Positions 1 through 32,000 are shown, counted from the stretch's first letter. The stretch: 32,000 nt of DNA from Erysipelotrichaceae bacterium (GCA_963663995.1 OY760660.1:1290001-1322000); one strand, 5' to 3'. The notes: generated from the letters alone by a model not told the origin. Translations and numbers: made by a program.

Positions 1-1050
1 ATAATCCTCTAAATGTTTTTTATATTCATCTTCTTCAATTCCAAATTCTTGTAATGTTTTTGGAAATTTCAACTCATCATAGAGTTCCCATAAACGATCT
101 CTAAATTTGATTTGATCAGTTTGACCAGTGGATTCAATACCCAGTTGACTTAACAATGAATCAAAGACAGGATGTGGCATTAAACTTTCCAATGTGTAAG
201 GTAATACCATGCCTGTAATAAGTCCATGAGGTAAATGGAAATCTTCTCCTGGTGTATTCAAATCATGAGCTAAACCACAGCCACCATGATTAATTCCAAA
301 GCCAGCAAACATTGATGCGATATGAACACGCGCTCTCGCATCTGTATCTCCTGCCACTGATTTAGGTAAATCATTGATTAATGTCACAATGGATTGAATA
401 CATAAGAATTGTGTGACTGGATCAGTAATCACATCCGTTGCGGCCTCTAAGGCATGGGCTATCGCATCAAGTCCTGAATAGATAATGACTTTAGCAGGAA
501 GTGTTTTTAAGAATGTAAAATCTAAGATGGCTACATCTGGTAAGACTTCATTGGTTAAAATCATTTTTTTCTTGCCATTTTCATCAATAAGCATGGCTGC
601 TCCTGTCATTTCAGATCCTGTACCACTAGTGGTAGGACAAGCAATTAGTTTTGTATTCCCAGGTCTTTTCTCAACTTGGTAAAACTTCATCGCATCTGTC
701 CACGTTAAGTGCGGAAGTTCTAAAAACAACAATAGGGTTTTAGCAGTATCAATGACAGAGCCTCCACCTATCGCAATGATTTCATCAGGCTGATAGTCTT
801 TCATATCAGCCATGAATGACTCCATCATGTCTTTAGAAGGTTCTCTTGATATAACCGCAATGATCTTTGCAGATCGTTCTTTGTATATCTCATCAAAGAG
901 TTTTTGATTTAATGCTTTATCAGCTTCTACAACATCACTCACCACGAACGCTGTCTTCTTTGCGCTTGAGTTTTTACAGTAATCAAGTAGTGCATTATCT
1001 CCAGATATTAGCTGTCCAGCTGCGTATTGTTTTATTGGATTTGACATCAT
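1..1050 (-). CDS. Iron-containing (group III) alcohol dehydrogenase; C-terminal end runs off the window
   Basis: My own minus-strand translation from the ATG at 1050 gives MMSNPIKQYAAGQLISGDN...DEIIAIGGGSVIDTAK...ACPTTSGTGSE...LDAIAHALEA...HGGCGLAHD...FHLPHGL. These are the GGGSxxD nucleotide-binding motif and His-rich metal motifs of Fe-ADHs. The start overlaps the upstream stop (TAATG). It is absent from the ORF track because it is open at the window edge. Confidence 0.85.
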   Translation of the reverse strand, partial: MMSNPIKQYAAGQLISGDNALLDYCKNSSAKKTAFVVSDVVEADKALNQKLFDEIYKERSAKIIAVISREPSKDMMESFMADMKDYQPDEIIAIGGGSVIDTAKTLLLFLELPHLTWTDAMKFYQVEKRPGNTKLIACPTTSGTGSEMTGAAMLIDENGKKKMILTNEVLPDVAILDFTFLKTLPAKVIIYSGLDAIAHALEAATDVITDPVTQFLCIQSIVTLINDLPKSVAGDTDARARVHIASMFAGFGINHGGCGLAHDLNTPGEDFHLPHGLITGMVLPYTLESLMPHPVFDSLLSQLGIESTGQTDQIKFRDRLWELYDELKFPKTLQEFGIEEDEYKKHLEDY

Positions 1051-1841
1051 TATTTATTCAAAATCCCAATCGCTTCTTTAGCACTTGCGCCACTATGGAC
1101 AACAGCCGCTATCGCTGCACACATTTTGTCAGGTGTTGGATGTTTCCAAACATTACGCCCGACAATGACACCAGCTGCACCTGATTCAAGTGCATCACTA
1201 ATATCTTGGAAAAATTTTTCTAAATCTTTTGTTGGATTACCACCTAACATAAAGACTGGTTGGAAACAAGAATCACAAAGAACTTTAAAACTATCTTTAT
1301 CACCGGTATACGCCGTCTTGATGAAATCAGCACCTCTTTCACAACCAATGCGAGCAGCATCAATTAGATTTTGAGGTGTACGGATATCATCAAATTTATC
1401 AAACTCGAATCCTCTAGGAAGTGTTTCAGCCGCAACTGGGAAGTTCCACTTTAATCCTTCACGAACCAAAGTCCCTAAGTTGTTGGCTGTTGCTTCTTCA
1501 TGGGTTGCTCCTGGAAAATCCATCGTTAATATGGCATCTGCACCAACTTTAATTGCATCTTCAACATGATTAATGAGTTGGAATGGTGCACCATTTACAT
1601 TTAAATGGGTGATTCCACCATCTGCTCTCAATAGAAGAGTTTTGTGTTTAATCGCATCTGCAAAATTCATTGCGATTCCGATTGATGCGAGAAAACCATC
1701 TGCACCACCATTAACACATTTTGTTAAGACATCTGCTGTGTCTTTAAGACCCGGTAAACATGAGCCTCCGTAACCTTGATCAACCGCGACGATAAAAGCC
1801 TTACCGTCTGGTTCTAAAATATTGTACATTCTACGTTTCAT
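1050..1841 (-). CDS. Class I aldolase of the DhnA/FbaB - DeoC/LacD superfamily (substrate unknown)
   Basis: 263 aa. It has a TIM-barrel aldolase-like pattern with FIKTAYTG (candidate Schiff-base Lys) and the C-terminal GAAGVIVGRNVW phosphate-binding motif. It is translationally coupled to the downstream ADH. Confidence 0.75.
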   Translation of the reverse strand: MKRRMYNILEPDGKAFIVAVDQGYGGSCLPGLKDTADVLTKCVNGGADGFLASIGIAMNFADAIKHKTLLLRADGGITHLNVNGAPFQLINHVEDAIKVGADAILTMDFPGATHEEATANNLGTLVREGLKWNFPVAAETLPRGFEFDKFDDIRTPQNLIDAARIGCERGADFIKTAYTGDKDSFKVLCDSCFQPVFMLGGNPTKDLEKFFQDISDALESGAAGVIVGRNVWKHPTPDKMCAAIAAVVHSGASAKEAIGILNK

Positions 1842-1871
1842 TGTGATTCCTCATTTCTACTAAACTTTTAA

Positions 1872-3467
1872 TTAAGCTAGGATACCTAAATATCCACCAA
1901 CGATACCTAATACAACTAACATCAACATAACTTTGACAGGTGTGAATTTCTTGTCTAATAATTTGTAAACTCCAAAGGTTAATAAGAGTGGTAACATACC
2001 CGGCAAGATCGAATCAAAGAGTTGTTCTTGTAAGGAGAATGTCCATTCACCATTTTGGAAAACAATACCTGTTGAAATATATACATAGTTCGCAACTAAA
2101 CCACCGATAACAATCGTACCCATGACTTTAGAAGCATCAATAATCTTATTAATTAATCCACTTTCAAGTAAATTAACAATCGCATCAGATCCTTTTTCAT
2201 AACCTAAGAAGAAGAGGTAGTAACCAAGTCCCCAAATAATGACAACAGCGAGTACTGAGTAAAGGATTGGCGCTAAAATATTCCCTTCAGCAGCCATACC
2301 CATAAAGAAGGCTAATAATAGTGGGATGATAACACCTTGAGTAATTGTGTCACCAATACCTGCTAATGGACCCATTAAGGATGACTTAACGGCTGTAATC
2401 ATGGATTCATCAATTTCTGAAGCACCTTGATAACGTTGTTCTTCCATCGCAATTGCAACACCCGTAATGATGCCACCTACTTGCGGTGATGTATTAAAGA
2501 AACCTGTATGACGCATCATCGCTTCTGATGCACCTTGTTGATCATCTTTGTATAAACGTTTAAAGACTGGAACGAGTGCATGTAGGAAACCAAATCCCAT
2601 CATACGTTCGTAGTTGTAACAACTCATCGCATGTACATTCCAGTTAAAGAATGCCCAATTTAAGTCTTTCTTCGTTAAGATACGTTCTGCTCTATCACCT
2701 TCAGAAACTTTGAATAAATCTAAGTTAAATTTTTCTCCATGAGATTTGTACTGTAAATAAATACCTGTTAGTACAATCGCAATTAAACCAATTTGAATCA
2801 TGTCTAGCGCTGCGTATTGAACCAATAAGAAGCCTAAGAAAAAGTAAATTTTCGCATCACCTTGGTAAACTGATTTTAAAAGCAAACCTAAACCTAATGC
2901 CGGTAACATACCACCTAAGATAATCATGATCCCAAGTACTGTATCACCTAGGTAGTAAAGAATACCTGTAATAAAGTCTGCCCCGTAATAAACAATGAAG
3001 AAAGCTGGGAAGAATGAAATAACAAATAATAATAGTTGAGGAAGTAAGAAATCAGCTATCCAGAAATTCTTGAGATCCCCCTTTGCTGCTAACTTGTCGG
3101 CGTATGGAACAAATATTTGTGTGAGTGATAAACGACCAAACCACATAAATGCCCCTAATAATCCAACAGATACTGCTACAGCTAATGCTGCATTAACATC
3201 TAGACCACTTGTAATAACGAGTGTGGTACCAACAACACCAGCTAAACAAGGATCACCAGGTAATGATCCACCTGCAGAAATAAATCCGAGGTACATCAAG
3301 TTGATTGAGCCCCCAATGATTGTCCCTTGAACAGGATCACCGAGTACTAAACCAGTTAGAAAACCTGCAACAAGTGGACGATAGAGAGTGAAGAATCCTA
3401 CAGCCGCTGCTGTCCCGTTTCCTAAGTAATAAATTAAACCAATTAATACTGCTTGAAATAATGTCAT
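1872..3467 (-). CDS. PTS mannose/fructose/sorbose-family EIIC-EIID fusion protein
   Basis: 531-aa uninterrupted ORF. The N-terminal ~240 aa resemble ManY-type IIC (LVLGDPVQGTIIGGSINLMYLG). Residues ~265-531 carry ManZ-type IID hallmarks: NWNVHAMSCYNYERMMGFGFLHALVPVFKRLY, FFNTSPQVGG, LMGPLAGIGD, MLPLLLTF. Confidence 0.85.
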   Translation of the reverse strand: MTLFQAVLIGLIYYLGNGTAAAVGFFTLYRPLVAGFLTGLVLGDPVQGTIIGGSINLMYLGFISAGGSLPGDPCLAGVVGTTLVITSGLDVNAALAVAVSVGLLGAFMWFGRLSLTQIFVPYADKLAAKGDLKNFWIADFLLPQLLLFVISFFPAFFIVYYGADFITGILYYLGDTVLGIMIILGGMLPALGLGLLLKSVYQGDAKIYFFLGFLLVQYAALDMIQIGLIAIVLTGIYLQYKSHGEKFNLDLFKVSEGDRAERILTKKDLNWAFFNWNVHAMSCYNYERMMGFGFLHALVPVFKRLYKDDQQGASEAMMRHTGFFNTSPQVGGIITGVAIAMEEQRYQGASEIDESMITAVKSSLMGPLAGIGDTITQGVIIPLLLAFFMGMAAEGNILAPILYSVLAVVIIWGLGYYLFFLGYEKGSDAIVNLLESGLINKIIDASKVMGTIVIGGLVANYVYISTGIVFQNGEWTFSLQEQLFDSILPGMLPLLLTFGVYKLLDKKFTPVKVMLMLVVLGIVGGYLGILA

Positions 3468-3483
3468 ATTAATATTTCCTTTC

Positions 3484-3960
3484 CTATATTAGTTTTGATA
3501 TATCAGTTGATTTTTCAGCAGGTACGATCTGATATTCAACTGTGCAGCCAGATTCAATTAATCTCTTAAAACATTCATTTTCCTCTGCACTAGAGAAAAC
3601 ATTTCTTATTAATTTTTTGCGTTCATGATTAGAGCCCATTCCTCCAAGAATGACAGAATTAATAGAAACACCTAATCCTTTTAAATTTTCTATAACTTGA
3701 GGGATTTTAACTAGAATAATGACATTATGATCATGACCATCATCAGCCTTTAAATATTCAACTGCATCCGGTTCATTTGTAATTTCAACATTTAAACCAG
3801 TCGGTGCAGCTGCCTTGTATATTCTTTGCATCATTGAATTTTTTGATAGTGAATCATCTACAATCAACACGGTGTCGCACTTAATATGTTTAACCCATGC
3901 GGTTATGACCTGACCATGAATAAGTCGATCATCAATTCTTGTAAGTACAATGTTCTTCAT
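3484..3960 (-). CDS. PTS mannose-family EIIB component
   Basis: The N-terminus MKNIVLTRIDDRLIHGQV carries the RIDxRLIHGQV phospho-His motif of EIIB-Man/Sor. 158 aa, a typical size. Confidence 0.9.
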   Translation of the reverse strand: MKNIVLTRIDDRLIHGQVITAWVKHIKCDTVLIVDDSLSKNSMMQRIYKAAAPTGLNVEITNEPDAVEYLKADDGHDHNVIILVKIPQVIENLKGLGVSINSVILGGMGSNHERKKLIRNVFSSAEENECFKRLIESGCTVEYQIVPAEKSTDISKLI

Positions 3961-3962
3961 TT

Positions 3963-4370
3963 TTAGTTCTCCTTTTCACATAACAAATCATTGACATAGA
4001 CAAAGGTTTTAGGACCTTCGTTTTTTAGATAATCACACAACTCGTATAAATCCCGATGTTGTCGCGAGGTTAAAACTTCAAGAAGGATTGGCAGGTTAAT
4101 ACCTGAGAAATGATTAAATTCATAACCCTCTGATTGACAAACTATTGTATTAAATGGTGTGCCATACATAATGTCAGTGAAGACAAGAAATGGTCCGTTT
4201 TTGGATGCATTTTCTAAAATCATTGAGATCTCATTTTGAAAATCTTCTAGATTGCATCCCGCGCTTAAACAAGCTGTGTGTATTCTTTCTTGTTCCCCAG
4301 CAATCAATTCAGCACTTTCAACGATTGCTTTACTAAATTCACCATGCGATACGATTACGACATCAAACAT
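3963..4370 (-). CDS. PTS mannose-family EIIA component
   Basis: MFDVVIVSHGEFSKAIVESAELIAG has the N-terminal hhVSHG phospho-His motif of EIIA-Man. 135 aa, first gene of the operon. Confidence 0.85.
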   Translation of the reverse strand: MFDVVIVSHGEFSKAIVESAELIAGEQERIHTACLSAGCNLEDFQNEISMILENASKNGPFLVFTDIMYGTPFNTIVCQSEGYEFNHFSGINLPILLEVLTSRQHRDLYELCDYLKNEGPKTFVYVNDLLCEKEN

Positions 4371-4543
4371 AACTACCTTCCCTCTAATTCATTAATGAAT
4401 AATCCTTACGAATCTTATTATTATTGGTCGAATTTTATGGGTCAACTTATAAAAAAAACAGAATTTTATCTATATCTGTGTAATTTAAATCATTGATTTT
4501 TAAGTTTTTTTTTATTAATTATCAGGTTTTGATACGATGAATA

Positions 4544-4638
4544 TACACACTAACAATTCTTTTTAATAACTGTGTACTTATTTAATGATTTTTACACACT
4601 TACTGTATGCAAATATGAGATATTTTCATTAGTGTGTA
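4544..4638. promoter_or_regulatory. Cluster of four TACACA/TGTGTA hexamer sites in the divergent PTS / regulator intergenic region (candidate operator)
   Basis: TACACACTA at 4544-4552 (+), TGTGTA at 4571-4576, TACACACTTA at 4593-4602 (+), TAGTGTGTA at 4630-4638 (reverse complement TACACACTA). Sites 2/3 and 3/4 form inverted repeats. No protein-binding data. Confidence 0.35.
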
Positions 4639-4705
4639 AAAATTTATGAACAATTGACACCAACTTTTAATGATAATTTTGTATTCTTTGAATAAAGGGG
4701 TAATA

Positions 4706-7114
4706 ATGTCTAGAAAATTAAGCAAAAGAGAATCAGAAGTTTTGAATCATATTATTAAACATACTAGTAATACATTGAAGTCTAAGGACTTCAATTCTTT
4801 AGGTCTTAATGCTTATGATATGAGTCTTGATATAAATACCGATCGTGCTAATTTGTCGCGAACTTTAAATAATTTAACACGAGATGGTTTTTTAATTAAA
4901 TTATTAGGCAGGCCAACTTCTTTTATTTCTCGAAGGACAATTGAACAATTTTATCCTGATGTCTTTTTTCCAGAAATCTTGGATAAGAAAACGGATTTTA
5001 AAAAATTAGTAAACGATAGTAGAACGGTTATAGATCCAAGCACTGATCCTTTCTCAAACTTAATTGGTCATAATAAAAATGAAAGTTTAGGAGAAATTGT
5101 TTCACAGATTAAATCTTCAATTGATTATCCACCACATGGACTACCAATTATTCTTTATGGTGAAGCATTCACAGGAAAAAGGTTACTTGTTCAGTCCGCT
5201 ATTGATTATAGTGTTAAGCGGAAATTATTGAAGAATCAAAAACATGTTTATTGGATTGACTGTTTAAATTTAACGAATGAGAACGAATTATTCAATCTCA
5301 TTAATCGATTCGTACGTAATGATAAAGATTTCAAATTCTTAATCATCCAAGATTTTGACATACTCACTGAAGTCGCTCGTCAACGACTTAAATCCATAAT
5401 TATCAATCAAGCAATATATGATTACGAATCACAAAACATTCATCCACTCAACGCAAATCTTTTCTTAGTCACACAAAAAGATTTGGAATTTATTCATAAA
5501 TTCCATTTTGAACAAATCATCCCCACAATCGTAAAGATGCCTTCTTTTGATGATCGAAATTTAAAGGAAAAAATAACTTTCATTTTATCAATGTTTCAAA
5601 CAGAATCTCGAAATATTAATCGCAATATAAAAGTAACCCGCAATATAATAAATTGTTTTGCATTATCATCTTTCCCCGGAAATTTAGATCATTTAAAAAT
5701 TGAAATAAAAAACGCCATTTTAAATTATTTTGAAAGTCCAAGTAATGATAAGCCTACTATTGAACTTGATTTTGAACACTTATCTGATCAATTACTAAAT
5801 AGAATCACTAATGTAAATAATCAAATTCAAGAACTAGAAAATCTATATGAAGTTTTTAACATATCTCATGTTATCTTAAGTCCAAACGCTGATTGCGTAG
5901 AATTAAGACGATTGCAGCAGCAAGAATTATATTCTATTAACAATCAAATTAAAGTTATAAAAAGTAATCATGTGCCTGACGTACAGTCGCTGACTCAAAT
6001 TTGTAAGATATGTATCCAAGAGGCAGAAAACATTAAATTTGACACACTTAGATCAAAAACAATAAGTGAGCTTTATGATTTGATTACTGAGGATTTAGAG
6101 TCAACCGGGCTTACAAGTAATGATCACTTATACTATGGTTTACTCAATCATATTAACCATGTTGTTGAATCATTGAAATCAAAAAACTATCATTCAATCT
6201 ATCAAGATGACTTTCCATCTTCTGATATTATAATGATTGACTTAGCAGAAAAGATAAATCAAAAGTTAGAATCACACTTTAAAATCAACATACCTAGACA
6301 AGAGATTAGATATATTATTGTGTATTTATCTCTAGCAAAACAATTAGTAGATGATTGTAGAATCTCAATCCTCGTTATGTGCCGTTTATCAAGAGTGTCT
6401 GAGAGTTATACAAAGTTTATTAAAGCTTTGAACAATCAAATCAAATGCGAGAATTTTGAATATAACTTTTTTGACTTTGCCTTAAAAAAAGAATCTTTTA
6501 TAAATGCGCTCAAGGAAAAGATATATGAATTGAATTCTGGTAAAGGAGTTCTAATTGTCTCGGATGAATTAATTCCCAGTGACGTTGAAAAAACAATTCA
6601 CTCAATTAGTGAGAACTGTCTCTTAATTCCCAATATTACAATTTCTAAAATGGAGAAAATCGTTAGCACTTGTCAAAACAAACATAGTTTGATTGGTGAC
6701 TTCTTACCATATATTGAAGAATATACAGCTATAAATAGTGATAAAGACATCGAGAACTTTGATTTACTAGATTTAATCGAAAATGAACTGCTTGGAAAAT
6801 CGTTAACCTTTTTAAACCCACACAAAATTTCTGAACTTTCATTTGAGGTGCTAGCGAAAATTATAAAAGATCTTGATATCGCCTATAGTGATATACTTGC
6901 GATTCGTTTTGTATCTCATACATCATACATGTGTGAAAGAGTAATACGTGGCGATCAACTTGTACATAAAAAAATGAATGACTTTATCAATCAAAACGGT
7001 AAGTATCTACATATTATCGAGAATCATTTTTCATTAATAAACGATGCGTTTGGAATTATTATTCCACAAAGTGAACTAATTTATCTTACAGAATTATTCT
7101 TAGATTTTATGTAA
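4706..7114 (+). CDS. LevR-like PTS operon regulator: N-terminal wHTH, degenerate P-loop/AAA-like module, PRD domains and an EIIA-Man-like insert
   Basis: The start is moved to the ATG at 4706, which follows AAAGGGG; the track start at 4670 has no SD. The HTH is ANLSRTLNNLTRDGFLIKLLGRPTSF. The Walker A-like motif is YGEAFTGKR and the Walker B-like motif is FLIIQDFD. No GAFTGA loop lies between them. PRD-like segments include NHINHVVESL...RYIIVYLSLAKQ and, at the C-terminus, RFVSHTSYMCERVIRG...SELIYLTELF. Confidence 0.65.
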   Translation: MSRKLSKRESEVLNHIIKHTSNTLKSKDFNSLGLNAYDMSLDINTDRANLSRTLNNLTRDGFLIKLLGRPTSFISRRTIEQFYPDVFFPEILDKKTDFKKLVNDSRTVIDPSTDPFSNLIGHNKNESLGEIVSQIKSSIDYPPHGLPIILYGEAFTGKRLLVQSAIDYSVKRKLLKNQKHVYWIDCLNLTNENELFNLINRFVRNDKDFKFLIIQDFDILTEVARQRLKSIIINQAIYDYESQNIHPLNANLFLVTQKDLEFIHKFHFEQIIPTIVKMPSFDDRNLKEKITFILSMFQTESRNINRNIKVTRNIINCFALSSFPGNLDHLKIEIKNAILNYFESPSNDKPTIELDFEHLSDQLLNRITNVNNQIQELENLYEVFNISHVILSPNADCVELRRLQQQELYSINNQIKVIKSNHVPDVQSLTQICKICIQEAENIKFDTLRSKTISELYDLITEDLESTGLTSNDHLYYGLLNHINHVVESLKSKNYHSIYQDDFPSSDIIMIDLAEKINQKLESHFKINIPRQEIRYIIVYLSLAKQLVDDCRISILVMCRLSRVSESYTKFIKALNNQIKCENFEYNFFDFALKKESFINALKEKIYELNSGKGVLIVSDELIPSDVEKTIHSISENCLLIPNITISKMEKIVSTCQNKHSLIGDFLPYIEEYTAINSDKDIENFDLLDLIENELLGKSLTFLNPHKISELSFEVLAKIIKDLDIAYSDILAIRFVSHTSYMCERVIRGDQLVHKKMNDFINQNGKYLHIIENHFSLINDAFGIIIPQSELIYLTELFLDFM

Positions 7115-7263
7115 TATGATTTACTTTTTAAAGATATACAGTCCGTAAAAAAATTTAAAAAAACGTTAGATCATTGTATTTCAATTAAGTAAAAGTACAT
7201 AAAAGCATATTTGTTGTATCTAGTATTTTAAAGAATTAGTCTTATATGTAGGAGAATTAACTT

Positions 7264-7683
7264 ATGAAACTATGGAAATCTGCTTTTGCCTATTTATTGG
7301 CTGGACTATTCTTTGGATTATACTTTAGAGAAATCACTAAAATTTATATGTTTGATGGTGAGACAGTACTAACTAGTCTTCACACTCATGCCTTAGTCTT
7401 AGGAATGATGATGTCTTTGATTATGATTCTATTTGAAGGGGTCTATCAAGCAAGCAAAGAAAAAGGCTTTAATAAAGCCTGGATCATCTATCAAATAGGT
7501 GTATGGTGGTTACTTATCATGAACTTAGTACGAGGTACTGTTGAAGTCACAGGTAACAACATATCAACTGGATTAGATATGAGTATAGCTGGTATTGCTG
7601 GTTTATCACATGTCACCTTATCAATTGGATTAATATGGTTATTACTGGTTATTAAAAAATCAATCAGTCATAAATTAAGCTAG
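7264..7683 (+). CDS. DUF2871-like small integral membrane protein
   Basis: 139 aa with four predicted TM helices. The N-terminal pattern AFAYLLAGLFFGLYFREITK...LTSLHTHALVLGMM matches my memory of DUF2871. AGGAG lies upstream. Confidence 0.55.
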   Translation: MKLWKSAFAYLLAGLFFGLYFREITKIYMFDGETVLTSLHTHALVLGMMMSLIMILFEGVYQASKEKGFNKAWIIYQIGVWWLLIMNLVRGTVEVTGNNISTGLDMSIAGIAGLSHVTLSIGLIWLLLVIKKSISHKLS

Positions 7684-7698
7684 TCACAACATGCTTTG

Positions 7699-7729
7699 GA
7701 CTGCCAACATAATGTTTGCAGTCTTTTTT
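7699..7729 (+). terminator. Rho-independent terminator after the DUF2871 gene
   Basis: GACTGC (7699-7704) pairs with GCAGTC (7718-7723), followed by TTTTTT (7724-7729). Confidence 0.7.
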
Positions 7730-7875
7730 ATTATTTTGATAAATAAAAGGTATTAATATCCCTTAAAAATTGATTGCGACAATTCATCATTAAATAGTTT
7801 AATTTGAGGTCGACATAATTGTTGCACAGAACAATACATGTTGATATTTACTATATCTAGCTATCATATATGTTT

Positions 7876-7904
7876 AAAAAAGGAGGAAGCGACTAGCTTT
7901 CTCC
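7876..7904 (-). terminator. Rho-independent terminator after the lipoprotein gene
   Basis: The minus strand reads GGAGAAAGC-tagtc-GCTTCCTCC (8 of 9 bp paired) followed by TTTTTT (the A-run at 7876-7881 on the + strand). Confidence 0.6.
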
Positions 7905-7922
7905 CATTGTTTAATCAATAGA

Positions 7923-8804
7923 TTAATAGTGTATTTCGTAATACCCATCTTCATTGACTGTTTCTGAAACTTTAGTGTTTGAATTGAGATTAACAGCAGG
8001 TCTAACGCCAACACTATTGAAATCTGCAAAATCACTCGCAAAGAAGCCACTATCATAAACAACACCCTCTGTACGATAACCATAATCGACAGGTGATCGT
8101 GTCCAATATTCTTCACCATAGGACTGATCAGGAAAATTAGTGACTCTTAAATTATCTTCTGCGCCAATAAAATACTCCCATGTTCTTCCGATTTCGTATG
8201 TTGACTCATGCACAGTATCACCAAGCTCTGTATTTGAAGGAATAAAGACTAGATCATCACTCGTATAACTTGTCATCAAATCAAAATCGTAATTGTCTAA
8301 TGTAGTCATCAGAAGTGCATTTTTGAAATTATCTGAAAAAACAGAATAGAACCCGGTGCCCTCATGGGGAGTTGTTGAATTTAGCCAAGGTCTTAATCCA
8401 ACTGGAGAAGTTGAACCACTATTCCCCCAATGATTTCGTCCAGCTAACAAACCAGAATCGATAGTACTCTCATCATAACTAAAGTAAGCTATGAGTTTTT
8501 CACTTAATAAAGTCACACCACTGCCGTAATGATCTTTTGCGACCACAATCCATGTCACACTTTGGGTCACATTAGCGTCAAAATCAGTGTAGCCAAATCC
8601 TCTTTTAAAAGTCCATTCCCAACTAGGATCAACCACTTTATCCCCAATCGATAATGAACTTAACAATTTATCGCTTGAAGAAGTTTCATTTGATGATTCA
8701 TTGCTTTCTGTCTCAAGGGAATTAGAGTTTGAGGTGCAAGCACTAAACATCATCGATAATAAAATAAACAACAGATATGATTTTTTAAGAAATGCTTTTT
8801 TCAT
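7923..8804 (-). CDS. Secreted lipoprotein, possibly DUF6273-like
   Basis: The start is set at the ATG at 8804, which follows AAGGAGA. The signal peptide plus lipobox-like sequence is MKKAFLKKSYLLFILLSMMFSAC, followed by a Ser/Asn-rich linker. The C-terminal YWTRSP...SVGVRPAVNL motif resembles DUF6273 from memory. Confidence 0.6.
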   Translation of the reverse strand: MKKAFLKKSYLLFILLSMMFSACTSNSNSLETESNESSNETSSSDKLLSSLSIGDKVVDPSWEWTFKRGFGYTDFDANVTQSVTWIVVAKDHYGSGVTLLSEKLIAYFSYDESTIDSGLLAGRNHWGNSGSTSPVGLRPWLNSTTPHEGTGFYSVFSDNFKNALLMTTLDNYDFDLMTSYTSDDLVFIPSNTELGDTVHESTYEIGRTWEYFIGAEDNLRVTNFPDQSYGEEYWTRSPVDYGYRTEGVVYDSGFFASDFADFNSVGVRPAVNLNSNTKVSETVNEDGYYEIHY

Positions 8805-9123
8805 TATTACAAATCTCCTTTTAATCACATATTAGCATAGAAAAAGTAGTGCCAAAAAAGTTGAATTACAAAAGTTAAAACTTATTAAAAAATAAAGTTT
8901 AATAAGCATATTTATAGCTATTTTTAAGGAACTAAAAAACAATTAATGTATTAAAATTTACTAAGTAATAAGATTTAAATAAAGAAAACAGTGCTTTATT
9001 TAAGACATATATTAGACTTGAGCTTTGCTGGGATTGTAATATTAGTTTAGGAATTAATTTTGTCTTTTTACTCATCGTTAATAAGCAATCATTAAATAAG
9101 ACTTATACGAGTATAATTGATGT

Positions 9124-9237
9124 ATGAGTTTAAGTCATCGTTTGTTTAACACAACAATAAAGAAGTTTTTTAATAAAAAGATTTATTTAAAAGAAGCTTA
9201 TTCAAATCATTCTTTTAAGATGCCTTTAGCATTCATT
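9124..9237 (+). pseudogene. 5' fragment of an alpha/beta-hydrolase (HSL-type esterase) gene separated from its body by IS insertions
   Basis: The open frame MSLSHRLFNTTIKKFFNKKIYLKEAYSNHSFKMPLAFI runs straight into the IS junction. It is in frame with the 3' fragment once the 8-bp duplication CATTCATT (9230-9237 and 12044-12051) is collapsed. Confidence 0.6.
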
Positions 9238-9242
9238 GGTAG

Positions 9243-10699
9243 GGGCGTGCGGACATAAAGTTGGACAAAGAGGAGAAATATGCCAACTTATTCAAAACAA
9301 CAAGTTAAAATAGCTTTAGAACTTTATAGAGAAGAAAGAAGCGCAACACAAGTCGTGAGGAAATTAGGTTATCCCACAAAAGCTACTATTTACCTTTGGT
9401 TAAGTCGTGAAAAAACAAACTCTAATAATCAGATTAAAAATACAGACTCTTATTCATATCTAAAACGGAAAACGATTTCACCAGAACTTAAAATAAAAAT
9501 CATTAAACGATGTTTTGAGGATGGGGAAGATGTTAGATATGTGGCAGAGGAGATGGGAGTTAGTCGACAAAGCATTCATAATTGGCGTAGAATAATTGAA
9601 ACCAAAGGATTAATTGGACTAATGAATAAAGATAAGCAGAAGATTATCAAACCAAATCTCACAGAAAACAAAGAAATAAAACAAGCGAATACAGAAGAAA
9701 TCAATTCACTTTTAAATGAAATCAAATCATTAAAAATGGAAGTAGATCTTCTTAAAGAGGCATTAGATTTAATAAAAAAAGATAAAGGCATTGGTTATCT
9801 AAAACTAAAAAATAGTGAAAAAATCCAGTTAATCAATGCCTTAAAAAAAGAATATCCATTGAAAGATTTACTAGAACGATTGAACATTCCAAAAAGTTCA
9901 TATCATTATCATCTAAAGAAATTAAAAAGTCGTGATAAGTATGAAAATTTGTGTTTAAAAATAAAAGAAATTTATGAATTAAACCGTTGTGTATATGGTT
10001 ATCGAAGAATAAAGATTAGTCTAAACAATCAAGGAGTCATTGTTTCTGAGAAGGTTATACGTCGTCTTATGAAACAGATGGAACTAAACCCAAAGTACAA
10101 AAAGAAAACAAGAAAGTATAGCTCATATCAGGGTGAAATATCAGAAGCTCCAGACAACATTATTAATCGAGATTTCAAATCTGATTATCCAAATCAAAAA
10201 TGGCTCACAGATATAACTGAATTCGCGTTATCAAATGAAAAAGTATACCTCTCTTCAATCGTTGACTGTTTTGATGGGAAGATTATTTCTTGGAATACGA
10301 GCACTCGTCCTGACGCACAACTAGCTAATGAATCACTAATAGATGCATGTAAGACATTAAAGAAGTCTGATAATGTGATACTTCATTCTGATCGTGGTGG
10401 ACACTATCGATGGAGTAACTGGATAAATATCACCAAAGAACACAATATTATTCGATCTATGTCTAAGAAAGGTTGTACGGGTGATAACGCTGCTTGCGAA
10501 GGTGTATTTGGTCATATAAAAAATGAATGTTTTTATGGATTAGATTTTAGAGATTTTAACGCCGAAGAATTTATTGAATATTTAAATAATTATCTAGTGT
10601 GGTTTAATGAAACTAGAATTAAAATAAAATTTGCATGTAGTATTAATGAAAATCGACAAAAATACGGTTATTAAAGTCCAACTTTATGTCCGCACGCCC
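9243..10699 (+). mobile_element. IS3-family (IS150-group) insertion sequence, 1457 bp
   Basis: Perfect 24-bp terminal inverted repeats GGGCGTGCGGACATAAAGTTGGAC lie at 9243-9266 and, reverse-complemented, at 10676-10699. They are flanked by a 3-bp direct repeat TAG (9240-9242 and 10700-10702). The element encodes an HTH + rve (DDE) transposase. Confidence 0.9.
9280..10674 (+). CDS. IS150-group transposase, OrfA-OrfB encoded as one continuous frame
   Basis: 464 aa. It has N-terminal HTH modules, a leucine-zipper-like KSLKMEVDLLKEALDL, and a DDE core: WLTDITEF, HSDRGGHY, DNAACEGVFGHIKNE. An A7 run at 9774-9780 sits where IS150/IS911 carry their frameshift motif. Confidence 0.9.
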   Translation: MPTYSKQQVKIALELYREERSATQVVRKLGYPTKATIYLWLSREKTNSNNQIKNTDSYSYLKRKTISPELKIKIIKRCFEDGEDVRYVAEEMGVSRQSIHNWRRIIETKGLIGLMNKDKQKIIKPNLTENKEIKQANTEEINSLLNEIKSLKMEVDLLKEALDLIKKDKGIGYLKLKNSEKIQLINALKKEYPLKDLLERLNIPKSSYHYHLKKLKSRDKYENLCLKIKEIYELNRCVYGYRRIKISLNNQGVIVSEKVIRRLMKQMELNPKYKKKTRKYSSYQGEISEAPDNIINRDFKSDYPNQKWLTDITEFALSNEKVYLSSIVDCFDGKIISWNTSTRPDAQLANESLIDACKTLKKSDNVILHSDRGGHYRWSNWINITKEHNIIRSMSKKGCTGDNAACEGVFGHIKNECFYGLDFRDFNAEEFIEYLNNYLVWFNETRIKIKFACSINENRQKYGY

Positions 10700-12043
10700 T
10701 AGTGTAAAGAATTTTGTGTAAACTCTAAAGGAATTTACTCGTAAAATGTTTTGTCGAAATGTTTTTCTAATTCGTATTCAGATTTATTGAATCCTTTGTG
10801 GATTCTACTTTGGAACTTTTGATTCATATTCAAGAACAGACTACAGATGAATCTGTCTAAAGATTCTTCATTGGGAAACTGTTCTTTTTTCTTCGTTTGA
10901 CGTTTGAGTTGTTTGTTTAGATTTTCAATCAAGTTAGTTGTGTAAATACTTCTTTGAATGGATTGTGGGAAGTTATAGAAGCTTAGAAGTGATTCAGTAT
11001 TGCTTAGGACTTGAACGGCTTTAGGATAATGTCTTTCATATTTGGTTCTAAAAACTTCTAAATTAATCAAAGCTTCATTCTTTGTTTTAGCTTGATAAAC
11101 ATCCTTCAAATCATTCAACACAATCCCTTTGTCTTTAGCTCTAACTAAATGACCTACGCGTCTTGATAGATGTACCCAACAACTTTGATGTTGAGTTTGT
11201 GGGAATACTTCTAAACAAACATCTCTTAGCCCAGTTAACCCATCACTGACACATATGAGTGCTTCTTCTAATCCTCGTGACTTTAAGTCTTCAAGCATTT
11301 CTCGATAGTTCTCAGAGGATTCTGAAGGATATAGACGATAATCTAGAATCTCTTTGATGCCTTCCTCTGTAATCCCGACAATGATGTGTAAAGCTTCTTT
11401 AGAGACACGATCTCGTCTTACGCTTAAGTAAGTCGCATCCAGATATAAACTGACATATCGAGACTGAATTTGACGGGTATGAAACGCTTCAACTTGATCA
11501 CTTAGAACTTGCGTCATATTCGATATCGTTTGCGGTGTGTAATACATTCCAAACATGCGTTCAATGAGTTCTGATATCTCAGATGTCGTTATCCCACGTT
11601 GATACATCTGAATAATCATGGATTCTAAATCATCGGTGCTTCGCTTATAACTGGGAACTGTGTGCTGCTTGAATTCTCCATTACGATCTCGTGGTATTTC
11701 TACACTGATTTCTCCAAAGCGTGTTTTGAGTTGACGTGTGTAAGTTCCATTTCTTGAGTTACCTGTGTTATAACCAATGGGATCATATTTATCATAGTCT
11801 AGATAACTGGTTAACTCTAACTGTAATAACTCATTAACAGCTTTCTCAAGTTCGATTCGCATCACTTCTTCGATACTTTCACCTTTAAGAAATGCGCTCA
11901 TTAAATCTGTGCTAAAATTTGACATGGGAAGTCTCCTGTAATTGTTTTCTGAACAACTACATTTTACATGAGTGCTTCCCACTCTTTCAAAGAACACCGT
12001 CTCTTCTACTTAGAGACGTTTACACAAAATATTTTATACTCTC
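10700..12043 (-). mobile_element. IS256-family insertion sequence; its outer 5 bp (GGTAG, 9238-9242) are split off by the IS150-like insertion
   Basis: The right IR (12018-12043) reverse-complemented is GAGAGTATAAAATATTTTGTGTAAAC. The reconstructed left IR is GGTAG(9238-9242)+TGTAAAGAATTTTGTGTAAAC(10703-10723), matching at 21 of 26 positions. Both end in TTGTGTAAA, as in IS256. The element is flanked by the 8-bp TSD CATTCATT. Reconstructed length is about 1346 bp. Confidence 0.85.
10735..11925 (-). CDS. IS256-family (Mutator-type) transposase
   Basis: The start is set at the ATG at 11925 (MSNFSTDLMSAFLKG...), which follows CAGGAGA. It has the typical IS256 N-terminus ...LELTSYLDYDKYDPIGYNTGNSRNGTYTRQLKTRFGEISVEIPRDRNGEF and the later DGLTGL...CWVHLSRR core. 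Confidence 0.9.
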   Translation of the reverse strand: MSNFSTDLMSAFLKGESIEEVMRIELEKAVNELLQLELTSYLDYDKYDPIGYNTGNSRNGTYTRQLKTRFGEISVEIPRDRNGEFKQHTVPSYKRSTDDLESMIIQMYQRGITTSEISELIERMFGMYYTPQTISNMTQVLSDQVEAFHTRQIQSRYVSLYLDATYLSVRRDRVSKEALHIIVGITEEGIKEILDYRLYPSESSENYREMLEDLKSRGLEEALICVSDGLTGLRDVCLEVFPQTQHQSCWVHLSRRVGHLVRAKDKGIVLNDLKDVYQAKTKNEALINLEVFRTKYERHYPKAVQVLSNTESLLSFYNFPQSIQRSIYTTNLIENLNKQLKRQTKKKEQFPNEESLDRFICSLFLNMNQKFQSRIHKGFNKSEYELEKHFDKTFYE

Positions 12044-12789
12044 CATTCATTAGCTCATCTCTAAAAAGAGAAACTTTCACTTTTAAACAGAGAAAGATTC
12101 TTAAGTTATCACAAGTTGAAAAGAGTGATGCGCTTATTGTTTATCTACATGGTGGAGCTTATGTTTTTAACATTTCTCAACTTCATTATTTACTAATCAG
12201 TGATATCGTTAAAAAAACAGGCATCTCAGCCTATGTTTTGGATTACCCACTAGCCAGCGATCATACTGGACATAGCGCTTATGAATACGTACTTGCTTTT
12301 CTTAAAACCATATCTGACAAAAAAATATTATTAATCGGTGATTCCGCAGGGGCTGGATTAGCGCTCGCTTGTGCACAAGCACTCAAAGATAAAATCCATC
12401 ATCTTTTTCTACTTAGTCCCATGTTGGATGCCAGTTTAAGCGATGAAAGACAGATTGACTTAGAAAAGATAGATCCACTTCTTAGTATTGTTGGATTGAA
12501 AAATTGTGCGAGACTTTATGCAGGTTCACTGCCTTTAAATGATCCTATTATTAGTCCCATTTATAACACAATGAAAGATCTTAGTCCTGTTAGTGTTTAT
12601 ACAAGTGACTGCGATTTATTGATGATCGATAGTATCAGACTGATTGATCAACTCAAAGAAAATAATAGATCGTATACATTTACATTAGAAAAAGACTTAA
12701 TCCATGACTGGATAATTATGCCTTTTACAAAAGAAGCAAGAGTAAGCAAAGATCAAATTATCCAACAAATCAAAAACTGTCTATCATAG
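12044..12789 (+). pseudogene. 3' body of the interrupted HSL-type esterase/lipase gene (catalytic core intact)
   Basis: It carries the HGGAYVF oxyanion motif, the GDSAGAG nucleophile elbow and a C-terminal DLIHDW His. The track ORF 11968-12789 starts inside the IS256 end, so its first 24 codons are IS-derived. Confidence 0.75.
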
Positions 12790-12915
12790 GCTTACTCGAT
12801 TGATAAAATGGATTATAAATTATCCTTTGTAAGATTTAAGAAATGTATCTCTTTAATATAAACATTCTACAGGCGATGAACTTGCCACAATTCTAATTTA
12901 TAGACATTACTTACC

Positions 12916-14208
12916 TTATTTATGTTTAGGATGTGCTTTTTTCTTAGCCCAATAACTCTTATTTTTTGACTGAGGAGCTTTTGCTTTGTCCTCAGTTTTT
13001 TTATGTTTTGGTTTAGGACTTGCTTCTTTTTTCTTCGGTGAAGAATTTCTTGGCTGTTTCTTAGGTTTTGGTGTTTTATCTTTTAATGGATATTCTTCAT
13101 TCTTCATAACTTGAATTGATTTCTTAATCAATTTTTCAATATCTTTAAGTAAGTCAATATCGTTGAAGTTAACTAAAGAAATCGCTATCCCTGATTTACC
13201 AGCTCTGCCTGTTCTTCCAATTCGGTGAACATAGGTTTCTGGTACTTCAGGTAAATCATAGTTAATCACATAAGATAAGTCATTAATATCAATACCACGT
13301 GATGCAATATCAGTCGCAACAAGTACGGGTGTCATTAAACTCTTGAATTCTTTAAGGGCTAACTGTCTTGCGTTTTGAGACTTATTTCCATGAATTGCTT
13401 TCGCTTTGATGTGATGTTTATTTAAATCACGTACAACACGATCTGAGCCACGTTTAGTACGAGCAAAGACAAGTACAGATTCTTTATGTTTATCTTTTAG
13501 AAAGTCAACAATCCAATCAATTTTGTGAGCGTTGTCAATGTAGACAACATTTTGATCAACGGTATCAATCGTTGATGAAACAGGTGTAATAGAAACACGA
13601 ATTGGATCATGTTGTAGCTCTTCAACAATCTTTATAATTTCTTTTGGCATGGTTGCTGAAAAGAGTAAAGTTTGTTTTTTAGTAGGTAGTAATTTTAATA
13701 CTCGATTAATGTCATGAATAAAGCCCATATCTAACATACGATCAGCTTCATCTAGGGTAAAGATCTCAACATGCGAAAGATCTACAATGCCTTGATTCAC
13801 TAAATCTAATAATCGACCAGGTGTAGCGACTAAGATATCACATGCTCTTTTAATACTATTCACTTGTTTAGATTGATTAACACCCCCAAATATAACAACA
13901 GACTTCAAGTTTAAGTTTTGTCCATATTTTTGAAAACTCTCTTGAATTTGTACAGCTAATTCACGGGTAGGTGTAAGTATCAAAGATCTAATTTTTTTAT
14001 TGTTTGTTTTTGACTCACTTAAGCGTTGTAAAGTAGGTATCGCAAAAGATGCTGTTTTACCAGTACCTGTTTGGGCAAGCCCTAAGATATCTCTACCTTT
14101 TAATGCTTCTGGTATCGTTTGCGCTTGTATAGGAGTCGCTAACTCATAATTCGAAACTTCTAGTGCTTTTAAAATGGGCGCACTAATCCCTAATTGTTTA
14201 AATTCCAT
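12916..14208 (-). CDS. DEAD-box ATP-dependent RNA helicase (RhlE/CshA-like) with a Lys-rich C-terminal tail
   Basis: Motifs present: Q motif ATPIQ, AQTGTGKT, PTRELA, DEAD, SAT, HRIGRTGRAG. The C-terminus is KPKKQPRNSSPKKKEASPKPKHKK. Confidence 0.92.
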   Translation of the reverse strand: MEFKQLGISAPILKALEVSNYELATPIQAQTIPEALKGRDILGLAQTGTGKTASFAIPTLQRLSESKTNNKKIRSLILTPTRELAVQIQESFQKYGQNLNLKSVVIFGGVNQSKQVNSIKRACDILVATPGRLLDLVNQGIVDLSHVEIFTLDEADRMLDMGFIHDINRVLKLLPTKKQTLLFSATMPKEIIKIVEELQHDPIRVSITPVSSTIDTVDQNVVYIDNAHKIDWIVDFLKDKHKESVLVFARTKRGSDRVVRDLNKHHIKAKAIHGNKSQNARQLALKEFKSLMTPVLVATDIASRGIDINDLSYVINYDLPEVPETYVHRIGRTGRAGKSGIAISLVNFNDIDLLKDIEKLIKKSIQVMKNEEYPLKDKTPKPKKQPRNSSPKKKEASPKPKHKKTEDKAKAPQSKNKSYWAKKKAHPKHK

Positions 14209-14404
14209 ATTTTTCCTTTTTTCATGTGAATTCTCTTGATCTTCACAATCAAAAGTAAAGAGTCGTTACAACTCAAATTCATAAATTGAATGATATTTTA
14301 AATGATTCAACTTGCCTATCTTAGTTCATTTAATTGGCTTTGTAAACAAAAAGACTAATTATAATGAATATTACAGCTTGATGAATATATAAAGTGCCGA
14401 TGAT

Positions 14405-14607
14405 TGTGTTCCAGTTGATAGATTGGAAGTGATTCATATTGTATTACTCATTCAAGCAATGATATTAATCACATCAATCGCAGATTGAATCGCTTTTATC
14501 TTAGAAAATAAGACATAACATTAAGTCAAAATAAGAACACTCTATCTTCAATTTCCATTGAGTAGAGTGTTTACAACTTTTGTAACACACTAGGTACTTC
14601 CTATACC
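14405..14607 (+). pseudogene. Decayed copy of the small-toxin module found at 20765-20991
   Basis: It aligns by eye with the reverse complement of 20765-20991: TGTGTTCC, then TTGGAAGTGAT (versus TTGGAGGTGAT), then ATT in place of ATG (14438). The remnant peptide ..IQAMILITSIAD stops at a TGA (14486) and is frameshifted relative to a downstream FYLRK* reading. The hairpin pairs AACACTCTA (14536-14544) with TAGAGTGTT (14563-14571). AACACACTAGGT follows at 14585-14596. Confidence 0.55.
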
Positions 14608-14677
14608 TATTTTGGGATAATATGGCTATTTCTTGTGATTACAGTCATAAATTAACTTAGTTGATGTTCAATCCACT

Positions 14678-14935
14678 TTATTTTTCATAATGACCTAAAC
14701 AACTTTCAATCAATATCTCATCATTATCAATTGTATAAACTAGTCTATTCTTATCATCAATTCTTCTTGAATAAGCTTGTCCGTATTTAAGCCTTTCGGG
14801 TTTTCCTTCACCAATCATTGCTCCATCTCGAACAATTGATAGAATGAGTTTATTAATTTTGAGTAATGTTTTTCTGTCTTGTGTTTGCCAATAAACATAT
14901 TCTGTCCAAGCACGAGTTGAAAATATTAATCTCAT
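14678..14935 (-). CDS. yoeB: YoeB/Txe-family type II toxin (ribosome-dependent mRNA interferase)
   Basis: 85 aa: MRLIFSTRAWTEYVYWQTQDRKTLLKINKLI...GKPERLKY...YSRRIDDKNRLVY...CLGHYEK. This is the classic YoeB pattern. It overlaps the antitoxin gene by 4 nt. Confidence 0.9.
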   Translation of the reverse strand: MRLIFSTRAWTEYVYWQTQDRKTLLKINKLILSIVRDGAMIGEGKPERLKYGQAYSRRIDDKNRLVYTIDNDEILIESCLGHYEK

Positions 14936-15210
14936 TCTTCATTAATAATTAAATCATTAATATTCATCTCAATTCCTCCACCATTATGAAGTTCAACCAT
15001 TCCATGCAAAATTTTATTTTCATATTGTAGGTTATTAATAGTTTTAATCAGTTGTTCGTACTCCGCTTCAGATAATACAACAACATTCTTATCATCATTT
15101 CGTGTCACAATTAATGAAATGTTTTCATTTGTCACTAAGTCTAATTGTTTTTTTATTGATTTTCTAAAGCTTGTAACATTTGTTGCCTTAACATTAGGTA
15201 GTGCTGTCAT
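14932..15210 (-). CDS. yefM: Phd/YefM-family type II antitoxin
   Basis: The start is set at the ATG at 15210, which follows GGAGGCGAT. MTALPNVKATNVTSFRKSIKKQLDLV...IVTRNDDKNVVVLSEAEYEQL is a typical YefM N-domain. Confidence 0.85.
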   Translation of the reverse strand: MTALPNVKATNVTSFRKSIKKQLDLVTNENISLIVTRNDDKNVVVLSEAEYEQLIKTINNLQYENKILHGMVELHNGGGIEMNINDLIINEE

Positions 15211-15221
15211 ATCGCCTCCAC

Positions 15222-15258
15222 TGTACGTTTTTGTGTACTTTATCATGTACATATTATA
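15222..15258 (-). promoter_or_regulatory. yefM-yoeB promoter -10 box plus three phased GTACA operator hexamers
   Basis: The minus strand reads TATAAT (15258-15253), then TGTACA (15251-15246), AGTACA (15239-15234) and CGTACA (15227-15222). The hexamer starts are exactly 12 bp apart, just upstream of the SD. Confidence 0.6.
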
Positions 15259-15350
15259 AAACTATCTTTTAACAAATAAAAGTAATTCAATGCCTTTCCA
15301 TATTATTATTCGTATTAAAAGACGTTATTCCTAAAAACAACGATTAATCA

Positions 15351-15389
15351 ATCCAGTGTTTCGGCGCACTTTCATCCAGTGTTTCGGCG
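15351..15389. repeat. Tandem direct repeat, 2 x 16 bp (ATCCAGTGTTTCGGCG), 23-bp period
   Basis: Identical copies lie at 15351-15366 and 15374-15389, separated by CACTTTC. They are locally GC-rich within AT-rich intergenic DNA between the rluF stop and the yefM promoter. Confidence 0.8.
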
Positions 15390-15417
15390 ATTATATTTGA
15401 TTAAAGCAACTAAGAAT

Positions 15418-16125
15418 CTAGCCTAGTTGCTTGTTCAATGTTTCATATTCACTATCCGTTAATAATCGATATTCACCTTTTTTAATCCCTTTAAGATGAA
15501 TATTCATAATACGAACTCTAACAAGTCTTCTGACTTTAAAGCCACAGGCTTGAACCATACGCCGTATCTGACGATTATAGCCTTGAGTTAAAATAATCGA
15601 AAATGATCTATCATCAATTCTTTTAACTGTACATGCTTTAGTTATAACTTTAGTATCTTGAACGGGGTTATAGATTTCAACTCCTTCACTCATCAATTTA
15701 AGGAACTTATTGTCGTAGTGTCTGTTTATTGTTACGACATACTCTTTTTCATGATTATTCTCAGCCCTAAGAATCTTATTAACGGATTGTCCATCGTTTG
15801 TTAAAAGGATTAACCCTTCAGAGTCTTTATCTAATCGACCAATCGGAAAAATTCGTTCTTTATAATGTATCGCATCAATAATATTACTTTTATCTTTTTT
15901 GTCTGTTGTGGAAGTTATCCCAATCGGTTTGTTATAAGCAATGGTTATATATTTAGTTTTTGATTGAATGAGTTTATCATCTACTCTCACTTGATCACTC
16001 TCTTCCACTTGTTGTCCTAAAGTAGCTACTACCCCATTAATAAAAACTCTTCCATCTTTAATATATTGATCAGCTTCACGTCTTGAACAGAAGCCACTAT
16101 CTGAAATGTAATTATTTATTCTCAT
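15418..16125 (-). CDS. rluF: RsuA/RluF-family rRNA pseudouridine synthase with an N-terminal S4 domain
   Basis: The S4 domain is MRINNYISDSGFCSRREADQYIKDGRVFINGV. The catalytic motif is GRLDKDSEGLILLTNDG. GYNRQIRRM is also present. The symbol is a best guess within the family. Confidence 0.8.
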   Translation of the reverse strand: MRINNYISDSGFCSRREADQYIKDGRVFINGVVATLGQQVEESDQVRVDDKLIQSKTKYITIAYNKPIGITSTTDKKDKSNIIDAIHYKERIFPIGRLDKDSEGLILLTNDGQSVNKILRAENNHEKEYVVTINRHYDNKFLKLMSEGVEIYNPVQDTKVITKACTVKRIDDRSFSIILTQGYNRQIRRMVQACGFKVRRLVRVRIMNIHLKGIKKGEYRLLTDSEYETLNKQLG

Positions 16126-16136
16126 TTTTCAACTTT

Positions 16137-16328
16137 CTATTTGAATAAATTACTGTGAGTACCTGTCCGATATAAATACAAAGTGTTATTCATTATTTTA
16201 TAAATCAATAACCAATCTGATTTAATATGGCACTCTCTGTAACTATTAAAGTTTCCTATCAATAAATGATCCATATATTTCTCATCTAGTATCTCTTGAT
16301 TCACTAGTTTTTCTATAACTTTTTCCAA
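16137..16328 (-). CDS. yafQ: YafQ-family type II toxin. The track ORF starts at an internal TTG; homology continues upstream to 16403, where no canonical start codon exists
   Basis: The C-terminus ...RECHIKSDWLLIYKI..LYLYRTGTHSNLFK matches the paralog at 31501-31767 (..FECHIKPNWLLIFRL..LILIRTGTHSDLFK). The same frame stays open upstream (LNIEISKKYRKDLKNILKRNLSVIDL) but contains no ATG, GTG or TTG. Confidence 0.6.
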   Translation of the reverse strand: MEKVIEKLVNQEILDEKYMDHLLIGNFNSYRECHIKSDWLLIYKIMNNTLYLYRTGTHSNLFK

Positions 16329-16414
16329 ATCAATAACACTCAGATTTCTCTTTAAAATATTTTTTAGATCTTTCCTATATTTTTTTGATATTTCAATATT
16401 TAAAGTGATTACAC

Positions 16415-16672
16415 CTATAAACTACGATGTAATTTCTTTAACTCCTCAAAAGTCATCTCTTGACCTTCTCCATTTTCAATTTCGGCAATCGCTTCTAATG
16501 TTTCTTTATTAAATTTTCTTAGTTTAACTTCAAATGGTAGTCCTTGATGTATTTGAACTTGCTTAAAAAATAATTTCACTGCTTGAGTCGTTGATAAGCC
16601 TAGTTCATTAAATATAGCTTCAACCTCTTTTTTATCAGCCTCACTGATTCTAACTTGAATATTTTGACTCAT
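16415..16672 (-). CDS. dinJ: RelB/DinJ-family type II antitoxin
   Basis: The start is set at the ATG at 16672, which follows AGAGGT. MSQNIQVRISEADKKEVEAIFNELGLSTTQAVKLFFKQVQIHQGLPFEV shows the ribbon-helix-helix DinJ pattern. The track's longer ORF (to 16759) overlaps the upstream gene. Confidence 0.85.
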   Translation of the reverse strand: MSQNIQVRISEADKKEVEAIFNELGLSTTQAVKLFFKQVQIHQGLPFEVKLRKFNKETLEAIAEIENGEGQEMTFEELKKLHRSL

Positions 16673-16709
16673 TTGTAATACCTCTGTAATGATATTATAT
16701 TCTTTATCA

Positions 16710-17435
16710 TTACATTTTCCTATATTGTTTATATCTTCCTTCTTTTCCAATAACTTCAATGCGACTGAGTGTGACTAAAACATTGAGACACATTTGTGCT
16801 TTCTTAGGACTAATCTTTAAATCTTTCGATAATGATTGTGAAGTGATTATTTCAGTTTTTATTCCTTCAAGTAAACAATCAAAGTCTTCTGTATTATTAA
16901 TCTTTATGGTTTTCACATACTCTGTTGGTTGTCGATCAGCTCTATGTGATCCTTTTTTTTTATCCGTACTCCAACCATTTAGATAACGTGTTTCAAGTAA
17001 ATTAAAAAAGACCAAATGAATACTTAAATTAGGATGATCTAAGTATTGTTTAATCGAATACAATTCACTAATACTATCGATTGCTTTGCCTAGCTTTGGT
17101 GACTTGCGTGCTTTAGATACTTCACCTGTATCTATGTTTATCCAACTTAAATGTTTGATATAAGGAATGGGATAGACAATTGTTGTGGGAGTATCTTCTA
17201 AAAAGACATCTAGCTTTGATTTAAGTTTAAAAAACTGACGTGTTTGTATTTCAATGATTTGTTTTCCATCATAAATATCACAGACTTTGTTTTTAAACTT
17301 AACCTCATGAAAATCTTCATTGGGTTCAATGAAGTATTTAATAAAAGAGTGAAGTGTTTTCTCACTTAAAGTCCCAATCCCATTTTGGGCTTGGTTTTTA
17401 TACACTTTATCTAATGTTTCTTTAAAAACATCCAT
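16710..17435 (-). CDS. Conserved hypothetical protein, possible PD-(D/E)xK / CoiA-like nuclease fold
   Basis: 241 aa. GTLSEKTLHSFIKYF...CDIYDGKQIIEIQTRQFFKLKSKL...IVYPIP resembles a widespread uncharacterised family with a D...EIQT core, recalled from memory only. The C-terminus looks wHTH-like. Confidence 0.35.
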   Translation of the reverse strand: MDVFKETLDKVYKNQAQNGIGTLSEKTLHSFIKYFIEPNEDFHEVKFKNKVCDIYDGKQIIEIQTRQFFKLKSKLDVFLEDTPTTIVYPIPYIKHLSWINIDTGEVSKARKSPKLGKAIDSISELYSIKQYLDHPNLSIHLVFFNLLETRYLNGWSTDKKKGSHRADRQPTEYVKTIKINNTEDFDCLLEGIKTEIITSQSLSKDLKISPKKAQMCLNVLVTLSRIEVIGKEGRYKQYRKM

Positions 17436-17456
17436 AGATTAATAATAGAACATCTC

Positions 17457-18224
17457 TTAAGTTCTATCTAAGTTTTGTTGAAATTGTTGATGATTGTTTA
17501 AAATCGCATTTGCTCTTTCAACATCTTGTTTAGTCCCTAAGCCTTTAGTTAACAGTTGTGCTAATTCAAGTGCATGGACATGATAGCCTTTCATATATGC
17601 ATTATTTAAGAAATGATAAGCTTTATCATAGTCTTGTTTTACCCCATATCCCTTGTAATACATAAAGCCTAACTGACTAATGGCTGGAATATATTGACGC
17701 ATTGCTGACATAAAAAAGTATTCAAAAGCTTTCTTATCATTTTGAATGACATAAGTACCCTCACGATAAAACTTCGCTAAATCATATTGTGCAATTCTGA
17801 AATTTTGATCAGCAGCTTTTTTAAGAAAATAGATTTGTGTATTCATTATTGGCCAAGGATAATCTATATTAGCTAATTCATAACAACTCTTAGCGTCACC
17901 TGCCATTGCCTTAAAAAAGCAATCATTGATTGTTTGTCTTTTTTCTTCATTATGTTTAAAAAGTTCATCTTCACTATAAACTCTATTGAATTGTTCTAAT
18001 AAGACTTTTTTAAATGTTTGAACAAAGTCAGTTAAATGTAAGTATGGATATTTCTTAAGATAGTCATCATATAGACTAAGAGCTTGGTAAAAGAAACGTA
18101 CATCAATGAGTGTATATAAAAATTGCACTACTTCATCAACACTCGGTGTGATTGGATCAATCTCTTTGTGTGCAGCAAGAACAGCCTTTAGTTCAATATC
18201 AATAATTCTTTTATTTTCAATCAT
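17457..18224 (-). CDS. Sel1-like (TPR-type) repeat protein
   Basis: The start is set at the ATG at 18224, which follows AGAGGAGAT and overlaps the upstream stop by 8 nt. Repeats of the form AQYDLAKFYREG.., SQLGFMYYKGYGVKQDYDKAYHFL, ELAQLLTKGLGTKQDVERA are typical Sel1 units. Confidence 0.7.
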   Translation of the reverse strand: MIENKRIIDIELKAVLAAHKEIDPITPSVDEVVQFLYTLIDVRFFYQALSLYDDYLKKYPYLHLTDFVQTFKKVLLEQFNRVYSEDELFKHNEEKRQTINDCFFKAMAGDAKSCYELANIDYPWPIMNTQIYFLKKAADQNFRIAQYDLAKFYREGTYVIQNDKKAFEYFFMSAMRQYIPAISQLGFMYYKGYGVKQDYDKAYHFLNNAYMKGYHVHALELAQLLTKGLGTKQDVERANAILNNHQQFQQNLDRT

Positions 18225-19068
18225 GCTTTTGATCTCCTCTTGTTTCTTCATTGATGATGGTGATTTTAAATTCATCACTTGTTTTAATGTGATGAGCATG
18301 TTCACCTAAGCCTTTAACTTGAACTTGGTAAAGAATCGTTTTCCCAGAATAATTTTTAATTTGTTCATCTAACCAAGTTTGAAGTTCTTTAGAAGCTTTC
18401 CCATAAAAAGGATAGTGATCTACCAAAATTATCACATTAACAATCTCTTCATCCTTCATACAGATTAAGCTTGGAAACTCATTGATACTAAGTTTGGTGT
18501 AATTAACAAAGTACTCCTTTTTAAAGTACTTAAGTGCAATCTCTTGACGAACTTCTTCATGCAGCATGGCATGTGTCATATAGCCATAATCAGGTAATAG
18601 TACATAGTGATATAACATGTCATTACACAAATCGATTTGTTTGATTTGATTGTCTTTATTAAAGTCCACAAGGATTAATACATAGTCAGGATCATAGTAA
18701 GAATCCGCTATACGTATAACCACTCGCCCTTCTGCATACCACTGGACAATTCGCATCCCTTCAATGTCTTCATTTTTTGCTTTAGAGTTTTTAGATGCGA
18801 CAACATTTTGACGTGTAAAACCTACTGGTTGATTGTTGATATATTTCAAAACAGCTAACTCACTAATATGGTGTGAGTTTTCCCTAAACTGCTCTTCTTT
18901 CTTTTGAAAGTATGCAAGCATATTTTCTTTACCTTCAATATCTGACATATCCCACATACTTGTGCGTTTTATTTCATCCGCTAAATAAGGAATGACTTCT
19001 TTAAAGGATCCACAGTTATAAGCCTCTTTTAATGTCTGCATAATTTTTAGTTGTTGATCAATCATCAC
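18217..19068 (-). CDS. Hypothetical protein; the N-terminal half looks NTF2/SnoaL-like
   Basis: 283 aa with no recognisable catalytic motif. The N-terminal ~140 aa have an alpha+beta cone-like pattern (KEAYNCGSFKEVIPYLADEI...). It is translationally coupled to the Sel1 gene. Confidence 0.3.
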   Translation of the reverse strand: MMIDQQLKIMQTLKEAYNCGSFKEVIPYLADEIKRTSMWDMSDIEGKENMLAYFQKKEEQFRENSHHISELAVLKYINNQPVGFTRQNVVASKNSKAKNEDIEGMRIVQWYAEGRVVIRIADSYYDPDYVLILVDFNKDNQIKQIDLCNDMLYHYVLLPDYGYMTHAMLHEEVRQEIALKYFKKEYFVNYTKLSINEFPSLICMKDEEIVNVIILVDHYPFYGKASKELQTWLDEQIKNYSGKTILYQVQVKGLGEHAHHIKTSDEFKITIINEETRGDQKHD

Positions 19069-19316
19069 TTCACCTCTTGTGTCCTTAGTTTAGTTTTTAA
19101 GTGATAACTCAGGGTTAATTGTGAATTGACTTATATGATTATTCCTTAAGGGATATCACTTTAAGTAAATGGGTAGTGTAGATGATTTATGTTGAGCCTT
19201 GGGTTCAAAAAAATGTTTAATACGTTAGATGAAAATTTCTGAACATTTCTTTAGTATTTTTGTACATGCTTTGTTATACTAGTTCGGTATGGCTAAAATG
19301 CCTCAATGGAGAACAT

Positions 19317-19865
19317 ATGACAGAGAAGAAAATAGCTAATCCAGGTCCTTTAGGCTTGTTAGGCTTCGGGATGACAACCATCCTACTAAACTTACATAAC
19401 GCAGGGATTATTCCACTATCAATTGTGATTATCTCAATGGGTATTGCTTTAGGTGGTTTAGCACAACTTATTGCAGGAATATTAGAATTTAAAAACGGTA
19501 ATACTTTTGCTGGTACTGCCTTTACAGCTTATGGAGCATTTTGGTGGTCTTTAGTTGCGATATGGATGTTAGCACCAGAAGGTTTAGCTGCTGATTCTAT
19601 ATCTATGGGTTATTACTTAGGGATTTGGGGAATCTTTACAGGGTTCATGTTTATTGGAACCCTCACTCACAACAAGGCTACTCAAGTTGTATTCTTGTCA
19701 TTAACCGTATTATTCATATTATTAGCCATTGGCGATTTCACAGGTTCAAGTTTAATTAAAACGATCGCTGGATTTGAAGGTATCTTCTGTGGTGCTTCAG
19801 CTTTCTATAGTGCTGTTGGTCAAATTGTGAACGGCGAACATAACAAAACAATCTTCCCTCTTTAA
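19317..19865 (+). CDS. GPR1/FUN34/YaaH (SatP)-family acetate/succinate channel
   Basis: The start is set at the ATG at 19317, which follows GGAG. MTEKKIANPGPLGLLGFGMTTILLNLHNAG carries the family signature NPxPLGLxGF. Six TM helices. Confidence 0.85.
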   Translation: MTEKKIANPGPLGLLGFGMTTILLNLHNAGIIPLSIVIISMGIALGGLAQLIAGILEFKNGNTFAGTAFTAYGAFWWSLVAIWMLAPEGLAADSISMGYYLGIWGIFTGFMFIGTLTHNKATQVVFLSLTVLFILLAIGDFTGSSLIKTIAGFEGIFCGASAFYSAVGQIVNGEHNKTIFPL

Positions 19866-19876
19866 ATATTCAGTAA

Positions 19877-19915
19877 AAGCACTCTTCTTACGATGTTATA
19901 GAAGAGTGCTTTTTA
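19877..19915 (+). terminator. Rho-independent terminator after the SatP-family gene
   Basis: AAGCACTCTTCT (19877-19888) pairs with AGAAGAGTGCTT (19900-19911), followed by a T-run. Confidence 0.8.
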
Positions 19916-20003
19916 TAAGTATTTTAGAATTTAGATTCGTTTATTAAGTTTGATTTAAGATAGCTTAAAACAATTGAAACTATTATAAAAGAATGAAAAG
20001 TAT

Positions 20004-20645
20004 CTAATGTTTACCGTTTCGATTTTTAAAGTCTTCCTCTATTTCCTTTTTCCACTCATCAAAAACTTCTTCATCTTTTCTTAATCGAGAGACACTGTTA
20101 TTTAATACTTGGTAGTTCAGTTTTACACCTTTTTTATCATTATGAAAGCTGACTGCTCGATCAGCTTTTATCCCCATATCTTCTGCTGTAGAAATCGCAT
20201 CAATATTTGCTCCTAAGAAGATAAACTCCCAGCCTAATTCTTCTTGAGCTTTTATCAAATTCTTGATATCAAATACATTAAATTGTTGAGATGCATTCTC
20301 CATTCCATCAGTTGTAATAATCACTATCACTTTATCTGCTTTAAAATCCTTCGCTGTACTTTCCTGAATTCCTTTTAGTTTATTAATGCCATATCCGATC
20401 GCATCATAGAGGGCTGTTGATCCTCTTACTATATAATCGCTACGATTCATCTTATTAACAACTTTTAAATCTAAATGATCATGTAGTGTTTTTATCTCAT
20501 GATCAAAGAGAATGGTTGTTAGATTAACATCTCCTTCTTCCTTTAATTGTTCATCAATAAAACCATTAAAACCACCAATCGTATCACTTTCAAGACCTGC
20601 CATAGAACCACTTCTATCTAATATAAATACAAGTTCTGTTTTCAT
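20004..20645 (-). CDS. Cytoplasmic von Willebrand factor A (vWA) domain protein
   Basis: MKTELVFILDRSGSMAG carries the MIDAS DxSxS motif. TTDGMEN is also present. There is no signal peptide. AAGGAGG lies upstream. Confidence 0.85.
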   Translation of the reverse strand: MKTELVFILDRSGSMAGLESDTIGGFNGFIDEQLKEEGDVNLTTILFDHEIKTLHDHLDLKVVNKMNRSDYIVRGSTALYDAIGYGINKLKGIQESTAKDFKADKVIVIITTDGMENASQQFNVFDIKNLIKAQEELGWEFIFLGANIDAISTAEDMGIKADRAVSFHNDKKGVKLNYQVLNNSVSRLRKDEEVFDEWKKEIEEDFKNRNGKH

Positions 20646-20797
20646 CGTTTGACCTCCTTAGTCACTCAAAGTTTAATCAAATAGGAACATAAAAAGGTCA
20701 ATTCAAAATTGACTTATTAAATCTTAAAATATTAGGAAAACAAGATTATTCGGAGTAAAATAAAGGTAGAGAAACACCTAGTGTGTTCCTTCGGTTG

Positions 20798-20847
20798 AAA
20801 AAAACACTCTACTCTTGGGAAAATTTGAGAAAGAGTGTTTTTGTTTT
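20798..20847. terminator. Bidirectional intrinsic terminator hairpin downstream of the small peptide ORF
   Basis: AACACTCTACTC (20803-20814) pairs with GAGAAAGAGTGTT (20827-20839). An A7 run lies on one side (20798-20804) and TTTTTGTTTT on the other. Confidence 0.7.
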
Positions 20848-20849
20848 GT

Positions 20850-20936
20850 TTACTTATGTCTTTTAAGATAAAAGATGGCGTAAATCAATTCAAAGATAGA
20901 TACGATTAAAATCATAGCTTGTATGAAATCACTCAT
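20850..20936 (-). CDS. 28-aa hydrophobic peptide, candidate type I toxin / holin-like toxin (not in the supplied ORF track)
   Basis: The ATG at 20936 lies 8 nt after GGAGG of GGAGGTGAT (20949-20941). The stop is TAA at 20852-20850. The translation is MSDFIQAMILIVSIFELIYAIFYLKRHK: a single TM helix plus a basic tail. It is followed directly by a strong terminator. Confidence 0.55.
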   Translation of the reverse strand: MSDFIQAMILIVSIFELIYAIFYLKRHK

Positions 20937-21027
20937 AACCATCACCTCCAATACTTTGATTGAAGGAACACATCTTTGATGAATCTCTACCCTTTATCTA
21001 TATGAATGATATAAACTAAGTCCTTTT

Positions 21028-21990
21028 TTAAAGTGAATTAGAACCTAAAAGTGTTTGATCATACTCATAAAGAACTGCATTTAGTTCAAATAGATCATAG
21101 TTTTTCTTCTTAATAAAATATTGCACAATTATGTCTTGTTTAGAGTACGGGCTAAAACTAAAGCCTGCTTTGTTTAATAAATTATGTGACTCAATTTGTG
21201 TTAATTTAAGGGCAATGCAGAAAGCTAAGGCCGTTGATTTAGATGGAACATAGTTTTTATTTGATCTAATCTTAGAAAAGACAGCTTTAGATACATTTGC
21301 TTTTTTATATGTTTCAACCTCGTTTAAATTTTTCTCATCAATGTATTTAAACAGTTGTTGAGAGAAGGAAATGTCATGTTGATTAATAACATCTTCTAAT
21401 TCATTATACTGAATCAAACGATCAATCTTTGGCAACAAGAAATCTACATCTTCAATTTCTAAGTTATCTGTCAAATAATCTTTCACTGAATGCGATAGTT
21501 TTTGACTTAATTCAAAAACAGATTTATCAAAGACAACTAAGAACACTTTAACTTCATGATGCATGATAAAAGCCTGAATTTCACTTAACGCAATGCTTAA
21601 AGCTTCATCTTTTGGCCAGGCATAGGTACCAGCTGATAAGAGTGGAAAAGCAATCGATGTTAAATGATTCTCAAGCACACGTTTAAAAGCATTTCGATAG
21701 GATTGTCTTAATAATTCTTTCTCATCATGCGCACCATCCGTCCACATGGGATTTGCGACATGAATAATATATTTAGATGCTAAGTTAAATGCTGGGGTAA
21801 TCACAGCTTCTCCCCAGTTAATACGCCCAAAAGGAATACAAGATTCATTCAATTGTTCGTAACCTGCCGCTTTATAAATTTTCCCAGATACAGACAAGAG
21901 ATCCCCAGGGATTAGATAAGGATTTGATGGATTCACAATCGCATCAACATTTAACTTAGTTATGTCTTCTCTAATGATATCTAGATACAT
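21028..21990 (-). CDS. Macro domain (ADP-ribose binding/hydrolase) protein fused to a C-terminal XRE-like HTH domain
   Basis: Macro motifs: DAIVNPSNPYL (NxxN), SIAFPLLSAGTYAWPKDEA (the GxYGYP-type phosphate loop), YIIHVANPMW. The C-terminus ETYKKANVSKAVFSKIRSNKNYVPSKSTALAFCIALKL is an HTH. Confidence 0.8.
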   Translation of the reverse strand: MYLDIIREDITKLNVDAIVNPSNPYLIPGDLLSVSGKIYKAAGYEQLNESCIPFGRINWGEAVITPAFNLASKYIIHVANPMWTDGAHDEKELLRQSYRNAFKRVLENHLTSIAFPLLSAGTYAWPKDEALSIALSEIQAFIMHHEVKVFLVVFDKSVFELSQKLSHSVKDYLTDNLEIEDVDFLLPKIDRLIQYNELEDVINQHDISFSQQLFKYIDEKNLNEVETYKKANVSKAVFSKIRSNKNYVPSKSTALAFCIALKLTQIESHNLLNKAGFSFSPYSKQDIIVQYFIKKKNYDLFELNAVLYEYDQTLLGSNSL

Positions 21991-22002
21991 TGATCTTTCC
22001 CC

Positions 22003-22479
22003 TTATTTTATTCCATGTTTTAGATAACCCCAATAACCCATCGAATAATTTGCTGGAGCTATATAGAACATAGAAATATCTTTTATAAATAAAACATTTG
22101 AACAACTAACACACTTTAAATGATAAACCTGAAAAAGCTTATTTAATGATTGAAGTTCTAGAAAAGTTTTTTCACTTTCATTTATTGAACAGATCTTTGT
22201 CATCTCAGGGTTTGTAAAAAGATAGATGAACATATAAAGAGGACGTGAATTAGATTCACTTCCTAGGTAGTGTATGCTAATAAGTTCAAATGTTTGATTT
22301 AATGTCTCTTTTTCGAATTCACAATCAATAAAGACCATATTGTGAAACCTAAAACCATCAAGTGAGTGGTATACAAATATTTGTGTTTGCTTAATAACAA
22401 TGTTTTTTAAGTTTTCTTGTAGTTTAATATTTTGTTCATAATTCTCTTTTTTAATGTAAATGCCTAGGGTAAAAGTCAT
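22003..22479 (-). CDS. Hypothetical protein (158 aa), middle gene of the Macro-HTH operon
   Basis: The ORF overlaps the upstream gene by ATGA (22476-22479). I recognise no motif. Confidence 0.5.
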   Translation of the reverse strand: MTFTLGIYIKKENYEQNIKLQENLKNIVIKQTQIFVYHSLDGFRFHNMVFIDCEFEKETLNQTFELISIHYLGSESNSRPLYMFIYLFTNPEMTKICSINESEKTFLELQSLNKLFQVYHLKCVSCSNVLFIKDISMFYIAPANYSMGYWGYLKHGIK

Positions 22480-22862
22480 ATGTGTTGATTCACTTCTTTG
22501 TCTCTTTTAATACATTCTTCTTCACTCAATGGTTTAGCTTTTGTGTAATACAAGAAATACAACAAGATATGTCGATAAACGTATTTAAAGTTAATAAAAT
22601 TAGTATCGTTAATGGTATAGCCACTTCGATCTTTATAAAGGAATCCTTCTAAAGTTAAAGCACTTATAAATGATTCAGCTTGATCATGATTGTTTAGGTT
22701 AAACAAAACATCTTTATAGCGACACCAGCCATAATTACGATTGTAAATAAAGTACGCTAAAGGAATTCCTCCATATTCAATCTTTCCATTTACTTTTGGG
22801 TAATCTCTAAAAATACAGCGATCTTGATTCTCTTCCTGATTAAAATTCAATTGTTTTTGCAT
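22476..22862 (-). CDS. Hypothetical protein (128 aa), first gene of the Macro-HTH operon; possible wHTH segment
   Basis: A strong AAGGAGG SD precedes it. AESFISALTLEGFLYKDRSGYTINDT resembles a winged-helix recognition helix plus wing, which is weak evidence. Confidence 0.5.
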   Translation of the reverse strand: MQKQLNFNQEENQDRCIFRDYPKVNGKIEYGGIPLAYFIYNRNYGWCRYKDVLFNLNNHDQAESFISALTLEGFLYKDRSGYTINDTNFINFKYVYRHILLYFLYYTKAKPLSEEECIKRDKEVNQHI

Positions 22863-23048
22863 ATAGCCTCCTTAAACAAAAAACACCTAAAGGTGTCTCT
22901 TGTTTAAATGAAGTTCACCTATCATTTAAGGTTTTAGCACCTTGACCATTGGTTAGGTTGCTGTAAGCTACGAGCCTTATCTCTAACTCACTCTTAATAG
23001 GATGTTTAATGTATTTATATTATAAAAACTGAATAGGTATTATGTAAA
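22863..23048 (-). promoter_or_regulatory. Promoter plus ~150-nt structured 5' leader (candidate riboswitch or attenuator) of the Macro-HTH operon
   Basis: On the minus strand: TTTACA (23048-23043), an 18-nt spacer, then TATAAT (23024-23019). The leader contains CCTATTAAG (23001-22993), which can pair with CTTAA-atg-ATAGG (22930-22918). It has an internal hairpin GCAACCT..AGGTGC (22961-22937) and an alternative TTAAATG/CATTTAA hairpin (22929-22923 and 22910-22904). AGGTG (22920-16) is complementary to the terminator arm CACCT (22895-91). Confidence 0.45.
22874..22905 (-). terminator. Leader-embedded intrinsic terminator immediately upstream of the SD
   Basis: The minus strand reads AAACAAGAGACACC-TTTA-GGTGTTTTTTGTTT. 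The stem is up to 14 bp including G-U pairs and is T-rich on its 3' side. It is followed by AAGGAGGctatATG. Confidence 0.6.
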
Positions 23049-23076
23049 GTTAACTGTCCCTAATATGCACAGTTAG

Positions 23077-23108
23077 AAACACTCAACTAATTGTTTGAGT
23101 GTTTTTTT
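23077..23108. terminator. Hairpin terminator between the ABC permease 3' end and the Macro operon promoter
   Basis: AAACACTCAA (23077-23086) pairs with TTGAGTGTTT (23095-23104). T7 follows on the + strand and TTTCT on the minus strand. Confidence 0.6.
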
Positions 23109-23118
23109 ATTTGACTAC

Positions 23119-24732
23119 TTATGAACCTTCAATACGATCACGTTTAATATACCCAAAATAACCTGCCACCATCATTAATAGACTTAAAACAAAAATTGAA
23201 ACAAAGACTGTTAAATCAAATTCTTTAATAGGCATTCTAGGTATCCAACTAAAGATAGCTGTTTTAGAGATAAACTCAGGTAAATCTAATAAACCACCAA
23301 AATAGTTCAAGGCAAACGAATAGGCTAAATAAATATAGATGGCATTTCTTGCTTTAGGATAATAACCAATACTCATAGCAGATAGTCCTAAAAAGAATAA
23401 AATAGCAGGTAAGAAGTTAAAGCCAGCTTTTATGAAATCCATAATAAGCATCGATGACTTCCCTTCCATCATATAAATGGCTGTATAACCTAAACCGATA
23501 GCCGAGAGTAATACCCCTAGAACTGAAGCGAGTATCGCTATCGTTAGATTCGTTAAGAAAACACTCTGATAAGTCAATTTTGATGCATAAAGTTGTGATA
23601 GATGCATCCGTTCCTCTTGAACAAATAGTTTATTTATAATTGCAATAGGCAGTATCGCAACTGTACCCAACATAACCATTATAATGACTGATGTAAATGA
23701 AGCTTCGATGGAAACACCTGAATAAGTAAACATTGCCGCAATTAACTCATTGCTTTCTAAGAATGTTTGCATATCACCATAGATAGAACCATAAGACGCA
23801 CCTAAGATAAAGTAGGTGATTAACCATGCCAATAGCATGCCTTTATTTAATCGGTAAAATAAACCAGGAACCGATAAAAGTGATTTTTTAGCATTTGCTC
23901 TTCCTTCATAAGCTGGAAGATACCCTGCATTCATATCACGATTACTTTCAAGACTGAAACTGAGGACCAGTGTTGCCAAGATAAAGACAAACGAGTAGAT
24001 AATCGGTAAATAATTATTGGTCGTAAATGGGTATGTTAAATAGATCCATCCCATTGGATTCAACATTGATAGTGATAAGTTAGACACATCTGTTGCCCCT
24101 CTCACTAAATACATGAGTCCAATAATTCCCATACTCATTCCAATTGCACCTGTAGATGTCTCATTAATTTGAGCCATCACTAAAGCGATAACAGCTCCGA
24201 TTAATCCAGCCATCATTACTGTTAATGCGAATAAAAATGATCCATAAGCATCTATACTTTCAACTTGAAAAACAATCATGGTAGAGGCAATAACAAGCGC
24301 CAACAAGCCATTAATTACGATGGCTTCAATAAACAATGCAAATGAATTTGATAAGCGACCTACTTGATAAGATTGAATGAGTTCTGTAAAACCTAATTCC
24401 TCATCTTTACGTGAGTGAGAAATAATATGAAGGGCTTGTATAATCATCGCAAACAATCCACAAAATAGTAACATTTCTTGTGCATACATCGCCCCAAGTG
24501 TATATTCAGTGGCACTTTGAATAGGGGTTGGTCCAACCATCGCAATCATGGCTGGATTCAACATCGTTTGATACATACCGATTAAACCCTGTCCAGATCC
24601 AATTTCTTCAAAAGCTGGGACAAACCCTCCGGTAAATAAACCAAGACCTAAAATCCATATTAATGCTTTTCGTAAATCACGCTTTAAAAGTGTTTTAAAT
24701 AAAACTTCCCAGCGTACAATTTCTTTCAACAT
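23119..24732 (-). CDS. ABC-2-type exporter permease (12 TM)
   Basis: 537 aa, highly hydrophobic with two 6-TM halves. It lies immediately downstream of the ABC ATPase. Confidence 0.8.
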   Translation of the reverse strand: MLKEIVRWEVLFKTLLKRDLRKALIWILGLGLFTGGFVPAFEEIGSGQGLIGMYQTMLNPAMIAMVGPTPIQSATEYTLGAMYAQEMLLFCGLFAMIIQALHIISHSRKDEELGFTELIQSYQVGRLSNSFALFIEAIVINGLLALVIASTMIVFQVESIDAYGSFLFALTVMMAGLIGAVIALVMAQINETSTGAIGMSMGIIGLMYLVRGATDVSNLSLSMLNPMGWIYLTYPFTTNNYLPIIYSFVFILATLVLSFSLESNRDMNAGYLPAYEGRANAKKSLLSVPGLFYRLNKGMLLAWLITYFILGASYGSIYGDMQTFLESNELIAAMFTYSGVSIEASFTSVIIMVMLGTVAILPIAIINKLFVQEERMHLSQLYASKLTYQSVFLTNLTIAILASVLGVLLSAIGLGYTAIYMMEGKSSMLIMDFIKAGFNFLPAILFFLGLSAMSIGYYPKARNAIYIYLAYSFALNYFGGLLDLPEFISKTAIFSWIPRMPIKEFDLTVFVSIFVLSLLMMVAGYFGYIKRDRIEGS

Positions 24733-24759
24733 AACGTTCTCCTTTCAACTTGAGTCAAA

Positions 24760-25635
24760 CTATTCATAGTGACGTCTAAATAGATCTTCTAAAGTTGGTG
24801 GAACGACTTCAAACTTCTCAACATCAAGTTTAGAAACTTTCGCTAAGATTGTTTTAATATGATCATTATCAATATAGAAGTGTGCTACTTTTTCCTCACT
24901 CATAAAGTCAAAAACACCTTCACACTCTTTTAAACTTTCTGATTTATCACTGACTAAAGTGACATAAGATCTGGTTAAGTGTCTCAGTTCATCTAAACTT
25001 CCTGTTTCAACGACTTTACCTTGGCGAATGATCACAACTTTATCCGCCAGTCTTTCAACTTCACTTAAGATATGTGATGAAAGAAGAATCGCTTTTCCCG
25101 CTTTCTTTAATTTAGCAACTTCTTCTTGGAAAACAGATTCCATCAAAGGATCTAAACCAGAAGTAGGTTCATCAAAAATATAGAGATCTGCATCCACCGA
25201 CAAGGCTGAGATTAATCCTACTTTTTGTCGATTTCCTTTTGAATACGTTTTTGCTTTTTTCTTAGGATCAAGTTCAAAGCGTTTAATAAGTTCATCTCGT
25301 TTAGCAATATTAGCTTGTCCATGTAACTCCATAAATAAGTCAATCAGTTCACCACCGGAAAAACCACCCCATAAATTAACTTCACCCGGGACATAAGATA
25401 CACGTTTATGAATTTCTAAACGATCATTCCAAACATCTTTCCCAAAAATGCTTGCTGTACCTGCATTACTTTTTAATATCCCTAGTAAAATACGAATCGT
25501 TGTTGACTTGCCCGCTCCATTTGGACCAATAAATCCAACGACTTCCCCTGGATTTACAGTAAAGTTGACATCATGCAATGCTTTAAACTTTCCGAAGCTT
25601 TTTTGAATCCCTTTAACTTCTACAATAGCTGTCAT
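24760..25635 (-). CDS. ABC transporter ATP-binding protein
   Basis: The start is set at the ATG at 25635, which follows TAGGAG. Walker A GPNGAGKST, signature YSKGNRQKV, Walker B LYIFDEPTSGLD, H-loop SSHIL. Confidence 0.9.
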   Translation of the reverse strand: MTAIVEVKGIQKSFGKFKALHDVNFTVNPGEVVGFIGPNGAGKSTTIRILLGILKSNAGTASIFGKDVWNDRLEIHKRVSYVPGEVNLWGGFSGGELIDLFMELHGQANIAKRDELIKRFELDPKKKAKTYSKGNRQKVGLISALSVDADLYIFDEPTSGLDPLMESVFQEEVAKLKKAGKAILLSSHILSEVERLADKVVIIRQGKVVETGSLDELRHLTRSYVTLVSDKSESLKECEGVFDFMSEEKVAHFYIDNDHIKTILAKVSKLDVEKFEVVPPTLEDLFRRHYE

Positions 25636-25828
25636 ATGTTTTACTCCTAGTAACCAAAAACTAACAATAAAAAACAATTCTGTTTAAGATCTGTTTAAAT
25701 TGATTTCAATTCATTGGTTTTCATATAAATACATCGTAGAACTCATTTTTTACCTTGTCAATGGACTTTTGGTCTAATGTTTAATTGATAATACTTATTT
25801 TTTATTTTATACTATGTCTAGAGTTGTT

Positions 25829-25858
25829 TATGAACTATATTTAATAATAAAGTTCATA
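25829..25858. promoter_or_regulatory. Palindrome TATGAACT-N14-AGTTCATA, candidate TetR operator
   Basis: Perfect 8-bp inverted repeats at 25829-25836 and 25851-25858 end 16 nt upstream of the tetR-family start codon, in the divergent intergenic region shared with the ABC operon. Confidence 0.45.
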
Positions 25859-25873
25859 TTATGAGGTAAAATC

Positions 25874-26470
25874 ATGAATGGATATGAGAAACGCTCGAAT
25901 GAAAAGAAACAGGCTATTCTAACCGCTAGTTTTAATTTAATGAACAGTGATACTGGTCTTACTACATTGAATACAGAAGTGATTGCTAAAAACGCTAATG
26001 TAAGTAAAACCTCCATTTTTAAATACTTTGGTTCAAAGGATAATCTAATCAGTGAGGTCTATAAAGATTTTCTGAATCGTATCGGTGACGATGCACAAAA
26101 GATTTTAGAGGCAAAACTTCCTTTTGAAGAAACGATCAAAGCGATTGGACAAAACGATATAAAACACATCAAGGAAGTTAATCAACAATTCTATTACGAT
26201 ATGATGAACTTTCTTACAACGACAACTGACACTGACTTAGTCAAACTTATTGATAACTATACGAAACAAGGGATTGAACTATTGATGGATGTCTTTCATC
26301 AAGGGCGCAAGGAGGGTAAAGTCGATATGAAATATTCGGATGAATTTCTTATTCTCTACTTCCAAGCCCAAGTAGAAGGTGTATCAAATCCTAAAGTTTA
26401 CAATAATCTTTTGCCTTATATGGATGAATGGACAGAAATGCTCATAAAAGGGTTAGCACCTAATAAGTAA
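25874..26470 (+). CDS. TetR/AcrR-family transcriptional regulator
   Basis: The N-terminal HTH is KKQAILTASFNLMNSDTGLTTLNTEVIAKNANVSKTSIFKYFGSKDNL. 198 aa. Confidence 0.88.
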   Translation: MNGYEKRSNEKKQAILTASFNLMNSDTGLTTLNTEVIAKNANVSKTSIFKYFGSKDNLISEVYKDFLNRIGDDAQKILEAKLPFEETIKAIGQNDIKHIKEVNQQFYYDMMNFLTTTTDTDLVKLIDNYTKQGIELLMDVFHQGRKEGKVDMKYSDEFLILYFQAQVEGVSNPKVYNNLLPYMDEWTEMLIKGLAPNK

Positions 26471-26511
26471 AATTGAGCCAAAATTCCAAATATAAGCGAA
26501 TACATTCATTT

Positions 26512-26542
26512 AACACTTGATACATTAGTTCAAGTGTTTTTT
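26512..26542 (+). terminator. Rho-independent terminator after the TetR gene
   Basis: AACACTTGA (26512-26520) pairs with TCAAGTGTT (26530-26538), followed by TTTT. Confidence 0.7.
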
Positions 26543-26594
26543 ATAAGTAGTTAATCTACTTAAGTATTTCACAATATGTGTTATTGTTATCTAT

Positions 26595-27998
26595 ATGGAA
26601 AATATGAAAAACCCTTTAGGTTTTGAGAATGTAAATAAATTAATCCTAAAATTCTCCATTCCAGCCATTACTGGAATGATGGTCAATGCTTTATATAACG
26701 TGGTTGACCGTATTTATATTGGAAACCATCCAGACCTTGGTATGAGTGGTCTTGGTGGAATCGCTTTAGGCTTTCCAATCATGCTTATCTTATTGGCATT
26801 TGGTGTCTTGTTTGGTGTCGGTGGCGCAACCTTATTTGCGATGAAATTAGGTGAAGGTAAACCTCAAGAAGCTAAGAAAGTTTTAAGTACAGCACTCATC
26901 TTATTAATAATGGGTAGTTTGATTTACATGTTTTTTGGACAAGTCTTCTTAGAACCACTGCTCAGATTATTTGGTGGTAGTGATGAGATTATTCCTTTTT
27001 CAATGGAATATATGCGAGTCATTCTCTTTGGCGCAACTTTCCAAATTCTATCTATGGGTCTAAACCATTTTGTTAGAGCTGATGGTAGTCCAAAGATTGC
27101 GATGTATACCATGTTCTTAGGAGCTGGTACTAATATTATCTTAGATCCTATCTTTATCTTTGTTTTTGGTTGGGGTATGTTTGGGGCAGCTTTCGCAACT
27201 GTCTTAGCACAAACTTTATCTGCCACATGGGTTATCCTTTACTTTAGAGGTAAGAAATCTAGAGTAAAATTGGATAGCTTTAAATTTGACTTCTCAATTT
27301 CAAAGAAAATAGTTTCTCTTGGTTTCCCAGGTTTTTCACTACAAATTGCGAACGCGATGATGATGTCTGTTCTCAATCGTTCACTTACGTTCTATGGTGG
27401 AGACTTAGCAATTAGTGCGATGGGAATCATCCAATCGATTCAAACATTCTTAATTATGCCTGTTATTGGTTTAAATCAAGGGACACAGCCTATTATCAGT
27501 TTCAACTATGGAGCACAACAATATGATCGTGTACGCCAAGCCATTAAACTATCCCTTATCTATGCCTTTGGGATAACATTACTTGGTTATTTATTAACTC
27601 GATTAATTCCTGATTTACTGATCTCCATCTTTAATCGTGATGAATCTCTTATGGTTCTTATGCGTTATGCGATTTATGCGTGGTTTTTTATGGTCTTTAC
27701 AGTCGGTCCACAAATCTTAGCCTCTAATTTCTTCCAAGCCATTGGTCGATCAAGGATTGCTTTATTCTTAACCCTTACTCGTCAAGTTTTAATCCTTATT
27801 CCAAGTATTATTATCTTGCCGCTCATTTGGGGTTTAGATGGTTTACTCTTTGCCGCTCCACTTAGCGATACACTTGCGACAGTTGTTACAGCTTATTTCT
27901 TTATTAGAACATATAAAGAATTAGGGCATTTAAAACCAGTTCACAATGAACCCAACTTACCTGAAGAAGCATTAGAAGAAGCGATTGATATGTGCTAA
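26595..27998 (+). CDS. MATE-family multidrug/toxin efflux transporter
   Basis: 467 aa, 12 TM. The N-terminal LILKFSIPAITGMMVNALYNVVDRIYIG is the typical MATE opening. Confidence 0.88.
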   Translation: MENMKNPLGFENVNKLILKFSIPAITGMMVNALYNVVDRIYIGNHPDLGMSGLGGIALGFPIMLILLAFGVLFGVGGATLFAMKLGEGKPQEAKKVLSTALILLIMGSLIYMFFGQVFLEPLLRLFGGSDEIIPFSMEYMRVILFGATFQILSMGLNHFVRADGSPKIAMYTMFLGAGTNIILDPIFIFVFGWGMFGAAFATVLAQTLSATWVILYFRGKKSRVKLDSFKFDFSISKKIVSLGFPGFSLQIANAMMMSVLNRSLTFYGGDLAISAMGIIQSIQTFLIMPVIGLNQGTQPIISFNYGAQQYDRVRQAIKLSLIYAFGITLLGYLLTRLIPDLLISIFNRDESLMVLMRYAIYAWFFMVFTVGPQILASNFFQAIGRSRIALFLTLTRQVLILIPSIIILPLIWGLDGLLFAAPLSDTLATVVTAYFFIRTYKELGHLKPVHNEPNLPEEALEEAIDMC

Positions 27999-28088
27999 AT
28001 CACTTCGGTGTGTTATTTCATTAAAAATTGGATACAATGAAATAAGTAGTCGCGGATGACTTCCCCCATCCCTAATTAGTCCACGATG

Positions 28089-28126
28089 AAAAAAAGCAGA
28101 CCTGGGCACAAGGGTCTGCTTTTATT
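28089..28126. terminator. Bidirectional terminator between the convergent MATE and anti-sigma genes
   Basis: An A-run (28089-28095), then GCAGACC (28096-28102) paired with GGTCTGC (28113-28119), then TTTTATT. Confidence 0.75.
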
Positions 28127-28187
28127 GTTTATGGGGGAATTATCTACATAGAACTCAAAACTATGCATATGTGCCCAAGAAAGAAAA

Positions 28188-29246
28188 CTATTGGTCTTCT
28201 GTCTTTGCAGCTTCTCTAGCAGCGGCAGCTTCAGCTTTCGCGGCTTCTCTTTCAGCAGCGGCAGCAGCTCTTTCTGCTTCACGTAATGCAGCTTCTGCAG
28301 CTCTTTCTTCTTCAGCAGCTAATTTAGCAGCATCACGTTCTTCAGTTGTTTGTGCTTTTTCTTCTTTTAATTGTTCAACTCTTAATTCATTTCGAATTTT
28401 AGCCATCACCGTTTTTAGTTTAACTAAATCTTCAACTGAATTTAATTCTTCATCATATAAATCTAGGTTTAAACCATATTCAGCCATATCATAAACAAAT
28501 TTATTAATTAAATTAGTCATATGCAAGTCTTGATTACTAAAGGCAACTCCCATTTCACTTAAACTTTCTAAGTTGGCAGTACTTAGAACGAATTCTTTAA
28601 CTGTCAAAGGCGTTCCATCATTTGTTTCAACAAGACCATTAATTAAATGGATCCCTAAAGATTCACCTTTTTCATCGGCTTCTTCTGCTTCTTCATCACT
28701 TGCGACTAAGTAAACAACACTTAAAGCTTGTAGACTATTTAATTGCGCAGCCATTTCTTCACTAAGTGTTATCCCAGCTTGATCCTCTTCTTCATCACTT
28801 AAATCATCATCTTCATCGACAATGTTCGTTGCGACAACAATATAATCAGCTTGTGGATCATCGGTTCTAATATAGCCTTGTGCTTTCGCAATATCAGCAA
28901 TCTCTTTAATCGCTTCATTAACTTTCAAGCCAATCACAAAATCTAAATCCATATTTTCAGCATCTTCATTGTAGTAAATAACATCAGTAACCATTCGATT
29001 TTCATCAATGACAAGTTCAAGACTTGGATTAATATCGACACTAACTCTCGCAAAGACTGATGTTGTATGTGTACTAGTAATATTATTTGTACCAATAAAC
29101 ATAAACAGTGCCACCGCAAAAGCACTTAACATAATTAAAGCTTTTCGTGGACGATGATATTTTTTATTTAAATCACTATGAATCGAATTCAACATCGATT
29201 CATTTTTATACATTTCTTTTTTAAATCCTTTTTTTAATTCACTCAT
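28188..29246 (-). CDS. Single-pass membrane protein, putative anti-sigma factor (RsgI-like ectodomain) with an Ala/Glu-rich C-terminal tail
   Basis: The start is set at the ATG at 29246, which follows GAGAGGTG. The TM helix is ALIMLSAFAVALFMFIG. VSVDINPSLELVIDENRMV resembles the post-TM domain of RsgI-type anti-sigmas, from memory. The gene lies directly downstream of the sigma factor gene. Confidence 0.55.
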   Translation of the reverse strand: MSELKKGFKKEMYKNESMLNSIHSDLNKKYHRPRKALIMLSAFAVALFMFIGTNNITSTHTTSVFARVSVDINPSLELVIDENRMVTDVIYYNEDAENMDLDFVIGLKVNEAIKEIADIAKAQGYIRTDDPQADYIVVATNIVDEDDDLSDEEEDQAGITLSEEMAAQLNSLQALSVVYLVASDEEAEEADEKGESLGIHLINGLVETNDGTPLTVKEFVLSTANLESLSEMGVAFSNQDLHMTNLINKFVYDMAEYGLNLDLYDEELNSVEDLVKLKTVMAKIRNELRVEQLKEEKAQTTEERDAAKLAAEEERAAEAALREAERAAAAAEREAAKAEAAAAREAAKTEDQ

Positions 29247-29264
29247 GATTAACACCTCTCACTA

Positions 29265-29789
29265 TTAAAGAGAGGGTGTTATGTCTTTTTGTGTCAAAAT
29301 TTCTTTAATTTTTTTTAAATTACGATAAAAACGTAAACGAACAGCATTTTCACTTAAGTGACTAGCTTCAGCTATTTCTTTAAAACTCATATCAAATCTA
29401 AAGTATGCACTGATTATCATTTGATCAATTTCACTAAGGTTTAAAACTTCACGCCAAACCTCTTCAAAGACACTTTTATTGAGAATATCGATTTCTACTT
29501 GGATCTTTGTATCTTCGATATATTCACTTGTTTCTTCATCCAAAGATACAGGTTTAATACTTTTCTTTTTATAATAACGAGCACATTCTTTATCAACCAT
29601 TTGTTTTAGATAAGCAAGCGGAAGATCTACCTCTTTATCTTTGCGGATGACATAATGAAAATAGTCTTTATAAACATTTTGTAAAATATCTTGGCCATCA
29701 TGAAAGTTAGATACTTTAAAGTGGATATATTTACTTAGACTTTCGACACTTTCATCATAGATTTCATTAAAGCGACTCTCTTTACTCAT
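29265..29789 (-). CDS. Sigma-70 family (ECF-like) RNA polymerase sigma factor
   Basis: 174 aa. The region 2-like segment is DGQDILQNVYKDYFHYV. The region 4 HTH is MSFKEIAEASHLSENAVRLRFYRNLKKIK. Confidence 0.8.
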   Translation of the reverse strand: MSKESRFNEIYDESVESLSKYIHFKVSNFHDGQDILQNVYKDYFHYVIRKDKEVDLPLAYLKQMVDKECARYYKKKSIKPVSLDEETSEYIEDTKIQVEIDILNKSVFEEVWREVLNLSEIDQMIISAYFRFDMSFKEIAEASHLSENAVRLRFYRNLKKIKEILTQKDITPSL

Positions 29790-29874
29790 TACTATTATTA
29801 TAACTGTTTCATTATTTGGACAGTTTAAAATTTACGAGCTTGGAATTTGTTAAAATGGGATAGAGGAAAAATCA

Positions 29875-31158
29875 ATGGAACAAATCATTATTGCTTTGCT
29901 TGTAATTGTAATTCTTTTACAAGTCATACATCTCTTTAAAAAACCAAAATCAACTATCGATAAGCCTTTAAAAGACTTAAAGAATGAAATACGTGATGAT
30001 ACCAATCAAATGGTCACCACCTTTTCTACTGTTATGACAAACAATTCTAAGGCATCTGCAGATTTAGTTGATAAACGTTTAGATGAACTCTCTAAATATC
30101 TTCGAGATAATCAACAACAGCTTCAGCAAGTTGTTTATAAATCTTTAGTTGAAATTAATACAAACTTAGAAAAAACCAGTAAATCAAACGAAGAAAGATT
30201 AAGTGCAATACGAGAAACTGTAGAAAAACGATTAACTGCTCTTCAAGAAGATAATGCCCAAAAACTTGATAAGATGCGTGAGACTGTCGATGAAAAGCTT
30301 CAGAAGACTTTGGAAGATCGAATCTCACAATCCTTTAAACAAGTCTCAGAACAACTCGAATCTGTATATAAATCACTGGGCGAAATGAAAAATATTGGCG
30401 TAGAAGTTGGTGATCTTAAGAAAGTATTATCCAATGTTAAAACAAAAGGTATCTTAGGTGAAATCCAACTAGCTGCCATCTTAGAACAAATCTTATCCCC
30501 AGAACAGTATGAAGAAAACATCGTTACTGTTCCAGGATCAAGTGCTCGTGTTGAGTTTGCGGTTAAGTTACCCGGTGATGGAAATGTACCCGTTTATTTA
30601 CCCATAGATTCTAAGTTTCCAACCGAAAGTTATACAAGATTACTGGATGCTTATGAAACAGCTGATAAAGTGTTAATTGATTCAGCCGCAAAAGAACTAG
30701 ATTCAACGATTAAATCATTTGCGAAAGATATCCATGATAAATATATCCAAGCTCCTAGTACCACAGACTTTGGTATTCTCTTTCTACCTATCGAAGGTTT
30801 ATATGCTGAAGCAGTTAGACGAGGTCTAGTGGAAACACTACAAAGACAGTATAAAATTAATCTAGCTGGACCTACCACGATGGCTGCCTTACTAAATTCA
30901 CTTCAAATGGGCTTTAAAACACTCGCTATTCAACAAAAAAGTGGTGAAGTTTGGAATGTTCTATCAGCCGTTAAAACTGAGTTTGAACAATTCGGCGATA
31001 TATTACAAAATGCCCAAGATAAACTCACCCGTACCAGTGCTGATTTAGATAAACTGATTGGTACACGAACTCGAAGTATTAACCGAAAGTTGAAAGATGT
31101 TTCTACATTACAACTAGGTTCTAAAGAATTATTAGAATTAGAGACAGAGGACGAATAG
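29875..31158 (+). CDS. rmuC: DNA recombination protein RmuC
   Basis: It has an N-terminal TM helix, a long coiled coil (LQQVVYKSLVEINTNLEK...) and a C-terminal RmuC domain (FGILFLPIEGLYAEAVRRGL..., LAGPTTMAALLNSLQMGF). Confidence 0.88.
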   Translation: MEQIIIALLVIVILLQVIHLFKKPKSTIDKPLKDLKNEIRDDTNQMVTTFSTVMTNNSKASADLVDKRLDELSKYLRDNQQQLQQVVYKSLVEINTNLEKTSKSNEERLSAIRETVEKRLTALQEDNAQKLDKMRETVDEKLQKTLEDRISQSFKQVSEQLESVYKSLGEMKNIGVEVGDLKKVLSNVKTKGILGEIQLAAILEQILSPEQYEENIVTVPGSSARVEFAVKLPGDGNVPVYLPIDSKFPTESYTRLLDAYETADKVLIDSAAKELDSTIKSFAKDIHDKYIQAPSTTDFGILFLPIEGLYAEAVRRGLVETLQRQYKINLAGPTTMAALLNSLQMGFKTLAIQQKSGEVWNVLSAVKTEFEQFGDILQNAQDKLTRTSADLDKLIGTRTRSINRKLKDVSTLQLGSKELLELETEDE

Positions 31159-31168
31159 TCCTCTTTTT
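31147..31168 (+). terminator. Rho-independent terminator overlapping the rmuC stop codon
   Basis: GAGGAC (31147-31152) pairs with GTCCTC (31158-31163), followed by TTTTT. The loop contains the TAG stop. Confidence 0.7.
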
Positions 31169-31201
31169 AATAATAATTACTTTTATTGTAATTACAATGT
31201 A

Positions 31202-31489
31202 ATGACATATAATAAAAGTATGAAGAACACAGTTATACAAATACGCATTGACAAAGAAACTAAAGTTGCAGCTGAAAAAGTCATTACTGATATGGGACTA
31301 AACTTTTCAAGCGCAATTCAAATGTTTCTTAGACAAGTTGTTCAAAAACAAGAAATTCCTTTTACGATTGAGTCTCGTGGCTATAATCAAAAAACTTTAG
31401 ACGCATTTGATGAATCACTGGAATCTGGTGATTTAGAAACTTTTGAAAGTATAGATGATTTTATTAAGGATTTTAATGACAACAAGTAA
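31202..31489 (+). CDS. dinJ: RelB/DinJ-family type II antitoxin (second, diverged copy); the start may be the ATG at 31220
   Basis: MKNTVIQIRIDKETKVAAEKVITDMGLNFSSAIQMFLRQVVQKQEIPFTIE shows the DinJ RHH pattern. Neither candidate ATG has an SD. TTGTAA-16-TATAAT (31186-31213) places a likely transcription start at or near the ATG at 31220. Confidence 0.8.
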   Translation: MTYNKSMKNTVIQIRIDKETKVAAEKVITDMGLNFSSAIQMFLRQVVQKQEIPFTIESRGYNQKTLDAFDESLESGDLETFESIDDFIKDFNDNK

Positions 31490-31500
31490 ATATTTATAAT

Positions 31501-31767
31501 GTGATAATTCAAAAGACAACACGTTATAAGAAAGACGAGAAAATTCTACGGAAGCGAAACTACAATATGAATCTTCTACTAGAAGTAATTATGCAAATAT
31601 ACTCTGGTCATTCCCTAAGTTCGAAATATCAATTACATTCTTTAGTTGGTCAATATTCAAACTCTTTCGAATGTCATATTAAACCTAATTGGTTATTAAT
31701 TTTTCGACTTGTTGAAAATGAACTTATCCTAATTAGAACCGGAACACATTCAGATTTATTCAAATAA
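31501..31767 (+). CDS. yafQ: YafQ-family type II toxin (mRNA interferase), intact copy with a GTG start
   Basis: 88 aa: MIIQKTTRYKKDEKILRKRNYN...YQLHSLVGQYSNSFECHIKPNWLLIFRLVENELILIRTGTHSDLFK. The conserved His residues and the terminal THSDLF motif are present. Confidence 0.85.
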   Translation: MIIQKTTRYKKDEKILRKRNYNMNLLLEVIMQIYSGHSLSSKYQLHSLVGQYSNSFECHIKPNWLLIFRLVENELILIRTGTHSDLFK

Positions 31768-31784
31768 AATGAGATCTTTCTCGC

Positions 31785-32000
31785 TCAATTTTTCATATTC
31801 ACATCCACATCTACAAGATATCGTGCTTTTAATTTATATTTCTTTAATACTTTAAGTTGATCTAGAGGTATATTCATAAAAATGAGTTCATGATTAAATT
31901 CAATGGTTTTAAGTTTGCTTAGTATAAGCTTTCTTTTGTCTTCTGTAAGATCTTCATATAGATCTATTCTATTTATTTTCTTAGTGTTTAATAATTTATT
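31785..32000 (-). CDS. 3' end of a hypothetical protein; the 5' part lies outside the window
   Basis: The minus strand is open across all 71 sense codons from the window edge (...NKLLNTKKINRIDLYEDLTEDKRKLILSKLKTIEF...VDVDVNMKN) and ends at a TGA (31787-31785). I recognise no motif. Confidence 0.4.
   Translation of the reverse strand, partial: NKLLNTKKINRIDLYEDLTEDKRKLILSKLKTIEFNHELIFMNIPLDQLKVLKKYKLKARYLVDVDVNMKN

Follow-up and report, generated by a model that had tools for sequence, protein, structure and literature searches.

In par-like loci, convergent promoters flank a bidirectional terminator common to both genes, and the Shine-Dalgarno (SD) sequence is concealed by a 5' stem-loop; their direct repeats (DRa and DRb) form a second complementarity region over the initiation region, including both the SD and the start codon (PMC7472228). 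The peptides of the Fst/Ldr superfamily are marked by a PXXXG(C) motif in the helix and by a conserved tryptophan (PMC7472228). Among the Gram-positive type I toxin-antitoxin families, Fst/RNAII and SprA1/SprA1AS are the only ones in which the antisense RNA overlaps the 3' end of the toxin mRNA without covering the open reading frame (ORF), and the only ones in which interaction takes place outside the overlap (T1TAdb, PMC8594479).

We analyzed a 32,000-nucleotide stretch of DNA from an Erysipelotrichaceae bacterium, here called the window, in which the gap between a vWA gene and a Macro-HTH gene had been predicted to hold a missed small-peptide module with type I toxin-antitoxin anatomy. That prediction is borne out by the conservation of the ORF and its accompanying elements in relatives, and the comparisons indicate that the gap holds a genuine unannotated, conserved small-peptide module. 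The explanation that we favor, and that we consider likely, is that the locus is a type I toxin-antitoxin-like module laid out in the manner of par/Fst-RNAII, whose toxin peptide belongs to a new sequence family. It looks like a candidate new family of RNA-controlled toxin-antitoxin modules in uncultured Erysipelotrichales-like bacteria, a group for which our literature search found no described type I system.

The small open reading frame and its relatives

The features of the module are collected in Table 1. The peptide encoded on the minus strand has one transmembrane helix and a basic tail, with polar residues Q6, S13, E16, and A, S, or T at position 20. This 28-aa ORF, its SD, the hairpin, and both inverted repeats are all present as originally predicted. 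Two further coding possibilities were dropped: an upstream TTG start (MEVMVM...) falls within the SD, and a plus-strand ORF running through the terminator (20783-20866) has no SD, and the other units do not preserve it as an open frame. In none of the fetched contigs had gene callers marked a gene in these gaps.

Table 1. Features of the module in the window, with a second copy of the unit
Feature	Position	Strand	Details
Second, decayed unit copy	14397-14612	plus	nhmmer E 1.1e-18 and the sequence itself
Predicted antitoxin-RNA promoter	20733-20761	plus	-35-like TAGGAA 20733-20738, 17-nt spacer, -10 TAAAAT 20756-20761
Predicted antisense small RNA, about 80 nt	20766-20848	plus	ends at shared terminator; includes downstream repeat arm 20765-20792
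Small-RNA anti-SD CCUUCGGU	20788-20795	plus	conserved motif, before terminator
Predicted toxin mRNA, about 195 nt	20796-20990	minus	leader GUAGAGA to U7 after hairpin
Shared bidirectional intrinsic terminator	20798-20848	both	outer stems 20800-20810 / 20832-20842
Toxin-like ORF	ATG 20936 to stop 20850-20852	minus	28 codons and stop; encodes MSDFIQAMILIVSIFELIYAIFYLKRHK
Shine-Dalgarno GGAGGTGAT	20949->20941	minus	GGAGG-to-ATG spacing 8 nt
Predicted SD-sequestering hairpin	20945-20966	minus	anti-SD CCUUCAAU (20966->20959) with AUUGGAGG (20952->20945), loop CAAAGU
Toxin-mRNA leader (upstream repeat arm)	20962-20991	minus	GGTAGAGA, small hairpin CAUC-AAA-GAUG, then TGTGTTCCTTC
Predicted toxin promoter	20997-21025	minus	-35-like AAGGAC 21025->21020, 17-nt spacer, -10-like TATAGA 21002->20997

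Searches for the peptide family were consistently negative. A phmmer search with a 33-aa form of the peptide returned 0 matches among 1.84 billion representatives, and a profile of the concatenated family peptides returned 0 among 5.8 billion proteins. The start of the peptide had been likened to the Hol-Tox family, which turned out to be a false lead: neither the window peptide nor any of 11 family members matched Pfam Hol_Tox (PF16935) at E<=10, whereas TxpA, at 31.3 bits, and BsrG, at 34.5 bits, cleared the 23.3-bit cut-off as positive controls. Pfam Fst_toxin (PF13955) likewise matched neither the window peptide nor the 11 family members at E<=10, with the controls Fst and PepA1 matching at about 1e-5. 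The HMM check that had been proposed, taken across every Pfam toxin model, gave no match at E<=10 for the 11 members, with its controls positive; NCBIfam gave nothing, and PHROGs and PADLOC gave no consistent match to the peptide, nor PADLOC any to the neighboring proteins. The family profile run against the PDB retrieved neither Fst (2KV5) nor PepA1 (4B19), both of which are present there, and hhalign assigned a probability of 0.4% against Fst. Both the PXXXG motif and the conserved tryptophan are absent, the alignment of 11 peptides being without any G or W and showing a single P in one divergent copy; this, like the failure to match any toxin HMM, counts against the explanation that we favor. 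The toxin-like peptide belongs to no known toxin family and, if confirmed, would constitute a new one.

With protein searches failing to retrieve the peptide, relatives were sought by way of the flanking genes. The syntenic contigs L010 and L011-L018 were reached from vWA-protein homologues of ~70% identity, and contigs L026 and L027 from a homologue of the helicase; the best named relatives of the helicase, at 64-66%, were Erysipelothrix sp., Coprobacillaceae, Erysipelotrichaceae, and Breznakia, from which we take the host to be an uncultured Erysipelotrichales-like bacterium, its genome measuring about 1.95 Mb. Copies were then located by tblastn and by a nucleotide profile of the unit, which measures ~290 bp. 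At least 11 distinct intact copies, as well as decayed ones, are present in three related genomes, and the whole-unit profile (nhmmer) recovers related copies with E values of 1e-44 to 1e-83. Contig L010 carries four intact copies, three of them in tandem, and one copy with a premature stop; the L011 contig carries six intact copies, three in one tandem array, two more in tandem at the syntenic spot, and the sixth alone; and a further copy lies on L026, a contig whose sample also gave L018 (near-identical locus). Tandem arrays contain up to three complete units, and the units occupy several unrelated genomic sites, the contexts in relatives including tandem triplets, a site upstream of an oppositely oriented FTR1 gene, and convergent arrangements with other genes.

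Besides its one intact copy, the window holds one decayed copy (Table 1) in which the SD has mutated to GGAAG, the ATG has become ATT, an in-frame stop has appeared, and both the terminator U-tract and the SD-sequestering hairpin have been lost. At the corresponding position a relative has an intact copy (L026, 2704-2978), which encodes MEILIQVMILIISIIDLIVFILFNKKNH. Such a pattern of multiple copies, partly in tandem arrays and with decayed members, fits the explanation that we favor; searches for type I loci have used tandem repeats as a criterion (T1TAdb, PMC8594479).

No unit was found in the stretches fetched from more distant relatives (helicase <=70%, vWA 58%), and a search of genome contigs with the Macro-HTH neighbor gave only relatives at 35-41% identity, with no units. 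A metagenome scan by terminator and arm pattern produced two chance matches at a TatA terminator, scans of viral collections produced chance terminators only, and blastn and tblastn searches against plasmids and phages produced nothing. Exact-protein look-up of the window's own genes returned no record.

Taken by itself, the 11-mer repeat in the window is only weakly unusual, with at least two matches in 9 of 100 shuffles. The case against chance is a comparative one, and the recurrence of the unit in relatives argues that it is not a chance arrangement.

The pattern of substitution among the copies points to selection on the peptide. Every intact copy from the three genomes preserves the reading frame with its length, start, and stop, together with the SD, and TTGGAGG of the SD is invariant across all aligned units. 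Except for one 26-codon subtype, the ORF has 28 codons in every non-decayed copy, with zero indels among copies at 50-96% nucleotide identity, whereas both untranslated regions do carry indels. Codon position 2 is the most conserved (0.89 vs 0.73 at positions 1 and 3). Between the syntenic pair L010_4696 and L011_3394 there are 10 synonymous and 6 nonsynonymous differences, for a dN/dS of 0.06, and dN/dS is mostly <1 in other pairs of copies. In the alignment of 11 peptides M1, I5, Q6, and K25 are invariant, and direct reading of it places polar positions 2, 6, 13, 16, and 20, including a conserved D/E at 16, on one face of the helix; Q6, S/A13, D/E16, and S/T20 form a conserved polar stripe along it. 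These comparisons show that the 28-codon ORF is protein-coding and under purifying selection. The original prediction had named conservation of the hairpin without the ORF as grounds for abandoning it; because the ORF itself is conserved as coding sequence, beyond the hairpin, it stands on this point.

The two predicted transcripts and their pairings

All units have one architecture in common. Read in the toxin sense, it comprises a -35-like TAGGAa, 17 nt, a -10-like TATTAA, and ~6 nt, followed by GTAGAGA, a small hairpin, GTGTTCCTTCA, a loop, TTGGAGGTG, and 8 nt to the ATG. The 28 codons and stop lead into the terminator (ACAAAACAAAAACACTCT ... AGAGTGTTTTT), beyond which come TGAAGGAACAC, a hairpin, TCTCTAC, ATTGTATA, about 16 nt, and TGTCCTA. 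The terminator hairpin in the window has a perfect 11-bp outer stem (AAAAACACTCT / AGAGTGTTTTT) flanked by A7 (20798-20804) and T5GT4 (20838-20847). Across all units its stems are invariant (0.91-0.95); the loop varies (0.60) and is the most variable part of the unit.

Two pairs of inverted repeats bracket the ORF and terminator: TGTGTTCCTTC (20782-20792) with GAAGGAACACA (20962-20972), 100% complementary, and AAAGGTAGAGA (20762-20772) with TCTCTACCCTT (20984-20994), 91% complementary. They are internal to the unit, the homology running about 35 nt past the arms to promoter-like boxes. Because the blocks past the arm read as a promoter and GTAGAGA on the other strand, the two repeat arms are best read as the first ~30 nt of two convergent transcripts, that is, as mirrored leaders and not as transposon ends. 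The arm that would form the toxin-mRNA leader is conserved in all units (majority fraction 0.92 for arm 1) and mirrors the antisense leader.

The predicted toxin promoter starts 3 nt past the Macro-HTH stop codon (21028-21030). Anchored on GTAG, its boxes align gap-free with those of 11 other units (TAGGAa-17-TATTAA-6-GTAGAG), which makes it a consensus match. The 5' end of the predicted toxin mRNA was placed from the spacing to the -10 box and the 3' end from the intrinsic terminator. In this mRNA an anti-SD motif in the leader is predicted to fold onto the SD (Table 1): the hairpin appears in the minimum-free-energy fold of 11 of 11 terminated mRNAs, with 5 of 5 SD bases paired to the CCUUC arm. 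Its helix measures 8-12 bp in every intact unit, and two-sided compensatory changes are seen among units (CAAU/AUUG, CAAA/UUUG, CAGU/ACUG, and CUAGUCA/UGAUUG). A partner inside the ORF for the 5' GUAGAGA, which would be the analogue of the par 5'-UH, was sought and dropped, the candidates differing from unit to unit.

On the plus strand, the family consensus of the antisense promoter is AGGACA-16-TACAAT, a near-consensus promoter of the sigma-A type, with GTAGAGA 4 nt on. Conservation is 0.90 in the -35 box, 0.90 in the -10 box, and 0.68 in the spacer, and falls to 0.38 past the -35 box. A consensus scan picked this promoter independently in 4 relatives' units, and its boxes align gap-free and in register. 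It is closer to consensus than the toxin promoter (AGGACA/TACAAT vs AGGAAT/TATTAA), and in type I systems the antisense promoter is usually the stronger of the two. The -35 boxes deviate strongly from consensus, which counts against the explanation that we favor.

The original prediction had placed a plus-strand promoter, TTCAAA-17-TAAAAT, at 20702-20730; a consensus match exists there but lies outside the conserved unit, whose own boxes are those given in Table 1. An RNA from this strand ending at the same hairpin, which had also been proposed, is the best reading of these conserved downstream boxes. The geometry of txpA/RatA suggested for it is not supported, as the predicted antisense RNA overlaps the terminator and not the ORF; the terminator is the only overlap of the two predicted RNAs, about 45-50 nt of perfect complementarity.

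The small RNA is predicted to open with a conserved 5' stem-loop, GAG-AACAC/GUGUU-CUU (20769-20791), closed by GAG of GUAGAGA and CUU of the anti-SD, on which consensus and per-unit folds agree. In 10 of 11 units its motif CCUUCNGU is predicted to pair with the SD region of the cognate mRNA over 7-11 bp, using up to 4 G-U pairs and leaving the start codon uncovered; the remaining unit, L011_7492, offers 4 bp. According to duplex predictions, this trans pairing beats shuffled controls in about 4 of 10 units. Overall this short pairing is no better than the cis pairing, which likewise speaks against the favored explanation, although the trans copy CCUCCAAU is the better complement in two units. 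Rfam gave no family match, its sole hit being ctRNA_pT181 at a sub-threshold 27 bits (threshold, 56 bits).

These elements suggest a model in which a weak minus-strand promoter would yield an mRNA of ~195 nt for a 28-aa single-helix membrane peptide, and the leader motif CCUUCAAU would fold onto AUUGGAGG in the same mRNA and hide the ribosome-binding site. A stronger, conserved plus-strand promoter would yield an RNA of ~80 nt ending at the same bidirectional terminator and presenting a second copy of the anti-SD motif within a 5' stem-loop that is weakly paired. On the analogy of par, the first, cognate-specific contact would fall to the complementary, variable terminator loops, after which the anti-SD of the small RNA would keep the SD closed, the duplex would be cleaved, or both, so that the peptide would be made only upon depletion of the small RNA. 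Through the terminator loop, each unit of an array could have a partner of its own. The comparisons show that the ORF is coding and that the RNA and promoter elements all keep a fixed register; the two transcripts and the two pairings are predictions from sequence, and toxicity and the order of events are inferred.

The module could instead be an ordinary gene for a non-toxic small membrane protein, its hairpin serving to terminate the Macro-HTH operon and the plus-strand RNA being unrelated or of a tuning nature. Many small hydrophobic proteins are non-toxic, and since there is no terminator between the Macro-HTH stop (21028) and the module, transcription of that operon probably does finish at the hairpin. 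However, tandem arrays, unrelated genomic sites, decayed copies, and, in each unit, an SD-hiding hairpin combined with a predicted convergent anti-SD RNA are all unexpected for a housekeeping membrane protein, and we regard this reading as unlikely.

Leader likeness and competing readings of the repeats

The two leaders of a unit resemble each other more than they resemble leaders of other units, with mean alignment scores of 13.3 within and 7.9 between units (0 of 10,000 permutations). The likeness persists when the SD-matching part is removed (10.4 vs 7.1). Matching to a common SD explains the 3' part of the leaders alone, and the small-RNA model leaves the co-evolution of the leaders unexplained. 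The rest would be explained either by conversion of one inverted arm by the other or by selection on leader-tail pairing in a read-through RNA.

These observations lead to a tentative further reading, which we hold as possible: the antitoxin RNA may be an inverted mirror copy of the toxin's promoter and anti-SD leader, with the two leaders kept matched by gene conversion or by a read-through tail-leader pairing that reopens the SD. If this is true, the trans-acting antitoxin would be a detached copy of a cis-acting translational lock, and the mirror arrangement would represent a route for the origin of type I antitoxins as well as a switch that senses read-through. A profile test for homology between the two leaders is weak (E 0.007 for the window); we therefore state the mirror architecture as an observation and not as proven common descent.

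Another alternative, raised in the original prediction, is a 5'-3' clamp in the style of hok and AapA1, in which the tail GAAGGAACAC...UCUCUAC of a read-through RNA would pair with the leader and alter the hiding of the SD, instead of or besides the action of a small RNA. In the terminated mRNA the idea fails: because the 3' arm follows the U-tract, 0 leader nucleotides pair past the terminator. In read-through RNA the clamp is thermodynamically available. A fold of the window that includes the tail pairs it with the leader (z = -3.5), and in hypothetical read-through RNAs of 11 of 11 units 15-26 kcal/mol would be gained and 11-27 leader nucleotides would pair past the terminator, the SD leaving its cis partner in 6 of the 11 folds. 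The likeness of the arms within units (0 of 10,000 permutations) is what selection for complementarity would be expected to produce, but gene conversion between the inverted arms would produce the same co-evolution. Moreover, the 3' arm sits past a canonical terminator, with a perfect 11-bp stem, an extension, and then U7, and the middle segments of the two arms are non-complementary, each folding into its own small hairpin. Since the clamp gives no account of the conserved -10 and -35 boxes located 10-45 nt past the arm, it cannot replace the small-RNA model, and we consider it rather improbable.

The original prediction also allowed that the repeats could be the terminal inverted repeats of a MITE-like mobile element, in which case the ORF would be incidental. 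Part of that interpretation holds, in that the unit is bracketed by inverted repeats and occurs in multiple copies at different sites in related genomes. The repeats do not form its ends, however, being internal to the conserved unit, and its interior is not non-coding: purifying selection acts on the ORF, whose length, SD, and start are invariant. A MITE would leave the -35 and -10 boxes at fixed spacing unexplained, a non-systematic look at the unit ends saw no target-site duplications, and plasmid, phage, and viral collections gave no matches, all of which makes this reading very improbable. Weaker still is a leader peptide and attenuator for the downstream vWA gene, suggested by the position of the window ORF and terminator upstream of vWA on the same strand, which we reject because the units in relatives have no constant downstream gene.

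Significance and comparison with described systems

The type I module on the par plan that we favor was overlooked by gene callers and matches no toxin, RNA, or defense family, and the comparative support for every par-like element of it is unusually clear. The family would be a new one within a known kind of system, in a field where new type I families are reported regularly. At least 11 diverged units form a tractable natural series for studying the evolution, within tandem arrays, of anti-SD elements acting in cis and in trans and of cognate specificity conferred by terminator loops.

Among described systems, hok/Sok and AapA1/IsoA1 resemble the locus in that the SD is hidden by folding of the mRNA and in the possibility of long-range 5'-3' pairing. 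They differ in that their 5'-3' pairing takes place inside the terminated transcript, whereas the 3' arm here lies past the terminator, and in that their antisense RNA pairs with the 5' part of the mRNA. TxpA/RatA, BsrG/SR4, and BsrE/SR5 of Bacillus subtilis (Pfam Hol_Tox) are Gram-positive type I systems with convergent RNAs overlapping at the 3' end. Their antisense RNA overlaps the ORF (PMC8594479), unlike the RNA predicted here, and the likeness of the N-termini of these toxins, MS.(Y/F)(E/Q), to MSDFIQ of the locus is superficial. SprA1 (PepA1)/SprA1AS of Staphylococcus aureus comes closer, with a 3'-end overlap and a functional pairing proposed outside the overlap, at the SD and start (PMC8594479), but PepA1 is an Fst-family peptide that matches PF13955, which the locus peptide does not.

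The nearest counterpart is par(pAD1), the Fst/RNA II system of Enterococcus faecalis. Shared with it are a bidirectional terminator that constitutes the only overlap, an antisense RNA (here predicted) that leaves the ORF uncovered, and concealment of the SD by an intramolecular stem-loop, which is the 5'-SL in par and a predicted one here. The convergent promoters of par have predicted counterparts in the conserved boxes on both strands. The complementarity of the antisense 5' region to the initiation region may have a counterpart too, which in the DNA takes the form of a short direct repeat of the SD region flanking the terminator (ATTGGAGG / ACTGAAGG). The toxin of par and the putative toxin here are both peptides of roughly 30 aa in which a single helix is combined with a charged tail. 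The differences concern both the peptide and the RNAs. The locus peptide is without PXXXG and tryptophan, has no match to the Fst_toxin HMM and no similarity by hhalign, and carries a basic tail where that of par is acidic. In place of DRa plus DRb there is one short motif of 7-11 bp, the two RNAs share a like-sense 5' leader that gives rise to the inverted repeats, and the predicted small RNA is about 80 nt long, compared with about 40 nt for RNA II. Because the layout is shared while the peptide family, the basic tail, the repeat, and the leaders differ, we file the locus as a module that would work like par and yet is not a member of the Fst family.

Probable linkage of the toxin unit to the Macro-HTH operon

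The -35-like box of the toxin unit, a module comprising a 28-aa membrane-peptide ORF, a shared bidirectional terminator and a predicted antisense RNA, lies 3 nt from the stop codon of the Macro-HTH gene (21028-21030), and no terminator lies between them (window 21020-21030). Because the gap is this short and lacks a terminator, the 128-aa/158-aa/Macro-HTH operon probably ends at the hairpin of the toxin unit as well, and read-through from that operon may feed the toxin mRNA. The Macro-HTH gene and toxin unit are arranged as in the window in the related contigs L010 and L011. Relatives also carry complete units in tandem, two or three per array (L010 1500-2520; L011 350-1240 and 3310-3950), with the triplets upstream of a 127-aa/163-aa/Macro-HTH operon. 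No toxin unit occupies the equivalent spot in the window genome, 22862-23119.

Toxin units in a rearranging region

By comparison of gene order, the toxin units lie at the joints of a rearranging region. In the window, the vWA gene and a 283-aa gene flank the GPR1/FUN34/YaaH-family gene, unlike L010 and L011, in which the latter follows a Sel1-repeat gene; in the L011 type, an inserted FTR1 iron-permease gene also separates the toxin pair from the vWA gene. The related contig L026 has an intact unit at the position matching the decayed second unit of the window. The decayed unit is adjoined in the window by a YoeB-like/YefM-like pair, whose counterparts (L011 9985-10517; L026 1671-2203) are annotated in Pfam as PhdYeFM_antitox and YoeB_toxin.

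Features of the window and the basis of their assignment
Feature	Position	Strand	Basis or counterparts
Decayed second toxin unit	14397-14612	+	
YoeB-like (85 aa)/YefM-like (106 aa) pair	14678-14935 and 14932-15252	-	Own sequence; Pfam-annotated counterparts in relatives
GPR1/FUN34/YaaH-family gene	19260-19865	+	L010 7620-8168; L011 7693-8241

In a more distant relative (L019 2014-2817; vWA 58%), an ADP-ribosylglycohydrolase replaces the Macro-domain protein upstream of the vWA gene. Since both are ADP-ribose-removing folds, the substitution hints at a conserved functional link with the vWA/283-aa/Sel1 genes.

Leaders, peptide and antisense RNA

In the window (20762-20792 versus 20962-20994) and in every related unit, the mirrored leaders co-evolve with each other within the unit (0 of 10,000 permutations), beyond what pairing to the shared Shine-Dalgarno sequence accounts for. 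The cause may be gene conversion, a clamp pairing leader and tail in read-through toxin transcripts, or a shared partner.

In the 28-aa peptide (20850-20936), polar residues at positions 2, 6, 13, 16 and 20 recur with i, i+4, i+7 periodicity, and one of them is a conserved Asp/Glu halfway along the transmembrane helix. This pattern suggests an oligomerising or pore-lining face.

The predicted antisense RNA (L010 2022-2120, minus strand) matched the Rfam family ctRNA_pT181 only below threshold (E 0.38; 27.1 bits, where the gathering score is 56), probably a mere likeness of stem-loop-plus-terminator shape.

Follow-up and report, generated by a model that had tools for sequence, protein, structure and literature searches.

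We favour, with moderate confidence, the interpretation that three adjacent minus-strand genes of an Erysipelotrichaceae bacterium form a SAM-starvation-induced operon, in which riboswitch control has been imposed on a regulator that would sense ADP-ribose and belongs to a conflict-type module. The operon lies within a 32,000-nucleotide stretch of DNA that was analysed as a whole (hereafter the window). It consists of g1 (22862..22476, minus strand; 128 aa), the first member of an orphan family; g2 (22479..22003, minus strand; 158 aa), an orphan protein coupled to g1 via an ATGA overlap; and g3 (21990..21028, minus strand; 320 aa), in which a Macro domain is followed by a linker and a probable C-terminal Cro/C1-type helix-turn-helix (HTH) domain.

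The tight packing described in the original prediction was seen again when the sequence was read: all three open reading frames (ORFs) are present, g1 and g2 overlap at 22476-22479, and a gap of 12 nt (21991-22002) separates g2 from g3. A Shine-Dalgarno-like sequence lies 5' of each gene. Co-occurrence of the trio across genomes, the check that had been proposed at the time, bears out the operon, as g1, g2, and g3 are syntenic in four independent loci (the window, L001, L003, and L004). Translational coupling of g2 with g3 is retained in three loci, the stop and start codons overlapping or abutting in L003 and L004. An APH-family kinase gene is additionally inserted in the L001 operon, which is therefore plastic.

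The operon, the orphan status of its two small proteins, and the odd loop 1 of its Macro domain are supported, whereas the DarTG-like toxin-antitoxin model attached to them is not. Moreover, a promoter, a SAM-I riboswitch, and a terminator lie immediately 5' of g1 (23048..22867) and had been overlooked, and a nearby gene for a vWA protein, taken at the time as mere context, is the conserved partner of the g3 family.

The leader and its SAM-I riboswitch

A strong predicted sigma-70-type promoter (TTTACA-18 nt-TATAAT; 23019..23048, minus strand), with 11 of 12 consensus matches and a -10 box that is aligned across four close loci, would drive a leader composed of a SAM-I (S-box) aptamer and then a terminator hairpin predicted also to sequester the g1 Shine-Dalgarno sequence, followed by g1, g2, and g3. 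The aptamer (22914..23004, minus strand; Rfam RF00162) has helices P1-P3 and a pseudoknot between the P2 loop and J3-4. In a local search of the 331-nt leader at permissive thresholds, it scored 43.2 bits (E=8e-9), which is 1.2 bits under the RF00162 gathering score of 44.4 bits, and an Rfam scan of the whole window at gathering thresholds returned no match. Homologous leaders in nine other loci scored 45.6-65.1 bits against the same model (among them L001, 45.6; L002, 65.1; L004, 51.4; L009, 58.9; L011, 61.6; L012, 56.6; L013, 53.9; and L014, 59.5), and a custom covariance model, R1, gave the window aptamer 89.7 bits.

Helices P1, P2, and P3 covary, with 96.8% of cells paired and seven pairs carrying compensatory changes, as against 32-37% of cells and at most two compensatory pairs in partner-slid controls; none of 500 shuffles matched the observed covariation score. 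The invariant motifs AGAG, GAGA, CAGCAACC, GGTGCT, and GAT.GG are found in the leaders, and the pseudoknot pairing AAGG/CCUU of the window, L001, and L004 becomes CAGG/CCUG in L002, a change that is compensatory by inspection. P4 is essentially missing in eight of the ten leaders (those of the window, L001, L004, L009, L012, L013, L014, and L069), where its position is taken by 1-3 nt versus 17-19 in the model; only L002 and L011 have it. The window aptamer is also 2 nt shorter at the K-turn 3' strand position. A search of the literature on P4-less SAM-I aptamers found no direct precedent.

The hairpin that follows the aptamer (22867..22913, minus strand) has the core AAACAAGAGACACC-UUUA-GGUGUUUUUUGUUU, with a U-run within and after it; pairing at its base also takes in part of the g1 Shine-Dalgarno sequence AAGGAGG. 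Leader folding yields -48 kcal/mol (z=-5.6). The terminator arms CACC...GGUGUUUUUUGUUU show no variation among the four close loci, and GGUG in the 3' strand of P1 and CACC in the 5' arm of the terminator are likewise invariant. An antiterminator, in which GAUAGGUG of the P1 3' strand pairs with CACCUGU, reaches -10 to -15 kcal/mol in L002 and L004 and is weaker in the window. The hairpin at 22913..22867 would thus serve as an intrinsic terminator that cannot form together with the antiterminator. SAM binding, termination, and co-transcription of the three genes are predicted for this locus. SAM-I riboswitches turn genes on as SAM falls. By the known S-box mechanism, high SAM would keep P1 closed and let the terminator form, halting transcription before g1, and low SAM would free the P1 3' strand to pair with the 5' arm of the terminator, resulting in read-through.

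Just 5' of the -35 box lies an imperfect dyad, AACTGT-N11-ACAGTT (23052..23074, minus strand), that is a candidate operator. The conserved GGACA element inside it (23059..23055, minus strand) keeps a constant distance from the aptamer (-54 to -57) in six of nine independent g1 loci, the remote L011 and L013 among them, and clean GGACA dyads are present in L001 (TGTCC-N8-GGACA) and in L011. Elsewhere in the window, TGTCC-N8-GGACA occurs at chance level (8 versus 6.2 expected).

The g1 and g2 protein families

A SAM-I riboswitch precedes the g1-family gene in nine of nine independent loci for which upstream sequence is available, including relatives with a protein identity as low as about 25%. 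Judged from sequence and context, g1 represents, as founding member, a family of small proteins that is undescribed and is marked by S-box control. Both small genes are real and conserved. The comparison included six close relatives of g1, at 52-62% identity with 45 invariant alignment columns, and three relatives of g2, at 37-53% with 48. Only four close g1 relatives were present among 5.8 billion clusters, about eight remote ones emerged from an exhaustive search of 1.84 billion representatives, and g1 was found in one of 185,579 species genomes, an Erysipelotrichaceae metagenome-assembled genome. Alignment searches of metagenome and viral collections with g1, and of the viral collection with g2, returned no relatives. 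The occurrence of g2 is limited to the four trio loci, of an Erysipelotrichaceae-type lineage, and we regard it as a lineage-specific partner of g1.

In agreement with the earlier reading, searches of Pfam, NCBIfam, PADLOC, PHROGs, and PDB sequences, with single sequences and with profiles, gave nothing significant for either protein. Several weak matches were set aside as noise: GAD-like (E=0.003, in two of seven members), HTH_45 (E=0.1), NleB (E=0.17), LytA repeats (E=0.4), the PRPF40 FF domain (E=0.02), and coronavirus spike (E=0.2). The fold search that had been suggested could be carried through for g1, the AF2 model of which (pLDDT 78, pTM 0.72) had no Foldseek match under E=0.7 in PDB and BFVD, and not for g2, the AF2 model of which is unusable (pLDDT 48). 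A GIY-YIG-like reading of the g1 residues ‘FIY...YKG...NL’ was rejected, as the spacing to the catalytic Glu is wrong and Foldseek gave no GIY-YIG match. Likewise rejected as relatives were P0131 (2,562 aa), whose nine matching stretches are a false positive due to ankyrin repeats, and both the gene overlapping the g1 relative of L014 and a 109-aa ORF of L069, which are unrelated to g1 and g2 (hhalign probability <1%).

The gene g1 is often a single-gene unit. Its relatives in L002, L009, L011, and L012 have neither g2 nor an adjacent Macro gene, and most relatives lie in unremarkable metabolic neighbourhoods. Our working guess is that g1 takes part in the response to SAM starvation as a small regulatory or DNA-binding protein; its two grounds are the conserved upstream dyad and some very weak winged-helix-like matches.

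The Macro-HTH protein

In the assignment of g3 as a fusion of Macro and HTH domains, the Macro part is upheld and the HTH part is probable. Pfam PF01661 covers residues 19-134 (E=9e-28), and the N-terminal 165 residues best match proteins of the YmdB/MacroD types (DR_2288 and YmdB in PDB, E~1e-27). The HTH is weak in g3 alone (HTH_26, E=0.15 at full length and 0.033 for the C-terminal domain, below the gathering score; no match among PDB sequences) and is supported at the family level, HTH_26 being recognised in 10 of 13 relatives (best E=1e-4) and HTH_19 in 3 of 13. Source annotations label g3 relatives ‘Xre family’; no database record of the exact g3 sequence was found.

Both strings quoted earlier for g3, SIAFPLLSAGTYAWP and PGDLLSVSG, are present, and loop 1 of the Macro domain is indeed non-canonical. 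It reads NPSN...PGDLLSVSGKIY, a degenerate form: the YmdB sequence GG--GVDGAIH aligns with PGDLLSVSGKIY, Asp being replaced by Ser and His by Tyr, with a two-residue insertion, and the pattern used for the MacroD catalytic loop 1 (N-x6-GG[VLI]D-x3-H) is absent from g3. The two NxxN Asn residues and the Tyr of loop 2 are kept. Because the catalytic Asp and His are lost, the Macro domain of the window is most likely a binder or sensor. The sensor role is proposed by analogy, and about 29% of the family retain a canonical catalytic loop 1, next to about 3% with the g3 type and 40% with GGVCGAIF.

The sub-clade linked to g1 and g2 has in common a loop 1 of the form NPSN...PGDxxSVSG, with the two-residue insertion, and in the window loop 2 is GTYA where G[VI]YG is usual. 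Such remodelling of the diphosphate-binding loop 1 might mean that the domain has been retuned to SAH, MTA, or 5'-deoxyadenosine, g3 being then a second, protein-based layer of SAM-cycle control; the inferred co-transcription of g3 with an S-box gene and the presence of the APH-family small-molecule kinase in the L001 operon would be in keeping with this. The same loop type, however, is found in P0014 (L005), within a defence island that contains no g1, g2, or riboswitch, and the vWA partner is kept. As we also know of no macro domain that binds SAM-cycle metabolites, we consider this purely speculative reading extremely improbable.

A conserved Macro-HTH and vWA module

The Macro-HTH family comprises 5,862 matches at E<=1e-10, distributed over Bacillota chromosomes, prophages, plasmids, and defence islands, an association with mobile and defence loci that agrees with the accessory-like surroundings noted from the start. 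Among 98 loci with at least 1.5 kb of downstream sequence, 92 have a vWA gene downstream of the Macro-HTH gene (48 of 53 from metagenomes and 44 of 45 from viruses), encoding homologues 42-54% identical and on the same strand in 91 of the 92. The vWA protein of the window (20004..20645, minus strand; 213 aa) has the MIDAS sequence DRSGS and matches Pfam VWA (E=2e-6) and phrog_7371 (E=4e-54). Homologues are also present in L004, L006/L007, L015, L016, and L017; no vWA gene is near in L001 and L005.

An ADP-ribosylglycohydrolase gene (ADP_ribosyl_GH) accompanies the Macro-HTH gene in 33 of 140 further loci, and none was found in the window or L004. Among the 22 most frequent neighbour clusters of the 140 loci, none looked like an ADP-ribosyltransferase. 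The module is located in defence islands beside type I restriction-modification and type IV restriction genes and also on prophages. A search of PADLOC-DB v2.0.0 gave no match for g1, g3, the vWA protein, or a 283-aa protein, and only a chance-level DpdD match for g2 (E=0.011); the literature on Macro-HTH or vWA systems offered no direct precedent. Macro-HTH and the small vWA protein constitute a near-obligate two-gene module, undescribed in the libraries and literature searched and without a PADLOC model.

Between g3 and the vWA gene of the window lies an ORF for a 28-aa hydrophobic, type I toxin-like peptide (MSDFIQAMILIVSIFELIYAIFYLKRHK; 20850..20936, minus strand), which is in the same position in L004, has no Pfam match, and was not found in other Macro-HTH/vWA gaps. 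After it, a terminator-like hairpin (AACACTCT...AGAGTGTTTTTTT; approximately 20795..20841, minus strand) was read from the sequence. Because this ORF and hairpin intervene, the vWA gene of the window is probably transcribed on its own. A simple terminator scan did not list the hairpin.

In the SAM-starvation-induced operon that we propose, g3 would be the regulator half of the Macro-HTH and vWA module rather than an antitoxin, ADP-ribosylglycohydrolase being a frequent third component. By analogy with NrtR-type Nudix-HTH proteins and with ARG-centric systems (Iyer, Burroughs, Anantharaman, and Aravind 2022; PMC9503650), the Macro domain would sense free or conjugated ADP-ribose and, in some relatives, may also remove ADP-ribose; the HTH would set transcription of the module, and the vWA protein would bind modified target proteins. 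Fusion of an S-box/g1/g2 cassette upstream, in the Erysipelotrichaceae lineage, would then have gated Macro-HTH production by SAM as well.

The toxin-antitoxin interpretation

The original prediction leads to a model of the trio as a candidate DarTG-like toxin-antitoxin or abortive-infection system, g1 or g2 being a new toxin, possibly an ADP-ribosylating one, and the Macro-HTH protein an autoregulating antitoxin that reverses the modification. Macro domains do act as antitoxins in DarTG, and the tight operon conserved in four loci, the absence of recognised folds in g1 and g2, and the location of the Macro-HTH family in defence islands would all suit such a system. The wider survey does not support the claim, however, as g1 and g2 are present in 0 of the 140 further Macro-HTH loci, where vWA is the constant partner. 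Relatives of g1 are found alone, without g2 or Macro, and g1 occurring alone and always with an S-box is more in keeping with a gene under metabolite control than with a toxin that needs a cognate antitoxin. In addition, the libraries searched gave no ADP-ribosyltransferase (ART), DarT, or nuclease signal and no PADLOC match, the Macro domain is without its catalytic Asp and His, the putative antitoxin is last in gene order, which is atypical, and toxin-antitoxin operons under a metabolite riboswitch are, to our knowledge, without example. We therefore consider a toxin-antitoxin role very unlikely.

Joining of the S-box unit and the Macro-HTH module

An S-box, with or without g1, appears joined to Macro-HTH in three gene arrangements: the trio; L013, where the Macro gene is divergent from the riboswitch and a g1 relative; and L069, where the order is riboswitch, the unrelated 109-aa ORF, Macro-HTH, and vWA. 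The fusion could be incidental, as an S-box was found at only 1 of the 140 sampled Macro-HTH loci. In that case, g1 (with or without g2) would serve methionine/SAM homeostasis, for example by regulating it, by acting as chaperone to a SAM-dependent enzyme, or by sparing sulfur, and Macro-HTH/vWA would be functionally unrelated and merely downstream. The constant S-box control of g1 and its frequent occurrence as a single-gene unit point in this direction, as do the overwhelming absence of g1 and S-box from the Macro-HTH family and the plasticity of the L001 operon. Conversely, g2-g3 translational coupling is kept in three loci, g1-Macro adjacency reappears in the remote L013 in another orientation, the S-box of L069 precedes Macro-HTH without g1, and chance adjacency would be expected in about 1 of 1000 loci (a rough estimate that supposes genomes of a few thousand genes with about one Macro-HTH gene each). 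On these grounds, we hold an incidental fusion to be possible and rather doubtful.

Phages use SAM lyases against restriction-modification and BREX. A phage lyase that lowers SAM could thereby de-repress g1, g2, and Macro-HTH/vWA as a back-up defence, the riboswitch acting as a sensor of infection or stress and so as a guard against SAM depletion. Such a role would fit the recurrent tie of the S-box to g1 or the Macro-HTH module, the neighbouring restriction genes in defence islands, the prophage locations, and the direction in which SAM-I riboswitches switch. Plain methionine limitation, however, would set off the same response, g1 and g2 show no sign of being effectors, g1 relatives are mostly found in metabolic surroundings, the S-box is nearly always absent from Macro-HTH loci, and no literature tying SAM riboswitches to phage defence was found. 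We regard this guard as unlikely.

The SAM-gated regulator that we favour has implications beyond the window. The g1 family is a new S-box-regulon family, for which no precedent was found in the libraries and literature searched, and riboswitch-controlled genes without assigned function have often led to new biology of the sensed metabolite. The Macro-HTH/vWA pair, often with ADP-ribosylglycohydrolase, occurs abundantly among Bacillota, in gut phages, and in defence islands and is a candidate host or phage system for sensing or reversing ADP-ribosylation. At least three joinings of an S-box/g1 unit with the Macro-HTH module suggest that SAM status is tied to ADP-ribose-based conflict systems. 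If the guard against SAM depletion were true, the locus would be the first immune module guarded by a riboswitch, and a new S-box-regulon protein family would gain a function; if the fusion is incidental, the outcome is a useful correction, an apparent new toxin-antitoxin system becoming a riboswitch-controlled operon.

Comparison with known systems

With the SAM-I (S-box) attenuators of Bacillota (RF00162), the leader shares the core AGAG, GAGA, CAGCAACC, GGUGCUAA, and GAUAGG, helices P1-P3, the P2-loop/J3-4 pseudoknot, the terminator/antiterminator platform, OFF logic, and a position as an operon 5' leader. It departs from them in the prevalent loss of P4, in the sub-threshold score of the window, and in its targets, which are an orphan family and a Macro-HTH regulator in place of methionine/cysteine biosynthesis, transport, or salvage genes. 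Like DarTG, the trio includes a macro-domain protein in a small operon and is related to phage-defence contexts; unlike DarTG, it has no DarT (DUF4433) or other ART beside g3 (Pfam, NCBIfam, and PADLOC), the g3 Macro domain is MacroD/YmdB-like rather than DarG/TARG1-like and is devoid of the catalytic residues, and the partner genes are not co-conserved. The resemblance of g3 to Escherichia coli YmdB and the MacroD O-acetyl-ADP-ribose deacetylases lies in its N-terminal sequence, the NxxN Asn pair, and the loop-2 Tyr, whereas PGDLLSVSGKIY replaces GGGVDGAIH, g3 carries an additional, probable HTH domain of about 120 aa at its C-terminus, and all g3 scores are far under the NCBIfam equivalog cut-offs for YmdB/MacroD types. 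NrtR, a Nudix-HTH ADP-ribose-responsive repressor, has the same one-component design, an impaired ADP-ribose-binding enzyme fold joined to a DNA-binding domain; in g3, the sensor fold is macro instead of Nudix, the HTH is of a different type, and the ligand and operator role are predicted.

A parallel in overall architecture is found in the ARG-centric systems, which are predicted to counter viral ADP-ribosylation (PMC9503650, section 3.8). Shared with the Macro-HTH module are an ADP-ribose-binding or -processing domain that has no cognate ADP-ribosyltransferase alongside it, a one-component regulator combining an HTH with an ADPr-type sensor, a gene for a vWA ‘chaperone’, accessory nucleases that vary, and conflict-type neighbourhoods. 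The Macro-HTH/vWA pair itself is not covered in that work, and both sets of systems are predictions. In the present module, the fusion partner of the HTH is macro, where the ARG-centric systems have Nudix or WYL; Macro-HTH with vWA, rather than ARG, makes up the constant core, an ARG gene being absent from the window; and the hosts are Bacillota and phages, whereas the ARG-centric systems are those of actinobacteria, planctomycetes, and proteobacteria.

Operon architecture

The three genes of the operon are present as the original prediction had placed them, all on the minus strand: g1 (22862..22476, 128 aa), g2 (22479..22003, 158 aa), and g3 (21990..21028, 320 aa, Macro domain and HTH). The ATGA stop/start overlap between g1 and g2 (22476-22479) and the 12-nt gap between g2 and g3 are readable in the sequence, a Shine-Dalgarno-like sequence precedes each gene, and the ABC-permease gene upstream of the operon closes with its own terminator. 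Equally borne out was the lack of known motifs in g1 and g2, for which searches of Pfam, NCBIfam, PADLOC, PHROGs, and PDB gave no significant match. The predicted Macro domain of g3 is matched in Pfam (E=9e-28), the nearest NCBIfam group being YmdB/PRK00431, far under the equivalog cut-offs. The XRE-type HTH holds at the family level, the window protein alone being matched weakly (HTH_26, E=0.15); since HTH_26 matches ten of 13 Macro-HTH family members (best E=1e-4) and HTH_19 three of the 13, the fusion call is reasonable. The HTH-containing half of g3 (residues 175-312; 21028-21465) also matches phrog_4031 (E=9e-9), an uncharacterised phage protein profile of 626 positions, of which the match covers the last 140; this domain thus appears to be a mobile module that is also joined to other N-terminal domains.

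SAM-I riboswitch leader

What the original prediction overlooked is a riboswitch upstream of g1. Reading along the minus strand, one first meets a promoter close to consensus (TTTACA-18-TATAAT, 23048..23019), then a SAM-I (S-box) aptamer (about 23004..22914), and finally a long hairpin with a U-run (22913..22867), the base of which also pairs with part of the g1 Shine-Dalgarno sequence. The aptamer (E=8e-9 in a local Rfam search) scores 43.2 bits, just below the Rfam gathering score for SAM-I (44.4), and the leader has a folding energy of -48 kcal/mol (z=-5.6). The same leader stands before every g1 relative having upstream sequence, scoring 45.6 bits in L001, 65.1 in L002, 51.4 in L004, 58.9 in L009, 61.6 in L011, 56.6 in L012, 53.9 in L013, and 59.5 in L014 (L-numbers denote other loci with relatives of g1, g2, or the Macro-HTH gene). 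Across an alignment of ten aptamers, 96.8% of cells are paired versus 32-37% with partners slid, compensatory changes occur in seven pairs versus at most two, and the P2-loop/J3-4 pseudoknot covaries (AAGG/CCUU versus CAGG/CCUG). Close loci show no variation in the terminator arms or in the GGUG of the P1 3' strand, and clear antiterminators are present in L002 and L004. Judged from these sequences, the leader has the make-up of a standard SAM-OFF transcription attenuator, and S-box control of the operon is very probable.

The riboswitch class itself is already known. The P4 helix is missing, replaced by 1-3 nt, in eight of ten SAM-I aptamers before g1-family or Macro-HTH genes (the window, L001, L004, L009, L012, L013, L014, and L069), with P1-P3 and the pseudoknot kept; the window and L001 aptamers are also 2 nt shorter where the K-turn 3' strand would be. 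No publication on natural P4-less SAM-I aptamers was found in the literature searched, and the dominance of this form among g1/Macro-HTH leaders appears undescribed in the resources searched.

At a fixed offset, 2-6 nt upstream of the -35 box, GGACA occurs in six of nine independent g1 loci, two remote ones among them, and is absent in L069, a locus without g1. In many cases it forms the 3' half of a dyad, TGTCC-N8-GGACA (window 23052-23074, minus strand; L001 about 7783-7800; L011 about 2900-2920), which hints at a candidate operator for a regulator acting alongside the riboswitch, possibly g1 itself.

The g1 and g2 families

The g1 gene is extremely rare. Its close relatives number four among 5.8 billion clusters; the gene is present in one of 185,579 species genomes (Erysipelotrichaceae MAG OY781039.1), and scans of JGI metagenomes and IMG/VR returned none. 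When 1.84 billion representatives were searched exhaustively with a profile, eight remote relatives (134-161 aa) came to light, together with one ankyrin-repeat false positive. Invariant in the family are N8, R42, N43, G45, and N55-L56-N57. The genes that follow the remote relatives vary (a convergent glycoside hydrolase, a GGACT-family gene, DUF1801, or none), leaving the riboswitch and g1 as the sole constant among these loci, and the g1 family appears not to have been described as riboswitch cargo in the resources searched. For g1, AF2 gave a usable model (pLDDT 78, pTM 0.72), which has no match in PDB or BFVD; the model of g2, a gene restricted to the window, L001, L003, and L004, is unusable. 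Our guess is that g1 and g2 act as a pair of small regulators in the response to SAM starvation. In L001 (8872-9627), an APH-family small-molecule kinase of 251 aa (PF01636, E=1e-17), weakly similar to type II homoserine kinase and APH(3'), lies between g2 and the Macro-HTH gene, its start codon abutting the g2 stop codon.

The Macro-HTH family and its vWA partner

The Macro-HTH family is large, with 5,862 matches to g3 at E<=1e-10, including Bacillus, Paenibacillus, and Clostridium proteins; query coverage is 98-100% in the best 120 of these. Distant members reside in defence islands: the one in Paenibacillus validus is flanked by type I R-M genes and GmrSD, and that of L005 adjoins a PvuRts1I/SRA nuclease and a DUF3427 helicase. 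Others are found on plasmids and in one gut phage. The P. validus island (L006/L007) also holds RES-domain genes downstream and, about 6 kb upstream of the Macro-HTH gene, a gene running off the locus (1-214) that encodes an 806-aa fusion of an ADP-ribosylglycohydrolase and an HsdM-like methyltransferase of the type I R-M kind.

We sampled the neighbourhoods of 80 metagenome and 60 IMG/VR Macro-HTH loci. Of the loci with at least 1.5 kb of downstream sequence, 48 of 53 from metagenomes and 44 of 45 viral ones carried a homologue of the window vWA gene, which encodes a small von-Willebrand-A-type protein; it shared the strand of the Macro-HTH gene in 91 of these 92. In 55 of 100 pairs, the two genes were spaced by <250 nt. 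The window vWA protein itself matches phrog_7371 (E=4e-54). Clustering of neighbouring ORFs placed an ADP-ribosylglycohydrolase (ARH; PF03747, E=2e-36) in 33 loci, alongside mobile-element genes (integrase, ImmA/IrrE with XRE, and Y-family polymerase). These counts identify the Macro-HTH and vWA genes as the conserved unit, which ARH frequently joins as third gene; the pairing appears to be new to the resources searched.

The original prediction had read the operon as a toxin-antitoxin or defence module, with g1 or g2 as possible toxin and the Macro-HTH protein as antitoxin. The toxin-antitoxin idea falls because g1 and g2 occur in none of the 140 sampled Macro-HTH loci and vWA is the regular partner; such a model is probably wrong. 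Its DarTG-like form has a Macro domain to point to, and nothing resembling an ADP-ribosyltransferase was seen among the 22 most frequent neighbour clusters; we regard it as very improbable.

Macro active site

Alignment of g3 with YmdB shows both Asn residues of NxxN and the loop-2 Tyr to be kept. Loop 1 is non-canonical, as had been noticed: PGDLLSVSGKIY stands where YmdB has GG-GVDGAIH, with Ser in place of Asp (YmdB D35), Tyr in place of His (YmdB H39), and two extra residues. In a census of 247 family members, the canonical Asp is kept in about 29%, and the His in 67 of 209 sequences with a parsable loop 1. About 40% have GGVCGAIF (relatives P0040, P0064, P0085, and P0105 among them), in which Cys replaces the catalytic Asp; the change is conserved, which sets it apart from random decay, and could point to another chemistry or to redox sensitivity of the site. 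The window's loop-1 type is found in about 3%, including all g1/g2-linked copies and P0014, a relative in a defence island. From these residues, the window macro domain would more probably serve as a binder or sensor than as a MacroD-type hydrolase. That it has been retuned towards a SAM-cycle metabolite would suit the g1/g2-linked copies, less so P0014, and we hold it to be highly improbable.

Region downstream of g3

The vWA gene (20004-20645, minus strand) lies 382 nt downstream of g3 and probably has its own promoter. The gap holds a lineage-specific 28-aa hydrophobic peptide ORF (MSDFIQAMILIVSIFELIYAIFYLKRHK; 20850-20936, minus strand) with its own Shine-Dalgarno sequence, flanked by complementary segments (GTGTTCCTTC upstream and GAAGGAACAC downstream) and followed by a terminator-like hairpin. 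The peptide looks like a type I toxin; its ORF is kept at the same position in L004 (9081-9167) and absent in other Macro-HTH/vWA gaps. Past the vWA gene, and separated from it by an opposite-strand GPR1/FUN34/YaaH-family gene (19260-19865), are genes for an orphan 283-aa protein and a Sel1-repeat protein (16710-19068, minus strand), whose order is shared with L004 (10113-11731; 52% and 32% identity).

The S-box/Macro-HTH association

Three observations count in favour of a real link between the S-box cassette and the Macro-HTH gene: translational coupling of g2 and g3 is retained in three loci; L013 has a remote g1 relative with riboswitch, divergent beside a Macro gene; and L069 combines a SAM-I riboswitch (54.9 bits), an unrelated 109-aa ORF, Macro-HTH, and vWA. 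Against it count the single S-box, that of L069, detected by covariance model in 1.42 Mb of Macro-HTH loci and the several g1 relatives without a nearby Macro gene. We conclude that the association is recurrent, not obligatory; an incidental fusion of parts with unrelated functions, to which the latter two observations would be congenial, is unlikely. In L069 (metagenome; 5710-10047), the vWA gene is followed by a DpnI_C/T5orf172 protein and by 123-aa and 323-aa ORFs with motifs that are HIT-like and HNH-like by eye, and the 109-aa ORF is weakly DUF1292-like; this compact island could be used as a second model system.

Alongside the operon anatomy, conservation, and associations observed, we infer a ligand, DNA binding, targets, and a biological role for the Macro-HTH module. 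At high SAM, the aptamer would be closed, the terminator formed, and the operon unexpressed; at low SAM, read-through would allow g1, g2, and the Macro-HTH protein to be made, the last of which would bind an ADP-ribose-type ligand and DNA and regulate the module, including the vWA gene. Such a SAM-gated operon with a Macro-HTH regulator of a vWA-containing module is, on balance, the explanation that we favour. A guard that senses SAM depletion in phage defence would share the SAM gating and agree with the defence-island members, and the rarity of S-boxes at Macro-HTH loci tells against it; we think it quite unlikely. What the locus brings to light is a new S-box-regulon family together with a candidate ADP-ribose conflict module of wide distribution, and the link between them is open to direct testing.

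Comparison with known systems

Iyer et al. proposed host systems that counter viral ADP-ribosylation (PMC9503650); in their template (section 3.8), a domain that processes ADPr is combined with a sensor-HTH regulator and a vWA chaperone, and a cognate transferase is lacking. Although the Macro-HTH/vWA pair itself is not described in that work, the Macro-HTH/vWA unit, often joined by ARH, fits this template.
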